DNA of 64,000 bases, from positions 1-64,000 of the IMG/VR virus record IMGVR_UViG_3300028797_000128. The stretch is one strand, 5' to 3'. Made by a program: the position numbers and the translations under genes. Shown here piece by piece: positions 1-64,000 of the stretch. The DNA is from a virus. Its lineage: Duplodnaviria > Caudoviricetes. Below the pieces are notes generated by a model. It had not been told where the DNA came from, ran no database searches, and was given only the letters and a program-made list of their open reading frames with translations. Position 1 is the stretch's first letter; every line of letters begins with the position of its first letter.

Positions 1-127
1 TTGGGTTCTCGCTGCCCACCTTGCATTGTAGTGAGTGAAGGAGAAATACCCCCCCACTGTAACAACGCTTGATAACATCCATGCCTTTAATCGGCAGATT
101 TGCTATCACTTTTATCTCGTTCTTCAT
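1..127 (-). CDS. C5-MTase TRD minigene I (G7 at 49-55, out of frame; runs off window)
   Basis: RBS AAGGAG, ATG 127, MKNEIKVIANLPIKGMDVIKRCYSGG; adding one G gives GISPSLTTMQGGQREP (TRD-like). Confidence 0.75.
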   Translation of the reverse strand, partial: MKNEIKVIANLPIKGMDVIKRCYSGGVFLLHSLQCKVGSENP

Positions 128-277
128 GTTTGCTCCTTATAAGCACTTTTGGCTCAGTGTTGCCACCTCTGCCTATGCCGTTTAACGTTGGTGCTGCCCC
201 CCCGTAGAGAATACGCGTTTTCTTTGAACGTGCCATTGAGGGCAGTCAAGCTCAATAATCTGTTTCAACTGATTCAT
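87..277 (-). CDS. C5-MTase TRD minigene H (G7 at 197-203, out of frame)
   Basis: RBS AAAGGA, MNQLKQ...KRVFSTGG; stops at 182 with G7; G8 gives AAPTLNGIGRGGNTEPKVLI... Confidence 0.75.
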
Positions 278-453
278 TACTGATCCTTTCAAGATACATA
301 TAGCTATTGCCACCTGTGTTGCCTACCGGCTGAGATACTACACACATCGCAGGTTTGTGGCTGCTATAAATTCTGTTCCCTTGCCTATATTGTTTGCCAA
401 AGTTAATAGTTCCTACCCCCCCACCAACTCAGGCGGAGGAGCGAGAGGGGTTG
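252..453 (-). CDS. C5-MTase TRD module G (G7 at 416-422, out of frame; no clear own start)
   Basis: PPPELVGG* with G7; G8 gives VGTINFGKQYRQGNRIYSSHKPAMCVVSQPVGNTGGNSYMYL... Confidence 0.65.
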
Positions 454-711
454 CTAAAAAGAAAGCTGTCTATCTGCGTTTGCAGCACGCTCATCGTAGC
501 ACTCGTAAGTCTCATCTTCCTGCGCTTTATAAAGGTGTTCTGCTAACAGTTCAATGCAGTTTGTTACGATACTGTTACCAGCCTGTCGGTAGAGTTGAGT
601 ATCACTCATACCTACCGCCTTGCACTTTTCTACATCTTCATTGGTAAAACCCATAAGTCTCCAACACTCAGTAGGAGTAAGTTTGCGGATAGCCCAATCT
701 TTAACGTTCAT
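454..711 (-). CDS. C5 cytosine MTase C-terminal subunit (motifs IX-X)
   Basis: IRKLTPTECWRLMGF (IX) and YRQAGNSIV (X); own RBS GAAAGGA. Confidence 0.9.
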   Translation of the reverse strand: MNVKDWAIRKLTPTECWRLMGFTNEDVEKCKAVGMSDTQLYRQAGNSIVTNCIELLAEHLYKAQEDETYECYDERAANADRQLSF

Positions 712-935
712 ACTATCATTCCTTTCGATTCTGTATATGTTACAATTACCTGCGGTAAGAGTGGGACAGGTTTGCCCCCCCTCTGAACTCTGCCACGACG
801 CAGCTTTGAGTTTGGATAGGACAAGTCAGCCACTCCACCATTCTCACAAAGGATATAACCTTGTTTTGTCGCTTGTCTTACCCTTATATAATCTTTACTT
901 TCATCGGGAGATAAGAGATCGTACACATCACTCAT
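708..935 (-). CDS. C5-MTase TRD minigene F (G7 at 775-781; G8 fuses it to the C-terminal subunit)
   Basis: IRVRQATKQGY...DLSYPNSKLRRGRVQRGG; -1 frame continues QTCPTLTAGNCNIYRIERNDS-MNVKDWAIRKLTP. Confidence 0.8.
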   Translation of the reverse strand: MSDVYDLLSPDESKDYIRVRQATKQGYILCENGGVADLSYPNSKLRRGRVQRGGKPVPLLPQVIVTYTESKGMIV

Positions 936-1101
936 TTTTATCTTCCTTTCTGACTTTCTTTAGAAGCACCCCGGTTCTTGCTTTCTGTTGATTGCTAACT
1001 CCGTTGTCGTATCTTGTCAAAATACAACTTGCATACTGCATAGGGCAAGGTTTATTCACAGTCATGTCCACCCCCCCTATGGTTATGTATTTGTCTGACA
1101 T
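928..1101 (-). CDS. C5-MTase TRD minigene E (G7 at 1071-1077, in frame)
   Basis: RBS AAGGAG; 57 aa MSDKYITIGGVDMTVNKPCPMQYASCILTRYDNGVSNQQKARTGVLL... Confidence 0.75.
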   Translation of the reverse strand: MSDKYITIGGVDMTVNKPCPMQYASCILTRYDNGVSNQQKARTGVLLKKVRKEDKNE

Positions 1102-1263
1102 TTCTTAGTTCTCCTTATTACAACGTGAGGCTTATTGCCCCCCACCCATAGTAATAACGGTTGGTGCAAGATATGCAACACTGTAAATCGCACCTCGTCC
1201 ACTTGCAAACTGACCGCTATTATTTGGAGTTTGATACACCGTCCCAATTACTTTGCTTGTCAT
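1083..1263 (-). CDS. C5-MTase TRD minigene D (G6 at 1138-1143, out of frame)
   Basis: RBS AAGGAG; MTSKVIG...IYSVAYLAPTVITMGGGQ*; G5 or G8 gives GNKPHVVIRR. Confidence 0.75.
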
Positions 1264-1401
1264 CAGTTGTTCTCCTTATCAATATCCTTTTGGCATCTTT
1301 GTAATCTCTTGCGGACAAGGTACATATACCCCCCCTACGGAATACAAACGCCCTTGTTGTTCATACATATTTGGCATCGTCATTAATATTTTTACTTTCA
1401 T
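1220..1401 (-). CDS. C5-MTase TRD minigene C (G7 at 1329-1335, out of frame)
   Basis: MKVKILMTMPNMYEQQGRLYSVGG; G8 gives GICTLSARDYKDAKRILI. Confidence 0.75.
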
Positions 1402-1539
1402 TTTTTACCAACACTTTCGGTGAATCTTTATAGTGAGTGGCTTTGAGAGTGCATAGCCCCCCCTGAGACTCCATACTTCTTGATTCTGATGTATCTTACC
1501 AGTAGATGAAACTACTCGACTCAACTGTTTTACTTCCAT
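1361..1539 (-). CDS. C5-MTase TRD minigene B (G7 at 1457-1463, out of frame)
   Basis: RBS AGGAG; MEVKQL...HQNQEVWSLRGG; G8 gives LCTLKATHYKDSPKVLV. Confidence 0.75.
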
Positions 1540-1646
1540 TGAACTACTCCTGTTGCACCAAATGTGCCTTTAGACTGTAAATTCTGAATAGCTGTTTTAG
1601 CATACTGCTGTTTAAGTGTGCGACAATATCCGTTCTGGTCATTCAT
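1530..1646 (-). CDS. C5-MTase TRD minigene A (38 aa, intact)
   Basis: MNDQNGYCRTLKQQYAKTAIQNLQSKGTFGATGVVQWK; overlaps the end of the N-subunit; preceded by G5 at 1655-1659. Confidence 0.65.
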   Translation of the reverse strand: MNDQNGYCRTLKQQYAKTAIQNLQSKGTFGATGVVQWK

Positions 1647-2607
1647 CGGAACTGCCCCCTATAGTGACATCGTTAGATGTATAGATAGGCTGATTGCAAA
1701 TAATGCCGTAATTAGGGAAGTCATTGCGTGTCTCATACAGCTCATTCCATAGTTCTTCTTCCTCTGAGAGTGTGCCGTTATTAGCCATCTCATCAAGTGC
1801 CTTGCCAGCAGCATCAGATGTGAGAATATACTTCTCATTCACATCAAAGTCAAGAACATGGAATAAACGTATGCCCGTATCAAATGCCTGTGGAAACTCA
1901 AACTTACCAGTGTCTACATCCTTGCGTATACTTACAGCAAATACGCGTTCCCGGTTCTGAGGTATGCCACAATCCTTTGCATTGACTATCTGCCAATAAG
2001 TGTTATAACCAATCTCACTGAGATAATCGCACCACTCATTAAACTGTGGCTTAAATCTCTGTGATACAAGATTCTTTACATTTTCAAGAAGTAAGAACTT
2101 CGGCAGAGTGTCTGTCTCTTTAGCCTTTGCGAGTAGGCGTTCTACTTCATAAAGCAAACCGCTTCGTGTCTTACCACGTTCAATGCCCTGAATCTGACCG
2201 GCGATGCTGATGTCGGTGCATGGGAACGAGTATGTTACAAAGTCTGCATAAGGCAATTCTTCTATCTTTGATATGTCTCCCATATTCTTAGAAAGAACTG
2301 ATGCCAGATAATACTTCTTTAAGTCTGCACTGTTGCGTTTCTTCTGCCAGTCATAAGCCTTGTTCTTCTCAAAGACATAGCCAATGTTACGACTTTCAAG
2401 GTACTCCACCATTTCATCTACGGGCGGATAATCATAGTTCTCAATAAGTTCTGGTGTAAGTCCACAGTGAACGGCAGCGTAGCTCACGATTGCATCTTTG
2501 TCAATCTCTGATGTTGCTATTACCTCAGTGTCAAATAAACCAGAGTTTTTAAATCCTCTGATCTGAGCACCTATGCCAGAAAATAATTCAATCATTGTCA
2601 ACTTCAA
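1639..2607 (-). CDS. C5 cytosine MTase N-terminal catalytic subunit (motifs I-VIII)
   Basis: ELFSGIG (I), SFPC (IV), ENV (VI), QNRERVF (VIII); lacks motifs IX/X. Confidence 0.92.
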   Translation of the reverse strand: MKLTMIELFSGIGAQIRGFKNSGLFDTEVIATSEIDKDAIVSYAAVHCGLTPELIENYDYPPVDEMVEYLESRNIGYVFEKNKAYDWQKKRNSADLKKYYLASVLSKNMGDISKIEELPYADFVTYSFPCTDISIAGQIQGIERGKTRSGLLYEVERLLAKAKETDTLPKFLLLENVKNLVSQRFKPQFNEWCDYLSEIGYNTYWQIVNAKDCGIPQNRERVFAVSIRKDVDTGKFEFPQAFDTGIRLFHVLDFDVNEKYILTSDAAGKALDEMANNGTLSEEEELWNELYETRNDFPNYGIICNQPIYTSNDVTIGGSSDE

Positions 2608-2663
2608 TTAAATTCCTCCTTGTTTCTAATTTGTTACTTTGTCAACCCAATAAAAGTAAAGTT

Positions 2664-2861
2664 TTATTCTTTATCGTATATTTGTTTAAATACCTGTAGC
2701 ACTTGCTCATCATTCAATTTCGTACATTGCACCTTGAATCCGTTTTTATTGATGCTAAATGGACATGAGTCACATTCTTGCCCGTCGCAAAATGACTGGT
2801 AGAAACTACCACTTAACCAATACAAAAAATCTTTGCTCACAAAATTTGTTGCATCTACCAT
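2664..2861 (-). CDS. hypothetical protein
   Basis: ORF with RBS; stop lies inside palindromic junction site. Confidence 0.65.
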   Translation of the reverse strand: MVDATNFVSKDFLYWLSGSFYQSFCDGQECDSCPFSINKNGFKVQCTKLNDEQVLQVFKQIYDKE

Positions 2862-2890
2862 TTATTTCACCTCTTTGGATAAAAGATTTA

Positions 2891-4174
2891 TTTTATTGCC
2901 GTTTCACCCACGTAGAATAGGCAAAAACTGGCTCTTTTTTTTAGAATAATTCGCAACCTTGAGCTTTGAAACCATCAATTGCTTCGTCCCATTGCTCGTC
3001 TGTCATCTCCATGATGTTCTGAAAGCACCCACGGCAAAGCAAAGTCTTTACATCTCTGCCAAAGTATTTGAGATTCATGGCTACGTCATCACCCGTGAAC
3101 TCAGTACAACCGCAGACGCATTGTTTCTTCTCTTTGTACTTGCGGTTCATCATCTTCTGAAACTCGTGATACTTGTTGGTGTATTCGTAAACTTCGCCCC
3201 ACATATTCTCTATGGCTTTGCTAAGTTTGGATTCATACTGTTTAAGAACATCTCTCTCAAAAACATAATCTTTTGCATATGGGCAACCACAACAACCAGT
3301 TCTTTTAAGTCCGTATTCTACATAACACTTACTATGAACCACATTAAATTCGTTACAATACTCCTGCCGATCTGCGTCGATGAATAATAAAATAGGAAGA
3401 AAATAATTAACCTTATGTTGTTTATTGAAATAAACCTGTTCTTTGTACACCGTTCTTCTTTCTCCGCCTTCAGCTTTTCTTACACCCATAATCATCAAAT
3501 CCGTTGGGAACTTTTTCATATAAACATCGGAAGTGTTTTTCTTAGCTCCTAAACAACACTTGTCTGATATTTTAAAGGGTGGCGGATTCTTCATTAAGAA
3601 CTCTTTTAGCCATGAATTACGGTTGATATTAAAGTGACTTCCTTCGCCCTTGCCATTAGTCCACCACAGCAAACCACACTTACAATTTGGGTACTTAGCA
3701 TAAAGATTTTCAAATGTATCATCTTCCCATTGAAAGCCATTAGACTGTAAACGCCATATCATATTGCTCACATTCTTACTAAGGAATGGAACGCCATACT
3801 TCTTATTACCTAAAGGAACAGGCACTTTTGCTTTCTCTCTGTGTATCTTAATGCCGTACTTCTGCTCAAGCCACTTGAGATGCTCCTTAGTTGCCTGATA
3901 CTCAATACCTGTATCAAAGAACACATAGCTCACAAAATGTGGCTCTGCCCTCTCGCACAGGTCAATTAGTATATCGCTATCCGCCCCGCCAGAGACAGAA
4001 CAGCAGACGTTCTTGCCCCCCCTACGAGCGTCGCCAAGAACTTGTTTTGTAAGGTCTATGGCTTGCTGTATTCTTTCGTTCATTTATTGTCCTCCTATTT
4101 CTAATTTGTTTCTTTGTGAGCCTAAAATAAAAGCCCGTAAATGCCTATTCTACGTTGCTAAATTGGCAATAAAA
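2891..4174. repeat. 33-bp imperfect inverted repeats flanking the PAPS-reductase-like gene
   Basis: 2891-2923 vs reverse complement of 4142-4174, 28/33 identical; related copy at 13312-13354. Confidence 0.8.
2941..4083 (-). CDS. PAPS reductase / adenine-nucleotide alpha-hydrolase family protein with C-terminal Zn finger
   Basis: SVSGGADS PP-loop, FDTG, GVRKAE, RTGCCGCP; in-frame G7 at 4016-4022. Confidence 0.8.
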   Translation of the reverse strand: MNERIQQAIDLTKQVLGDARRGGKNVCCSVSGGADSDILIDLCERAEPHFVSYVFFDTGIEYQATKEHLKWLEQKYGIKIHREKAKVPVPLGNKKYGVPFLSKNVSNMIWRLQSNGFQWEDDTFENLYAKYPNCKCGLLWWTNGKGEGSHFNINRNSWLKEFLMKNPPPFKISDKCCLGAKKNTSDVYMKKFPTDLMIMGVRKAEGGERRTVYKEQVYFNKQHKVNYFLPILLFIDADRQEYCNEFNVVHSKCYVEYGLKRTGCCGCPYAKDYVFERDVLKQYESKLSKAIENMWGEVYEYTNKYHEFQKMMNRKYKEKKQCVCGCTEFTGDDVAMNLKYFGRDVKTLLCRGCFQNIMEMTDEQWDEAIDGFKAQGCELF

Positions 4175-4182
4175 TCAAACTT

Positions 4183-4440
4183 TCATTCTTGCTTGCTCTT
4201 GTCAATCGCTTTATGCACTTCTTTATTCTTCCTCCATTCTCTGTACGACAACAGATTTAAGAACAAATATGTAGCGTTCATAACTATCAGTGGGATATTG
4301 AGGGAGTCTACAATTGACTCCCATATCCATAACAGGTTGCCTATAATCCAAATCAAAAATGCAATTCGTTTCTTAAAGGCAATTAACACGTTACCGAGTA
4401 TGCTAAAGAACGCTGCCAGTGCTGACAGTATGAGTATCAC
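4183..4440 (-). CDS. small membrane protein, PnuC-like
   Basis: three hydrophobic segments, LIWIIGNLLW. Confidence 0.5.
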   Translation of the reverse strand: MILILSALAAFFSILGNVLIAFKKRIAFLIWIIGNLLWIWESIVDSLNIPLIVMNATYLFLNLLSYREWRKNKEVHKAIDKSKQE

Positions 4441-5305
4441 TTCTGCTCACCCATCATTTCCTTTGCCATCTTTTGAGCCTGTTCTTCAAAAGCAATTTCC
4501 TTTGCTCTCTTGCGGAGAAGATAACGCTCTCGCCTTGCCTTCTTGCACTCAACGTGCCAAGATTCGTGCTCCTGTTTTTCTTCTACTGTATCAAAGACCT
4601 TGCCACAGTAGGTGCAAGTCCTGTCTGCAATGTCACGATGTTTCTTTTCTTTAACAGCTTTGGCGTACACCTTATAAAAATCATTTCCGCAAGTTGCGTT
4701 TGCAAAAGCTTCAAGAACGCCCTGTCTTTCATCATAATCTGTCTTATCGCAAGTAGCTGTGCCCTTCATAATACAACCATATTTATCAATATAGGATACA
4801 TTGTTGTCATAGTAGGGATTGTGCCGTTGCAACTCTTATCTACTCTCGTTCCTTCTGTTACATAAAATGTAAATTTCAAATTCTTCTCCTCCTTTGGAAA
4901 TGCATTTGTAAATTTAAGAATTTCTCGCCTAACGCGCTCTACCATTTCTTTTGTTTCTGTTGCTGTCGGTAATGCGATTTTATCAATCCATGCAACATTA
5001 AATTCTTTCTTAATTAACTCAGTTGTCGGCAAATCGTGAATACTTACACCCTTTGGCAAACCAAGTTGTTCTTCAATCGACACAGGTTTTTCGGGTTCTG
5101 GCATCCAAAATAATGGTGCTCCATTTGGAGCATATGCAATCTTGCCACCGTCTGCGTCCACTGGTTCAAGTTCATAGTCAAAAAAGACATAAGGCAAATC
5201 AGAAAGTTCTATATGCCCACAAGACTCTATGTGACTTATGGTGTATATATTCCCTGCCAACGAGCCTTTTCTAATTTTTACCTTGTCTCCAACTTTATAC
5301 TCCAC
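4437..5305 (-). pseudogene. hypothetical phage gene apparently frameshifted near 4800
   Basis: overlapping ORFs 4766-5305 and 4437-4832 join if one base is added near 4800. Confidence 0.5.
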
Positions 5306-5403
5306 TTAATAAATCACTCCTTTTATTATTAATTTGTTCCCTTGTTAGAGTATAGCAATGGAAAGACACAGTTTAAATCTGTATCTCTCCTTGCTACGAT
5401 TAC

Positions 5404-5432
5404 ATTATATCACTAATTACTTTATTTGTCAA
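5404..5432 (-). promoter_or_regulatory. sigmaA promoter, conserved phage class
   Basis: TTGACA-17-TATAAT with ATTAGTG spacer. Confidence 0.8.
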
Positions 5433-5451
5433 GAGATTTTTGAAAATTTTT

Positions 5452-8400
5452 TCAGATTTTTTTATACTCCATGAGATACCAGTACCGTCTGCCTTGATAG
5501 TCCTTTGGCGAAACGCTGTCTGCATAGAAGATGTCGCCTTTTTGGAGCTTGCATTTATCGTATCTTGCCTTGTAGATTGTCAAGTCGCTGTCTTTACCTT
5601 TGCCGAGGAACGTCACTGAGACTTTGTATGCCCACGTTTTATTGTCGGCTTTGCGCTTGCAGGGGTAGACTGCTCTGACATAGCCAATGCGACGATCTTC
5701 TTCACGACCTGTTGCCTGTACATAGGACAAATGGTCGAGTTGTGCTGCAATCTTTTCTTTTTGAGGAATATCTTCATCAGGAATTGACTTGATATACGCT
5801 TGCAATAAAGGCTCAATGTCATCAAAACAATACTGAGAAGCTGTTTCCTTTGGGCAAAACTGATTCAACAGTTCAATGTTAAAAGGCTCTATACTTGTTT
5901 TCTTAATAGACTTCCTACCATTCCAATTCCTATATAGATTATAGATAGCCAGTAGTTTTGCCGACTTGCCAAACTCTGTGAAGTAGTCAAGTCTTATTAA
6001 TGCTTCATAAGTCGTCTTGTCTAATGGAATAGTTTTAATAACATCTAAGAACGTGTCAAATTTTATATCTTTATACTCAAACAAAATATCAGAAGCATTT
6101 TTGCTAATGCCTTTAATAGAGTACAAGCACATAGTAATCTCTTTAGTGTTATCATTTACATTAATGTTTCTATTATCTTGCCTAAATCGGAATGGAAGTT
6201 TTGTGTAGCCAAACTGTGTTGTAGCTTCAGTTATAAGTGCCGTTATTTTATCTTTGTTTTCTTTACGTTGATAATGATTGATAGCTACTTCATAGAACTT
6301 TGAAGTATGATGCGCTTTAAACCATGCTTGATACAAACTATCTCCGCAAGTGCTGAGAGCATGAGGAGAGTTAAAAGAATACAGTGCCGCATCATTGATA
6401 ACATCCCATACCTTTTGGAAGTTATCTAAGTTGCCAAATATCTTCTTCCAGTTCTCTTTAAGCTGATTTTCAAGCTTTTCTTTTTTCTCGCCTTTAAGTT
6501 TCTTCTTTGAAATAGCTTTTATTACACCATAGGTTTCGCTCATTGGCAATCCTAAGAACGACAATACTTTCATAATCGACTCTTGGTATAACATAAAATG
6601 AGCTGTATCTTCGAGCAATTCATCTATTTTTGGTTCACCTGTACTATATGGTTTACGCTCTAAAAACGTTCTTAAAAGAGATTTAAAGCCGGGTCTTATT
6701 GCGGCTATAAAAGCGGATAGTTCTTGTATATTGGTTGCCTTATATTGCATCATGTTATGTCTTGTTCCATCTCTTTCAACCTGATTTACACAACAAGTAA
6801 TGCCTTTAGAATAAATGTCCCAAGTGGCTTGATCTCCCGTTACCATTTCTCTCAGTTCATCAAATGTAGGAACTTTTTTATTAATACTCTTAAACAATTC
6901 GTATGTCAGCGCAACAGTATCTACAATTAGGAAATCGTCCTTAACATAACCATAAGAATCAAGATAGCCACCTTGAACACACGCACATACTGTTCTCTTA
7001 TGTGTGCTTTCTGATATTGCGCTCATCAATCCGATTTCTTCTCGAATATCGCCATCAAACAATAAATGTCCACAAGCATGAACTTTGAAGTTTGAAATAA
7101 TGCCCTGATATTTTACGCTTTCGTTATATAATTGCAGATATTGCTTGGGGATAAATTCAGCAATATCTATATCATTAGCCTCATCTCCTGCTTCTTTACA
7201 GGCTTTAAGATAATTGTCAATAGCTTTAGACACTTCATTAGCTTCGGTGGGTTCAACATTGTTAATACGAGAATACATCTTCCATGCGTTCTTAGGCTTA
7301 TACTTTTCAATAGCCATCAAAGGATAACACCCATGCTCCCCCAACAATCTTTTGGCTGCTCTCACAAATGGTTCTTGTTCTGCCAAATTGTAATCGCAAT
7401 CAGGCATAGATCCTGAGAGTACACGATCTGCCGTTAAGAATCTGGGGTAATATACTGGGATTTCACAACTAAAACGGTCTATTGTAGTAAATTTAAGCAA
7501 TTTGTTTGTGTAAAATGAACCCATAGAACCTCTTGATGTAGTTGTGAGAACGCCGCCTTCTTCTTCAATTGCAGTTTTTAATAATCCGTGATTAAGCAAA
7601 AAATAATCAACGACTTTAGAATCTATAACTTCTTTAGCTTCTGCTCTTATTCCTTCTACTCTATCAGGAGAATGTATTTTTTCTTGCTTGTAGCCTTCAT
7701 TTAGCAAATCTTGATATATCTTCACTCTCTCGTCATAAGTTTTATCTCTATAAATGTTAGGAATCTTGAATGACCTATCAAGAATTATTTCTTCGCAACC
7801 ATTAACAAATACGTTAGTATTCATAATGGAGCGATATATTTCTTCTTCGCTTAGAGCACCCTGCTCTTTGAAACGTTCAATAATCACATCTGCCGTAGGG
7901 AAATCCATATACCAGCCTTCTTCATCTGGGTAAGTTATGCCCTTAGATTCAAGCAAAACGTCACGTTCCTTTGAACCAGTTGCATTAACATAGTGAGTGT
8001 CAAGTCCTGCAATAATTTGAAGATTGTGCTCTCTTGCTAAATCAAGAATATGTTTGTTGAGGGCTTTCTGCTTATCAGTGTTATGGTTCTGCACCTCTAA
8101 GAAAAAGTTATTGCCAAAGTGCTTTGCTATTTTGAGCCATATCTCGTCAGCATCATCATAGAGCCAACCTGCTACGCAAGCACTCGTCACTATAAAGTCA
8201 TCGGGACTTTCGTTGAGCAATAAGGGCAAGTCAATTCTTGCCCTCTTATAGAAGCCATCAATGTTTGCTATAGAGAGAATGTAATTTAATCTCTTTCTTC
8301 CTTTAGCGGTTTTAGCCACTATCATCATGTGACAGTTTGTACCGTCTTTCTTGCCATCAATCTCTATTAGTCTATCCTTTACCCAATAGGCTTCGCAGGA

Positions 8401-8697
8401 ATGGCGATATTTTAAGCCGACGTTTTGAGCTAAGTCATATGTGGCAATGTGATCTCCCTGCCAACCATGTTCTCCACTAAATAAGCATTTGGAGTTGACT
8501 TCCTTAATGCGGTCAACATAACGGGTATATGTCTCTGCGCTGTCGGCAAGAGCGTGATTGGACTCGCAGGTATGTTTATGGTAGTTCTCAAAGTACATAT
8601 GCTCGGCATAATCATCTATAGAATACGGAAACTCAAAGTTTAGAGTGGGTATTATTTGAGTAATAAGCTCTTTATTATACATTATATCACGCTCCAA
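5452..8697 (-). CDS. dnaE: DNA polymerase III alpha subunit (family C)
   Basis: PHP domain (YHKH), SRGS, MPDCD, VHACG, LYQE, YSFNSPHA. Confidence 0.93.
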   Translation of the reverse strand: MERDIMYNKELITQIIPTLNFEFPYSIDDYAEHMYFENYHKHTCESNHALADSAETYTRYVDRIKEVNSKCLFSGEHGWQGDHIATYDLAQNVGLKYRHSCEAYWVKDRLIEIDGKKDGTNCHMMIVAKTAKGRKRLNYILSIANIDGFYKRARIDLPLLLNESPDDFIVTSACVAGWLYDDADEIWLKIAKHFGNNFFLEVQNHNTDKQKALNKHILDLAREHNLQIIAGLDTHYVNATGSKERDVLLESKGITYPDEEGWYMDFPTADVIIERFKEQGALSEEEIYRSIMNTNVFVNGCEEIILDRSFKIPNIYRDKTYDERVKIYQDLLNEGYKQEKIHSPDRVEGIRAEAKEVIDSKVVDYFLLNHGLLKTAIEEEGGVLTTTSRGSMGSFYTNKLLKFTTIDRFSCEIPVYYPRFLTADRVLSGSMPDCDYNLAEQEPFVRAAKRLLGEHGCYPLMAIEKYKPKNAWKMYSRINNVEPTEANEVSKAIDNYLKACKEAGDEANDIDIAEFIPKQYLQLYNESVKYQGIISNFKVHACGHLLFDGDIREEIGLMSAISESTHKRTVCACVQGGYLDSYGYVKDDFLIVDTVALTYELFKSINKKVPTFDELREMVTGDQATWDIYSKGITCCVNQVERDGTRHNMMQYKATNIQELSAFIAAIRPGFKSLLRTFLERKPYSTGEPKIDELLEDTAHFMLYQESIMKVLSFLGLPMSETYGVIKAISKKKLKGEKKEKLENQLKENWKKIFGNLDNFQKVWDVINDAALYSFNSPHALSTCGDSLYQAWFKAHHTSKFYEVAINHYQRKENKDKITALITEATTQFGYTKLPFRFRQDNRNINVNDNTKEITMCLYSIKGISKNASDILFEYKDIKFDTFLDVIKTIPLDKTTYEALIRLDYFTEFGKSAKLLAIYNLYRNWNGRKSIKKTSIEPFNIELLNQFCPKETASQYCFDDIEPLLQAYIKSIPDEDIPQKEKIAAQLDHLSYVQATGREEDRRIGYVRAVYPCKRKADNKTWAYKVSVTFLGKGKDSDLTIYKARYDKCKLQKGDIFYADSVSPKDYQGRRYWYLMEYKKI

Positions 8698-10588
8698 ACA
8701 CTTCTTGCTCCGCCTGTTCTGCTTGCGTTATCTGTTCTAATGATATGCAAGGAGGCGGATTATCAGCAAGGCAATTGCCTTTATCCCATGCGTAAATGCG
8801 TTTCAGCTCATCGGTATTATTAACACTAAAAAACCTACGACTTGGATAATCAAATCCGAGTTTTATCTCTGCACCATTCTTGCCGAGGTATCGGTCTTTT
8901 ATAATCTTAATAGTAACGCCCACTTCGTTTCTCTCCATACCGATAACACGACCTGCGAGATTAGAGATATTAGAACTACCTGCAACATCATCCATACTCA
9001 ACGCTTCATTAGTCTTACGCGAATGAGCTGCGAGAACTACTGCCACATTAAAAGTGAGAGCAAAGTTTACACATTTGCGGACTATCTCAGTTTGTCTCAT
9101 AAGATCGCTCTCACAGCCCTTACAAGATATACAGGTCAAATTATCAAGAACAACCAAACTCACGCCCTGTCTACGGACGCATACCTCTGCGGTCTTGAGA
9201 ATATCATCTATATCAATGCTCTCTCCATCACGATAAAGGAAAAGCTGATTTCTATAATATTTGAGAATTTCTTTACGAGCATCAGGCGTTACACGATAGT
9301 ATGGAGCCCCCTCTTTGCTCACAAAGGAATTAATGTTGCGTCTGCCCGCAAGGGAGTACAAAAGCCAGTTTGATGTTAAAGCATTACTTAACTCCTGAGA
9401 ATAGAGAAAAACCGACTTCCCATCATTCAAACACTCGGCAGTTAGCAAGTTGATTAAGCTTGTCTTGCCGGCACTTGCCTTTGCAAATAGAACCGTTAGG
9501 CTGCCCGAAAATAGCCTCATCAGCACTTTATCCATATCGGCAAGACCAAATCTACAGCCGTCAAGCTCATCAAGATTGTACTCGTGAACATCACTAAAAT
9601 CTACAACTGTAGGGATTGGCTTATTAATAGCTTCGTTTATACATTCTAAAACCTTTTCTGCTCCGTAATAATACAGCACTTCGTTAGTATCTGATACCGC
9701 AACCCTTTCACCATTGGACATAGTGTAGGATGTTGGAAACTGTACTGCCCTACACTTCCAATTACCGAGTCTCGCCACAACTTCCTTAGAAAATTTGCGA
9801 CCTGCTTCATCATTATCTCCTGCCACTACAATAGTGTCAAATTGTTCAAAGAAATCCCACTGTTCATCAATGAACTTAGTATTGCTACACCCAAAAGGAA
9901 TTGATACTGTATTTTTATATCCTGCCTGTATTGCAGCAAGCGCATCAATTTCGCCTTCGCAAATCAGCAATGGGCTATCGGGATTGGCAAGATGTTGTAA
10001 AAACATTACATTTTCGTGATCCGTATCTTTCTGCACCCAAGTCTTTATCTCCCCTTTGGATTTATCTATCTTACGGGCTGGGCGGAGTTTAACGGTCTTG
10101 AGAACGTCATTACTATCAATAAATGGAAACTCAATATTACCTTTGCCGTCGCAAGAAAGTCCTGCGTAATCAATAACCGCCTTGCTTATCCCACGTTTGC
10201 CGAGATATTCATACACAAGAGTCATATCAGTTCCATTTGTGAGCTTGGGATAACGATAACTCTTGTTTGCTTTTAAACCAACTTCGGGCATTGGAACGTC
10301 CATGCCAGCAAGTTCAAATACTTTTGTAACAGCTTGGTTAAATGTCATTCCTTGTCCTTCTATATAGGCATCTACTATATCAACAGATTTATTGCACTTC
10401 CCGAAACAATGGAATCTGTGGGATTTGTTGTCAAAAATAAACGATGGTGTGTTCTCATTATGAAACGGACAACAACCTTTTTTATTCTTACTATCATATT
10501 TTTCAAGTTTGAAAATGTCGGCTATAATGTCCGCTGTATTATCACCTATTCTTTCTTTTGCTTGCTCGATTAGTGCCTTATCCACCAT
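8687..10588 (-). CDS. primase-helicase (CHC2 Zn finger, TOPRIM, DnaB-like)
   Basis: CPFH..CFG, ICEGEIDAL, GDNDEAG, Walker A ASAGKT, VVLDNL. Confidence 0.9.
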   Translation of the reverse strand: MVDKALIEQAKERIGDNTADIIADIFKLEKYDSKNKKGCCPFHNENTPSFIFDNKSHRFHCFGKCNKSVDIVDAYIEGQGMTFNQAVTKVFELAGMDVPMPEVGLKANKSYRYPKLTNGTDMTLVYEYLGKRGISKAVIDYAGLSCDGKGNIEFPFIDSNDVLKTVKLRPARKIDKSKGEIKTWVQKDTDHENVMFLQHLANPDSPLLICEGEIDALAAIQAGYKNTVSIPFGCSNTKFIDEQWDFFEQFDTIVVAGDNDEAGRKFSKEVVARLGNWKCRAVQFPTSYTMSNGERVAVSDTNEVLYYYGAEKVLECINEAINKPIPTVVDFSDVHEYNLDELDGCRFGLADMDKVLMRLFSGSLTVLFAKASAGKTSLINLLTAECLNDGKSVFLYSQELSNALTSNWLLYSLAGRRNINSFVSKEGAPYYRVTPDARKEILKYYRNQLFLYRDGESIDIDDILKTAEVCVRRQGVSLVVLDNLTCISCKGCESDLMRQTEIVRKCVNFALTFNVAVVLAAHSRKTNEALSMDDVAGSSNISNLAGRVIGMERNEVGVTIKIIKDRYLGKNGAEIKLGFDYPSRRFFSVNNTDELKRIYAWDKGNCLADNPPPCISLEQITQAEQAEQEVFGA

Positions 10589-10590
10589 CT

Positions 10591-11322
10591 CTATTCCCTC
10601 CCATTATAAACGCAATCTGTGAATCCACAAAGATTCGTACAATACCATGAGTCTGGCTTGCACTCCCACTCTTGTTCCTGTAATATTGTATCAACCGCCA
10701 CCTTGAACCAGTCAAGCGCAGCCATATAATCCCCTTCTTTAAACTCTACCTTTTCTATCTTCTGCGCCCTGTAAAGATTGAACCACAACTCTTTCGGAAA
10801 CTCACCATATTCTTCATATACCGCCTTAGAGTAGATATAAAGCTGTTTGGTATAATCGGCTTTCTCACCTTTTTTAAAGGCAGATTTGCTCTTGTGATCC
10901 TGTATTATAATTCGTCCATCACTCTTATCTCTCAGCAACAAGTCTATTATTCCCGTGAACTTGTGACCGCCTATCTCGCAGTTAATGCGCTTTTCAACAC
11001 CAAGAACCTCGTAGTTATCGTCTTTTTCAAATGTCTGCAAGTACGCAAGGCTCGTATCGTAGTAGGACTTTGCCATGTTGTAGAACGGGAAACGCTCAGT
11101 TACTTCTTCTGCGTAATGTGCTTCAAATTCATCAGCAAGTTCAAACTCATACAACTCACCCTTGTAGCATCTCTCTAAAATGCTATGGACAAACGATCCG
11201 CTTTGCGCAAAAGAATTAGGCAACTCTTGTTCTCCCTCTACATAGTGCAGATAGAATGAATACGGGCATTGCTCAAATGATTTGACTGACGAGAACGACC
11301 AAACTTTTTTCTTTAAATCCAT
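10591..11322 (-). CDS. PD-(D/E)XK exonuclease (RecB/Cas4-like)
   Basis: SFS..CP, GIIDL, DHKS, QLYIY, C-terminal Cys cluster. Confidence 0.85.
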   Translation of the reverse strand: MDLKKKVWSFSSVKSFEQCPYSFYLHYVEGEQELPNSFAQSGSFVHSILERCYKGELYEFELADEFEAHYAEEVTERFPFYNMAKSYYDTSLAYLQTFEKDDNYEVLGVEKRINCEIGGHKFTGIIDLLLRDKSDGRIIIQDHKSKSAFKKGEKADYTKQLYIYSKAVYEEYGEFPKELWFNLYRAQKIEKVEFKEGDYMAALDWFKVAVDTILQEQEWECKPDSWYCTNLCGFTDCVYNGRE

Positions 11323-11422
11323 GTTGCCCCCTAAACAAAAATAGAGCCAACCCCAACATACATATTAAATTGTATGCGAGATTGGCTCGTTTACCGTGTC
11401 GTGTCGCTGTTTATGACATATG

Positions 11423-11839
11423 TCAGAAAGGAATGTCTCCATCTAACGGTGCTTCAACTGGTGCTGCGGGTGCTGCGGTCTGTGCAGGAGCAACCTGTGT
11501 CTGCTGCGAATTGTTGTTGCCACCGCCAACAAACTCTATGGAATTAACAAGAATATATGAATTGTAATGTGTTACATCTTCGTGGTTCTTGTCCTGATAT
11601 TTGTCTGTCTTAAATGCTCCGATGACTGCTATGGGCTTGCCCTTCTTGCAGTAACGTCCTACAAGTTCAGCGGTCTTATTCCATGCCTGACAAGTAATAA
11701 AGTCTGCCGGTCTGTCATTGCCCTCAGAATCCTTGCCGTTGTTTACAGCAATAGTAAACTTAACTACTGACTTGCCACTTGTGGTCTGTCTGAGTTCAGG
11801 ATCACTTGTAAGATTACCAATAATTGTACACTGATTCAT
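11423..11839 (-). CDS. ssb: single-stranded DNA-binding protein
   Basis: IGNLTSDPELR, C-terminal DIPF. Confidence 0.95.
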   Translation of the reverse strand: MNQCTIIGNLTSDPELRQTTSGKSVVKFTIAVNNGKDSEGNDRPADFITCQAWNKTAELVGRYCKKGKPIAVIGAFKTDKYQDKNHEDVTHYNSYILVNSIEFVGGGNNNSQQTQVAPAQTAAPAAPVEAPLDGDIPF

Positions 11840-11857
11840 AAATTATACCTCCAAAAA

Positions 11858-12580
11858 TTACTTTGATTTCTTATCAGCCTTGAAGTCATCTGCTTTAAGA
11901 TTATCAAGGTCTGCCTTTAACTGATTGAGTTTGTCTGCGTCCTTAATCGTCTGAGGATTTGAAGTTCCGTAGTTAATCTTGAGCCACGAAACAAGCTTGT
12001 TACGGTCATAACCCTCGTCAATCTTAGCTTTAAAGGTTTCAATTGCGGTTAGAGCCTTTTCAGCGTTCTTGACATTCTCAATAGCTGCCATTTCACTGGT
12101 TTCAATCTTATGCCAAAGTCCAATACCGAGCAGAGTTCCTTCTGCCACACACTTAACCATGCAACGTTTAAGGGATTTGTTTACATCGTTCATTGTAATC
12201 TTCTCGATAGGAATAGACTGATTTTTAAAGTCCATGATAGGAAGTGTTGTCTCACAAACAATCTCAACACTTGGAATTTCAAGCTTTACCTTGACAAATG
12301 CGGTCTTACCATCTGTGAAGTAAGGCATATCCGTGGTTGTTACATGGCTTGCGTACTGCTTGCCGTCCTTTGTCTCCCCTACAAGAGCCGTGATTATCTT
12401 CTCTGTTGGGAACGTAATCTCGGTCAGTATCGCGTCTGGTGCGTTGAGCTTCAGCAGTTCTTCACAGCGACTCCACGGCAAGTAGCTCATACCGTTCTTG
12501 GTAAACAGATACGGCTTTACATCAATCTTACTCATCTTGTCAAGAAATTCTTGCTTCTTCTTAAAGATTTCTTCGGGCAT
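11858..12580 (-). CDS. single-strand annealing protein (Sak3/DUF1071-like)
   Basis: YLPWS, LPIMDFKN, DVNKSLKRCMVK; next to ssb and exonuclease. Confidence 0.75.
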   Translation of the reverse strand: MPEEIFKKKQEFLDKMSKIDVKPYLFTKNGMSYLPWSRCEELLKLNAPDAILTEITFPTEKIITALVGETKDGKQYASHVTTTDMPYFTDGKTAFVKVKLEIPSVEIVCETTLPIMDFKNQSIPIEKITMNDVNKSLKRCMVKCVAEGTLLGIGLWHKIETSEMAAIENVKNAEKALTAIETFKAKIDEGYDRNKLVSWLKINYGTSNPQTIKDADKLNQLKADLDNLKADDFKADKKSK

Positions 12581-12641
12581 TATTATTCTCCTTTTCTCAT
12601 TTGTTGTTTTGCAAAGATGTAAAAATCATCTCCACAATTAT

Positions 12642-12670
12642 ATTATATCATTAATCTCTCGACTTGTCAA
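12642..12670 (-). promoter_or_regulatory. sigmaA promoter of replication operon
   Basis: TTGACA-17-TATAAT. Confidence 0.8.
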
Positions 12671-12686
12671 GAGGAAAATAAAAAAA

Positions 12687-12878
12687 TTAGTAATTTTCTT
12701 TCAGCCATGCCGATAGGCATTCACGGCAACTCTCTCCTTCATACTTCTCGCATCTGCCCCTAACAGCATCATAATCGCAGTCGTTTATGCGATAAATCAA
12801 ACATTCTGGAGAACGCTTGGATATCATGTCTAACAAATCAAGTGTGGTCATTGAGTTTAGCCATTCGTGATTAGTCAT
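12687..12878 (-). CDS. hypothetical Cys-rich protein
   Basis: MTN..CRECLSAWL; resembles 39679-39900. Confidence 0.6.
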   Translation of the reverse strand: MTNHEWLNSMTTLDLLDMISKRSPECLIYRINDCDYDAVRGRCEKYEGESCRECLSAWLKENY

Positions 12879-12882
12879 CTTG

Positions 12883-13251
12883 TCACCTCAATCCCATACT
12901 GGCAATTTCTTCCTCTATCATAAAATTATCAAAGCCCCTATTGTATAATCTCTGTCGTGTAACAATGCTCGGATTCTTTGCGTGATCCTTTAATAAACAA
13001 GTCAAGCAATATGTAGCTCTGCCATCAGGCAATCTCTCACCACACATTCCACATTTCTTACCTACCGGCTTATAGTGTTCTCTATAATAGATTTTACGCC
13101 TGTCCCTCACAACATCCTGATGATAGTATCTCCGAGCGTTCTTTTTATTGCTTTCCTTATAGGCTATCTTTCGGCAAGCATCTGAGCAGAGACAGTATCT
13201 CGGATTGGCAGCTTCAAATTCAGTACCGCATATTCTACATTTCTTTATCAT
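12883..13251 (-). CDS. Zn-finger protein
   Basis: multiple CxxC pairs. Confidence 0.65.
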   Translation of the reverse strand: MIKKCRICGTEFEAANPRYCLCSDACRKIAYKESNKKNARRYYHQDVVRDRRKIYYREHYKPVGKKCGMCGERLPDGRATYCLTCLLKDHAKNPSIVTRQRLYNRGFDNFMIEEEIASMGLR

Positions 13252-13355
13252 CGTATTTCTCCATCAAGTGTTCAAGATTGCTCATTCACTCGCCTCCTCA
13301 TTAAACGTAGGTTTTATTGCCATTTTGCCCACGCAAAATAGCCAAAAAGTGGCTG

Positions 13356-13778
13356 TCATTCTTCAATAAGTTCAGGATTATCGTAGATATTACCAACAAC
13401 TGACCAATTATTGCTATCGAAGTCCTCAAACCATTCGCAGTTACCGTTACTTATGCCTCACACAACCGACTTTGGATTTTTATGAGTACATAAACCGAAA
13501 CCACAACAGCCGTCATCAAACCATACGACTTCTGCATAGTAATTGTAGTCTCCGTCAGAACAATAAGGATATTCGTCGCCTTGAAAAATATCTCCCTCGA
13601 AGATTTTCACGCCGTTCTTGTCGGTTAAGCCAGTATATTGACATAGCGTATCTTCGTATACGCACTCATGTCCGTTGCCAGCATATATCTGAGGAACATC
13701 GTACTGTTTTGCAAAATGCCCATACGCCCATTCTTTAGTCGCTTTTGTTTTTGCTCTGAAAAGAATTTCTCTATTCAT
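13356..13778 (-). pseudogene. YopX-family gene with in-frame TGA at 13458-13460
   Basis: REILFRAK, QYTGLTDKNG..IFEGDI; reading through the TGA gives VVGNIYDNPELI. Confidence 0.8.
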
Positions 13779-13789
13779 CTTCTCACTCC

Positions 13790-13987
13790 TTATTTACATA
13801 GTTCATCTCCGAAAAAAGTTTTAAGCGTCTGCATTTGTTCATCTGTTAAAGATGCACGATAACCAAATTCATATCTCAATTCCCTAATTTCTTTTCGGAG
13901 TTCCTTGTTTTCTTCAGTAAGCAACTCAATTGCTCTCGCAAGGCTCTTTACCATATCTTTATCAGTGTATTCGCTCAAACTCAACAT
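13790..13987 (-). CDS. hypothetical protein
   Basis: ORF with RBS. Confidence 0.6.
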   Translation of the reverse strand: MLSLSEYTDKDMVKSLARAIELLTEENKELRKEIRELRYEFGYRASLTDEQMQTLKTFFGDELCK

Positions 13988-14009
13988 CTCCTCACATAAA
14001 ATGTAGCTT

Positions 14010-14324
14010 TCAACGTATTATGTCACTCATATTGCAAGCTCTTATTAACTCCAATATAATCTTTTCCTTGCCCTCGATAAACATTTTATCTTCACGAAAC
14101 AGAGAACGCTCTTTATCGGTTTCAATAATCTGCCTCTGGTCATATATCATATGTCGTATGCGGTCTATTAGTCCCACAAGTTCATCAATTGCAAACATTG
14201 TATTACTAAGTAAAGCCCTTTCTTCGGGAATAGTATGATACTGAGCAGCCAGTTCACGACGGAGTTCCATAAGCTTAGAAAGCTCTTTTTCTGTTATTGG
14301 CTGAGATCCGTTACTTAACCTCAT
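14010..14324 (-). CDS. hypothetical protein
   Basis: RBS AAGGAG before ATG 14324; bounded by two palindromic sites. Confidence 0.6.
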   Translation of the reverse strand: MRLSNGSQPITEKELSKLMELRRELAAQYHTIPEERALLSNTMFAIDELVGLIDRIRHMIYDQRQIIETDKERSLFREDKMFIEGKEKIILELIRACNMSDIIR

Positions 14325-14357
14325 AGCACTACACTCCTTTCTAATAAAATGCAACTT

Positions 14358-14777
14358 TCAACTTTCGATTAGTTTTAATGCTTCATCGGTGTAACGCCAT
14401 TTAAAATCACAAGTATCTGAAACTCGGCAAGCAAAATTATCTCTCTTGCACACTTTAGTACAAAAATTTTTTTCGCTCATATCCTCAACCGCCAACTTCA
14501 ACAGCCTTTTGGCTTCTTTCAACTCACCCAGCAACATCTCAATCTCAACACCACAATCATTCAGTGCAGCTCTCGTATCTTTCAGCTCCATCAACCATTC
14601 TGCAAGCTGTCTGTGTTCTGCTGCACACTCTTTGCAAGCTTCAACGTCCAGTCCGCCAAGCACATCAATTAACTCTGCACTGTCTGCTCTTTTCTGTAAC
14701 TCTCCTGCTTCTTCAAGGCAATGCTTTATAGCTTCATCAATCGTCATTCTGTTCACCGTCTTTTCTTTTAAGGACAT
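14358..14777 (-). CDS. hypothetical phage protein
   Basis: TIDEAIKH..ECAAEHRQLAEWL motif. Confidence 0.7.
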   Translation of the reverse strand: MSLKEKTVNRMTIDEAIKHCLEEAGELQKRADSAELIDVLGGLDVEACKECAAEHRQLAEWLMELKDTRAALNDCGVEIEMLLGELKEAKRLLKLAVEDMSEKNFCTKVCKRDNFACRVSDTCDFKWRYTDEALKLIES

Positions 14778-14866
14778 CTTTTATATCCATCAACTCAGAA
14801 AGAATACGCCATAAGAATAAGTATATAACTATATGGAACATCGTATCGTTCAAGCTACCTATTGTA

Positions 14867-15094
14867 TCAAACATAGTCGCATACATCCTTTCTCCGCATT
14901 ACAAGCTCAAATTCAGAACTCTTATATGTAATACTGTGTTCCTCATTACCGTCCATAAACTGCGTGAACCAAGTGAACACCGCTGCTATCGCTTCATCTG
15001 TAACATCCGACTTGTTCACCCAGCGTCTTTTATCTTTCGTGAGAGTTCCGGCATATATATTTTCAAAGCCGTTACCTACATGATACTCAGCCAT
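14867..15094 (-). CDS. hypothetical protein
   Basis: RBS; IYAGTL..W.NKSDVTDEAI. Confidence 0.65.
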   Translation of the reverse strand: MAEYHVGNGFENIYAGTLTKDKRRWVNKSDVTDEAIAAVFTWFTQFMDGNEEHSITYKSSEFELVMRRKDVCDYV

Positions 15095-15288
15095 TGTTAT
15101 CCCTCCTATCTCCTTTCACTCGGAGAATAGTATCGTCTGTTGCATCTGTAATATTAAAGGCTTCTACTGTGACATTGGTAGTACGACCAACGGATTTAAC
15201 ACAAGTCACCGTCAATACTCCGGCAAACTTATCTGGTATTTGAATTTGCAGTTGTTTCATAACTCCTCCTCATAAAAGTGAAATTCTA

Positions 15289-15528
15289 TTAAAAGCAACT
15301 GCCATCATCGGGCGGTTCTTCTTCATTTCGTACCCTTTTATTTAAAAAGGGCTTTACTGCTTTAAAGTATTCGTCTGCGCATTTTGAACATAAATCAATT
15401 TTCTTGCCAACTATGCCCCAAACAATACTTTTATAATATATTACCATATTACAATGCTGATGAGATTTAGATATATCTTTCCCACACTTGTCACAATAAA
15501 TTGTTGTTACTGTCTTTTGCATTGTCAA
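15289..15528 (-). CDS. Zn-ribbon protein
   Basis: CDKCG..DLCSKC. Confidence 0.6.
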   Translation of the reverse strand: MTMQKTVTTIYCDKCGKDISKSHQHCNMVIYYKSIVWGIVGKKIDLCSKCADEYFKAVKPFLNKRVRNEEEPPDDGSCF

Positions 15529-15576
15529 CTCTCCTTTAAATTATTCTTTTATAGGATATTTTGTATTCGGATTCAT

Positions 15577-16728
15577 TCAGTATGTATTTTCATATTCTGT
15601 AAAAATATAAGCAATGTGATATGCTAAAAGAACAGGAACTGCATTGCCGATCTGTCGGTAACAGGCTGAGTTGTTCCCATGAAAAATAAAATCATCAGGA
15701 AATGTCTGGATTCGTGCAACCTCTCTGATTGATAGCCTTCTGTGCTGTTCGGGGTGCGGCGGGATTAACGCTCCACCTGTTCCGCTGCCTCTCCCCATGA
15801 TGGTTGGTGCTCGTTTCTCCCAATATGTGGCTCTGTTGCCAATGTGGTTGGATATCTTTACCTTGCAAGCACTGCCTGTATGATTATAAAATGGACAATC
15901 ATCGCTGTACTCCAATGGCAGATCACCAATAGCATCTTTGAGAATTGTTGTATGATATATTTCTTTATTATTAATATCAATTGAAACAGGCTCTCCGCTT
16001 TTACGCCATTTTTTATAAGCTTTATTGATTTTTTCTTTCAAAGGAACAGGATCGTTTGTTGTTGAATCCTCAGAATGAGTGCCATTTATAATAAGCCTTT
16101 TTTTAGGTTTATTTTTACTTAATGGCACATCACTTATATGATTGCTCAGTGATTTATAATCTATGTCTTTTCTTATTCCTAATATAATTACACGTTCTCT
16201 GTTTTGAGGGACTCCGAAATCATAAGCATTTAATACATTGTAGTAAACATCATATCCAGCCCCAGTGCCGGGAAATAATTTTGACTTCTTAGTTCCAGCA
16301 TTTTCCAGATCATGTAATATCATCGGAAGAACTTCGCCTTTATCAATATTTTCTAATCCTTTTACGTTTTCTAACTGAAAAAAAGGTGGCTGTTTAACAG
16401 ATATTGCTTTTAAAAGCTGTAAATACAGATAATTTCTCTCATCTTCCATGCTTCTGTCTAAGTTTGCTATTGTAAATCCCTGACATGGAAAACCTCCTAT
16501 AATAACATCACAGTCAGGAATAATCTGATTGATTTCTTCTTTTGATGTATTAAGCAGCTTGACAATATCAATACATGAAGCTTCATGATCCTGATATTTA
16601 CCAATATTGTAATTATATGTCTGTACAGCATATTCATCAAAATCATTTGCCCATATGATTTTGTGTCCGGCAAGGCAATATCCTAAATCCAGTCCACCGG
16701 CACCTGAAAAAAAAGATACTATTCTCAT
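15577..16728 (-). CDS. C5 cytosine DNA methyltransferase (single chain)
   Basis: FFSGAGG, GFPCQGF, ENVKG, QNRERV, RRLSIREVARIQTFPD, QIGNAVP. Confidence 0.95.
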   Translation of the reverse strand: MRIVSFFSGAGGLDLGYCLAGHKIIWANDFDEYAVQTYNYNIGKYQDHEASCIDIVKLLNTSKEEINQIIPDCDVIIGGFPCQGFTIANLDRSMEDERNYLYLQLLKAISVKQPPFFQLENVKGLENIDKGEVLPMILHDLENAGTKKSKLFPGTGAGYDVYYNVLNAYDFGVPQNRERVIILGIRKDIDYKSLSNHISDVPLSKNKPKKRLIINGTHSEDSTTNDPVPLKEKINKAYKKWRKSGEPVSIDINNKEIYHTTILKDAIGDLPLEYSDDCPFYNHTGSACKVKISNHIGNRATYWEKRAPTIMGRGSGTGGALIPPHPEQHRRLSIREVARIQTFPDDFIFHGNNSACYRQIGNAVPVLLAYHIAYIFTEYENTY

Positions 16729-16748
16729 TGTTCCTCCTTAATAAAACT

Positions 16749-16952
16749 TTATTCTTTTATCTCTCCCTTAATATAATCTTTATAGTTATCTGCTATAAGA
16801 TTATTGTCGAGGAAATCATAAAATTCTTGTCTGTTGAAGTAGTCATTATAAAGAAACTCCTCGTGTTCGCCATATCGTTCTTCTGTTTTCCACGCTACGG
16901 TTACTCCACAAGAGCAAGTGTCGTAAATATAACCATTATATCTATTTGCCAT
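16749..16952 (-). CDS. hypothetical protein
   Basis: ORF with RBS. Confidence 0.55.
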   Translation of the reverse strand: MANRYNGYIYDTCSCGVTVAWKTEERYGEHEEFLYNDYFNRQEFYDFLDNNLIADNYKDYIKGEIKE

Positions 16953-16995
16953 TTTAATTTTCCCCCTTTACAAAAAAAGCAATAAAACAAGACTT

Positions 16996-17199
16996 CTAAA
17001 AATTACATATGACTTCGCCGTGTACTTGATAGGCAACGTCATATGCCTTTTTTACTTCTTCGTAAGCTCCATAAAACCACAGCCCTGTATCATCCACTGA
17101 TCTAACCACAATGAACGGGCTATCTTTGGCATAGTCGGGAGCGTTATGAATTATATAATTGTTAATATTTAGGTCGCTCATTTTAATTCCTATTTTCAT
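16996..17199 (-). CDS. hypothetical protein
   Basis: RBS; LWFYGAY motif; bounded by palindromic sites. Confidence 0.6.
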   Translation of the reverse strand: MKIGIKMSDLNINNYIIHNAPDYAKDSPFIVVRSVDDTGLWFYGAYEEVKKAYDVAYQVHGEVICNF

Positions 17200-17235
17200 C
17201 TTAAAATCCTCCTTCTATTGGGTAATACCCATTTA

Positions 17236-18450
17236 CTATATTTTATATACATTTATTATAGTAGGCGTTAGACACACCTCTATCCCATAGCTAAACGCAT
17301 CTGGGAATACTTTTCTAATTATTTGATACGCTCCATTAACATCGGAATTTATCAATGTATCAGTAGCTTGAAATAACCCTCTTTTAACTCTGCGTTTCTT
17401 GTTGTAGTTCTCCTTGCAAGGCAACTCTCCATCAAGAAAACTCGTTCCACTCGTATAACTTTCCTCAGTTTCAATAAAGTTTATACCAACATCTTCGCAC
17501 TTATACTTTAACTGCTGTATTAATATTTCGTATGGGATTCCAACAAAATTTTGAGAATTAACTTTACTCATCTTTAAATCTTGTTTCCACTCGTCATTAT
17601 GTCCTACAACTAAAGTGTCTATCTGATGTTGTGCACACCACTTCACTATGTAACAGCTTGCATGATGCATATAATTTTTTACTCTGTTGAAACGCTTAAA
17701 GGTTATTTGTTCAAGTTGTTTACTCCAAAACTGACCTTTGGGTAATTTAGATTGTAGCCCCGATCTACGCTTATTATAGAACTGATTTATACTCTTTAAT
17801 CCTCTACCGTTAATAACAAATGGCTTCTCGCCAATATTATTTGAAGCTGTAGCAAGATTATTAACTCCTAAATCAATACCTACAATACGTTTATTTTCAG
17901 ACGTAGCATCAGAAACTTCAATCTGAGATACTATCTCCATGACATATACACAACCTCTTGGAACAAACCTTACCTGTATCAATCTGCCCACGCATCTACA
18001 CTTCCATTTAATAGATTGTAGTTTACGCACTCTGAATTTAAGTTCCCCATCCTCAAAGTAACAACAATTATTTGGTATCATCCAGTTAAATCTGCCGTCC
18101 TTCTTTAGATATTTAGGAATCTGCGGTCTACCCAAAAACTTCTTTGGATTCTTCTCATATTCTTTTAAGCCTTTAAAAAATGATTTCCAGTTCTTATCAA
18201 GCAAACGCAGAACACAATTCGCAGGTTGACTCATGCAATCTTTATATTGCTGATGTGTTTTAAGATTGAAGTTCATTTCCTTGTACGGAATATATCTTTT
18301 ATTGTTGATATACTCTTGCCTAATTATGTAGTTAGCATAATTATAAAGGTTCTTTGCATTTAAACACATCTCATCAATCGCTTTCCACAAAGGATGAGAC
18401 TTCCGAATAATCTGTGTCTCTGTTCTTTCAACAATCATATCTATCGTCAT
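17236..18450 (-). CDS. tnpB: TnpB-family RNA-guided nuclease (IS200/IS605, IS1341-like)
   Basis: KNLYN, GIDLGVNN, EESYTS, NSDVNGA; no TnpA nearby. Confidence 0.88.
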   Translation of the reverse strand: MTIDMIVERTETQIIRKSHPLWKAIDEMCLNAKNLYNYANYIIRQEYINNKRYIPYKEMNFNLKTHQQYKDCMSQPANCVLRLLDKNWKSFFKGLKEYEKNPKKFLGRPQIPKYLKKDGRFNWMIPNNCCYFEDGELKFRVRKLQSIKWKCRCVGRLIQVRFVPRGCVYVMEIVSQIEVSDATSENKRIVGIDLGVNNLATASNNIGEKPFVINGRGLKSINQFYNKRRSGLQSKLPKGQFWSKQLEQITFKRFNRVKNYMHHASCYIVKWCAQHQIDTLVVGHNDEWKQDLKMSKVNSQNFVGIPYEILIQQLKYKCEDVGINFIETEESYTSGTSFLDGELPCKENYNKKRRVKRGLFQATDTLINSDVNGAYQIIRKVFPDAFSYGIEVCLTPTIINVYKI

Positions 18451-18500
18451 TTCCTTTCATAATGTGTAATATTAATATTTTTTGTTTTGCCAAATACTTT

Positions 18501-18944
18501 TTATTCACCGCACCATAGTGGCGTGAAGTCCTTGAACCTATCGTATATTACCTGCCATTCGTCAGCTGGAATACCGCCAGCTCTAAATTTTTCTTCCAAG
18601 TTGTAAAGGCATTCTCTAAGATAAATGTCATCGTGCCACTCAGCAAACAGACCTTCTCCAAGAGTACAGTTTACATTACACCAATCCGTCTTGTGCATCC
18701 ACTTCCAAAACTTTTGAACATCAACTTTATATTCTCGATGTCTCATTGCTGATATTACCATTGCAGTATAAACTGCAAAATGATTTAAAGGATAATCCAT
18801 AATCTTGTTTACCAGTATGTGATTAGGTGTACCCTTTTCTGTTATGCTCTTTGCTATGCAACAGCACTCTCTCCACTGAGAGACTAACTGCAAACGTGGC
18901 AGGTAGAGTAAAAGTTTGTAATGCCATAATCTCAAAGTAATCAC
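18501..18944 (-). CDS. pyrimidine dimer DNA glycosylase / endonuclease V-like protein
   Basis: RLWH..L..LP..QL..QWREC N-terminus. Confidence 0.7.
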   Translation of the reverse strand: MITLRLWHYKLLLYLPRLQLVSQWRECCCIAKSITEKGTPNHILVNKIMDYPLNHFAVYTAMVISAMRHREYKVDVQKFWKWMHKTDWCNVNCTLGEGLFAEWHDDIYLRECLYNLEEKFRAGGIPADEWQVIYDRFKDFTPLWCGE

Positions 18945-19035
18945 CGCCTTGAAATATTAGTTTAATACAAAGCACAACATATTGTATGTTATAACAATTA
19001 TCTCAGTATAACAATCAATATATTGTGCGTTAGTA

Positions 19036-19120
19036 TGGTGCTCCCTATGGCACTCGAAGCCATACGCATTTCTGCAACAGTTTTTGGGACTGTCCTGTCT
19101 ACCAATTCCAGCAAGGGAGC
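19036..19120 (-). tRNA. tRNA-Leu(CAA)
   Basis: cloverleaf with long variable arm, TTCGAGT T-loop, encoded CCA; anticodon loop CCCAAAA. Confidence 0.85.
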
Positions 19121-19256
19121 TTGTTGCCCGCCACAATGACGGGCTTAGGAGGTCAACACAATGGCAAAGCCAAAGTGTGTAGATTTCGTGTTTGCGGAGA
19201 TTTTAAGTCCCTCCGCCAGACTGAAGAAAGGAGTATTACATATGAAAGAAACTAAG

Positions 19257-19332
19257 TTGCGGATATAGGATTTGAACCTATGAATGTACGAGTCAAAGTC
19301 GTATGCCTTCATCCTAACTTGGCTAATCCGCA
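19257..19332 (-). tRNA. tRNA-Gln(TTG)
   Basis: TGCGGAT/ATCCGCA acceptor, TACGA-CTTTGAC-TCGTA anticodon arm; no CCA. Confidence 0.85.
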
Positions 19333-19430
19333 ATATCTAATTTGTTGCCTTGCAAGCGCATAAATATAATTTGTCACATTGCAAAGGCTTGGCTGTAGGG
19401 AGAAGGTTTTTATCTCCTCCCTACAATTAT

Positions 19431-19459
19431 ATTATATCACTCATTACTCTATTTGTCAA
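19431..19459 (-). promoter_or_regulatory. sigmaA promoter upstream of tRNAs
   Basis: TTGACA-17-TATAAT. Confidence 0.8.
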
Positions 19460-19480
19460 TACTATTCCGATATATTTTTA

Positions 19481-20560
19481 TTATTTAACAAACTTAGTTA
19501 TCTGAGCCTTTATACCAAGCAGATTTACCTTGATTTTGTCTACTTCGGAAATAGTCGCATCGACGTATTTCAAAGCTTCGAGTAATCCAGTTACGTCTGG
19601 CTTCTCTACGACCTTTTCGAGTTGCTCAAATGACTTGTCTATCTTAGCTGCGTACTCAGCATTGTTCTTAGCCTCGTATTTCATACGTTCCGATCTGTAT
19701 GCCTCATAGTCTTTCTTGTAGGCAGTAATACGGTTGATTTTTAACTCATTGCCTACAATCAACTCTATCTTCTTTAAGAACCATTCGGCAGGGACAGCTC
19801 TGTTTGAGAGGTCTACAAGCTTGCCTGTACGCTTTTCTTCAGCGTATATCTCTGCATATCTGCCGAGTTTATAAGCGTTCTTAAATGTAAGTAGACGTTT
19901 CAAGTATTTATCTTCACTCTGACAAGCACCATGATTAATGCCTCTATCAAGCGTATCTTCATTGACAACGCCAGCGGCTCTTATGTACTTATGACCACTT
20001 ACCTTTTTATTATTGGCAAACTCGTTGAGACTCTTATAGTTCACAAGCGTATCAATATCTCTCTGAGTTAAAGGCAAATCATATCTGGCAACGCCCTCTC
20101 GCTGTACGTCACTGAGATCAAGTGCAAGAATCTGCTCTGCGGTTAACCCATAAAAGGATAATATATCGGCAACATAGCTTGTAAGGTATTTGTCACGACT
20201 AAAGAAGTTACCTGTCTTTGTGGCTGCTTTTTCACAGCTTGTAAAGAACTTCTCCCAGTATTCATGTATCATTTCGCTTGAATATATGAGAAATTCAGCG
20301 GTTTTAATGGGAATAATAATATCGTCTATATTTGCAGTCACAGGAATATCATTCTTGGTTAGCCAATCAAAGTATAAACTAATAATACTTTTCTGATTAG
20401 TAGCAGTAGCTTGAGTTACTGCACCCCAAGTTGCAATTATAGCATTAATTTCTTCTATTGACATCTCGTGCAGATTCTTTGCTTCGGATTCAAATTTTTT
20501 TAAAGTAGACACGTTCTTTTTTGGGAACTCTGCTACATATTCATCAAATTTGTAAATCAT
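19481..20560 (-). CDS. degenerate tyrosine-recombinase-fold protein, MrpR/YopR-like repressor candidate
   Basis: ISLYFDWL core-binding helix; FYGLTAEQILALDLSDV lacks the catalytic Arg; SPbeta-like context. Confidence 0.55.
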   Translation of the reverse strand: MIYKFDEYVAEFPKKNVSTLKKFESEAKNLHEMSIEEINAIIATWGAVTQATATNQKSIISLYFDWLTKNDIPVTANIDDIIIPIKTAEFLIYSSEMIHEYWEKFFTSCEKAATKTGNFFSRDKYLTSYVADILSFYGLTAEQILALDLSDVQREGVARYDLPLTQRDIDTLVNYKSLNEFANNKKVSGHKYIRAAGVVNEDTLDRGINHGACQSEDKYLKRLLTFKNAYKLGRYAEIYAEEKRTGKLVDLSNRAVPAEWFLKKIELIVGNELKINRITAYKKDYEAYRSERMKYEAKNNAEYAAKIDKSFEQLEKVVEKPDVTGLLEALKYVDATISEVDKIKVNLLGIKAQITKFVK

Positions 20561-20620
20561 ACATAAGCCTCCTTTTGTCTTAGATTATACCAAAATCTGC
20601 ACAAAATGTCAAGATTCCGA

Positions 20621-20965
20621 CTACGATAGATCGACTATCTTTTCGCACAAATCATGGTATACGGATAAAAGATTATCCGACATCATATCTTTTCTTATGC
20701 TTTCTCTTACATCGACACTCATTTCCATCCCGTCCTTGTCAATGTAGTCTATCTCGGCAATTTCAAAGTTGCAATTGGCATCTGCTCTGAATACAATAGC
20801 ACAGCCGTCCTTCATCTCATCTGTGATGAAGTCATAGACATCATCTGCAATGTAGTCTGTGCAGCAGTCATAAACTACTTCTGAATTGTCATTCCAGCAG
20901 TCAAAGTGAACGAGTCCACTCCTTGCATCGTCCATGATTTTGCCGAGTAAGCTAAAAATATTCAT
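20621..20965 (-). CDS. acidic hypothetical protein, probably SOS-controlled
   Basis: RBS GAGGAGG; LexA box in its promoter. Confidence 0.7.
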   Translation of the reverse strand: MNIFSLLGKIMDDARSGLVHFDCWNDNSEVVYDCCTDYIADDVYDFITDEMKDGCAIVFRADANCNFEIAEIDYIDKDGMEMSVDVRESIRKDMMSDNLLSVYHDLCEKIVDLS

Positions 20966-20997
20966 ATGAAATTCCTCCTCGATAATATATTATCCAC

Positions 20998-21026
20998 ATT
21001 ATAGAACATTTGTTCTGTTTTGTCAA
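20998..21026 (-). promoter_or_regulatory. sigmaA promoter containing a Firmicutes LexA (SOS) box
   Basis: GAAC-ATTT-GTTC at 21004-21015 inside TTGACA-17-TATAAT. Confidence 0.8.
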
Positions 21027-21202
21027 TCGTCTAATGTGTTTATCGTGTGAAAGTTTTCGATAAACAAGAAAAATATGTGATAATTCTGTGAAGATTTTCT
21101 TTCTTGACACAAGCCTATAAATATGATATGATTAGTATATCGTTTTCATATGGCTTTTTCAAGACCTAAAAAGGTCTAATTTAGTGTAAAGGTGGTTTTT
21201 CT

Positions 21203-21685
21203 ATGGAGCTAATCGAACGTAAACGTGAACTCATTATCCAGCTCAAACAGTACCGGGAAGAACACGGATTCTCACTGAAACGCATAGTTGATATAGTCAG
21301 TGAGTATGCCGAGCAGAATAACAATGACGATTACGTGTCTCTGTCTACTGTCAAGAGGGTTTTTAAAGACGGTTCAGAGGATGATGATAGTTTTAATTTC
21401 GATCTTACTATACGCCCCATAGCCGCCGCTTTGCTGGGTGCGGAGTCTATATCCCCTAAGACACACGATAAAAACCTGTCTATCTCTCTGTTGCGTTACA
21501 AAAATGAACGTATACAGCAACTCGAAAAACAACTGGCAGAAGAAAGAGAACTTGCAAACCGTAGGGTTGATTTTCTCAAAGAGCAGATTGCCATAAAAGA
21601 CAGCTACCTCCAGAGGAAAGACGAGTTAATAACTATGCTGATTGAAGCTGCTCTACGTCACAAAGAGAAGTTCTTCGATGATTAA
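21203..21685 (+). CDS. putative HTH regulator with coiled coil
   Basis: VSLSTVKRVF; divergent promoter at 21104-21132. Confidence 0.6.
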   Translation: MELIERKRELIIQLKQYREEHGFSLKRIVDIVSEYAEQNNNDDYVSLSTVKRVFKDGSEDDDSFNFDLTIRPIAAALLGAESISPKTHDKNLSISLLRYKNERIQQLEKQLAEERELANRRVDFLKEQIAIKDSYLQRKDELITMLIEAALRHKEKFFDD

Positions 21686-22278
21686 CTTGGTGCATCAAAA
21701 CGGTTAATGGCAAAGTCGTACTTGCTAACATCTGACTTTTTATGTCCATCTCTCGACATCCACGATCTGATTGTAGCTTCATAGTTCTTATATCGTTTGC
21801 CACTACTTCTGCAATAGTTTTCAACTTTCTCTACATATTCAGACACCGTTGTTTCCCCATAGTCAGATACGAGCTTTTTATATTCTTGGGGCGTGAGAGT
21901 GATGAGATTATCTTTATCTCTCTCCTTATCCGTATCCGTATCTGTATCTTTTTCTTTATCCTTCTCTTTATCTTTATCGGTATCGTTGGCATCCATTGGT
22001 ATGCCGTTGCATACATCGGCATCTTTTTTATGCCAACGCATACGAGCCTTCTCAGAGTTTTGCTTACATTTCTCGGCATATCTCTCATTATCTCTGTCAA
22101 TCTGGGCAGACATAAAGGAGAATGCCATTTTTACCATGCCGTCATCAATGTCAATAAGTGTACCGTCATTGGCATATGCCATAAGTGCTTTTACAAGCTG
22201 CCCTGCCTGTGCATCTGTCAGCATATCCCACTGTGCTATGGTATCTAAATACATCATAAAACTCTTTTTGTCTGCCAT
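21682..22278 (-). CDS. DUF6291-like replication-initiator-type protein
   Basis: KKSF.MY..LTD.QAG.L, DK-rich linker, YKNY.ATI.SW. Confidence 0.65.
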   Translation of the reverse strand: MADKKSFMMYLDTIAQWDMLTDAQAGQLVKALMAYANDGTLIDIDDGMVKMAFSFMSAQIDRDNERYAEKCKQNSEKARMRWHKKDADVCNGIPMDANDTDKDKEKDKEKDTDTDTDKERDKDNLITLTPQEYKKLVSDYGETTVSEYVEKVENYCRSSGKRYKNYEATIRSWMSRDGHKKSDVSKYDFAINRFDAPS

Positions 22279-22290
22279 AAGATCACTTCC

Positions 22291-22506
22291 TTATCCTTTC
22301 ATATCCGCTATTGTATCATCATCAAGTGGTTCAAAACGTGCCTCCTCTCTTGCACTGTCAATGCAAGACTCACAGAACGTATAAACCATTCTCTCGAATG
22401 TTGCCCGTGGGCTTAGCGGACAGGGGAGTTTATAGTAGTTATCCCCTATGTAAATTTCGCCTCCGCAATTAGCACACTTGCAAAACACATCAGGATTCCA
22501 TGCCAT
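22291..22506 (-). CDS. Zn-finger protein
   Basis: CANCG..FCESC. Confidence 0.55.
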   Translation of the reverse strand: MAWNPDVFCKCANCGGEIYIGDNYYKLPCPLSPRATFERMVYTFCESCIDSAREEARFEPLDDDTIADMKG

Positions 22507-22655
22507 GCTTATCAGCCTCCTTTGAAAAGATTTCTGCTTCGGTTTCATCAATCTCTTTCGCTGCCTTTGCCATGCTAATAGCAATTGCGACTGCGAAAAT
22601 TGAAGCTCCTGCTACCATGCCAATCATAAATTCGTTCATTTTCATTTCCTCCTCC

Positions 22656-23585
22656 TTATAAGTATCTTTCAAGAACTGAAAGACCAATATTCATGTGCTG
22701 ACAAACTACTTCCTTTATGCGGTCAAAGCTGTGGTTGTATCGCATAGTAGTCTGCATTGAGCTATGTCTCAGGTCAAGCTGCACAAGTGCTAATACATCA
22801 GCATCAACATTAAGTTTACCCTCTGCCTTTAAAGTGTAAGCGACTTCGCTGAACTTTTCCGAATAAAATTTCCGGTTGCTATGAGTATTCAGCTTGTATT
22901 CTCCATCCTTGCAACGTCTGTCATTCTTCAACTTAATGCCTATTGCTATGAGAGCATCTTTCAAGGTGTTCTCGGCATGATCTCTGCGTAGCGGTTCTGG
23001 AATAAGATTACCGTTTTCATCACGCTCATAAACAAATTTTCCATTCGCTCTAAGAGCTTTGACTTTGCCGTTCTCATCCTTATAGGTGACTTTCTTGTAA
23101 CCTTTGTTACTGCCCTCTGCTGTAAACAGAAAGTCGGTCAACTTCTTGTCAGCATGATTTCTGAGGTAAATTATGGTCGCTGCCTTGACTGCATCATTAA
23201 TGATGTACTGGCGTGTCTTGCTTGTTTTCTGTTCACACCAGTTTACTTTATCACGGAAATTTCCGTCAATGTCAATCAGGTTTATGAGCTTCAGCTTGAT
23301 AAGATCACTGTGGCGTATGCCGAAATTTGCCTGTAATACATACATCAGCACATCTCTGGTCTTGCCTTTTTCCAACAGATACTCTATCACGCCATTGAAG
23401 ATTGGTTCACTCATTGCATCCATGCCTTCTGTATCTGTCATGTTATCCTCAATGTCAATGACCTCATTGAGTTCCTTCTCAGTGTCGGGAAGTATGCTCT
23501 GCGGAATCATTGCGGAGAAGTCACGCTTCTTTTCAGGGAACATCTCAATAATATTACATTCTTTTTTAATTGCATTTTCCAACAT
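22656..23585 (-). CDS. tyrosine recombinase, mainly catalytic domain
   Basis: GIRHSD, THSNRK, LRHSS..TMRY. Confidence 0.85.
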   Translation of the reverse strand: MLENAIKKECNIIEMFPEKKRDFSAMIPQSILPDTEKELNEVIDIEDNMTDTEGMDAMSEPIFNGVIEYLLEKGKTRDVLMYVLQANFGIRHSDLIKLKLINLIDIDGNFRDKVNWCEQKTSKTRQYIINDAVKAATIIYLRNHADKKLTDFLFTAEGSNKGYKKVTYKDENGKVKALRANGKFVYERDENGNLIPEPLRRDHAENTLKDALIAIGIKLKNDRRCKDGEYKLNTHSNRKFYSEKFSEVAYTLKAEGKLNVDADVLALVQLDLRHSSMQTTMRYNHSFDRIKEVVCQHMNIGLSVLERYL

Positions 23586-23607
23586 AATTCATACCTCCCG
23601 TTATTCT

Positions 23608-24000
23608 TTAATAGCTGATTGTCCAGCGATTACCAGTGTATTCTACGAGCAGTGTTTCCATTATATCTTCGAGCAGTACAACCTGACCGTGATAATATTC
23701 AAATCGCTTAATGGCTTCTGTATTCGGTATTCCGTCAGCGTTCTCGCTGAGCCTTAATTCATCTCGGCATTTTTTGAGATTTTTCCTTGCATCATCGTAC
23801 CACATGAGCAAGTATCTCTCAGTGTCCTTTGATACGAAATGATGTTTTCTACCAAAGATGTATTTGATCTCTTTAATAATGTCACATACTCTGTGCTGTC
23901 GCATTGCCCTGCGTTTATTATTCTGTAACATTTTATTCACTCCCTCTCCATTGACATTTCTTACGAAATATGATATAATTATCACGAAAAGCGAAATCAT
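23608..24000 (-). CDS. hypothetical protein (start probably downstream)
   Basis: ORF in operon. Confidence 0.5.
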   Translation of the reverse strand: MISLFVIIISYFVRNVNGEGVNKMLQNNKRRAMRQHRVCDIIKEIKYIFGRKHHFVSKDTERYLLMWYDDARKNLKKCRDELRLSENADGIPNTEAIKRFEYYHGQVVLLEDIMETLLVEYTGNRWTISY

Positions 24001-24128
24001 TTATTTGATTCCCTTTACTGTGCTTTTATTATATCACGAAATTCGCTATATGTCAACCCGTAATTCGCTATAATCATAACCAAATTCGCTTTATGTTTAT
24101 TGTGAATTTTCCACAAAGGAGGGATTTT

Positions 24129-24359
24129 ATGATTAAATTCACGATTAAGATGCAACGTTTACTCCATAACGAGATGTCTCAACAAGAGCTTCACGAGTTA
24201 TCTATGATTAGGAAAAGTACTCTATCCGATTATGAAAATAGCAAAGCTACAATGATCCGTGTTGAACATCTCAACAAGCTCTGCGAGATATTCGATTGTC
24301 AGCCAGCCGATCTAATTACCTATGTGCCTGACAACGCCCCTAACGAGAAAGGAGAATGA
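24129..24359 (+). CDS. XRE/Cro-C1 HTH regulator
   Basis: SQQEL..IRKSTLS..LCEIFDCQPADLI. Confidence 0.85.
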   Translation: MIKFTIKMQRLLHNEMSQQELHELSMIRKSTLSDYENSKATMIRVEHLNKLCEIFDCQPADLITYVPDNAPNEKGE

Positions 24360-24787
24360 TTATGGCTCTTATTAATTGTCCTGAATGTGGTAAAGAAATT
24401 TCCAACACAGTGGTTTCATGCCCTCATTGTGGTTACGGAATCAACCAAACTCCTGTAGTCACTACTCGAAAAAAGTCAAACGCCATTCCTATTTTTCTGC
24501 TTATCTGTTTCTTGATTGCTGGTTGCATATGTTTTTACAAGGCAAATGAAAACAATCAAGAAATTGAAATTCAAAAAACACTACATAGTTTGTCCAGTTT
24601 AGCGTCTGATCTTAGTGGTTCTATAGATTCAACCGTCCGTAGCGTATCATCGAAATGGAAACTGGAAGAATTACAGAAAGCAAAGCGCATCTTTTTGGCT
24701 ATTACCAGTGCTTGCGCTTTCGGCTCTTGTATCTGCATTATTATTATCGTATCTAATAACAAAGCTAATAAGCGAATTAATAATTAA
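24356..24787 (+). CDS. Zn-ribbon membrane protein
   Basis: CPECG..CPHCG plus two TM segments. Confidence 0.75.
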   Translation: MIMALINCPECGKEISNTVVSCPHCGYGINQTPVVTTRKKSNAIPIFLLICFLIAGCICFYKANENNQEIEIQKTLHSLSSLASDLSGSIDSTVRSVSSKWKLEELQKAKRIFLAITSACAFGSCICIIIIVSNNKANKRINN

Positions 24788-24802
24788 ATCATTGCTCTCG
24801 GT

Positions 24803-25381
24803 TTATGCTGAGGGCTTTTCTACTGCATATGTGGCGTAATGGCATCCGTTTTCCATCCACACAGTTATATTAGCAACAACTTTGGACTCTGAAATACCAT
24901 TATCATGAGCATACTCAAACGCATTTTCCAGAAAGAAAGACTGATAATCTGTGGAAAGCACACCAAAGGTTACTGTTTTTGCAGGATATTTCCGATCTGT
25001 ACTGTTAATAGCATAAGTAGATAGAATACAACTTGCATCAACTGCGGTGACAGCTCCGTCAAAATCGGTGTCGGCTACAAATTTCTGTGTAGGTGTGAAT
25101 GTTGACTGCTCTCCGACTGATGTATGAGCGTATTCTGTCAAGACAAGCGTTGCATCCTTGCCGTCAATAGAACCGTCAAAGTTAACGTCTTTCATAAGCG
25201 TTCCCATATCATGCTGTGCTGCTTTTACAGGAGTTGGATAGGCTGTAGACAACATCAGTGCTGACGCCGCCAATAATGCACCAAAACGCTTAAATTTTCC
25301 CTTTGAGCATCTGTAGCAGACCTGTCTGCCTTCGGGGATAACAGCTCCACAACTTACACATCTATTATTATTCATATTCAT
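24803..25381 (-). CDS. exported dockerin-domain protein
   Basis: DVNFDGSIDGKDA and DTDFDGAVTAVDA repeats after a signal-like segment. Confidence 0.8.
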   Translation of the reverse strand: MNMNNNRCVSCGAVIPEGRQVCYRCSKGKFKRFGALLAASALMLSTAYPTPVKAAQHDMGTLMKDVNFDGSIDGKDATLVLTEYAHTSVGEQSTFTPTQKFVADTDFDGAVTAVDASCILSTYAINSTDRKYPAKTVTFGVLSTDYQSFFLENAFEYAHDNGISESKVVANITVWMENGCHYATYAVEKPSA

Positions 25382-26649
25382 TCCTCCATTCCTATACGGT
25401 TCTGACTTTCTGCTATTAATGCAATAAATCTCTGCTGTGCAATGTTATATCCAGTATCTAAGACTCCCTTTGCACGATTTTTCCAAGCGAATGAACGCAC
25501 CAGCTTGTCATTTGTGTAGCCTTCTGCAAGTGTGCAGAGTGCATCAAGTGTGACGTTGGCTTTATTCTTTTCTCCGAGTGACTTCAAATTGCGGAGCTTG
25601 CCGTGTACTTTTCTGTCATACCAATTGCGGAAGTTGTATGCAGATAATTCATAAGTTGTATCACGGTTAGGCTTATTCTTCAAACCGTTTACAAACACTC
25701 TCAAATCATCTTCAGACCACTTTTCCGATATGGCAAGATGTATTACAAAGCCTCTGAGATCACGCTGAGATAATAAGTAGTCGTGATGACTGCCCACAAG
25801 AACATCACATATCATATTCAGTTTATCCTCGTAGGTATTCCATAAGCATCCTGTCTGTGCTGTTGTGAGCTTCTGTCCTCTGTTGAAATAGAAGTTCATA
25901 GCAGGGATAATTCCCTGTTTGATATTACAGCCCATGACATTAAGAGAATCAGCAACGCTTCTGCCCTTGCCCATATCAATAGTACCGATAGATTCACGCT
26001 CTACGTTGTATACAATGTATGTTCTGAATGTCATTCCGCTTTTAACGGCTGCTAAGAGTCTGTGCTGACCGTCAAGTATTTCTCCGTTAGGGCTTATCTT
26101 AATTGTCTCACCATTCAGCTTGTAATTGCCTGTTGCCATATCTGCTGCAATGCGGTTCACATTAGCCTGATTAATTTTCCGATTGCCTATGTTCTTCTTC
26201 AACATTTCTTCTGCCATTTCAGGAGTAATAGTCACAAGTGCTACATTTGGATTTTCCGATTTGCCTATATATGATCCTGTTCTGCGGATTGATGGAAGAA
26301 CTTCGTCAAATACCCATGATTCAAACCGTTCTGCTGACGGGAGTTTACTGTGGGTTATAAGGCGGTAGACATTACCCTCATCAAGATAAACCATTTCTTG
26401 CCTTCCACCATCCGTAGGGGTGTAGCGTTTCACGACTCCCTTTGACTTACAGTGCCGTTTATAGGCATCTCTCGGATTTGTATATCCAAGTGCTTTTGCA
26501 ACGTCAATGCCGCAAAACCATATAACACCATCAATTTCGGCTGTCCTGAGCTGTCCAAACTTTTCGCTTGTGAATACCTGAATTTCTGTCCTCATTTGAT
26601 TTTCCTCCTTAACAGATATGTAATTTATAGGCGAGACAAAGTAATTCAA
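25378..26649 (-). CDS. BRO-N antirepressor fused to ParB-like domain
   Basis: WFCGIDVAKALGY, WVFDEVLPSIRRTG, ILDGQHRL. Confidence 0.85.
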   Translation of the reverse strand: MNYFVSPINYISVKEENQMRTEIQVFTSEKFGQLRTAEIDGVIWFCGIDVAKALGYTNPRDAYKRHCKSKGVVKRYTPTDGGRQEMVYLDEGNVYRLITHSKLPSAERFESWVFDEVLPSIRRTGSYIGKSENPNVALVTITPEMAEEMLKKNIGNRKINQANVNRIAADMATGNYKLNGETIKISPNGEILDGQHRLLAAVKSGMTFRTYIVYNVERESIGTIDMGKGRSVADSLNVMGCNIKQGIIPAMNFYFNRGQKLTTAQTGCLWNTYEDKLNMICDVLVGSHHDYLLSQRDLRGFVIHLAISEKWSEDDLRVFVNGLKNKPNRDTTYELSAYNFRNWYDRKVHGKLRNLKSLGEKNKANVTLDALCTLAEGYTNDKLVRSFAWKNRAKGVLDTGYNIAQQRFIALIAESQNRIGMEE

Positions 26650-26727
26650 GATAACTTAAATTTCCGAGAAGTCCTCTCTTGTCAATGTCCCTTAATTCCA
26701 ATTCACGCTTTACTGCTTCGTACATAA

Positions 26728-27033
26728 TTATTTACCTCCTAATACTTTATGTTTGTATGCTCTATGCTCTCTTGCAATGGCATTGCGTTCTTCTTTTGTG
26801 GGCGCATAATCACGCCAGTGTTCTTTTATGCGCTCGTCATTTTTCCGTTTGCTCTCAGGATTAACTATAAGCAGCACTGTTTTCTTGCTGACGTTGTATT
26901 CCTTTGCAAGTCCATTAAGGCTATAAAAGCCAGTAGAATACTTGTGTTTTATCTCATCCTTCTGCTCATCGCTCAACTTCCGTCTGCGGTCTAACTCAGG
27001 TGGAAGTTTTTGTTTTGCTGTTTTATATGGCAT
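26728..27033 (-). CDS. HTH-like protein
   Basis: SLNGLAKEYNVSK. Confidence 0.6.
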   Translation of the reverse strand: MPYKTAKQKLPPELDRRRKLSDEQKDEIKHKYSTGFYSLNGLAKEYNVSKKTVLLIVNPESKRKNDERIKEHWRDYAPTKEERNAIAREHRAYKHKVLGGK

Positions 27034-27037
27034 ATCA

Positions 27038-27334
27038 TTACCTCCAATCCGGATTGACGTAGATGCAAGTGCGGTTTACGTCAAAGCAATTGCAATCATC
27101 GTTGACAGCTACTATAAGCAGTCCGATCTCCGCAAGATGTTTTACGTATTTATTCACGTTACTTGCTACCTTTGGATTTCCATAGATGGCAGTTGAAAGC
27201 TCTCTGTATGAGCCTTCAAACTGTCCATTCTGAATGAACCATTTGAGCACTTTAATGTGTGATTTTTCCAGTTTTTCAGCAAGTTGTAACGCCTGTAATA
27301 GTGTCATAAATATCCTCCTCTCAGATATTGTCAA
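27038..27334 (-). CDS. winged-HTH-like protein
   Basis: SYRELS..VKHLAEIGLL. Confidence 0.55.
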   Translation of the reverse strand: MTISERRIFMTLLQALQLAEKLEKSHIKVLKWFIQNGQFEGSYRELSTAIYGNPKVASNVNKYVKHLAEIGLLIVAVNDDCNCFDVNRTCIYVNPDWR

Positions 27335-28097
27335 AGTCTGTGATTGGCATATGTTTTGTTTCTCCTGTGTCCTTGTCTACTTCTGTATTCTTTATAGGCA
27401 TCAGCACCATTGTGTACCCGTTTCCTTCCATGAGAAGTGCGGTCACGCTGCTTTTAACATAAATTTCCGATGAGCCTGTTATCTTCATGGCTGCCTCTAA
27501 CCATTCTCCCTTAACGGCAAAGTCGTTGAATACAAGTCTATCCCATAACTTATCATGTTTATTCCTTGTGGCTTTACGAGCTTTTAAATAAGTGCTGATC
27601 TTCGCCAGTGATGGCAATTCTACTTTGTACATCTCATACTTCTGTGGTATAACTCTCTTATAATCAAAAGGCTTTTCCATATCCTTCTTGACGTTCTCAG
27701 GCATTTCTACCATACCAGCGGGATTTTCTGATACAATCATCCACGTTCCGCTGACTGTGAAGTATATATTTTCCGATTCATCATAGTTTGCATAAGCAAT
27801 AGAAGGTTTTCTATTCTGATTTTCTTTGTAGTTGTCATTGCATAACTTCTTGATGGCAGATAAAGCACTTGATTTTCCGTTCTTCTTTGCTTCTGCTGCC
27901 TCAATATCTGCGAGAAGTCCGCATCTGATTTCCTCAAGGTAAACTCCTACACTGTCAAGGAAAAAGCGCATATTATCAGTTGACTTAATCCCGTTTTTCC
28001 TCATGAAGTCAATAGGTGTCTGTCCGTAGTTATCATCATTATCTTTCAGATTTTCAATAGCCTTGTTTACAAGCTCTAAATATTTTTCCGTAGTCAT
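27321..28097 (-). CDS. hypothetical protein
   Basis: 258 aa ORF, RBS AAGGAGG. Confidence 0.75.
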   Translation of the reverse strand: MTTEKYLELVNKAIENLKDNDDNYGQTPIDFMRKNGIKSTDNMRFFLDSVGVYLEEIRCGLLADIEAAEAKKNGKSSALSAIKKLCNDNYKENQNRKPSIAYANYDESENIYFTVSGTWMIVSENPAGMVEMPENVKKDMEKPFDYKRVIPQKYEMYKVELPSLAKISTYLKARKATRNKHDKLWDRLVFNDFAVKGEWLEAAMKITGSSEIYVKSSVTALLMEGNGYTMVLMPIKNTEVDKDTGETKHMPITDFDNI

Positions 28098-28110
28098 AAT
28101 TATTTCCTCC

Positions 28111-28392
28111 TTATATTTCTAATAAGTCTATGATTTCTTTTCCGTATGCAACAGCGTGTGCATCTTCCTGCATCAGCATTTCAATAAAGTCTGCTGCCGT
28201 GGTGTCCTTGCTGATTTTCCATGAGTACATCTGCACTAAGTCTCTCAGCAAGTCAAGAAATGTATAGTTTGGGAACGGACAGCCTTCAGGTGTCAAGCTG
28301 TTTAACTTTTCCGCTGTGAATGATAGTAATATAAGCTGATCTCCTGTGTGGTTAACCTTAATATAATTTGTCATACAATGACCTCCTATCAT
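28111..28392 (-). CDS. hypothetical early protein
   Basis: RBS, tandem operon. Confidence 0.6.
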   Translation of the reverse strand: MIGGHCMTNYIKVNHTGDQLILLSFTAEKLNSLTPEGCPFPNYTFLDLLRDLVQMYSWKISKDTTAADFIEMLMQEDAHAVAYGKEIIDLLEI

Positions 28393-28473
28393 TAATTTGT
28401 TGTGCTCTCAGCACCATATTGGAGTGCATCGAATTTCCAATGCACTCGGATATAATGCCGATTAAAGTGTTAT

Positions 28474-28671
28474 TTAATCGTATACCAATGCCACACTGTA
28501 ATATGTGCATTTTCCAAAGCTGTAAGAATTTTCCTCTATAAGCTCACATTCAAGCTCATACTGCTGATCCGCTTCGCCTTTGCTGTTGTCGTATGGTCTT
28601 GTCTCATTAATGATTGTCCCGTCCTCATATTCGGCATCTAATTCCCAAATCATATTATAATAATTTTCCAT
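28474..28671 (-). CDS. acidic hypothetical early protein
   Basis: RBS, tandem operon. Confidence 0.65.
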   Translation of the reverse strand: MENYYNMIWELDAEYEDGTIINETRPYDNSKGEADQQYELECELIEENSYSFGKCTYYSVALVYD

Positions 28672-28673
28672 AG

Positions 28674-28856
28674 TTAAACCTCCTCAAATGAATCAATGTC
28701 GTTTCCGTCCTCATCCCTGAGAACAATTTCTCCGTCAGCACAAAGCTCTATGCCATTATGGAAACAAATTTCCTGTAGCTGTCTGTAAAGTGTTTCCGCA
28801 TCGGCTGTATTGCCTTTAAAGTAAATGTGTGCATTAGCAATATAAATCTCATTCAT
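28674..28856 (-). CDS. hypothetical protein, paralog of the C-terminus of 31430-31951
   Basis: NAHIYFK..NGIELC..LRD.DGNDIDS shared. Confidence 0.75.
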   Translation of the reverse strand: MNEIYIANAHIYFKGNTADAETLYRQLQEICFHNGIELCADGEIVLRDEDGNDIDSFEEV

Positions 28857-28858
28857 AG

Positions 28859-29134
28859 TTATGCCTCCTCTTGATATTTTTCCAGATATTCTTTCATTGC
28901 CTTGAATAGTTCAACAGGCATATCCGTTTCAATTTCCACACAATCATCATTCAGAACTGTGATAGACTGATTTAAAATTTCCATACTTGCAAATGATGCT
29001 GTTCCCCAGAATAAATTGTCAAGATATACACGTTCTTTGCGTTTATTATCCATGTTATCATACCATACACACACTAATCTAAAGCGTGTTGTGGGTGCAA
29101 ACAGATTTCTAATATCATTTAATGTAACTCTCAT
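28859..29134 (-). CDS. hypothetical early protein
   Basis: RBS, tandem operon. Confidence 0.65.
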   Translation of the reverse strand: MRVTLNDIRNLFAPTTRFRLVCVWYDNMDNKRKERVYLDNLFWGTASFASMEILNQSITVLNDDCVEIETDMPVELFKAMKEYLEKYQEEA

Positions 29135-29136
29135 AA

Positions 29137-29433
29137 TTATGCCTCCTTAAACCGTATGCCCATATACAGAGTTGATTTATTATAGCCAGTCTCATAAAGC
29201 GTTTCGCCTTTGTAGTTATCATCGTGATATTTTTCCGCATTGTACTGCGCTTCAAACTCTTTTCCTTTACACCACATACAGATATAACCGTCACTTCCGT
29301 TCTCAGGTACAAGATGATAGTTATACTGATCGTCTGCAAAGTCAATTCTCTTTGCTATTTTCCAGCCATTCTTTAAAGCTCTATCCAGATACTTTTTAAC
29401 AGATTTTCCTTTGATAATCTCACTATTATTCAT
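29137..29433 (-). CDS. hypothetical early protein
   Basis: RBS, tandem operon. Confidence 0.65.
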   Translation of the reverse strand: MNNSEIIKGKSVKKYLDRALKNGWKIAKRIDFADDQYNYHLVPENGSDGYICMWCKGKEFEAQYNAEKYHDDNYKGETLYETGYNKSTLYMGIRFKEA

Positions 29434-29437
29434 AACA

Positions 29438-29731
29438 TTAACCTCCTATAACTTTCCGTTTGCGGATTATACCGTTTTCTTCTAACTGATATAAAAACCA
29501 TCTTTCACAATGATCTACCATTTCTTTTTTACTCTTATAAAATTTATCGCTCCATTTTCCATTCCCTTGATAACGTTTTTCCTTACAGTAAACAGCTTTA
29601 ATCGCTGTTCTGTATTCATCTATCAACTCAACTTCCATCTCAATATCTGTAGTATCAGTAATTGCTCTATAACGATTTTCCGCTGTCTGCATTATGGTAA
29701 TACCACCATTTTCATATACCGTATTATTCAT
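29438..29731 (-). CDS. hypothetical early protein
   Basis: RBS, tandem operon. Confidence 0.65.
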   Translation of the reverse strand: MNNTVYENGGITIMQTAENRYRAITDTTDIEMEVELIDEYRTAIKAVYCKEKRYQGNGKWSDKFYKSKKEMVDHCERWFLYQLEENGIIRKRKVIGG

Positions 29732-29743
29732 AATTATACCTCC

Positions 29744-30016
29744 TTAAAACTTTGGATTTTCCTCTGTGTTTTCTCTCCAGCCTATTGGCTTATATCCTAC
29801 TCCTAACAGATATACATGATACATCTCACATAAAATTTCCCATCTCTGCCTGTATGTACCTATAAGAAGTCCTCTGTAATTGCACCATGAATCCATCTGA
29901 TCCACAAATGTTTTGCGTTCATAGTCTGTTAATTTTTCCCATGTCCATGAATTAAATGTCATTTCAAACCAATCTGTGTATGCGTTTTCCTTCGCCTGTA
30001 CCTTTGTATTATTCAT
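29744..30016 (-). CDS. hypothetical early protein
   Basis: RBS, tandem operon. Confidence 0.65.
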   Translation of the reverse strand: MNNTKVQAKENAYTDWFEMTFNSWTWEKLTDYERKTFVDQMDSWCNYRGLLIGTYRQRWEILCEMYHVYLLGVGYKPIGWRENTEENPKF

Positions 30017-30149
30017 ATTGACCTCCTTACCTTCCGGCTGTATTGATTTTCCGTTTAAGCGTATGTATTTGCCTATAAGCTCTGACCATTATAGGCAATT
30101 AGCTGCGCTTAACACCTCACTTTTCCGACTGATAGAACAGTCATTTTAT

Positions 30150-30617
30150 TTACTTGAATATCGGAAAGTTGTCTGCATTTTCCATATCAAAGAAATTGTA
30201 GGCTTCTTCCTTGCTAATTTCCAACACATCACTTACCATGTCATAACCTAAATTGTTCATATCCTCTTTGCAGAAAATTTCCGCTTCTTCATATGAAGGC
30301 TCTCTTTCCGCTAAGATACAGATACTATATCTATCGGGTGTACAGATAAAGCTCTCATCCTCAATTTCTGCTCTATGAGCAAATTCAATTTCATAGTATT
30401 TCATATTTCCAGCCTCCCATTCATCAATCTTTGTCAATTCCATTATGTTTTCACATATCCCGTCAATCTTACTGTCTCGAATTTCCAAACAGTCAATAAA
30501 CGTCTTTAACATTTCCGTATTGTTTGTTGCCTGTAATGTATGAAGAAGATCGGTTGCATCAGTATAAGCAATAGCCTTCTTCAATTTTCCTGTATCAACT
30601 ACAAATAACATATTCAT
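30150..30617 (-). CDS. acidic hypothetical early protein
   Basis: RBS, tandem operon. Confidence 0.7.
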   Translation of the reverse strand: MNMLFVVDTGKLKKAIAYTDATDLLHTLQATNNTEMLKTFIDCLEIRDSKIDGICENIMELTKIDEWEAGNMKYYEIEFAHRAEIEDESFICTPDRYSICILAEREPSYEEAEIFCKEDMNNLGYDMVSDVLEISKEEAYNFFDMENADNFPIFK

Positions 30618-30623
30618 TCCTCC

Positions 30624-30881
30624 TTATTCCTCAAACTTTATCGGGCAAGTTATTTTCCAGCCTATGCCTTCGGGCTGCACATCAAACTTGTATTTCCTAT
30701 AAAAGTCTGCTACATTCTGACATATAGTCGTTATTGTTTTTCCAAAACAACATTTTGAAAAGCTCTCAAACACTTCATTCAATTCATAATGACTTGTTAA
30801 AGGCTTTTCAAGTTGTCCGCTTCGGCTTTCCATCATACGTTCAATAGAGTTTGCTGCTCTTAAAGCATCTTGTTTAGTCAT
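30624..30881 (-). CDS. hypothetical early protein
   Basis: RBS, tandem operon. Confidence 0.65.
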   Translation of the reverse strand: MTKQDALRAANSIERMMESRSGQLEKPLTSHYELNEVFESFSKCCFGKTITTICQNVADFYRKYKFDVQPEGIGWKITCPIKFEE

Positions 30882-31081
30882 AATTTTTCCTCCTTATTCA
30901 GCGTAAATATAGATTGATATAATCTTGTAGTGATTGCCTGTTAAACATTCCTGATAGACTTTTCCAAGAATAAACTCTTGATCCGTGTCCTCTGCAAATG
31001 TCAATCCCTGAAGAATACCGTCAAGAAATTTCCGTGTTACTCTGTATTTCATAGTTTCGACCTCCTGTTAAAATACACTTT

Positions 31082-31417
31082 TTATTGGTTTATAATTTCC
31101 CATACAAGCGGCTGCATTGTATGTTCTTGTTGCGGTGTGAGAACTGCGTACTTTGTTGACTTCTGAAATACTTTGTCAAGGTCAAGTACATCACATTTCC
31201 GTAACTTCCCGCTGTCTTTCATTTTTCCGTCTGCCTTTATAGAAAACTTGACCATGCTGTGCGCCGATCCAGTATATCTATAACACCATCCGCCTGACTT
31301 ATTGGCAAGGTAAAGCAGATTTCCGCCTGAAATAAATCTGTATAAACCGTCTTTGTCTGTCTCTCCGCCTCTGCAATAGTTGTCTTTCAGAATTTCCAAA
31401 CAGTCACGATAATTCAT
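31082..31417 (-). CDS. hypothetical early protein
   Basis: RBS, tandem operon. Confidence 0.65.
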   Translation of the reverse strand: MNYRDCLEILKDNYCRGGETDKDGLYRFISGGNLLYLANKSGGWCYRYTGSAHSMVKFSIKADGKMKDSGKLRKCDVLDLDKVFQKSTKYAVLTPQQEHTMQPLVWEIINQ

Positions 31418-31429
31418 GCTTCCGCCTCC

Positions 31430-31951
31430 TTAATCCGCATAAGAATCAATGTCGTTTCCGTCGCTGTCTCTCAGGATGGCTTCACCATCAAAACACAACT
31501 CTATGCCATTTTCAAAACAGATCGCCTGTAAAAGATTATATACGTCCTCTGCGCTGTCGCTCATTGCCTTGAAATAGATATGTGCGTTTCCGATATAGAG
31601 TTCATTTCTGACTGCTTTTCCTTTGAGATTTTCCCACAATTCCAGCATTGCAGCCTTAAACTCTTTCATATCATTCAGGATATCTTCAAGATCATTCGGC
31701 GCTCCGTTCTTGCCGTGTCCTGTGTTGTCTATCCAAAGCGAAGCCTCCTCTGATACGTCGTAAGTGTCGTACTGCTCATATATGCGGCGTAAGAATAAGT
31801 CGTAATCTTCCGTCAATGTGATGTTCATATGGCAGTCCTGACCATAGTTTGTGCAATACTGAAAGTCTGCGCTGTCGTCGTCAATTGATACGTCCCAGCC
31901 TAAACTCTCAGCAATTTCCGTTACCTTTTCCATGTAGTTATACATAGTCAT
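31430..31951 (-). CDS. acidic hypothetical early protein
   Basis: RBS; GHGKNGAP motif. Confidence 0.75.
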   Translation of the reverse strand: MTMYNYMEKVTEIAESLGWDVSIDDDSADFQYCTNYGQDCHMNITLTEDYDLFLRRIYEQYDTYDVSEEASLWIDNTGHGKNGAPNDLEDILNDMKEFKAAMLELWENLKGKAVRNELYIGNAHIYFKAMSDSAEDVYNLLQAICFENGIELCFDGEAILRDSDGNDIDSYAD

Positions 31952-32280
31952 GCCTCCTTATATAATGCCGTTATCCCTGAATTCGGTGAGAAGTCCGTAC
32001 CTTTTGCCGATAGCTTCAAAGTGGTGCTGAATTTCCACAAGCTCACTATAACTATAATTATGATCGGCAAATGTAAGCTGATATTCCATAGCTTCCTGTC
32101 GGGCTTTTCCCTTTGCGGTCTGGTAGTTGTTCATGCCGTCGCCTCCTTAATTGCTCCATGAGATATAATTGGTTCTGATATATTCGTGCTTGTCTCCGTT
32201 GGCTACAATATAGGCTATTGCAGCATTCAGTTCTGCTTCATCCTCTGCATTGGTATAGCAGTTTTCCAGTATCTTCTGTA

Positions 32281-32517
32281 TCATGCCTTGTCCTCCTTTA
32301 ATGGCTCATAATATTTGATACTTGCCTTTATAGCCTCAGTCTCGGTCATTCCTCTAACTGAGCCTGTATCTGAGATATTAGAATGTATAGATATTCCCAT
32401 GCCTGTGCTGCCGTCCTCTATCCATGCAATGCCTGTAACATCATCACGATAAAGGTCTGTATACTCATTGATTTCTCTTATAAGCTTTTTCATAACTTTC
32501 CCTCCTGTAAAATACAC
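32281..32517 (-). CDS. hypothetical early protein
   Basis: RBS before MKKLIRE (start likely 32493). Confidence 0.55.
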   Translation of the reverse strand: MYFTGGKVMKKLIREINEYTDLYRDDVTGIAWIEDGSTGMGISIHSNISDTGSVRGMTETEAIKASIKYYEPLKEDKA

Positions 32518-32654
32518 TTTTCATTCATTTGTTTTCTTGTGAAGTGATATAATATACAAGGTTTTTCCTTGTGATTATAGTATACCACACATTTGTTATC
32601 TTGTCAAGTATAGGTTCTGCACAAATTTCCAGTAGAAAACTTGTGCAGAATTTG

Positions 32655-33191
32655 TTACCAATTTTCCCTTGCCTTTTCCTCAGCTTCAATAAATTCCTGT
32701 TCTTCTTCAAATCTGTTTAAAATTTCCTCGGCTCTATCTGCATAATCCGATCTCATATCGTCAATACATTCTTCATATGCTGCCTGTAATTTTTCCATAT
32801 ACTCATCATTAGCCTTGAAAAATTCCCTTGCCTCATAATAGTCAAGCTCAAAGTCCTCGGCTTCATCCTCATCAAGCTTAAGTCTCTCAATCACTTTTTC
32901 TCTGAGTTCATCAAGCGGAATTTCCGCATACTCGGCAAGCTCCTCAACAGACTGATACCGTGACCACATATCCCCGTCATAATGTTCTTTGTCGGTATAG
33001 ATGGTATAATGATCGTCATTTAACCATGAATTTCCGCCTACATTTGCGAATGTATCAAGCTCCGCCGTCTGATTTTCCGAATCATAATATAGATATACGT
33101 CTGTTGGATAGCGTGTGTTAGCTTCTTTGTCAAACTGCATTAACATTTCTGTAAGCTGTTCAACTATTTCTTCACGATTTGTAATTGTCAT
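32655..33191 (-). CDS. very acidic hypothetical early protein
   Basis: RBS AAGGAGG, D/E rich. Confidence 0.75.
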   Translation of the reverse strand: MTITNREEIVEQLTEMLMQFDKEANTRYPTDVYLYYDSENQTAELDTFANVGGNSWLNDDHYTIYTDKEHYDGDMWSRYQSVEELAEYAEIPLDELREKVIERLKLDEDEAEDFELDYYEAREFFKANDEYMEKLQAAYEECIDDMRSDYADRAEEILNRFEEEQEFIEAEEKARENW

Positions 33192-33614
33192 AAGAATACC
33201 TCCTTTAATTTTCCGGTTTGCTTATAGTTTCATATTATCACATATCAGCTATAAAGTCAATATGTTTTCTGTGATTATATTATATCACACATTAGTTGTT
33301 TTGTCAATGATTTTCCGAAAAGTTTTTATTTTAATTATCATTGCAATAGTTTTTCCCTTCCATGAGTTGACAAAATATTTTTGCGTAACTGTCATATTCA
33401 AGGCTATTATTGCAATTTTCCATTGCATTATAAAAGCGTTGTATAGCTTCTGATCGGTTTGTAAAGTGCTGCCTCATTCCAAAACAGCAAACTGTTGCAT
33501 ACAGTCTTTTGCATTATCGCCTGTTATCACTTCTGTTACACGCTGCGAATTAATTGTTATTTTTCCGTTTAGGTTTTTCCAGTAAGCTATTGTTATTTTC
33601 ATAATTACGCCTCC

Positions 33615-34079
33615 TTATATACAGAAATTCCAATATCTGAAAAATGGATTTTCACAACTAATTGCAAAATGCGGTTTATTCATTTTGTGATCCTTATAGT
33701 ATTTTTCCGCTACATCATAATAGCTGCGTAACATTTCCGATAAAGTCATTTCATACTGTTTTAAAGGTTTTTCCTGATATGTGAAAATATCCCTTGACCA
33801 TAGTGTAAAGGTATATGTTTTTCTGTCTGTTATATCAATTAAATCTGAAGTGCTGCGAAAATATCCGTCATTGCCTATAATGTAAAATTCGTCTGATTCG
33901 TCAAAAATTTCCATCAATAGCCATTCAAGCTCTTTTTTGTTTGCCTTAATAGCGGATGATCCAAAGTTAGTATAGTTAAAGAAATTTCCGTTTTTAACTA
34001 TAGAAGTGTGCATTTGACCAACTTTTTTGACTGAATATCCGTCATTTAACCATCTGAAAATACGTTCAACTTTATTCAT
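33615..34079 (-). CDS. hypothetical early protein
   Basis: RBS AAGGAGG. Confidence 0.7.
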   Translation of the reverse strand: MNKVERIFRWLNDGYSVKKVGQMHTSIVKNGNFFNYTNFGSSAIKANKKELEWLLMEIFDESDEFYIIGNDGYFRSTSDLIDITDRKTYTFTLWSRDIFTYQEKPLKQYEMTLSEMLRSYYDVAEKYYKDHKMNKPHFAISCENPFFRYWNFCI

Positions 34080-34168
34080 AATATAGCCTCCTTAAAATTG
34101 TTGTTGGTGAATAAGCCTATATTTATAGGCTTGAAATTTCCAGTCAAGCCCATAGTATATAGGTTTAT

Positions 34169-34378
34169 TCAAAGTGTTTTTGCATAGGCTTTCGCCTCTT
34201 TTAGAGTCTTAAAGCAATCCAAATTATCCCCTTCAAATTCATCAACAGAATACACCACACTATTAGGTATCTTTTTTCCGTCATAGTCTGATACAAGATA
34301 AGATTTTGTGATGATTAAAGGATCGGCAAAATTTTTGTTGTCAACAGTCCATGTTTTTTCGATAATTATTTTACTCAT
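34169..34378 (-). CDS. hypothetical early protein
   Basis: FKTLKEAK motif, RBS. Confidence 0.65.
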   Translation of the reverse strand: MSKIIIEKTWTVDNKNFADPLIITKSYLVSDYDGKKIPNSVVYSVDEFEGDNLDCFKTLKEAKAYAKTL

Positions 34379-34391
34379 AATTTTCCCTCCT

Positions 34392-34628
34392 TTAAAAGCT
34401 CCATCTTTTTTCCCATATTAAACCGCCGTCATAGTCTCCAATACAGCGATATTTATACAGATCATTTCCGTATTTGTCAATAGCTGTTGAGTCACACCAC
34501 CACATTATATTATGCAGTATGCCTCTTGTAGTGTGCTTTTTTCCTGTCTTTTCAGTGCGATATCTTGCATCCCTAAAAGCTGCATATCTGATATCATGTG
34601 ATATTTTCTTGTATTCCGCTTTATTCAT
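34392..34628 (-). CDS. hypothetical early protein
   Basis: RBS. Confidence 0.65.
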   Translation of the reverse strand: MNKAEYKKISHDIRYAAFRDARYRTEKTGKKHTTRGILHNIMWWCDSTAIDKYGNDLYKYRCIGDYDGGLIWEKRWSF

Positions 34629-34900
34629 AGTTTAGCCTCCTTTAAATTTTCCGTTATTGGTTTATATGCCTGTATGGAATAGGGCTTTTAATTAGCTGTA
34701 AAAACCCTTTAGAAAACAGCTTTAAACTTTGATTTTATTTTACTTTTCCCATATCCAGTTTATTTTGTCAACTGTAAAATAATTCAGTAAAAACGATTGA
34801 ATATAATATATTTTATCGTCATAGCTAATTTTGTCCGACTGCATTATTTTTTCAATAACGCTGCATTTTTCCTGATTAGTCATAACATCAAACCTCCATT

Positions 34901-35161
34901 TTATAATAATTTAAGATTCAATATTTTTCCCGTTTCTTCATCGGCTGCAAGATCGCATCCGCAAAACGGACAATATTTGATATGAATAGTTTTATATGTT
35001 TTTTGTCCGTTCAATTTGCATCCGGTCACAACGTCAATAAATGTGCTTACATCGTGGCGGCGTACCATTGCAATTTCCTGTTTATGTTCTGTTGTGTATT
35101 TGTCCGCGTCTGCACACTGATGCACAACAGTTTCCTCAAAATCATTATGCCTATACATCAT
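34901..35161 (-). CDS. hypothetical Zn-binding protein
   Basis: IKYCPFCG. Confidence 0.65.
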   Translation of the reverse strand: MMYRHNDFEETVVHQCADADKYTTEHKQEIAMVRRHDVSTFIDVVTGCKLNGQKTYKTIHIKYCPFCGCDLAADEETGKILNLKLL

Positions 35162-35270
35162 AATATATAACCTCCAAAAGATATATTTACAGATTCAGCG
35201 GGCTTGTGACCGCCTCCGGCTGCATTACCGCGGGAAAAATCCCGCGTCACTCTGCATTGAAATTTGAATT

Positions 35271-35636
35271 TTATTTGCTGAATTTGAAAGTTGTCACGCT
35301 TTTTACTGCTCCGTCGGGGCGTACACTTGTAACTCTTGTGGGAATATATCCGCAATATGTGTATGATTTGCCCGTAACTTTCACACCCAACCATGCACCA
35401 ATCCATGTCATGTGATTTAAGAACTGCTCCGCTGTTATCTCTGTTGTATCACTTTCAACGGGCTTTTTGCTCCAATTGCCGCCCGTTGTTTTGTGGTATA
35501 ATTCATGTGTTTGTGTAATCGTTCCGCCCGATTCACAAAAGCCTATGATTGATTCTATGCGGATATTGTACTTGCTAAAAGTTTTTGCATACTGTTTGTA
35601 CTGCTCAAAAAGAGCTAAAACCTGATTATTATTCAT
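35271..35636 (-). CDS. hypothetical early protein
   Basis: RBS. Confidence 0.7.
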   Translation of the reverse strand: MNNNQVLALFEQYKQYAKTFSKYNIRIESIIGFCESGGTITQTHELYHKTTGGNWSKKPVESDTTEITAEQFLNHMTWIGAWLGVKVTGKSYTYCGYIPTRVTSVRPDGAVKSVTTFKFSK

Positions 35637-35729
35637 AAAATAGCCTCCTTTAAAATATTAATTTGATTTGTTTTTGCCTATGTGGAATAGGGCTTTTTTT
35701 GCGGAAAACCCTTTAGAAAACCGCTGCTT

Positions 35730-36035
35730 TTATCGGTCATACTCTACAATGTAAAGATATCCGAATCCATCTTTTTCACCGAAAAAATCAAATTCCATAA
35801 TAAAATTGTAGTTGTCTCTTAAGAATATTTGATGTTCATAAGGCTGCATTTTGCATATTTCTGTTGATGTTCTGCTGTTGCTTTTTTGAATCGGATTCAC
35901 AAACTGTTCAAATGAATCCATCCACATATCAAGAGAAATGCCGTGCTTTTCGCAGAACTTTTCACAGTGTTTGTAAAATGCCTCTACGTTCTTAAAATGA
36001 CGGTTTGTCTCTATTTCGTATAACTTCTTTTTCAT
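35730..36035 (-). CDS. hypothetical early protein
   Basis: RBS. Confidence 0.7.
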   Translation of the reverse strand: MKKKLYEIETNRHFKNVEAFYKHCEKFCEKHGISLDMWMDSFEQFVNPIQKSNSRTSTEICKMQPYEHQIFLRDNYNFIMEFDFFGEKDGFGYLYIVEYDR

Positions 36036-36568
36036 AGTGAATCCTCCTTAAAATTATTGTTTAATGGTTTGTTTTCGTTTGGTGCTTTTATCGGTATCAT
36101 TGCAACCGATTCAAGCATATTCAAGCGGTCAACTGTATGAGTCAACCGCTTGACATTTACCGCTTTTTGCGGTATACTTGTTATGTATCTTATTGCATTC
36201 TCGATATATAGGATTCACTTGCCTTTATGTTATTCCGCTTTCGGCGTATTTATTATCGCCCTACTTGCGGCATATAGGATTAAATCCCCCGCGTTGCGTT
36301 GTTTTACGCGGTTTGAGTCTCCCGTGGTTATTGAGGCATAAAAAAAGCCCCTCAGGGAGTCACCTCCTCAGAAGGTTCGACGGGTTGAGTTACGCGCCCC
36401 CGTGATAGCGGTCTGCCATTGCTCTTGCTGTGATTATATAATACCACATCATTTTTGATTTGTCAACAGCTTTTTTGATACTTTGTATATATGCATAAAA
36501 CAACCACATCATTTTTGCTGTGGTTAGTGCAGCTTATACAGAAATACATCATTTTGGAGGTTTACAAA

Positions 36569-36805
36569 ATGTTTAATACAAGTAAAATTATACGAAAATT
36601 AATGATAGATCGTGATATATCGGTCACGCCTTTAGCCCGTAAGATCGGCATAACTCAACAGAATCTATCACGAAAATTAAATAATGTCAATGAATCGTAT
36701 ACCCTTGAATATCTTGAAAATGTTGTCAAGGGTATGAATTGCCATATACAAGTAAATATTATTGATTCAGATACAAATGATATCTTGTATACCTTAACTG
36801 ATTGA
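36569..36805 (+). CDS. XRE HTH regulator
   Basis: LARKIGITQQNLSRKL; RBS GGAGG. Confidence 0.8.
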   Translation: MFNTSKIIRKLMIDRDISVTPLARKIGITQQNLSRKLNNVNESYTLEYLENVVKGMNCHIQVNIIDSDTNDILYTLTD

Positions 36806-37694
36806 CCAGTACAATATAATTTATCGTTATTCAATAATTTATTATTGTTTTGCATATTATACAGCGTATAGCATTCTATTTTGCGTTTAAATGCCTTTTT
36901 TTGACGTTCTATCAATTCATAGTTAATACTATATATAGTGCAATGCGATATCAGAATAACGGAAAATAGGCGTATAATGTGAGATGTGATACTATATGTT
37001 GTGTTTTTGTTGCATTTGCAACACTTTTTTCAATTTTGCGAACTGTTAATATCATAATGATAATATCAAATTGATAATAACATTGATTCAGGAGCTTGTA
37101 ACCATTAAAGAAATATTAATAAAATAAGAATTTAAACAATTGCATTTGGACAAAACGATTGTTTGGCTATATATAGCAGTTTTTGCCGTATCCGTGACGG
37201 GGCTATATTTACATTTTCAAGGCGGATCGAGGCAGCCCCGGCAGGCACAGGTGATGAATCGCACTGTCCGTTAATTTTTTAAAGTCTGCGAAATTTATGC
37301 CATTTTTCATCGCTGTCATTTTCGGACAAATCCCCGTAAATAGCCATTAAGAGATAATGCAAATCCCAACATTTTTAGACCAAAACCAACCAAAATCCCC
37401 ACTTCTCTGCAAAATATGGGGCTTTGGGACGAATGGGGAGTTTTGCGGACTTTTTTATTAGTACGGACTACTCTAATTCTCACCACTACAATAAGAGTAG
37501 GGCAACTATTATTAAGAAAAATAAATATTTTTTATTAGAGGCTTCCGAAGAAGTTGTGGCTACTGTAAGAGTAGGAGTTACTCTCTGTCTTGTCAGCTCC
37601 TAACGCAATGCCGTTGCTTACGCAACGTCACCGCCCCAATCATGGGGCTTTGCTTTTTCGCCTTACGGCGAAGAAAATTTTTTCTTTTAAAGGC

Positions 37695-37723
37695 TTGACA
37701 AATCAAGAGATTAGTGTTATAAT
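37695..37723 (+). promoter_or_regulatory. sigmaA promoter, conserved phage class
   Basis: TTGACAAATCAAGAGATTAGTGTTATAAT. Confidence 0.85.
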
Positions 37724-37748
37724 ATAATTGCAGAGTAAGAAATGAGAA

Positions 37749-37940
37749 TTTTAACACGTTTTCATATGATATTCTTTTAAAGGGTTAGGGGTGATAAACG
37801 GCTATAAATCGGCAAAAAAAATTAATTTTAACACGTTTGTTGCGCATAAATGCGCCAGCGCGAAAAGGTGTTAAAATCCATACAAGGCTATATATCGGCA
37901 TTTGTGGGCTTAACACGTTGGCAACACTCAAAGGTGTTAG
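37749..37940. repeat. five TAACAC(G/C)TT iteron-like repeats
   Basis: 37749, 37826, 37910 direct; 37864, 37930 inverted. Confidence 0.75.
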
Positions 37941-37952
37941 AAGGGAGAGTTT

Positions 37953-39200
37953 ATGGAATACACCTGCAAGGTTCATGTGGTGGATATGATAATGGGGTCT
38001 GGAAAGAGTTCCGCTGCTATTAACTACATGAATCGCAACAAAGGAAAGAAGTTTTTATTTATCACACCGTTTCTGACTGAGGTGGAGCGAGTGACACAAT
38101 CGTGTCCCGACTTACACTTTGTTCAGCCAGAAGCAAAGAATGGGCGGGGCAAACTGAGGAACATCAAAACGCTTTTATCTAAGGGCTTCAACATTGTGAG
38201 CACTCATGCCCTATTCCGATTATTCACGACGGAGATTATAGACATTTGCAGAGCAAAGAATTATACGCTCATAATGGATGAGGTGTCGGATGTGGTTGAG
38301 CCATACGAGGTGACGGATGACGATATGGAAATCATACTGCGTGATCTTGCTTATATAGATGAGGAGAGTAATCTGCTAAGATGGCGAGAAGATAAGCTCG
38401 ACTATAAAGGCAAGTACAACGATATTAAAGAAAAAGTCAGTATGCAGTCTTTGGCAATGTACGGGCGAAGTAGAAAAGATATTGTGCTGTGGCTTATGCC
38501 TGTGCAGAGTTTTAATGCATTTAAGGAAGTGTTTATTCTCACCTACTTATTTGAGGGGCAGATACAAAGATACTATTACGACTTCTTTCAGCTCCCGTAT
38601 GATTATCTTTATGTTAAGGGCAATACACTTGCGGAGTATGAGTTTACTCGTGAGGAACAAGCTCAAAGAATCAAGTATGATTATGAGAGCCTAATACATA
38701 TATGTGACAATAAGAAACTCAATCAGATTGGCGATTTGAAATCCGACTTGTCAAAGAACTGGTTTCAGCGCAACCGGGACAATAAAGTTGTGATTCCTCA
38801 GTTGCAAAAGAACATCTTTAATTTCTTTCACAACATTCAAAAGTCATCCGTTAATAATAATATATGGACTACGTTCAAAGATTATCAGAAACAGCTATCA
38901 GGTAAGGGTTATGCTAAAGGTTTCTTACCAAGCAATAGCAGAGCCACTAACGCCTATAAGGACAGAACGTGTGTGGCATATTGCTTGAATAAGTACATTA
39001 ATGCTGTGGTTAAGACCTTCTTTGATAGTAAGGGAATACAGACCGATGAAGATACTTACGCTGTTTCGGAAATGCTTCAATTTATTTGGAGATCGGCAAT
39101 ACGAGAGGGCAACGAGATTTGGGTGTATATCCCCAGTTCAAGGATGAGAGAATTATTAATTAAGTGGATTGCAGAGAATCCAATGAGTAAAGGAGAATAA
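37953..39200 (+). CDS. SF2 helicase-like protein (SPbeta YonV-like)
   Basis: MGSGKS, IMDEV, QFIWRSAIR. Confidence 0.8.
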   Translation: MEYTCKVHVVDMIMGSGKSSAAINYMNRNKGKKFLFITPFLTEVERVTQSCPDLHFVQPEAKNGRGKLRNIKTLLSKGFNIVSTHALFRLFTTEIIDICRAKNYTLIMDEVSDVVEPYEVTDDDMEIILRDLAYIDEESNLLRWREDKLDYKGKYNDIKEKVSMQSLAMYGRSRKDIVLWLMPVQSFNAFKEVFILTYLFEGQIQRYYYDFFQLPYDYLYVKGNTLAEYEFTREEQAQRIKYDYESLIHICDNKKLNQIGDLKSDLSKNWFQRNRDNKVVIPQLQKNIFNFFHNIQKSSVNNNIWTTFKDYQKQLSGKGYAKGFLPSNSRATNAYKDRTCVAYCLNKYINAVVKTFFDSKGIQTDEDTYAVSEMLQFIWRSAIREGNEIWVYIPSSRMRELLIKWIAENPMSKGE

Positions 39201-39203
39201 AAA

Positions 39204-39446
39204 ATGAATGGAGATCACTTTAAAATGTTCTTTAACGATTTGACCTTTCATACGTTTTATTTTAGCGAAAAGAATTATAAATGGCGTTATAATTGGGTAG
39301 GAGATAAAATTAAACTTTATTATGGTCGCAATTTATATTGTACAATTCAAATTATAAATGAATCTAAAATATATCTGGACAAAGAATTATCTGAATATGA
39401 TGATTGGTTTGCGGAAGTTTTTAAAAAATATTTCAAAAACTCTTGA
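39204..39446 (+). CDS. hypothetical protein
   Basis: AT-rich ORF with RBS. Confidence 0.55.
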   Translation: MNGDHFKMFFNDLTFHTFYFSEKNYKWRYNWVGDKIKLYYGRNLYCTIQIINESKIYLDKELSEYDDWFAEVFKKYFKNS

Positions 39447-39471
39447 CAAGTCTATAAATTAGTGCTATAAT
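39443..39471 (+). promoter_or_regulatory. sigmaA promoter, conserved phage class
   Basis: TTGACA-17-TATAAT with ATTAGTG. Confidence 0.8.
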
Positions 39472-39678
39472 ATAATCAGAAAAGGGGATATTCCTTTCAT
39501 ATCCCCTCACAAAGCAACAAATTATAGATAAGGTGATGAAAACAGTGGATGACTACATAGCTTACAGGCAGACGATCTTAGCTCCGTGTGACGACGTATA
39601 CACGGATAATATACAGAGCGACTACGACGCTTGCGACACCTATCAAGGCTGTCGAGCGTGGTATGAATATCAAGAATT

Positions 39679-39900
39679 ATGGAACTGAGGTGCGGTATGA
39701 CAAACCGGGAAAAATATATTTTGAGGCGTAATGAGTATGATATGCTTGTGCAGATACAGGCGGCAATTGCATCACAGCCTTATCTATGCGTTATCGAAGC
39801 TTTGACAGGCAAGGATTACCCTTGTCCAGATGATAAGGTGTGTATGCTTGATACCTGTGAAGAATGCATTCAAAATTGGTTAAACGAGGAGGCGGAATAA
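39679..39900 (+). CDS. hypothetical Cys-rich protein
   Basis: MTNREKY..CEECIQNWL. Confidence 0.65.
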   Translation: MELRCGMTNREKYILRRNEYDMLVQIQAAIASQPYLCVIEALTGKDYPCPDDKVCMLDTCEECIQNWLNEEAE

Positions 39901-40114
39901 TATGTTTCTTTTACTGGCATTGCTGCTCGTCGCAAGTGGCACAACATTTATGACGTTGTACGGCAAGGCAAAGACACACAGAGAACAGACTGTGTATATG
40001 GTGATGGTGATATGGCAACTGCTGACCGCAGGAATCACTATGGATAAATTTTTTAAATAGACTAAGCAAGGAGCCCCATAATCTAAAACACATGGGAGGA
40101 ATTGCAAAAAACGC

Positions 40115-40143
40115 TTGACAAATCAAGAAATTAGTGTTATAAT
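40115..40143 (+). promoter_or_regulatory. sigmaA promoter, near-identical to 37695
   Basis: TTGACAAATCAAGAAATTAGTGTTATAAT. Confidence 0.85.
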
Positions 40144-40218
40144 ATAATTGTGGGGAACAATATAATTTTTCTCTATTATTATATCCTTGCATAACAAGAA
40201 ATGAAAGGTGGTGAATAA

Positions 40219-41316
40219 ATGTTTAGAGCTTACAAGATGAGAATATTCCCAACAGAAGAACAAAAAACATTGATAACAAAGACTTTTGGTTGCTGCCGTT
40301 GGTACTGGAATCAGGCATTGCATGACAATATAGAATATTACAAAGAAAACGGCAAGGGCAAAATAACAACTCCCGCAAAATATAAAGCGGAGAATGAATG
40401 GTTAAAAGAAGTGGATGCTGTTGCATTGTGTTGTACTCAAATGGATCTGCAATCGGCTTTCTCTAAGTTTTTCAAAAAACCAAATGTTGGATTCCCTAAA
40501 TACAAATCTAAGAAAAGACCTAAGAACAGCTACAAAACAACTCAAACACGAGGATTTGTTGTTGGAGATGATTATGTAAAGCTTACGAAATTAGGTAAGG
40601 TTAAACTTATAAATCATCGTCACAAAACTGGAACGTGTAAATCGGCTACGATATCACTCACATCAAGTGGCAAATACTATGTGTCTTGTTTATTCGAGGA
40701 AGATATTGACTTTCTGTCAGAGACAAACAAGGAAGTTGGGATTGACTTAGGTCTTGCAGATTTGGCAATTTGCTCCGACGGCACTAAGTTTCCTGTGCTT
40801 AGGGCGTTGCGTAAGAATTTAGCAAAACTAAAGAGAGAACAACGTAAACTTAGTAAAATGACTTTCGGTAGCAATTGCTATCTAAAACAAAAACAAAGAG
40901 TAGCAGAATTGCATGAGCATATAGCAAATCAGCGCAAAGATTATTTACATAAGGTAAGCCACAAACTCATAAACGAGAACCAAGTTGTGTGTTTGGAGGA
41001 CTTAAATGTAAAGGGTTTGCTCAAGAATCATCATCTGGCTCTATCAATATCTGACGTTGGCTGGTCTAAATTTGTATCAATGCTACAGTACAAGGCAGAT
41101 TGGTATGGCAGAACAGTACAGAAGATAGGGCGATTCTATCCGAGTAGTCAGATATGCAGTAGTTGTGGTTGCGTAACAGGTAAGAAACCATTGCATATTC
41201 GAGAGTGGGTTTGCCCTGAGTGTGGAGCAAAACACGACAGAGATGTAAACGCAGCTAAGAATATACTGCAAGAAGGTAAAAGAATTTTGGCGGCAAGCAC
41301 TTGTCGTGACAGGTAG
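40219..41316 (+). CDS. tnpB: TnpB RNA-guided nuclease
   Basis: AYKMRIFP, GIDLG, LEDL, Zn finger, HDRDVNAA; right-end hairpin at 41381-41411. Confidence 0.92.
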   Translation: MFRAYKMRIFPTEEQKTLITKTFGCCRWYWNQALHDNIEYYKENGKGKITTPAKYKAENEWLKEVDAVALCCTQMDLQSAFSKFFKKPNVGFPKYKSKKRPKNSYKTTQTRGFVVGDDYVKLTKLGKVKLINHRHKTGTCKSATISLTSSGKYYVSCLFEEDIDFLSETNKEVGIDLGLADLAICSDGTKFPVLRALRKNLAKLKREQRKLSKMTFGSNCYLKQKQRVAELHEHIANQRKDYLHKVSHKLINENQVVCLEDLNVKGLLKNHHLALSISDVGWSKFVSMLQYKADWYGRTVQKIGRFYPSSQICSSCGCVTGKKPLHIREWVCPECGAKHDRDVNAAKNILQEGKRILAASTCRDR

Positions 41317-41425
41317 TTTATGCTTTCGGATAAGTTGTGTCAGCCTATAAATGGCACAACGAAGCCGAATCGAGCTACAAGCCCGTTGGCTTTAGGCGAC
41401 GGGTAGTTGACATTCTTTAATTGAG

Positions 41426-41668
41426 GTGGATGATATGTATTATAATGGCAAATGGTACGAGGAATGTGAAATGTCAGCTTATGTGCGACAATTGGAACAA
41501 GAACGTGATGCCTATAAGGAAGAATTAAAAGACTGGCTGCGTAAGGCTTGTGAATGTATCGAGGGCAACGATTTCGACTGCTCAATATGTACATTTTATG
41601 GTTCTGTAAAGTGTCCAAGCAAAGTCAACACTTATGATGCAAAGCTCAGACTGGAGGAGTTACGATGA
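41426..41668 (+). CDS. hypothetical protein
   Basis: ORF in operon. Confidence 0.6.
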   Translation: MDDMYYNGKWYEECEMSAYVRQLEQERDAYKEELKDWLRKACECIEGNDFDCSICTFYGSVKCPSKVNTYDAKLRLEELR

Positions 41669-41793
41669 AACTGAGAGAACTACTTAAAGGCAAAGGTCAG
41701 ACACGCATCAAGGAATATGAGCAGTATGGAGATCAACTCATATTTGTAGGTGGTGGTTTCTATGACGGCAGACGCATACTTCCTCTTGATTAG
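41665..41793 (+). pseudogene. small gene interrupted by IS200/IS605 element
   Basis: MKLRELL...RILPLD ends at TTGAT insertion site. Confidence 0.55.
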
Positions 41794-43087
41794 AATTTCG
41801 GCGCGTACTCGTGACTTTAGTCGTGAGTTAGCCGAAACAATATCTCAAATAAGACAATACATACAAAATCAGAAAGAGAGGTGATATTATGGAGAAAGCG
41901 TATAAGTTTAGGTTATATCCTAATAAGGAGCAACAGATTCTTTTGGCAAAGACTTTTGGTTGCGCACGCTTTGTTTATAATTATTATCTCGACAAAAGGA
42001 TAACTGCTTATAAAACTGATAAAACTACATTAAGTGCTTACGATTGTATAAGAGATTTGACTTCTTTAAAGAAAGAGTATGAATGGCTTAAAGAACCTGA
42101 TAAGTGTGCATTGCAGAATACGCTAAAAGATTTGGATAGTGCATACAAAGGATTCTTTAAGTCGGGCAAAGGCTTTCCCAAGTTTAAATCAAAGAAAACA
42201 CATAGATATTCATATAGAACTTCTTATACAAATAACAATATACAATTCTTAGGTAACTCAATCAAACTACCTAAACTTGGTAAGGTTAAAATCAGAGATA
42301 AGCAGATTCCACAGGGTAGGATTCTTAATGCTACAATATCTCAAACACCTTCTGGTAAATACTATTGTTCATTATGTTGTACAGATGTAACAGTAGAACC
42401 TTTTGAAAAGACTGGAAGTGTAGTTGGTATTGACTTAGGTATTAAAGAATTTGCAATAACGTCTGATAATGAACACATTGAAAATCCTAAATATTTAGCA
42501 AAATCTTTAAAGAAACTCGCTCGGTTACAACGTCAACTTTCTCGAAAAACAAGAGGTAGTAATCGTTGGAATAAGGCAAGAATAAAGGTTGCTAAGTGTC
42601 AGGAACAAATTGCAAATCAAAGAACAGACTTCTTACACAAACTATCTACAAGACTTGTAAAGGAATATGATGTTATTAGTCTTGAAGATTTAAATGTAAG
42701 CGGTATGCTTAAAAATCATAAACTTGCAAGAAGTGTTTCTGATGTGTCGTGGTCGCAGTTTACTACTATGTTGCAATACAAAGCTAATTGGTACGGCAAG
42801 GATATTATCAAAATAGATAGATTCTTTGCGAGTAGCCAGTTATGCAATGTGTGTGGCTATAAGAACACTGAGACTAAGGATTTAAGTGTTAGGTCGTGGG
42901 TGTGTCCTAACTGTGGCACTTCACATGACAGAGATGTTAATGCTTCAATAAATATATTGAACGAAGGACTAAGGCAAATAGTCTAACATATGTAAAGCGG
43001 TAGGAACTATCGTGTTAGCTCGTGGAGAAAGTAGGTTACGAAATCTATGAAGCGAGAACCCTACGACTTTAGTCGTGGGAGGTTCAG
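41791..43087 (+). mobile_element. non-autonomous IS200/IS605 (tnpB-only) element
   Basis: similar GACTTTAGTCGTG hairpins at both ends, 5' TTGAT, 3' GGTTCA. Confidence 0.8.
41889..42986 (+). CDS. tnpB: TnpB RNA-guided nuclease
   Basis: [25 protein letters not shown]. Confidence 0.93.
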
Positions 43088-43096
43088 GATAGCGAG

Positions 43097-43288
43097 GTGA
43101 CGAAAATGAGATTAATATTGAGTTTAGTTCTGACAATTTGTGGCGCATATTTTATTTTCAGTTATGGAGAGTCAATGAATAGCCTAAGTTATCTCGACCA
43201 AAATCACAAACCTGTGTGGAAGGTGGCAGTCGCTTGTTTTGATTTATTAGTGGCTGGCATAAACCTTGCCAAATTTTTACAGAAATGA
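43097..43288 (+). CDS. small membrane protein
   Basis: two hydrophobic segments. Confidence 0.5.
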   Translation: MTKMRLILSLVLTICGAYFIFSYGESMNSLSYLDQNHKPVWKVAVACFDLLVAGINLAKFLQK

Positions 43289-43470
43289 CTTTGCCTGTAA
43301 TAAAAACCGTGTTGGCAACAGGCGACCAATACGGATCTGGATTGAAGAAGATGATGGCTTGGCTGAAGATATGTGACTTAGGCAATGTGTCAGACGCACA
43401 GGCTCAGATGTATTTAGATTATTTGAATGGAGATGATAACAATGTGTTCAGAGACAACAAGAAAGATTAA
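43285..43470 (+). CDS. hypothetical protein
   Basis: coupled ORF. Confidence 0.5.
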   Translation: MTLPVIKTVLATGDQYGSGLKKMMAWLKICDLGNVSDAQAQMYLDYLNGDDNNVFRDNKKD

Positions 43471-43615
43471 AGAGTTTTCTACCGATGTGAAACAAACCGA
43501 CGCACTTCTTGCTTTACTCGATTATTATGATAGACCCGCCCTTATCAATATATCAGAGCAAGAGGGACTTGAATTTCTCGCAAAGTTAGAAAGTGGTGAA
43601 ATTGTAATTGGGTGA
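43427..43615 (+). CDS. hypothetical protein
   Basis: coupled ORF. Confidence 0.5.
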   Translation: MEMITMCSETTRKIKEFSTDVKQTDALLALLDYYDRPALINISEQEGLEFLAKLESGEIVIG

Positions 43616-44171
43616 TATATTTCGAGGCTTCTTGCATTGTTTACTTGTTGATGTAGCTGTTGCTCTTGCATTCACCGCATTGTATGCCTATATGGATGAA
43701 AAGGCTTTTGAGATATTATACAGTGGGCGCAGAAGATTTGACGGGGAGTATAATACAGAACGACTATTATCAGCATTGGTATTCGGTCTTATTCCATTTA
43801 TAGGCTTTGGAAGTTTGTGTTACTGCCTTTATACACTATCAGATAGGGTTGAGGGGCACGTGTGGAGTATTAGATTGATAAGTAGAAAGAGACAAAGCGT
43901 TCTAATCGTGCAAGAACCGTGTGATTTTAGTGCAGAATTGGCGTTGTTTATTTTACAAGGTCAAATTATATTCAGAAAACTAAGGCGCAGAATTGCCACG
44001 AGAATTACACGAATTTTTCATAAGGAGGATAAAGATGGTTCATATCATAAGCGAGTGGTATTACGAGATGGACGAATTTCAGTATGTTCTGATACGGAAA
44101 TATATGAAAAGAAAAGGCATTTTCGGGCAAACTGGAAAGTATTCGGACGAAATGGTAGAGAAGAAAGATGA
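43608..44171 (+). CDS. hypothetical membrane protein (3' part overlaps next gene)
   Basis: hydrophobic N-terminal half. Confidence 0.4.
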   Translation: MGDIFRGFLHCLLVDVAVALAFTALYAYMDEKAFEILYSGRRRFDGEYNTERLLSALVFGLIPFIGFGSLCYCLYTLSDRVEGHVWSIRLISRKRQSVLIVQEPCDFSAELALFILQGQIIFRKLRRRIATRITRIFHKEDKDGSYHKRVVLRDGRISVCSDTEIYEKKRHFRANWKVFGRNGREER

Positions 44172-44331
44172 AGTGGGATATTATCATACTTTAGAGTCGA
44201 TGATGAAGGGACTTGCAAGAATCATGGTCAAGGAGAAATACGACCGTGGAGAGATCAAGACTATCAGAGATCACATTCAGGCATTACAGGATTTACAAGA
44301 AGAACTGCGTGATTTATTGAGGAGTGAATAA
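44035..44331 (+). CDS. hypothetical protein
   Basis: RBS AAGGAGG; GYYHTLES motif. Confidence 0.7.
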   Translation: MVHIISEWYYEMDEFQYVLIRKYMKRKGIFGQTGKYSDEMVEKKDEVGYYHTLESMMKGLARIMVKEKYDRGEIKTIRDHIQALQDLQEELRDLLRSE

Positions 44332-44467
44332 AATGATATTAAGAAGTAAATATACTATGATAGTTTGTGCGGATGATTTTGATTATAAATGGTGTTCTCG
44401 CAAAGGCGTATTTTGCCACAAAGATTCATTTGGGTTTGAATGTGGTAGCTGTCATAGGAGATAGTAT

Positions 44468-45046
44468 ATGCCTGTAGGAGTGTACCAGATAAAGAATGTG
44501 GTTAATGGCAAGAGATATGTTGGTGAGTCATTAGATGTTGTCAAACGCTGGGGCGAGCACCGCAGAGATTTAGCAAAGGGCAATCACCATTGCAAGCGTC
44601 TACAAACTGATTACAAACATTATCCCGATGCTGTGTTCAGGTATAGGATAAGAGAAAGGTTTTGGTTTACGAAACATTTTGTTAATCACAACAAGCTTAT
44701 TCTCACTCTACTACTTCGAGAAGGTTATCACATGGATAAGACTAACTCACTTCTTGCATACAATACCGACGATACTATCGGTGCTTTGAAGATGTTTGCC
44801 GATACCGGGAATAATAAGCGATTTGCAAAATATAAACGATATCGCAGATGGATTAATCGCCACATTGGTTATGCAATTCACTGGCGACCACATATCTTAG
44901 TGGCAAGTTTATATAATTACGCAGTCCGTTTCTTCCTTTACACATTGGTGGGGGTGATAATATGGGTACTCTTATCTTTTACATCATTCTCTTTGGAGGC
45001 GGTTACAAACTTTATAAATGGTTTCAGATTCGCAAACGGGGCATAA
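44468..45046 (+). CDS. GIY-YIG domain protein with C-terminal hydrophobic segment
   Basis: GVYQIKN..RYVGES..RW.EH. Confidence 0.75.
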   Translation: MPVGVYQIKNVVNGKRYVGESLDVVKRWGEHRRDLAKGNHHCKRLQTDYKHYPDAVFRYRIRERFWFTKHFVNHNKLILTLLLREGYHMDKTNSLLAYNTDDTIGALKMFADTGNNKRFAKYKRYRRWINRHIGYAIHWRPHILVASLYNYAVRFFLYTLVGVIIWVLLSFTSFSLEAVTNFINGFRFANGA

Positions 45047-45426
45047 ATATTGTCAGGCTCGATCAGGAATTGCAAAGTCTTAACGAGCAGCGTAATCGCT
45101 TAATGGCATTGCACTCTATGATAACGGATGTAGATTTGTGTAGCCACAAAGCTCACACCTATAAGATATTTAACATCTCATGGATAGATGATGTTACAGG
45201 CGAAAGACAAGAGTACGATTTGTTTATTGCCGATAATAAAAATGCAAACGCTAAAGCCTTGCGGACTTTGGCAACAATTGAGATAGCTGAAATCAAACCT
45301 TCTCTCAATGATGATATTGAGAGATTCAAATTGAGAAGTCATATGATGACTAAAGAGCAGAAGCAAGTCTCTAATGAGATTGAAAGAGAAGTTGAAACTA
45401 TGGGAGAGACAAGTGTTCATTTCTGA
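44962..45426 (+). CDS. hypothetical membrane-anchored protein
   Basis: N-terminal TM segment. Confidence 0.6.
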   Translation: MGTLIFYIILFGGGYKLYKWFQIRKRGINIVRLDQELQSLNEQRNRLMALHSMITDVDLCSHKAHTYKIFNISWIDDVTGERQEYDLFIADNKNANAKALRTLATIEIAEIKPSLNDDIERFKLRSHMMTKEQKQVSNEIEREVETMGETSVHF

Positions 45427-45520
45427 CCTCTCCCCTGCCGGGTTTAGGGTAGCGATTGTGCCTTTGCGGTAGATTAATCTATAAATTTTTAACCGCTATT
45501 GACGAAAGGGGAGATAAAAA

Positions 45521-45829
45521 ATGCAATGTAAGGATATTAAATATTGTGAGATGTGTGGAAAGAAAATAAGTGATATCAACGATCCTAATACGGACTGGAT
45601 GTCTCATATAAGAATTAAATATTGTCCTGAGTGTGCTGCTTATAGGAGAAAGATGAATAAACGGAATTGGGCTTCTAAAAATACCGATGCTCATAAGACG
45701 GTTGAAGCGTTTCTCGGAGAGTATTCTGCTCTGATGAGAGAGCAGATATCGGAACTGAAAGAACAGGTTGAGTTGGTTAAGTCTGAGAATGATTTGCTTA
45801 GAAAACAGATAATTAGTCTTAGAGAGTAA
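45521..45829 (+). CDS. Zn-finger / coiled-coil protein
   Basis: CEMCG..YCPEC. Confidence 0.65.
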   Translation: MQCKDIKYCEMCGKKISDINDPNTDWMSHIRIKYCPECAAYRRKMNKRNWASKNTDAHKTVEAFLGEYSALMREQISELKEQVELVKSENDLLRKQIISLRE

Positions 45830-45895
45830 AAATGTGTAAAATATTTGCTATATTTTTGTGTGAGCAAGATAATAAATGAGTGATACAAGGGGGGA

Positions 45896-48754
45896 ATGGA
45901 TAATTTGGAAACAAATTCTGTATACATACTTTCATGTGAGGCAAAAGACCTTTATGCAGCCAAGAGATTGGTTAATCCCGTAATAGATGATAAAGGTGTG
46001 GTTCTCGGACATACCAACACTAATCTGAAGCGTTGGAAGAATACACTTGACTTCAGCCTTGATCTTATGAAACTTCGTGAAGTTGCCTATCAGCATTATC
46101 ATAATCGTAGCTCATTCTTCTTTGATAAGGAGTTGGGCAAGGAATTTACTCAGCGTGTTATCAATGTAGACTTTGACTTAGCCTATAAAGAGTGGAATCG
46201 TCATGGTGACATATATGTGCGTGATGGCTACGGCATGGCAGACATTAAAGAGATTGGCAAGTATGGTGACAGGACATTCTATAAGGACGGAATCTGTATT
46301 GGTGTAAAAGTTGGCGATGTTACAGAAGATGAAGTCGTGGTGTGGGACGGTGTGCCAAAGTATTTCGTGTATGATGAAGCTAATCGCAAAATCAAACTTG
46401 GCAAGAGTATACCGACGCTTATGAGTCGTGGAGAGCTTCGCTTTGACCTTTATGAGAATGGATTTATCTGTAATGGCATAAAGTATGTGCGTTACAAGAG
46501 ATCGTCAGGCAGTAGTCGTGTTGGTAAGTGTCTTTTTATAGACGAGAATCTTTATCCCGCAATGCACAAATGGGAGTTGTGTGGCTTAAAGATTAAAGAG
46601 GGAGACAAGATTGACCTTGCCGCATTTGAAGCCTACATCTCATTACCTTCCAGTAGTTGTATTGATACTCTTGAGATACGCCCCGAAAACATACTTGTTA
46701 TTGATGACTATGAGTCAGAGTTTGAAGATGATGTCGTAGCGGTCTATGGCGAGGGTGAGGATTTTGTTGCCAAAGAGGAACGAGCCAAGATAAAGAATAG
46801 CATTTGGGATGGGCAAAGTCTCTTAGATGTAAGTATGTATGGTGAGCATTACGCAGATAGAACAATGCTCCTTCTTCGTAACCGTTTCTTCAAGAGTGCA
46901 TCATTCAAGACAAGAATACAGGACTGGTTTAGAGATAATGGCATTACAGAAGTATCTCAGCTTAAAGGTTATACCAGAGCAACCCGCATAGAGGATATCA
47001 AACTTATTACTACTCCATCAAGTATAAAGTATGTGAAGTTTGGCACTATTGAGCAATGGCTTGACAATCTCTATCCGACTTTTGGAATAGTAAAGTATGA
47101 GAAGCCTACTAAATATTTGGATGGCAGAATGGTTCAATGCCATTATCAATTACTCAACTCTCTGCAACTTACTCGTGATGATATACAAGCATTACTACAG
47201 CCTAATTTTGATTATCTCAATCTCATCCGCAAGGACGCTGCGGTAATGCGCTATCATCTCAAATACCCTTATGCTTTAGCCGATAATGATGAACCTTGTT
47301 TGACCCGTGATGAGATTATCATGAAGGTAATTGGAATGAATAGCAAGTTTGTAGAAACAAAGTTGTATGACAACTTCCGCAAGGAACTTGTAAAGTCTAT
47401 GCTAAAAGAATATCGCAAGGGGCATATATGGATTAGTGGCAACTATGAAACCCTGATTGGCAACGGCATTGAAATGTTGCAAGCTACTATTGGCGCGTTT
47501 AAAGGCGAGAGTGTTTTAGGTGTTGGACATATTCATACAAAGAGATTTGAGTATGGTAAGACTTTGCTTGGTACAAGATCCCCGCATATAAATTCAGGTG
47601 ATGTTCTACTTACAACCAATGTGGCAAATGAGCTTTATGACAGATATCTGGTTTCAAGCAATGAAGTTGTTCATATTAATAGCATAAATGAAAATATATT
47701 GCAGAGACTTCAAGGTGCTGACATGGATTCCGATTGTATACTGCTTACTGATAATGAAGTTCTTATAAATGCCGCTAAGAAAAATTATGATAAGTTTAGA
47801 GTCCCCACAAGTTTCATTGAGGCTAAGAAGATTCAGTGGACTTATGACGCAAAATCAAAGGCACAGCTTGATATAAATACAAGTGTTAATTTGATAGGTC
47901 AGATTGTTAATCAATCGCAATACCTCAATTCAATAATGTGGGAACGCATTTATAATGAAGTAAAACAAGGTATTTCAAACGAAGATGCAATCAGGCATCA
48001 ACATGAATTATATGATGATATTTGTATACTCAGTGCTGCCAGTGGATCTGAGATCGACCGAGCCAAGAAGATGTTTGATGTTGATACGTCAAAAATGCTC
48101 ACAACATTAAAAGAAAAGTACGGCATTTATACTGAGGTTAATGGTAAAGAGAAATTTACAAAACCGCTTTTCTTTCGCAACATCACTCTCGGAAACGGAT
48201 ATACACTTAATCCTAATCAGTATTATAGGCAGTTTGAAACATCTATGGATTATCTACAAAAGGCAATTGATAAATTCAGAGCCGATAAGATTGAAGCAAA
48301 AAATCTGCCGTTCTGTGAGATTATCAAACCTATGGACGTAGATTGGCGCAAGGCAAACTCTCGCCTGTACAACAAGGTTTATGAGATTATAAACAAAATT
48401 AAGGCTATGCGTGAAAGCATACAGAGTGCATATATTGGGTATACGGATAAAACCAAAGATGAGAAAAAACTCATAACCAAAGAAGTCGCAGAAATCAGAA
48501 GTCACTGTGTAGACTATGTTGCAAACATTCATTTAAACGATGTTGAGATGTATTTGCTTTTAAGGGAAATAGATAAGGATAAAAATGCAGGATATGCAAG
48601 AACAATTTTCGACACATTGTTTGCAACAGGCAATGCCGACCTGTATGAAATGATAAGAAGTAGTTCTGACGAGCAGTATAAACTCTCAAAAAAGAGTAAT
48701 GAAAATTGCGTAAGACTATTCAATTATGACTATTTTAAGCAAAAAATCGGCTAA
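45896..48754 (+). CDS. YonO-like single-subunit two-barrel RNA polymerase
   Basis: RSSGSSRVGKCLF, DGQSL, LLRN.FFK, RSPH, RLQGADMDSD, EIDRAK. Confidence 0.85.
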   Translation: MDNLETNSVYILSCEAKDLYAAKRLVNPVIDDKGVVLGHTNTNLKRWKNTLDFSLDLMKLREVAYQHYHNRSSFFFDKELGKEFTQRVINVDFDLAYKEWNRHGDIYVRDGYGMADIKEIGKYGDRTFYKDGICIGVKVGDVTEDEVVVWDGVPKYFVYDEANRKIKLGKSIPTLMSRGELRFDLYENGFICNGIKYVRYKRSSGSSRVGKCLFIDENLYPAMHKWELCGLKIKEGDKIDLAAFEAYISLPSSSCIDTLEIRPENILVIDDYESEFEDDVVAVYGEGEDFVAKEERAKIKNSIWDGQSLLDVSMYGEHYADRTMLLLRNRFFKSASFKTRIQDWFRDNGITEVSQLKGYTRATRIEDIKLITTPSSIKYVKFGTIEQWLDNLYPTFGIVKYEKPTKYLDGRMVQCHYQLLNSLQLTRDDIQALLQPNFDYLNLIRKDAAVMRYHLKYPYALADNDEPCLTRDEIIMKVIGMNSKFVETKLYDNFRKELVKSMLKEYRKGHIWISGNYETLIGNGIEMLQATIGAFKGESVLGVGHIHTKRFEYGKTLLGTRSPHINSGDVLLTTNVANELYDRYLVSSNEVVHINSINENILQRLQGADMDSDCILLTDNEVLINAAKKNYDKFRVPTSFIEAKKIQWTYDAKSKAQLDINTSVNLIGQIVNQSQYLNSIMWERIYNEVKQGISNEDAIRHQHELYDDICILSAASGSEIDRAKKMFDVDTSKMLTTLKEKYGIYTEVNGKEKFTKPLFFRNITLGNGYTLNPNQYYRQFETSMDYLQKAIDKFRADKIEAKNLPFCEIIKPMDVDWRKANSRLYNKVYEIINKIKAMRESIQSAYIGYTDKTKDEKKLITKEVAEIRSHCVDYVANIHLNDVEMYLLLREIDKDKNAGYARTIFDTLFATGNADLYEMIRSSSDEQYKLSKKSNENCVRLFNYDYFKQKIG

Positions 48755-48884
48755 ATTTGCACGATAGTAAAATAATTAACATGAGGAAAACGGCTATATT
48801 ACGCCGTTTTTTCTCTTTTGGATAGTGGGGAATATGGATATATGAATATTTGTTCATGTATTCAAATAATAAAACACGAAAGAT

Positions 48885-49082
48885 GTGAAATTAATGATTG
48901 AAATTTCAAAAGCTGAAGCACAGTATCTCAGAAATCACGGAATCCATGAGGGTATAACAAGAACGATGAGACAGAAGTCCAAGCGCAAGCATGTATTGGT
49001 TGCTGAGGAACGTTATATTCTTGAGTTGCTTAATGAATATCGCAAGTCTCAGAATGTCGTACTCACATACGGCACAGTCTAA
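48885..49082 (+). CDS. hypothetical protein
   Basis: ISKAEAQYLR motif. Confidence 0.6.
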   Translation: MKLMIEISKAEAQYLRNHGIHEGITRTMRQKSKRKHVLVAEERYILELLNEYRKSQNVVLTYGTV

Positions 49083-49122
49083 ATCCACTACGGTGGCAGT
49101 CGGATGGCTGATCTTAATTTAA

Positions 49123-49899
49123 GTGAGGAATTGTTTTATGGCTAAGAAGAAACCAGAAACAAAAGTTGATGAAGTAATAGAGAAGGAAATCCCAGAAGGA
49201 TATGTAGAAATCACGCCAGAACAGCTTATGGAATTGCAGGGCGGTGGAATCCAAACTGTAATGAATATCGGTCTTGGTGAAAAACTCGTTCTTGAAGATA
49301 TGCAGGATCGCATTATGTATCTTGATGGCGAAGTAAATTCAGATGTACTTCATACAATTATTATGCAGATATATAAATTAAACGGAGTAGATATTGGTCT
49401 TGAACCAGAAGATATGCAGCCTATTATACTCATTATTAATTCTGGCGGTGGTTCTGTTATGGACGGACTTGCTTTATGTGATGCTATTAATGCGAGTCGT
49501 GTACCTGTAATTGCAATCTGCATTGGTTACGCATATAGTATGGCATTCAACATTTTTACTCAGTGCGACTTGAGACTTGCTACTAAGAACGCCTCATTCC
49601 TTTACCATGATGGCTGGACTTGTGATAGTAATGTTTCAAGCAAAGTTAAGGATGCGGCTAAGTTCTACGACAAGGTTGATGAACGAGTAAATAAGCTCAT
49701 TGCCAACAGGACAAAACTTACAGTAGATTATCTTTCGAGTATAGCAAGAGCAGACACATATTGGTTTGCCGATGAAGGCAAAGAAAATGGATTTGTTGAT
49801 GCTATTATAGGCGAGGATATTGATATAGCAGAGATATTTGGCTTTATGGGGGATATACCTTGTGAGTGTGACCACGACAAGTGCGATTGCAAGAAGTGA
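49123..49899 (+). CDS. ClpP-like protease
   Basis: INSGGGSV, AYSMA, YH, GFVD. Confidence 0.85.
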   Translation: MRNCFMAKKKPETKVDEVIEKEIPEGYVEITPEQLMELQGGGIQTVMNIGLGEKLVLEDMQDRIMYLDGEVNSDVLHTIIMQIYKLNGVDIGLEPEDMQPIILIINSGGGSVMDGLALCDAINASRVPVIAICIGYAYSMAFNIFTQCDLRLATKNASFLYHDGWTCDSNVSSKVKDAAKFYDKVDERVNKLIANRTKLTVDYLSSIARADTYWFADEGKENGFVDAIIGEDIDIAEIFGFMGDIPCECDHDKCDCKK

Positions 49900-49910
49900 G
49901 GTGAAGCCTC

Positions 49911-51332
49911 ATGGCAAAGAATAAAAACGCTATGCGAGTTTCGTTCTGTGGGAGTAATGCAACAGAGGTAACGGGAAGTCGCACATTGTTGACCGTAGCT
50001 GACAAACAATATCTTTTTGAGTGTGGATTGCACCAGTCCTCTAAGTCAATATGGGAAGAATATAAAATCAACTCAGCTAAGTTTGATTTTAAGGCAAAAG
50101 ATATTGATGCGGTATTTGTCGGACACGCACATTCAGACCACGTGAATCTATTACCATTGCTTGTAAAACGTGGATTTACTGGTAATATCTATATCCCGAA
50201 AGACAATTTTGACCTCATGCGTATTCTTATGGAGGATTGTGCTCATATATGTGACAGAGACGCAGAGTTCTTAAATCGCACAGAACATTCAGTCGAGCCA
50301 TTATATACAGAAGAAGATGTGCAAGCTACATTAGATAGAATGGTTGAGTTGCCGTTTGGTGAAAAGATTGTTATTGATGACCATGCAACATTACGTTTCA
50401 CTCATAGTGGGCATATCACAAACTCAGCTCATATAGAGTTATGGGTGACAAACAATAATGTGATGAAGAAAATTTATTACACTTCGGATTTAGGAAACAC
50501 ATCTGTTCCCTGTTATTATGTTCATCCTATAGAACCTGTTTCAAATGCAGATTTGGTAATTGCTGAAGCAACATACGCAAATCCTAAAAGGCAAATTAAG
50601 CCAAAAGATAGGCAATGTGATATTGATAAGATTAAAACGGTAGTAGAGCAAACTGTTGAAAAGGGTGGCAAAGTTCTATTCCCTGTTTTTGCAAATCACA
50701 GATGTCAAACTATTCTTACGGTTCTATATGAGATATATGGCAACGATGAGAATTTTAATACTCAAATCTATGTGGACAGTCCGATGGCGGTTAAGATATG
50801 CAAGCTCATGTGTCACATAGTCAACGAGAAGCAAATGCACGTTTGGGAAAAGGTTATGACTTGGAAGAATGTTCATTTTATTAGTGAATATGCGGACAGC
50901 AAGGCGTTGCAGGAAACAAATGAGTCTTGTATCATACTGGCAAGTAGTGGCATGATGTCGGCGGGCAGATCGGTGTCATGGGCGCAGAAACTCTTAGGCA
51001 GCACCAAGAATCACTTTGTATTCTGCGGTTACAGTGCCGAAGGTAGTCTTGCCGATAAGATTAGAAATAGTATGCAAAAGACTATTACGATTGATGGTAA
51101 GGTTGTACCTAACAAGGCGTATGTCACAACGCTGAATAGTTTTTCAAGTCACATACAGCATAATCAGATGTTAGAGTATTACTCAGATATAGATTGCAAC
51201 AAGATTGCAATTGTTCATTCCAATTTCAATGATAAGGAAAAGTTTTGCAAAGAATTGCAAGAAGAATATTCAAAGAAATCTAAAAGCACAAAGGTGGTTT
51301 GTGTTAATAGTGGAACGGTAATCAGCTTATAA
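49911..51332 (+). CDS. MBL-fold beta-CASP ribonuclease
   Basis: HAHSDH, SGHI, EATY, VDSP, SSGM, FSSH. Confidence 0.9.
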   Translation: MAKNKNAMRVSFCGSNATEVTGSRTLLTVADKQYLFECGLHQSSKSIWEEYKINSAKFDFKAKDIDAVFVGHAHSDHVNLLPLLVKRGFTGNIYIPKDNFDLMRILMEDCAHICDRDAEFLNRTEHSVEPLYTEEDVQATLDRMVELPFGEKIVIDDHATLRFTHSGHITNSAHIELWVTNNNVMKKIYYTSDLGNTSVPCYYVHPIEPVSNADLVIAEATYANPKRQIKPKDRQCDIDKIKTVVEQTVEKGGKVLFPVFANHRCQTILTVLYEIYGNDENFNTQIYVDSPMAVKICKLMCHIVNEKQMHVWEKVMTWKNVHFISEYADSKALQETNESCIILASSGMMSAGRSVSWAQKLLGSTKNHFVFCGYSAEGSLADKIRNSMQKTITIDGKVVPNKAYVTTLNSFSSHIQHNQMLEYYSDIDCNKIAIVHSNFNDKEKFCKELQEEYSKKSKSTKVVCVNSGTVISL

Positions 51333-51445
51333 GGTAGCCTGTAGGCGTAGAGATTATAGGGTACTTCCCTGCTCACCTTTCTGCAAAAGCTTGATTATGC
51401 AGAAAATCATGCAAATAAAAATCTTGATTTGTGTAAGGAGATAAT

Positions 51446-51634
51446 ATGGCAAAAGCAAATGTAATACGCAAGAACTCTCTTGGTATTAAGGGTGTTCTGA
51501 ATGTAGATAAAGACAGCAATAGCGTTGTTATAGAGATTGAGGACGGCGAGGCTTTAGAGTTGGCAAGTCTGCTTGATGATTTTAACGGCTCGGAAGTCTC
51601 GATCTCAGTTGGCGAGTCAATTGACATCGCATAA
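51446..51634 (+). CDS. YonK-like protein
   Basis: KG.L..L.DFNG.EVSIS pattern; SPbeta-like synteny. Confidence 0.6.
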   Translation: MAKANVIRKNSLGIKGVLNVDKDSNSVVIEIEDGEALELASLLDDFNGSEVSISVGESIDIA

Positions 51635-51690
51635 ATTCAGTGAAACGTGATTCAGTAAATCACAATTAGAATTTAAGGAGGAAAAATCAG

Positions 51691-52659
51691 TTGAAGAAAT
51701 TCACGACTGAGCAATACTGTCGTATCTTCGAGGTTTGCAATAGTAAGCCAAAGGATAGGACTTGGGACGATGTAGCGATACAACTCAATTCTGAGTTCAA
51801 TAGTGATGTAAGTTCCAGTGCATATAGGAAGTGTTACCAATATTATACTTTAATGAATAACGCTCTCAAAGCAAAAGGTGATACCTCTGTAGCAACTCGC
51901 ATACTTAGCATATCGGACACACACGTTCCTTTTGAACTGCCGATAGAGATGTTATCAGCCTATAAAGGCAGAGTTGATATACTTCAACTTAATGGCGACA
52001 TCTGTGATTGTCAGGCTATTTCAAAATTCAATAAGGTTTATCGTGTGTCCCCTATGGAAGAAATTATTAAGGCTCGTAAATATGTGATTGATATGATTGA
52101 ATATTTGCAACCCAAGAAAGTGGTTGTAACATACGGCAATCACGATCTGCGCTTTCAGAACTACATAGCTAAAAATCTTGACAATGAAATGGCTGAGCTT
52201 ATGCCGAGAACAAGTCTTGAATTAATCTTTGTAGACGGTTTCTTTCATTATGATAAAAGAGAAGGGACTAAATCTTGGTATACTCCTATAAAAGAACTGT
52301 TCCCCACTATTGAGATTGACTATACCGATGATTGGTGGGTACAGATTGGCGACACAATATTTGCTCATCCGTCAGCATTTTCATCGGGAGTTCTCAAGAC
52401 TGCGGAAAAAGCGATGTATTTCTTCAGGAATGAAGGTATGCAGTTTATGGAACTCGTAATGGCTCATACTCATAGAGTTGGTGAGTATTACATCGGTAAC
52501 ACAAGAATAATTGAACAGGGTGCGTTTAGTGACGTATCTAAGAACAATTATAATAACGGTCAGCTTTATAATTCTCAGAAAGAGGGTTTTGTGTATCTGT
52601 GTCAGGATATAAACGGCAAAACTATGCGTGAGAAAACAGAGTTGGTCGCACTGAATTAA
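51691..52659 (+). CDS. calcineurin-like metallophosphoesterase
   Basis: SDTH, GDICD, GNHD, AHTH. Confidence 0.85.
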   Translation: MKKFTTEQYCRIFEVCNSKPKDRTWDDVAIQLNSEFNSDVSSSAYRKCYQYYTLMNNALKAKGDTSVATRILSISDTHVPFELPIEMLSAYKGRVDILQLNGDICDCQAISKFNKVYRVSPMEEIIKARKYVIDMIEYLQPKKVVVTYGNHDLRFQNYIAKNLDNEMAELMPRTSLELIFVDGFFHYDKREGTKSWYTPIKELFPTIEIDYTDDWWVQIGDTIFAHPSAFSSGVLKTAEKAMYFFRNEGMQFMELVMAHTHRVGEYYIGNTRIIEQGAFSDVSKNNYNNGQLYNSQKEGFVYLCQDINGKTMREKTELVALN

Positions 52660-52748
52660 GCAAGATTGGTCTTTCTGTGTGAAAGATAAGTAGAATTACA
52701 GGGTTGTCCCCTATCTACGCCTTTCTATTTTAAAGGAAAGAGGATAAT

Positions 52749-53495
52749 ATGTCTTGTGGAATTTATTGTATTGAAAACAAAGTGAATGGCAAAAGGTATG
52801 TTGGGTTAAGTCGTAATATTGAAATCAGATGGAAATCACATAAAAACAGACTTAATTCAGGAAATCATATTAATACTCATTTACAAGCGGCTTGGAATAA
52901 ATATGGTGAAAGTAATTTTGATTTTATTATTATAGAATTATGTTCCGATGATGTCATAAAAGATAGGGAAATTTATTATATTTCTTTATACAAAACGCAA
53001 GATAATCGTTTCGGATATAATCAAACCGCTGGCGGTGATGGTATAAAAAATTTAAATGAGGATTGTGCAGACAAAATTTCTTTAGGCGAAACACTTTACC
53101 CAGTGGTTAAATTAGATTTTGATGGCAACTACATATGCGAATATAGAAATTGTAGATTTGCAGCGGAAGATACTGGATTGTTTACTGAAAATATAAGATA
53201 TTGTTGCGATAAAAAAGGTAAACGCAAAACTACTGGTGGATATATTTGGATGTATAAATCTGATTATGAACAAAACGGGTGCGATGTAGAATACTATAAA
53301 ATTTTAAAAAGAGGAACGCCTGTTAGTCAATTTACAAAAGACGGGCAATATATTGCAACATACATATCAATGCATGAAGCGGAAAGACAAACAGGATGTC
53401 CATTTAAAAACATATCTGCGGTTTGTAATGGGACAAAACATACTTGCATGGGGTATGTATGGAAATTCGCAGATGAAAGCATACTATTAAATTGA
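52749..53495 (+). CDS. GIY-YIG homing endonuclease with NUMOD1-like repeats
   Basis: GIYCIEN..YVG; two GY.W-ending repeats. Confidence 0.85.
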   Translation: MSCGIYCIENKVNGKRYVGLSRNIEIRWKSHKNRLNSGNHINTHLQAAWNKYGESNFDFIIIELCSDDVIKDREIYYISLYKTQDNRFGYNQTAGGDGIKNLNEDCADKISLGETLYPVVKLDFDGNYICEYRNCRFAAEDTGLFTENIRYCCDKKGKRKTTGGYIWMYKSDYEQNGCDVEYYKILKRGTPVSQFTKDGQYIATYISMHEAERQTGCPFKNISAVCNGTKHTCMGYVWKFADESILLN

Positions 53496-53516
53496 ATTAA
53501 AAGGAGAGTATCTTAA

Positions 53517-53939
53517 GTGATTATATCTGAATCTGTTTGCAAGAAATATGATAGATACGAGGATTTTACATCTGAGTTTGTGCGCACCGCTATGGAGAAT
53601 GGAGTTACGTTCCTCATAGTGAATTGGCAGGATGCGCTTGGCGTGTGTCAGCTGCTTAACGCCTTTACCATTAATGGAAATAGCATTGCTATGCGTGGCG
53701 AGTTCACAGATGAGGCTTATGCAGATATTCAGTGTGTTAAAGAATACGATGGCAACACGCTAATAACATTATTTGATAATGGCGAGATGATTTGCGAAAA
53801 GGCTCTGAATGATGAAACCGCATATGTGGATGACGCTATGTATTTTGTTGAATACAGTGCAAAAGAAGTAGTTCTGCCTTTACACGCAAAGGTTGTACCT
53901 TTCAAGATCGAAACTCAGATTTTTGAGAACGTATTTTGA
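53517..53939 (+). CDS. hypothetical protein
   Basis: RBS AAGGAG. Confidence 0.65.
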   Translation: MIISESVCKKYDRYEDFTSEFVRTAMENGVTFLIVNWQDALGVCQLLNAFTINGNSIAMRGEFTDEAYADIQCVKEYDGNTLITLFDNGEMICEKALNDETAYVDDAMYFVEYSAKEVVLPLHAKVVPFKIETQIFENVF

Positions 53940-54319
53940 TTATATAGTCGCAAGTCGGCTTATAATTCTCGCCTAAAGCTGTGGCGAGTAACTAAATGAC
54001 GGAACGGGGCATAGATTAAGCCCCGTATGTGGAAAGCAACTGCAATGATGTTGTAATCTGCACCAAAGCAAATCTCGGAGAACAACTTCACGGTTAAACT
54101 GTTGTCGCAAAATCCGAGGTTTTATGTACCTACCACGCCTCTGTTGTAAGCGTACCACGGTGGGTCTTTAAGACAAAGCTCTTTACGAGCACTTATTAGG
54201 AAAGAGTTTTCAAGCATCTCTTGCATTGTGGTGTCTGTGCGCACAGGTATCGCTTTGATTTTCGTGCTTGAATGCTGCGCATTATGGGATTTAGAGCACA
54301 ATCTAAACTTGCGCATTAT

Positions 54320-54393
54320 GGCAGTTTGGTGAAATGGTATCATATAAGGTTCATACCCTTATGTTCCAAGTTCGACTCTTGGGGCTGCAACCA
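54320..54393 (+). tRNA. tRNA-Met(CAT), initiator-like 1:72 mismatch
   Basis: TAAGG-TTCATAC-CCTTA anticodon arm, TTCGACT T-loop, CCA. Confidence 0.85.
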
Positions 54394-54519
54394 AGCGTAT
54401 CTTCAACGCTATAAGCATTAAAGGCAGATAGAGAGAACCGATCATTCTCTTGACAAGTGTCACCATTCACTTCTGCCTTTACAAGTTTAAAATGGTGAGA
54501 TTGGAAATGGTGCATATGA

Positions 54520-55410
54520 ATGTTAGATGTGAGGACACAAGATGTTACGATTATAAGTAATTCTACGGGTGAAGATATTACGGAGCAGTATGCGTTGTTA
54601 ATGACGCAAGATGAGAAAGAAAGAAAAGATAAACAACAAAAAGAAAGAGATAAAAAGACTTATAAAAGATTATGCCAAAACGAAAGAGGGTATTTTACTA
54701 TGATGCTCTACGAGATGAAAAAGGCTTTGGAATTAGGTGTTTCTCAACCGAATGTGACACGATTAATGTATCTCGCAACATACATGGATTATGATAATAT
54801 TTTAAGAGCTGGAAATAATACCTTGATGACTAAAAGAAGTATGCAAAAATGTTTGAGATTAAAAGAAGATACTTTTAGAAACTTTTATAAGGATTGTATA
54901 GATGCAAAACTTATTCAATACAAAGAAGATAAGTATTTTTTGAATCAGTCTATTTTCAAGCGTGGTCGTATAACGCAAGAACAAGCTAAGAACGACAACA
55001 CAATGTTCTTGTATCATAAAGGCATTAGAGAAATTTACGAGAATAGCAAGATTTCAGAGCATAAGATTTTAGGCTATGTATTCTTAGTAATGCCTTATGT
55101 TAATCAAACTTTCAACGTCATTTGTAAAAACCCTAAAGAGGAATCATTTCAAGAAATGGAATGTTTAGATTGGAATGATGTTGGAGATATACTTCAAATA
55201 AATGCTATTCGTAATTTAAAAATGAAATTCAAAAGATTCACTGTTGGTGGACAATATGTTTTTGTTGACGCATCTACTGATAGTAAATCCTTTATATTTG
55301 TGAATCCTCAAATTTATTATACTGGCAAAAATTGGGAACAGGTAGAATGGATAGAAGGGGTTTGTTCTTCGTCTCAGTTGGAACGGAAGGGCGAAATTCA
55401 CAGCACATAA
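54520..55410 (+). CDS. hypothetical protein, RepL-like wHTH repeats
   Basis: LMYLATY, YFLN, FVNPQIYY. Confidence 0.55.
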   Translation: MLDVRTQDVTIISNSTGEDITEQYALLMTQDEKERKDKQQKERDKKTYKRLCQNERGYFTMMLYEMKKALELGVSQPNVTRLMYLATYMDYDNILRAGNNTLMTKRSMQKCLRLKEDTFRNFYKDCIDAKLIQYKEDKYFLNQSIFKRGRITQEQAKNDNTMFLYHKGIREIYENSKISEHKILGYVFLVMPYVNQTFNVICKNPKEESFQEMECLDWNDVGDILQINAIRNLKMKFKRFTVGGQYVFVDASTDSKSFIFVNPQIYYTGKNWEQVEWIEGVCSSSQLERKGEIHST

Positions 55411-55524
55411 GCTATACGTTGATATATAGGCAAATACAAAGATTTTTGCAAACCGAAAAAAGTCAACATAATGACATACTTTTTCGGAAAATAATTAACA
55501 AAACGAGCGTAAGGAGATGATTGA

Positions 55525-56553
55525 ATGGAAGGCAGATCGACGGTCTATAATAAGATTACAAGTGATGAAAAGATTAAGCAGATCAACCCCGAAAACGCTC
55601 AGTTGAGCAAAGACTTTCTTGATTACCTTGCTTCAATTGACAGAAGTCCTAAGACTATTTTTGCATATAATTCTGACCTTGAAATATTCTTTGTTTGGAA
55701 CTTAGAAGAAAATGCCAACAAGGATTTTATAAAGATTAGTAAACGTGACTTTGCGAGATTTCAGAATCACGCTCTCAATGTGTGGAAATGGAGTCCTCGT
55801 AGGATAAGGCGAGTTAAATCTACAATTTCTTCTCTTAGCAACTATATCATGAATATGCTCGACGAAGAAGAAGGGTATGAAGATTATCGCAGTATTATTA
55901 AGAAGATTGAATCTCCCGCAAATGAGGCTGTTAGAGAAAAGACTGTGCTTTCTACAGAACAGGTGCAGAGGTTGCTTGATGAACTTGTAAAGCGTGAAGA
56001 ATACGATAGAGCTGTTTGTATTGCAATTCTCGCTTATTCGGGTATGCGTAAGGCGGAACTGCTTCAAATGAAAATGGAATACTTTAACGCAGACCACTTA
56101 GAGTTTGGCTGCCTTTATAAAACAGATAAGGTGAGAGCCAAAGGTTGTGGTGTGCGCGGCAAACAGATAAACAAGTATGTAATGAATAAAGTTGATACCT
56201 ATATGGATTTATGGCGCAAGAAGCGTGAAGAATTAGGTATTGACAGCGAGTGGGTTCTTGTTATAAAGCGTGGTGACGTTTGGGAGCAGAGAACGGATAT
56301 TGAGAGTTGGAAAGATGAGTTTACTCAGATTCTCGGTTGCCCGTTCTATTTTCATGCCCTTAGGCACGCATTGTGTACTGAGCTTGTTCAAATGAACATA
56401 CCGTCAGAAGTTATAAAAGAATTTTTCAAATGGGAGTCTGTAGAAATGATTAGCCATTACAATGATGCTTCTGCGGCTGATGACTTTGGTAAATACTTTA
56501 GTGCAGATGGCATTATACAGCAAGAAAATAAGGGTATTGCTGATATAAAATAG
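55525..56553 (+). CDS. tyrosine recombinase
   Basis: core-binding domain, SGMRKAEL, FHALRH, FFKW, SHY. Confidence 0.9.
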   Translation: MEGRSTVYNKITSDEKIKQINPENAQLSKDFLDYLASIDRSPKTIFAYNSDLEIFFVWNLEENANKDFIKISKRDFARFQNHALNVWKWSPRRIRRVKSTISSLSNYIMNMLDEEEGYEDYRSIIKKIESPANEAVREKTVLSTEQVQRLLDELVKREEYDRAVCIAILAYSGMRKAELLQMKMEYFNADHLEFGCLYKTDKVRAKGCGVRGKQINKYVMNKVDTYMDLWRKKREELGIDSEWVLVIKRGDVWEQRTDIESWKDEFTQILGCPFYFHALRHALCTELVQMNIPSEVIKEFFKWESVEMISHYNDASAADDFGKYFSADGIIQQENKGIADIK

Positions 56554-56597
56554 AACCCACATTTTATTAGAAATCTACAAATCATATATTCCTCCTT

Positions 56598-56618
56598 GCC
56601 CTCTTTGAGAGGGCTTTT
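56598..56618 (+). terminator. intrinsic terminator
   Basis: GCCCTCT-TTG-AGAGGGC-TTTT. Confidence 0.65.
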
Positions 56619-56677
56619 GTGTTGTCTGACTGCGATGATGTTGGACGGCGCACCAATACTATGAAAAGAGGAAAGAT

Positions 56678-56869
56678 ATGCCAATATATAATTATGTTTG
56701 CCCAAACTGCGATAATAAGTTTGAGACAGACAAGAAAATAAGTGAGTATAATCCTCATGAATTATGCCCTAAATGTGGAGAACCTGCAAATAGGAATATG
56801 ACCAAGAACTATTGCAATGGCAACTACGTTGTGAAATGCGATGGGTTCTATGGAAAAACATCAAAGTGA
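56678..56869 (+). CDS. FmdB-like Zn-ribbon protein
   Basis: MPIY.Y.C..C..CPKCG..GFY. Confidence 0.75.
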   Translation: MPIYNYVCPNCDNKFETDKKISEYNPHELCPKCGEPANRNMTKNYCNGNYVVKCDGFYGKTSK

Positions 56870-56973
56870 ATAACAATATATGGGAGTAGCTACCCATATA
56901 TGAGGGCGGTTTTCTATCCTGCCGCCCTCTGTTATTTATAAATATAAAAGAAGGATAGAGAGAGGATAGAACA

Positions 56974-58296
56974 ATGTTAATTACGACAGAAGTCCAAGTG
57001 GTAGTAGCCAGTCGCACTCTATATTTTTATCGTAATCTTGGCTACGATTGTAAGATAGGCGACACAATTACCGTCCCGGTAGAAAAGACTCATAATGGGT
57101 GTAACGAGAAGATTTGGTATAAATGTGACATTTGCAATAAGCAAAAACAAGTATCATTAAAATCGTTTAAGGCAACGCGGGGTTTCGATGAACCTATGTA
57201 TTGCGTAGAATGCGCAAATCTTTTACGGTGTGGCAAGTCAATTGATGATATTCGGGAATATATTAGTTTAAAAGCAAGAGATGGATATAGAATATGCAAA
57301 AAATGTAACAGAGAATTACCTCTTGATATAAAATATTTCAATCCCGATGTAATGTGTGCAGACGGTTTACGGTTTGTTTGCAGAGAATGTTCTGGTGATC
57401 CATTCAAAACACATGAAGATGATTGGAGTAGAGAGTGGACTGATGATGAATTGTCCTTGCTTAAACAACATTACGCAGATTGCACCACTAAAGAATTACA
57501 GGAGAAATTCTTTCCAGATAGAAGCATTCGTGGAATCCGATGTATGGGAAACAAATTGCATATTGCAAAAAGTGAAATAGCTAAAACCAAAAGCAATGAA
57601 AGCAGAGCAAATCTATGTCGGGAGGCATTTACTGGTAGAAAATTAAGTGATTCAGCAAAAGAAAAATTGTCTGTTAAAGCAAGGGAAAGGTATGAAAAAT
57701 ATGGGAGTCCATTAAAGGGTAGACCTTTTACTTTGACTCACAAACAAAACATAAGTAAAGGGCTTAAAGAGTCTGGAAGATGGAAGGGCGAAAATAACCC
57801 TCGTTATGCTAATCCTTTATGCGGAAAAGACAACCCTAATTGGAAGGGTGGTTTAACGCCATTATATCAAGAATTGAGAAGTGACACGAGAGATTGGTTT
57901 GTCGAATCTGGAGAATTGTCGAATTTTAAATGTGTTATAAGCGGATTAAAATTAGACAATGTTCATCACTTGATACCGTTTAAAGATATTGTAAAAGAGG
58001 TCTTTGATGTTTTAAATCTTGAATTTAAAGACAGTATTGCTGATTATACCGCCACTGAAGAAAGTCAAATAAGAAATCTTCTAAAAGAACTACATATACA
58101 ATATGGATTAGGAGTAGGACTGAATAAGGAGGTTCACAAATTATTTCATGATAATTATGGGTATAGCAATGTCACTAAAGAGGATTTTAAATCTTTTTTG
58201 ATTGGAATACAAAACGGTGTGTATGATGAATATTTTGCGGAACATAATTTGCCTATTATGTTAAACGTGTCTGCGATAGACGTATTATTAAATTAA
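56974..58296 (+). CDS. HNH/NUMOD3-type homing endonuclease
   Basis: Zn fingers, NPNWKGG, VHHL..HKLFH..YG. Confidence 0.75.
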   Translation: MLITTEVQVVVASRTLYFYRNLGYDCKIGDTITVPVEKTHNGCNEKIWYKCDICNKQKQVSLKSFKATRGFDEPMYCVECANLLRCGKSIDDIREYISLKARDGYRICKKCNRELPLDIKYFNPDVMCADGLRFVCRECSGDPFKTHEDDWSREWTDDELSLLKQHYADCTTKELQEKFFPDRSIRGIRCMGNKLHIAKSEIAKTKSNESRANLCREAFTGRKLSDSAKEKLSVKARERYEKYGSPLKGRPFTLTHKQNISKGLKESGRWKGENNPRYANPLCGKDNPNWKGGLTPLYQELRSDTRDWFVESGELSNFKCVISGLKLDNVHHLIPFKDIVKEVFDVLNLEFKDSIADYTATEESQIRNLLKELHIQYGLGVGLNKEVHKLFHDNYGYSNVTKEDFKSFLIGIQNGVYDEYFAEHNLPIMLNVSAIDVLLN

Positions 58297-58310
58297 GGAG
58301 GAATGGTGCG

Positions 58311-59417
58311 ATGCCACAAAAGAAGCGAAAGAAAGCTCCTCGTGCAGCGCAAAAGAAAATTTGCACTTGTTGTGGCAAGGAGTTGTCGTTAATTAATTTT
58401 TATACGGCATCTAACCCGCTAACATCGAGTGATGGCGAGAGAGTGAACGTTTGCAAAAATTGTGTTAAGAAAGAGTCTTTGAATGAAGATGGCTCATTGA
58501 ATATGGAAAAATTCAAGCAAATGTTAATGTTAATGGATAAACCACTTGTCCCACAAGCATTAGATTCTGCAATAGCTGAAACTGATAAGGCAAAAGAATT
58601 GGGAAAAGGACGCACCGATATAATTGGTGTGTACATGAAAAACATTATTACTCTACCCCAGTATTCAAAATTGTCTTTTATGGAGTCGATGGCTCTCTTA
58701 GAAAGTGGGCAGACTGTATCTGCTAATGTGACAACTGCCGAAAGGCGTGTAAGACCAAATCCAAAAGAAGATGTGTATATAAGGCAAGTTGATGATTTTG
58801 TAGTCACTGATGAAATACTTGATCGTTTTGGAGAAGGATATTCTAAGAGCGATTATCGCAAAATGCAGAGAAAGTATGATAAGCTAAAGCAAAATTATCA
58901 GATTTCGACAAATCTGCACGAAGAAGCTTTGGCTACCTATGTAAGATTTAAGGTTAAAGAGGAACAAGCTACTGCAAATGGAGATGTGGGTGGAGCAGAA
59001 AAATGGAATAAGGCAGCTCAAGAAGCTGCGGACAAAGCGAAACTTACCCCTAAGCAATTATCACAAGCGGATTTGCAAGGTGGTATAACTGCCATATCTG
59101 AAATCTCAAAGGCTGTTGAAGAAGCGGCTGATATTGTAGAGATATTACCGAGATTTAAATATTCTCCTAATGATGCCCCTGATTTTATTATTTGGTGTTA
59201 TGTTAATTTTTGCAGAAAACTCAAAGGACTTCCAGAAGTTGATTATAAGGATGTTTATTCATTTTATGATAAAAAGAAAGAAGAATATATTGCTCAATAT
59301 GGTGATCCTTACAATATTTTTGCAGATGATACCACGGAGAAAAACAGGGGTGCAGTAGAGAAATTCATTAAACTCCCCAAAGATTATAATACTGGTGGTG
59401 ATGATAATGGCGAGTGA
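58311..59417 (+). CDS. conserved protein upstream of terL (terminase small subunit candidate)
   Basis: CxxC..CKNC, FGEGY; synteny. Confidence 0.55.
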   Translation: MPQKKRKKAPRAAQKKICTCCGKELSLINFYTASNPLTSSDGERVNVCKNCVKKESLNEDGSLNMEKFKQMLMLMDKPLVPQALDSAIAETDKAKELGKGRTDIIGVYMKNIITLPQYSKLSFMESMALLESGQTVSANVTTAERRVRPNPKEDVYIRQVDDFVVTDEILDRFGEGYSKSDYRKMQRKYDKLKQNYQISTNLHEEALATYVRFKVKEEQATANGDVGGAEKWNKAAQEAADKAKLTPKQLSQADLQGGITAISEISKAVEEAADIVEILPRFKYSPNDAPDFIIWCYVNFCRKLKGLPEVDYKDVYSFYDKKKEEYIAQYGDPYNIFADDTTEKNRGAVEKFIKLPKDYNTGGDDNGE

Positions 59418-61062
59418 AAGAATCAAGGCGTTAGCTGACGATACAGTGTTTGGTCGAAATATAGCCAACTACCATGACTTCATTAGCTTTTGTCGCTGGT
59501 ATCCTGATTTGATGTTTGATTTGCTTAAACCATCAAAGGGCGGAATAAATCTACATCTTGACCAAAGAATATTTTTAAGGTGTGATGTAAGATTTTTTAG
59601 TATGTATGGCGATTTTAGCCGAGGTTACGGAAAGACCTATGATGAGGTAATGGCGGCTGTTGCGGTTGCGTTATTGTACCCCAATATGTCTCTTGCAATT
59701 TCTGCACAGACTAAAGAGAACGCAGCAGATCTCTTAACTGATAAGTGGAATGAATTGACTAAGCACTTCCCTTTGTTGGTTAATGAGCTTTCGGACAAAC
59801 CAAAGTTTTCGAGGGGTATTGCTGTTATCAAATTCAAAAACGGTTCTGAGATTGATGCTATTGCAAATTCTCAATCAACTAAAGGTCAAAGACGTAGAAG
59901 GTTAAAAATTGAGGAATCTGCTTTACTTAATAATGCGTTGTTTGAAGATGCTCTTGCACCTGTTGTTGAAGTGCCACGTTTAACCGCTGGAAGATTAAGT
60001 GTTCCTGATCCTTGTGAATTAAATCAGCAAATACACTTCTTCACCACAGCGGGATTTAAAGGTAGCGACGAGCATACAAGAATTGTTACTATGGTTGACG
60101 AGATGGAAAACCTTAAAGGTAAGATTGTTCTTGGAGCGAGTTGGATGTTACCTTGTTGGTATGGGCGTGGTTCAAGCAAGAGTCAAATTCTAAACAAGAA
60201 GAAAAATATGTCTTTGGTTGCATTTGCACAAAACTATGAACAGGAATGGGTTGGTGCAAGTGACGGTGCGTTAGTGAATATTAATAGGCTTTTAAATTGC
60301 CGAGTAATTCCTCATGTTGTCCCAAACTGCAATAATGAAGATGAAGAATATTATATGGGCGTGGACGTTGCTCGTTCTCAAAAGACATCAAACAATCAAT
60401 CTTCTGTAGTTGTTGGTAGAGTTATACGCAATGCTGATAGATCAAGAATTGTGGCTGTTGATATAGTGAATATTATCAACATACCAAATATCTTAAATTT
60501 TTCGGCACAGGCAGTTAAGATAAAACAAATCCAAAAGGCGTATAACGCTAAGATGGTTGTTTGTGACGGAAACGGTCTTGGTGCGGGATTGATAGATTGT
60601 TTATTGATGGAGTCAATTGATCCAATCACTGGTGAAAGTTTAGGCTGTTGGGACACTATAAATGATGACAATGCTCCTGAAATACCCAACTCTCCGCAAA
60701 TTGTATATAACTTAAAAGCACAGTCTTGCCAAAACGAAGTTATCACTACGTTTATCGATTATGTTGATAGCGGGAAACTTAAACTTCTTGAACGTAGACT
60801 TGAAAATGATTTCACAGAAAAAGAATGGGAGAATCCAGACGACATGATTCGTCCGTTTGTTGAAACAGATGCTTTTATAGAAGAAGCTGCTAACTTAAAA
60901 ATGAAACACTTATCTAATGGTGGCATTACTATTGAGAAGGCTGTAAAGAAAATAGATAAAGACCGTGTTTCGGCTTTAATCTATATGCTTTGGTATGTAG
61001 AAAAATTTGCAAAGGATTTATCTATTGAGACTGAGTATTCAGTTGGAGTGTATGTAAATTAA
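59395..61062 (+). CDS. terL: terminase large subunit
   Basis: SRGYGKT, GQRR..IEES, GVDVAR, KDRVSA. Confidence 0.88.
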   Translation: MVMIMASERIKALADDTVFGRNIANYHDFISFCRWYPDLMFDLLKPSKGGINLHLDQRIFLRCDVRFFSMYGDFSRGYGKTYDEVMAAVAVALLYPNMSLAISAQTKENAADLLTDKWNELTKHFPLLVNELSDKPKFSRGIAVIKFKNGSEIDAIANSQSTKGQRRRRLKIEESALLNNALFEDALAPVVEVPRLTAGRLSVPDPCELNQQIHFFTTAGFKGSDEHTRIVTMVDEMENLKGKIVLGASWMLPCWYGRGSSKSQILNKKKNMSLVAFAQNYEQEWVGASDGALVNINRLLNCRVIPHVVPNCNNEDEEYYMGVDVARSQKTSNNQSSVVVGRVIRNADRSRIVAVDIVNIINIPNILNFSAQAVKIKQIQKAYNAKMVVCDGNGLGAGLIDCLLMESIDPITGESLGCWDTINDDNAPEIPNSPQIVYNLKAQSCQNEVITTFIDYVDSGKLKLLERRLENDFTEKEWENPDDMIRPFVETDAFIEEAANLKMKHLSNGGITIEKAVKKIDKDRVSALIYMLWYVEKFAKDLSIETEYSVGVYVN

Positions 61063-61078
61063 CAAGAATTTAGCCAGA

Positions 61079-61111
61079 AATCCCACTGGCTTTAGACGGT
61101 GGGTAGTTCAC
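61079..61111 (+). mobile_element. solo IS200/IS605 right-end hairpin
   Basis: CCCACTG-GCTTTAG-ACGGTGGG-TAGTTCAC resembles 41381-41411. Confidence 0.6.
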
Positions 61112-61130
61112 CAAGAAAGGAAGTGAGATA

Positions 61131-62702
61131 ATGTCAGAGAAAAAGGCAAATGAAGAAACTATAAACGAAACTAATGCTTATCATTTCTTTAGGGATGTAA
61201 CTACTGGAACTATGTTTACGGGGCTGTTGCATGATTATACTGCTGATCCATCACATCTGTTGTGGATTATTCAGCACCCTATGGACTTTAACAAAGAAAT
61301 CAGGGATATATCAAACCGCCTTTATTCAAGTAATGGTAACTTTAGAAACACAGTAGATTACATGAAGGCACTTCCTACTCTTGATTACGTTGTCACAAAT
61401 TATATTAAAGACAATGGTTCAAAGGCTCGTAAGGAGATTATAGAGTATGCGCTTGGTAAGATTAAGCATAAAGAGATTATAAGAGATGCCATTCACAAGG
61501 GCTGTGTTGACGGCATCGCTTTTTATTATCTTGTTGTTGGAGAGCGCAAACTTAGCAACAAGAAATCAGTGAGTTATTGGGACGTACATGATATTAGTGA
61601 GATTAATTCGTTGAAGCCAAAACTTTCAAAGATGAATCTGTCTGTTATTAATCTGCCAGTAGACTATTGTAGAATCATTGGCTTTAAAAACAATTCTTAT
61701 ATTGTGGCATTTGATCTTGAATATTTTAATGAGGGTGAGGAGACAAACGAGAGTAAGCTTCGCAAATACCCCAAAGAAATACAAGAAGCTTACAATAAAT
61801 GGCACAATGGAAAAGGTCAACAGGAAGTAGTTCTCGACAATACCAAAACTATGGTTTTCAAAATATCATCAAAGAGAGATGAGCCGTGGGGCAGACCACT
61901 TGTTTTAGCGGCAATTCTTGATATTCTTTATGGGGATTATTTTACTAATACTAAGCGTAAAACTCTTGATGAAGTTAATAACAAACTGGTGTACGAAACA
62001 TTCCCAGAAGGTAAAGCTACTGGCACATCTGCCTTGACTGATAAGCAGCAAAAGGAACAGCATGATGCAGTCAAGAGCGTTATTGCTACAAAGAATACAA
62101 GAGGTGCGACATCATTTGTATCTGTTGCGGCTGGCACAAAAATAAATGTTATTGATACAAGCACAGATATTTTTGATGATAAATATGAGAGCAAGCTCGA
62201 CGAAAAGATTGGAACGGATTTAGGATTTGCGGCTACATTGCTTAATGCAAGTGCTTCAAGTTCATATTCTGCGCAGCAAACCAATCTTGAACTTGTTACG
62301 GCTCAGATATTCAAGTGGATTGAAGAAATAACTGCGGAGTTAAATAAAGTGTTGAACTTCAATGTTCTTAATCTGAATTATATAGATGTAAAGGTAAACT
62401 ATTTACCTATTACGCATCTTAATAAACAACAGATGATTGGTTATGTGAAAGACTTATATTTACAAGGCAAAGGTAGCTTGACTCTATGGGCTTCGGCAGT
62501 TGGTATTTCGTCAGATGTATTTTATGCAATGCTTGATGAAGAATTAGAAGATGATATTGAGAATAAATATCCTGTCCATCAAACAAGTTATACGCAGTCA
62601 TCAAAAGATGCTGGCAGACCTACGGTTGATAATCCAACTAACGAAAATACGATTCAAAGCAAAACCAATAATTCAAACGGGCAACCAAAGCCCAATAGTT
62701 AA
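61131..62702 (+). CDS. portal protein
   Basis: follows terL; LP.DYC.I.G, C-terminal GRP; 523 aa. Confidence 0.75.
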   Translation: MSEKKANEETINETNAYHFFRDVTTGTMFTGLLHDYTADPSHLLWIIQHPMDFNKEIRDISNRLYSSNGNFRNTVDYMKALPTLDYVVTNYIKDNGSKARKEIIEYALGKIKHKEIIRDAIHKGCVDGIAFYYLVVGERKLSNKKSVSYWDVHDISEINSLKPKLSKMNLSVINLPVDYCRIIGFKNNSYIVAFDLEYFNEGEETNESKLRKYPKEIQEAYNKWHNGKGQQEVVLDNTKTMVFKISSKRDEPWGRPLVLAAILDILYGDYFTNTKRKTLDEVNNKLVYETFPEGKATGTSALTDKQQKEQHDAVKSVIATKNTRGATSFVSVAAGTKINVIDTSTDIFDDKYESKLDEKIGTDLGFAATLLNASASSSYSAQQTNLELVTAQIFKWIEEITAELNKVLNFNVLNLNYIDVKVNYLPITHLNKQQMIGYVKDLYLQGKGSLTLWASAVGISSDVFYAMLDEELEDDIENKYPVHQTSYTQSSKDAGRPTVDNPTNENTIQSKTNNSNGQPKPNS

Positions 62703-62760
62703 AATCTCTCCGTCGTAATGTCGGGGATTTTTTATATATTACGGAAGAAAGGAGGTAAGC

Positions 62761-63930
62761 ATGAAAAGTTTTGAACTTTCGTCTAAGAAACGAAAAGACG
62801 GCAAGAGGAGATTTACTGCGCTTCTTTACAAGTTGCAACCTCCCGAATCCGTAGTCAACAATGTCGGCACAGACGGGCATTGGAATGAAAATGGCATAAC
62901 TTTTATTGAAGAATATGCCGCACAGAATCTTGAATCTATAAAGGATATGAGTATGACTTGTGATTTTATAGATGCGGATAAAACAGAAGTTTCAGGACAT
63001 GGGGAAACTGGTGAAATCACAGATGACGGTTTACCTAAGTTTGAAGCGGATATAATTGGTCATTTTACAGAGGGTTTTATTGCAGAGTTTGACGATAATG
63101 GAACTACAAGCAAAGCTGTATTTGGCAAGGGTGTTATTGATGAAATGCGCCATGCTGATTTTGTAGCTCAAATTGAAACCAATATGGCAAATGGCATTGC
63201 TCCAAGCGGTAGTATTGAAATACTACATCCCGAAGATAGTGATAGCATCATTTATCTTAATGGCAAATTCGAGCAAGGTCGTGTGCCTGTAAAGTATGTT
63301 CACAGTGGTTTTTCTTTAGTATCAAATCCTGCGGATAAAGCTTCTAAGATGATTGAACTGAATAATAAACGAGAAAGTGAGGATGAGACAATGGATGAGA
63401 AAACAATTAATCTGATTTGTGATTCTGTAAAGAACGCAGTATCAGAAACAAATTCAAAGAATGCCGAGTACGAAGCAACAATCTCTGAACTTAATACTTC
63501 TGTTGCCGATAAGGATAATCAGATAGCAGAACTTAACGCTTCTGTTGATTCACTTAAAAAGGCTATTGCAGATATGGAGGTAGAGCGTGACGCTTGGTGG
63601 GCTGAAAGAGATTCGCTTCAGAAACAGCTTGGCGAGGCTCTTGCTGCTCAGAGACTTGGTGAACTCAATTCTGCTATTGAAGGTTTTACTGATGAGCAGA
63701 AGGCTTTCGCAAAGGATGAGATTGAGGCGTTCAAGGCTGATCCTATGAACGGTGAAATCAATTCTATCACAGATAAGATTTATCGTGAGATAGGCAGAAC
63801 TGCACTTGAGAGTGCAAAGGTTGTTGAAACAAATTCTGTTGATGACACAACAGATATTTTTGGCGAAATCAATTCAACAAATGCAAACACCGATGGCGAA
63901 GATATAGACATTTTCGCAACTGTACTTTAA
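62761..63930 (+). CDS. head scaffold / prohead protease-like protein (YonD-like)
   Basis: WNENG, SIEI, PAD, coiled-coil C-terminus. Confidence 0.6.
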   Translation: MKSFELSSKKRKDGKRRFTALLYKLQPPESVVNNVGTDGHWNENGITFIEEYAAQNLESIKDMSMTCDFIDADKTEVSGHGETGEITDDGLPKFEADIIGHFTEGFIAEFDDNGTTSKAVFGKGVIDEMRHADFVAQIETNMANGIAPSGSIEILHPEDSDSIIYLNGKFEQGRVPVKYVHSGFSLVSNPADKASKMIELNNKRESEDETMDEKTINLICDSVKNAVSETNSKNAEYEATISELNTSVADKDNQIAELNASVDSLKKAIADMEVERDAWWAERDSLQKQLGEALAAQRLGELNSAIEGFTDEQKAFAKDEIEAFKADPMNGEINSITDKIYREIGRTALESAKVVETNSVDDTTDIFGEINSTNANTDGEDIDIFATVL

Positions 63931-63952
63931 TTGAGAAAGGAAGGGTAATATT

Positions 63953-64000
63953 ATGGTAAGATTTCATTCTGTAGAGGAAATTGAGCACTCTGCTCATAGC
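63953..64000 (+). CDS. start of next head gene (truncated by window)
   Basis: RBS AAAGGA, ATG 63953. Confidence 0.5.
   Translation, partial: MVRFHSVEEIEHSAHS

What the first reader, a model, noticed from the sequence alone, without database searches (positions are those of the whole stretch)
1..2607. Split C5 methyltransferase with an array of poly-G-switched TRD minigenes: candidate combinatorial phase-variable methylation system
Seen: the MTase is cut into an N-subunit (motifs I-VIII, 1639-2607) and a C-subunit (IX-X, 454-711). At least nine short TRD-like modules lie between and downstream of them, most with their own RBS/ATG overlapping the previous module. Eight contain a G tract. Six G7 (49, 197, 416, 775, 1329, 1457) and one G6 (1138) are out of frame, and all seven are restored at G8, giving e.g. 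VWSLRGGLCTL, LYSVGGGICTL, VFSTGGAAPTL, CYSGGGISPSL, RVQRGGQTCPTL. One G7 (1071) is in frame. The only other G7 I saw in the window is at 4016. Established: Bacillus phage MTases (SPR, phi3T, SPbeta) are multispecific via tandem TRDs in one chain; two-chain C5 MTases exist (M.AquI, M.EcoHK31I); G tracts are classic slipped-strand contingency loci. Inference: free TRD peptides act as exchangeable specificity subunits, each switched independently (up to 2^8 states), diversifying progeny methylation against host restriction. Programmed transcriptional slippage or -1 frameshifting is an alternative. I know no description of this architecture.
Basis: partly seen in the sequence, partly recalled or inferred. 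Interest (0 to 1): 0.96.

Follow-up and report, generated by a model that had tools for sequence, protein, structure and literature searches.

The report
Poly-G-switched recognition minigenes of phage methyltransferase
A 106-kb rumen phage has its DNA cytosine methyltransferase cut into a constant core plus about ten tiny DNA-recognition genes, each interrupted by a slippery run of G whose length differs between near-identical phages. Each methylation specificity can therefore probably be switched on or off separately to dodge host restriction.

Summary
Seven G7 and one G6 tract (coding strand is minus) lie in window 1-1463. The other 61 kb holds only two G/C runs of 6 or more (Poisson P about 8e-14). 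I add a ninth switch, a G5 at 1655-1659.

Every frame break in the locus sits at a tract. Both halves of each module are under purifying selection (dN/dS 0.06-0.22). Most modules keep their own Shine-Dalgarno sequence and ATG. The architecture persists in a lineage whose core protein is only 73% identical.

Tract lengths range from G4 to G11 across 12 independent contigs and 4 laid runs. They differ in 5 of 7 site pairs with identical 120-nt flanks, which is the signature of a hypermutable contingency locus. 20 of 57 site-by-contig states are ON.

Two switches fuse a recognition domain (TRD) to the N or the C core piece. The others give free 47-75-aa TRDs. A complex model puts a free TRD in the canonical TRD pocket (ipSAE 0.91, best control 0.02), but this may reflect likeness to solved single-chain enzymes.

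The closest ordinary relative (58% identity) is a single-chain multispecific methyltransferase. I found no publication of this design. This scan has already noted it in at least 26 other phage genomes. Trans-acting TRDs and the switching rate remain untested.

The parts
1639..2607 (-). N core piece of the C5 methyltransferase (motifs I-VIII plus the first half of TRD0), 322 aa
   Evidence: ORF; PF00145 E 4e-48, profile positions 30-195. Motifs FSGIG, FPC, ENV and QNRER read. dN/dS 0.03-0.07.
1655..1659 (-). Junction tract J0 (G5 here, OFF). G7 or G4 fuses the N piece to the distal half of TRD0.
   Evidence: Relatives carry G5, G6, G7 and G8. Natural 359-aa fusion at L015:4501-5577. Protein clusters of 353-361 aa.
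1530..1654 (-). Distal half of TRD0 (contains a CRTL motif and a final beta-strand), read only when J0 is ON
   Evidence: Versus L014-L018, pS is 0.16-0.24 and pN is 0-0.011.
1361..1539 (-). TRD1 minigene. G7 tract at 1457-1463 (OFF; ON at G8).
   Evidence: Natural ON form at L015:5571-5747, 59 aa. AGGAG precedes the ATG.
1220..1401 (-). TRD2 minigene. G7 tract at 1329-1335 (OFF; ON at G8).
   Evidence: G8 ON in L014, L016 and L025.
1083..1263 (-). TRD3 minigene. G6 tract at 1138-1143 (OFF; ON at G8 or G5). The tract sits in the second Gly-Gly motif.
   Evidence: OFF in all 5 contigs. Extra indel in L014 and a stop in L017. Deleted in L016, X4 and X8.
928..1101 (-). TRD4 minigene, 57 aa. G7 tract at 1071-1077 is in frame (ON).
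   Evidence: ON in 5 of 6 contigs, as G7 or G4. G8 in run X3.
783..935 (-). Proximal half of TRD5. Its OFF-frame stop overlaps the ATG of the C piece (ATGA).
   Evidence: pN 0.008-0.033 against pS 0.15-0.36.
775..781 (-). TRD5 tract (G7, OFF). G8 would fuse TRD5 to motifs IX-X.
   Evidence: G6, G7, G9 and G10 occur in relatives; never ON in 5 contigs.
454..774 (-). Distal half of TRD5 followed by the C core piece. The C piece (motifs IX-X, 85 aa) has its own SD and ATG at 711.
   Evidence: PF00145 profile positions 274-323, E 1e-8. AAGGA precedes the ATG. 100 clusters of short homologues.
252..428 (-). TRD6 module. G7 tract at 416-422 (OFF; ON at G8). It has no ATG or SD, only TTG GTG directly before the tract.
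   Evidence: Purifying selection, pS 0.195 against pN 0.025 versus L014. In L022 the homologue starts at an ATG inside the end of the C gene.
87..277 (-). TRD7 minigene. G7 tract at 197-203 (OFF; ON at G8).
   Evidence: The related cassette is ON (G8) in L020 and L025.
1..127 (-). TRD8 minigene. G7 tract at 49-55 (OFF; ON at G8). Its last 13 codons lie in the overlapping end of the record.
   Evidence: G8 ON in L020, L014 and X8. ON alleles at G5, G8 and G11 among protein clusters. 48% identical to a TRD of a single-chain enzyme.

Best explanation
The locus is a multispecific C5 cytosine methyltransferase broken into a constant core and an array of about ten target-recognition-domain (TRD) minigenes. 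The core is an N piece (motifs I-VIII) and a C piece (motifs IX-X), each with its own start.

Nine of the ten TRDs carry a poly-G tract inside a Gly-Gly codon pair. Slipped-strand mispairing during phage DNA replication changes the tract length. This moves the second half of that TRD (with its T-L motif and closing beta-strand) in or out of frame. The switch is heritable, reversible and independent for each module.

At the first tract, the ON state extends the N piece by TRD0. At the TRD5 tract, the ON state makes a TRD5-IX-X protein. The remaining ON states give free TRD peptides of 47-75 aa. These are proposed to dock, one at a time, in the pocket between motif VIII of the N piece and the strand before motif IX of the C piece, and so set the sequence that is methylated.

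A phage burst would then hold a mix of methylation patterns. This is bet-hedging between protection from methylation-sensitive restriction enzymes and exposure to methylation-dependent ones.

Shown: the anatomy, the tract polymorphism, the selection and the wider distribution. Inferred: the replication-slippage mechanism (by analogy with poly-G contingency loci), the trans-docking of free TRDs (model only) and the ecological purpose.
For: 1. Clustering. Eight G/C runs of 6 or more lie in 2.7 kb, against two in the other 61.3 kb; P = 8e-14. GGG makes up only 10% of Gly codons elsewhere, and none of 27 Gly-Gly pairs elsewhere is GGGGGG.

2. Frame breaks. Every frame break coincides with a tract. 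L025 and L020 differ at 5.1% of bases, and 8 of their 9 indels inside the array are at tracts.

3. Polymorphism. Each site carries 2-4 length alleles across 12 contigs and across Logan contigs of 4 runs from 4 studies. The source sample, re-assembled by Logan, gives the same lengths as the window (records 1, 2, 5, 7). Tract length differs in 5 of 7 site pairs with identical 120-nt flanks, 8 of 10 with 1-3 differences, and about 68% of more distant pairs, so it is already saturated. In-frame alleles G5, G8 and G11 exist for TRD8, and G4 and G7 for TRD4.

4. Selection. dN/dS is 0.06-0.22 for the TRD pieces on both sides of the tract, each in its own frame, against 0.03-0.07 for the N piece. SD plus ATG precede 7 of 9 starts. 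L021 and L022, with an N piece only 73-75% identical, keep the whole design with G6-G10 tracts (the array of L022 was read through).

5. Homology. TRD8 aligns to one TRD of L006, a 555-aa single-chain enzyme with four tandem TRDs (48% identity, E 9e-10). All N-piece homologues at 69% identity or more are 295-361 aa, while those at 68% or less are 405-561 aa, apart from a few short entries on short contigs (273-390 aa) that may be cut.

6. Docking model. N + C + free TRD8 + SAM gave ipSAE 0.91 (runs 0.91, 0.91, 0.93) against a best control of 0.02. That mark was reached by 58 of 80 solved complexes and 2 of 110 mismatched pairs. Partner pLDDT was at least 83, and the runs agreed in at least 96% of contacts. 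TRD8 residues 22-36 touch N residues 216-220 (QNRER). TRD8 residues 41-49 touch C residues 4-11.

7. Wider pattern. In 80 GTDB Firmicutes loci with this C-terminal region, G runs of 7 or more on the coding strand within 1.2 kb upstream of motif IX are 23 times denser than elsewhere (12 in 90.5 kb against 7 in 1.21 Mb).
Against: - No read-level data. All runs served were Logan contigs, so switching within one clone was not seen. Co-existing tract alleles in run X3 and in the source sample sit on contigs that also differ by SNPs, so a strain mixture is possible.
- The ON share, 20 of 57 (35%), equals the 1/3 expected from neutral drift of tract length.
- TRD5 and TRD3 are ON in none of 5 contigs each. 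TRD3 has an extra indel or a stop in two lineages. TRD0 has a 7-nt deletion in the L020 lineage.
- TRD6 lacks a clear start in this genome.
- The docking score may come from memory of solved single-chain enzymes (M.MpeI, M.HhaI, M.HaeIII), and only one TRD was modelled.
- The free TRDs have no Pfam or PDB sequence hit, so no target sequence can be predicted.
- No three-part C5 methyltransferase has been shown to work (my knowledge).
Confidence: 0.68

Rival explanations
1. Expression is set mainly at the RNA or ribosome level. Transcriptional slippage on the G runs, or ribosomal frameshifting, lets every TRD be made at a low level whatever the DNA tract length. On this view the DNA polymorphism is a side effect, not the switch.
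For: In this genome six sites all need the same +1 base, equivalent to a -1 shift on G GGG GGG. Runs of G8-G10 occur in relatives and could slip during transcription (general knowledge). Purifying selection on the downstream halves, although most are OFF in the consensus, would fit constant leaky expression.
Against: The shift needed at one site differs between strains, for example TRD5 at G6, G7, G9 and G10, and J0 at G5, G6 and G8. No fixed recoding signal is therefore conserved. In-frame alleles are common: 20 of 57 states, plus many ON protein clusters. No RNA data could be laid.
Confidence: 0.12
2. The minigenes are a store of mostly silent cassettes. Specificity changes chiefly by recombination, which moves or deletes cassettes at conserved junctions so that a different TRD ends up next to the N or the C piece. 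The G tracts would serve as recombination or alignment points.
For: Relatives differ by whole cassettes at fixed junctions. TRD1 and 1', 3 and 3', 6 and 6', and 7 and 7' replace one another. TRD3 is deleted in L016, X4 and X8. X8 carries a 315-nt replacement and a 168-nt insertion. The junction before TRD4 (…KKCQTNT stop) is the same whichever cassette precedes it. J0 and TRD4 share the same …TIGG tract context.
Against: Seven of nine modules have their own SD and ATG. Natural ON free-standing ORFs are frequent. Tract length changes far faster than cassette content. Recombination and slippage are not mutually exclusive.
Confidence: 0.1
3. The array is a decaying remnant of a single-chain multispecific methyltransferase, and tract lengths drift neutrally in dead genes.
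For: The ON share is about 1/3. Only TRD4 is ON in this genome. There are hard lesions in TRD3 and in the TRD0 of one lineage.
Against: dN/dS is 0.06-0.22 on both halves of the modules. Stops and indels are almost confined to the tracts. SD and ATG are kept. The tracts themselves persist at 25% protein divergence, although GGG is a rare codon here.
Confidence: 0.05
4. The tract lengths are homopolymer sequencing or assembly errors, and the true genes are intact.
For: Six tracts in this assembly are all one base short of in-frame. Homopolymers are error-prone on some platforms (general knowledge).
Against: An independent assembly of the source sample gives the same lengths. L004 and L005, from two metagenomes, are identical over 12.9 kb including all ten tracts. 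Lengths range from G4 to G11 in both directions. One G7 is in frame, and in this genome the G5 and G6 tracts need +2. Across 2 kb of L025 against L020, no indel fell outside the G tracts apart from one 7-nt deletion.
Confidence: 0.03

Closest known systems
Multispecific C5 methyltransferases of Bacillus phages (M.SPRI, M.Phi3TI, M.Rho11sI, M.H2I, SPbeta; Trautner laboratory; from my own knowledge). Represented here by the 555-aa enzyme of L006.
   Same: A phage-borne PF00145 core, with several short modular TRDs, each carrying a T-L motif and a closing beta-strand, one per target. TRD8 is 48% identical to one TRD of L006. The presumed role is protection against several host restriction systems.
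   Different: Those enzymes are one polypeptide with all TRDs always present. Here the TRDs are separate ORFs with their own starts, three of them lie downstream of motif X, and each is gated by a poly-G tract.
Two-chain C5 methyltransferases M.AquI and M.EcoHK31I, and fragment complementation of M.BspRI and M.HhaI (from my own knowledge)
   Same: The catalytic core is divided between motif VIII and motif IX into separately translated pieces that must assemble. The N-TRD0 and TRD5-C fusion states resemble the alpha and beta chains of M.AquI.
   Different: Those systems have two fixed parts and one specificity. Here up to three parts would have to assemble, with an exchangeable middle part, and which part is made depends on tract length.
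Simple-sequence-repeat contingency loci in bacterial methyltransferase genes (phasevarions; poly-G tracts of Helicobacter and Campylobacter R-M genes; e.g. PMC7383803, PMC3936762)
   Same: A homopolymer inside the coding sequence, length polymorphism among close relatives, and ON/OFF by frameshift.
   Different: Those switch a whole enzyme, or one specificity subunit, of a cellular Type I, IIG or III system and act as gene regulators. Here nine or more switches sit in one phage locus and each gates one recognition module of a C5 enzyme.
Phage contingency loci: poly-G tracts in Fletchervirus receptor-binding genes (Sorensen 2021, cited in 10.1101/2025.10.21.683753); T2 and T4 contingency loci (same preprint); a poly-G tract in a methylase gene of Bordetella phage BPP-1 (Liu 2004, as cited there)
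   Same: Hypermutable homopolymers in phage genes used for bet-hedging against the host.
   Different: Those are single tracts in single genes, mostly for host recognition. No array of recognition minigenes and no combinatorial methylation is described.
Type I R-M HsdS specificity subunits with phase-variable or shuffling hsdS genes (PMC7394358)
   Same: In concept: a constant catalytic part plus exchangeable, switchable specificity polypeptides.
   Different: An unrelated fold and enzyme class (amino-methyltransferases). Switching there is mostly by recombination. HsdS is a stable scaffold subunit, not a 50-aa insert domain.

Membership tests
C5 cytosine DNA methyltransferase (PF00145) | Motifs I (FxGxG), IV (PC), VI (ENV) and VIII (QxRxR) in the large domain | tested here: met
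   The N piece hits PF00145 at E 4e-48. LFSGIG, FPCTD, LENVKN and QNRERV are read in the ORF.
C5 cytosine DNA methyltransferase (PF00145) | Motifs IX (RxLTxxE) and X (GNS/A) at the C end | tested here: met
   The C piece hits profile positions 274-323 at E 1e-8. RKLTPTECWRLMGF and QAGNS are read in the ORF.
C5 cytosine DNA methyltransferase (PF00145) | All motifs and a TRD on one polypeptide | tested here: not met
   Separate ORFs with stops between them in all 12 contigs of the clade. Homologues at 69% identity or more are 295-361 aa.
Multispecific phage C5 methyltransferases (SPR type) | Two or more TRDs in tandem between motifs VIII and IX, each conferring one target | tested here: inconclusive
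   Ten TRD-like modules are present and homologous to TRDs of a single-chain enzyme. They are not in one chain, three lie after motif X, and no target specificity was measured.
SSR contingency locus | A homopolymer inside the coding sequence whose length sets the reading frame | tested here: met
SSR contingency locus | Length polymorphism among otherwise near-identical genomes, far above the point-mutation level | tested here: met
   5 of 7 pairs with identical 120-nt flanks differ. 8 of 9 indels between L025 and L020 are at tracts.
SSR contingency locus | Reversible switching measured within a clonal population | not testable with these tools
   Only Logan contigs were served. The mixed alleles in X3 and X2 are linked to SNPs.
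Two-chain C5 methyltransferases (M.AquI type) | Separate genes for the I-VIII and IX-X parts, both needed for activity | tested here: inconclusive
   The gene split is met. The need for both parts, and assembly, were only modelled.
Programmed -1 ribosomal frameshift site | A fixed slippery site with the same required shift conserved among relatives | tested here: not met
   The required shift at one site varies between +1, +2 and 0 among strains.

The most novel reading that the evidence does not exclude
C5 cytosine methyltransferases can work as three-part enzymes. A TRD-less catalytic core (N plus C pieces) accepts any of about ten free 50-75-aa recognition peptides in trans. Each peptide gene is an independent mutational switch, so a single phage lineage can explore up to about 2^9-2^10 methylation patterns. 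This would be a C5-enzyme counterpart of exchangeable Type I HsdS subunits, evolved in phages as combinatorial bet-hedging against both methylation-sensitive and methylation-dependent restriction.
Probability: 0.5. Interest if true: 0.9.

Novelty: new variant of a known kind. Interest (0 to 1): 0.85.

Why it matters
If the free recognition peptides work in trans, this is a new way to build a DNA methyltransferase: one core with plug-in readers. It would also be the densest set of contingency switches I know of in any virus. It would show that phages vary their own epigenetic coat stochastically, as bacteria vary their surfaces, and that would bear on how phages cope with the mix of restriction systems in gut and rumen communities. 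The small self-contained TRD modules could also serve as a natural parts list for programmable 5mC writers. Poly-G tracts are 23 times enriched in the variable region of related methyltransferases in Firmicutes genomes, and this scan has met the same design in at least 26 other phage genomes. So this looks like a widespread, undescribed strategy rather than a curiosity.

Tried and rejected
This includes P0055, which is seen on 662 contigs.
- DNA search of GenBank phages found nothing. A protein search there found nothing above 60% identity.
- Exact-pattern scans of IMG/VR found only the two known relatives.
- The free TRDs have no Pfam hit and no meaningful PDB sequence hit. The armadillo-repeat hits at E about 0.002 are spurious. 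No target sequence could therefore be assigned to any TRD.
- The automatic ON/OFF call by longest open frame chose the wrong upstream frame at several sites. I replaced it with an anchor-distance method.
- The tract at 4016 could not be compared with relatives, because none carry that gene.
- No raw reads were served, so there is no read-level tract distribution.
- Depth holes at 811-1067 in the source run's contigs prove nothing.
- A fixed programmed frameshift, pure assembly error and simple pseudogene decay were considered and rejected, for the reasons given under the rival explanations.


Full report
**Where the window lies.** The window is bases 1-64000 of a 106,087-bp IMG/VR virus record rated complete. 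The last 138 bases of the record repeat its first 138 at 97% identity, so the record closes on itself. Sequencing runs that hold the stretch are bovine and goat gut (rumen-type) metagenomes from 12 studies. All genes of the finding are on the minus strand, so the "G tracts" appear as C runs on the plus strand.

**Observation.** A scan of the whole window finds C7 at 49, 197, 416, 775, 1071, 1329 and 1457, and C6 at 1138.
- The only other G/C runs of 6 or more are C7 at 4016 and G6 at 45889.
- From the rate outside the locus, 0.09 runs are expected in 2.7 kb, giving P(>=8) = 8e-14.
- GGG is only 10% of Gly codons in the other long ORFs.
- None of the 27 Gly-Gly pairs elsewhere is written GGGGGG.

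The clustering is therefore real and is not a codon-usage effect.

**Anatomy.** Reading the minus strand from 2607 downward:
- **N piece, 2607-1639.** 322 aa, PF00145 profile positions 30-195, with motifs FSGIG, FPC, ENV and QNRER. It ends …VTIGG SSDE-stop. A G5 at 1655-1659, missed in this finding, separates it from a frame that continues AVPMNDQNGYCRTL… (TRD0). G7 or G4 would fuse the two.
- **TRD1** (1539-1361; G7 at 1457).
- **TRD2** (1401-1220; G7 at 1329).
- **TRD3** (1263-1083; G6 at 1138).
- **TRD4** (1101-928; G7 at 1071, in frame).
- **TRD5** (935-783; G7 at 775). Its restored frame runs straight into motifs IX-X (774-454). In the G7 state the TRD5 stub stops at a TGA that overlaps the ATG at 711 (ATGA). 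That ATG starts the 85-aa C piece (PF00145 profile positions 274-323).
- **Downstream of the C piece:** TRD6 (428-252; G7 at 416), TRD7 (277-87; G7 at 197) and TRD8 (127-1; G7 at 49). TRD8's last codons lie in the overlapping record end, and the array stops there.

Each restored module has the classical TRD shape: a beta-strand, then …YS..GG..(P/C)TL…GG….K(I/V)(L/V)V. The tract encodes the Gly-Gly of either the first or the second GG motif. SD-like motifs (AGGAG or AAGGA) sit 6-11 nt before the ATGs of TRD1, 3, 4, 5, 7, 8 and of the C piece. TRD2 has none. TRD6 has only TTG GTG directly at the tract. In this genome only TRD4 is ON.

**Relatives.**
- IMG/VR holds two contigs from two metagenomes (L004, L005) that are identical to each other over 12.9 kb. 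Their N piece is 100% identical in protein to the window's.
- JGI metagenomes gave 13 more loci.
- The same array is present in all of them, with different tract lengths. For example, L004 has G6, G8, G6, G9, G7, G9, G8, G8, G8, against the window's G5, G7, G7, G6, G7, G7, G7, G7, G7.
- Natural ON forms exist for most modules: a 359-aa N-TRD0 fusion (L015), and free TRD1, TRD1', TRD2, TRD4, TRD6', TRD7' and TRD8.
- L021 and L022, whose N piece is only 73-75% identical, keep the N piece and the first modules with G6-G10 tracts at homologous Gly-Gly positions. In L022, the only one of the two read through, the design is complete, with two extra modules and G7-G10 tracts.
- The nearest enzyme outside the clade (L006, 58% identity) is an ordinary 555-aa single chain with four tandem TRDs and no G tract. 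TRD8 aligns to one of its TRDs at 48% identity, E 9e-10.
- In a search of 5.8 billion proteins, all N-piece homologues at 69% identity or more are 295-361 aa (N alone or N-TRD0). Those at 68% or less are 405-561 aa, apart from a few short entries on short contigs (273-390 aa) that may be cut. The split form thus marks one clade derived from single-chain multispecific enzymes.

**Are the tracts hypermutable?**
- Laying Logan contigs of four runs on the stretch shows that nearly all insertions or deletions relative to the window fall at the tracts. They are +1 at 48, 415, 1070 and 1137; +2 at 1456; +3 at 774; and +1 or +2 at 1654.
- The source sample's Logan contigs reproduce the window's lengths, so these are not an artefact of one assembler.
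- Run X3 and the source sample each hold two alleles at several tracts. These sit on contigs that also differ by SNPs, so a strain mixture cannot be excluded.
- Between L025 and L020 (5.1% mismatches), 8 of the 9 indels inside the array are at tracts.
- Over all homologous site pairs, tract length differs in 5 of 7 pairs with identical 120-nt flanks, 8 of 10 with 1-3 differences, 27 of 39 with 4-8, and 28 of 42 with 9-24. Tract divergence is thus already saturated when the flanks have not changed at all.
- In-frame alleles three bases apart occur: TRD8 at G5, G8 and G11, and TRD4 at G4 and G7.
- Occasional interrupted ("locked") tracts also occur, for example GTGGGGGG in L014 TRD1'.
- By an anchor-distance method, 20 of 57 site-by-contig states are ON. 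This is close to the 1/3 expected from free drift. TRD4 is ON in 5 of 6 contigs; TRD3 and TRD5 in 0 of 5 each.

**Are the modules functional genes?**
- Nei-Gojobori estimates against nine relatives give dN/dS of 0.03-0.07 for the N piece.
- The pooled TRD pieces give 0.06-0.22. The proximal and distal halves were each counted in their own frame.
- The distal halves, out of frame in most consensus genomes, are therefore still kept as protein-coding sequence. This excludes simple pseudogene decay.
- Hard lesions are few: an indel (L014) and a stop (L017) in TRD3, loss of TRD3 in L016, X4 and X8, and a 7-nt deletion in the tail of TRD0 in the L020 lineage.
- Whole cassettes are also exchanged at conserved junctions (TRD1/1', 3/3', 6/6', 7/7').

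**Can a free TRD work?** I modelled four components together: the N piece (alignment A2), the C piece (A1), a natural ON TRD8 of 52 aa (A4) and SAM.
- The score was ipSAE 0.91 (runs 0.91, 0.91, 0.93), against a best control of 0.02.
- That mark was reached by 58 of 80 solved complexes and 2 of 110 mismatched pairs.
- Partner pLDDT was at least 83, and the runs agreed in at least 96% of contacts.
- TRD8 residues 22-36 (the YSGGGISPSLTT segment) touch N residues 216-220 (QNRER, motif VIII) and 243-290.
- The closing strand of TRD8 (residues 41-49) pairs with residues 4-11 of the C piece, just before motif IX.

This is where a covalent TRD sits in single-chain enzymes. Solved relatives (M.MpeI, M.HhaI, M.HaeIII) are single chains, so the pass may reflect that likeness. 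It shows compatibility, not binding.

**Mechanism proposed.** The N and C pieces are made constitutively. Each tract is an independent, heritable, reversible frameshift switch driven by replication slippage. Two switches add a TRD covalently (N-TRD0; TRD5-C), like the alpha and beta chains of M.AquI. The others release free TRDs that compete for one pocket. The set of ON modules would then define the set of methylated motifs in the progeny.

A fixed programmed frameshift is unlikely, because the shift needed at one site differs between strains. Transcriptional slippage may add leakiness and was not testable.

**Wider distribution.**
- Among 80 GTDB loci (mostly Clostridia and Bacilli) that encode a related C end, G runs of 7 or more on the coding strand within 1.2 kb upstream of motif IX are 23 times denser than elsewhere in those loci.
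- Examples are an intact enzyme with an in-frame G8 in Oribacterium asaccharolyticum ACB7, and a multi-TRD enzyme broken at two G8 tracts in a Bacillota MAG.
- A profile of TRD8 finds 1031 representative proteins. Among the best 150, 19 are 110 aa or shorter, and many full-length enzymes match in 2-5 stretches.
- Relatives of this phage also carry a second, amino-type (NPPF) methyltransferase with a G7-G9 tract that is ON in two and OFF in two.

**Literature and earlier scan notes.**
- Full-text searches found phase-variable bacterial methyltransferases and phage poly-G tracts in Fletchervirus receptor-binding genes.
- They also found a 2025 preprint on phage contingency loci, which mentions a poly-G tract in a methylase gene of Bordetella phage BPP-1.
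- No array of switchable TRD minigenes is described.
- This scan's own notes show the same design in at least 26 other phage genomes, including the L004/L005-type relative. Those are unchecked AI notes and are not counted as evidence here.

**Verdict.** The genetic-switch reading is well supported. Trans-acting TRD subunits are plausible and modelled, but unproven. I rate this a new variant that combines three known things: multispecific TRD modularity, split C5 enzymes and SSR phase variation.

Noticed in passing
window 1-138 and record end (L002:1501-1638): The record's end repeats its start over 138 bp at 97% identity. The four mismatches in the first 20 bases are all synonymous in the tail of TRD8 (GGQREP). 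This suggests two co-assembled strain variants at the closure point of a circular or terminally redundant genome.
   Followed up: partly
window 4016-4022 (gene 2941-4083, minus strand): The only other G7 tract of the window lies in frame (…ARRGGKN…) near the start of a 380-aa protein with a PAPS-reductase (PP-loop) domain (PF01507, E 1e-12), next to the methyltransferase. No relative carrying this gene was found, so its variability is unknown.
   Followed up: partly
L020:2283, L014:7615, L021:3832, L024:400: Relatives carry a second methyltransferase of the amino type (SNPPF motif), with a poly-G tract in …QTFK(R/Q/W)GG…. It is G8 or G7 in frame in two contigs and G9 out of frame in two. Tract switching in these phages is therefore not confined to the C5 enzyme. 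I did not look for this gene in the window's own genome.
   Followed up: partly
L020:3551-4414 and L020:7160-8068: The closest relative has an extra intact 287-aa C5 methyltransferase directly upstream of the split one, and a radical-SAM protein directly downstream of the array. The window's genome has different neighbours at these positions: a 65-aa ORF and the PAPS-reductase-domain gene.
   Followed up: no
window 746-847 (minus strand); L014:6269-6652; L020:6244-6648: In the third frame an ORF (M…VEWL…AEFRGG) runs into the TRD5 tract. At G6 or G9 a 128-134-aa protein (half of TRD5 plus motifs IX-X) is therefore open. Gene callers report such proteins of 140-142 aa. It is unclear whether this third state is used or is a by-product of the overlapping frames.
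   Followed up: no
window 1400-1406: A T6 run (A6 on the coding strand, just before the TRD2 ATG and inside the tail of TRD1) carries +1 in runs X4 and X8. In X8 this is paired with a -1 at 1422. It is the only recurrent non-G-tract length change seen.
   Followed up: no
L076:4453 (Oribacterium asaccharolyticum ACB7, NZ_JH414504.1): A cultured Lachnospiraceae genome encodes a related single-chain multi-TRD C5 methyltransferase with an in-frame G8 just after motif VIII (…VRKDRGGYSF…). This is a possible experimental handle for measuring tract switching.
   Followed up: no
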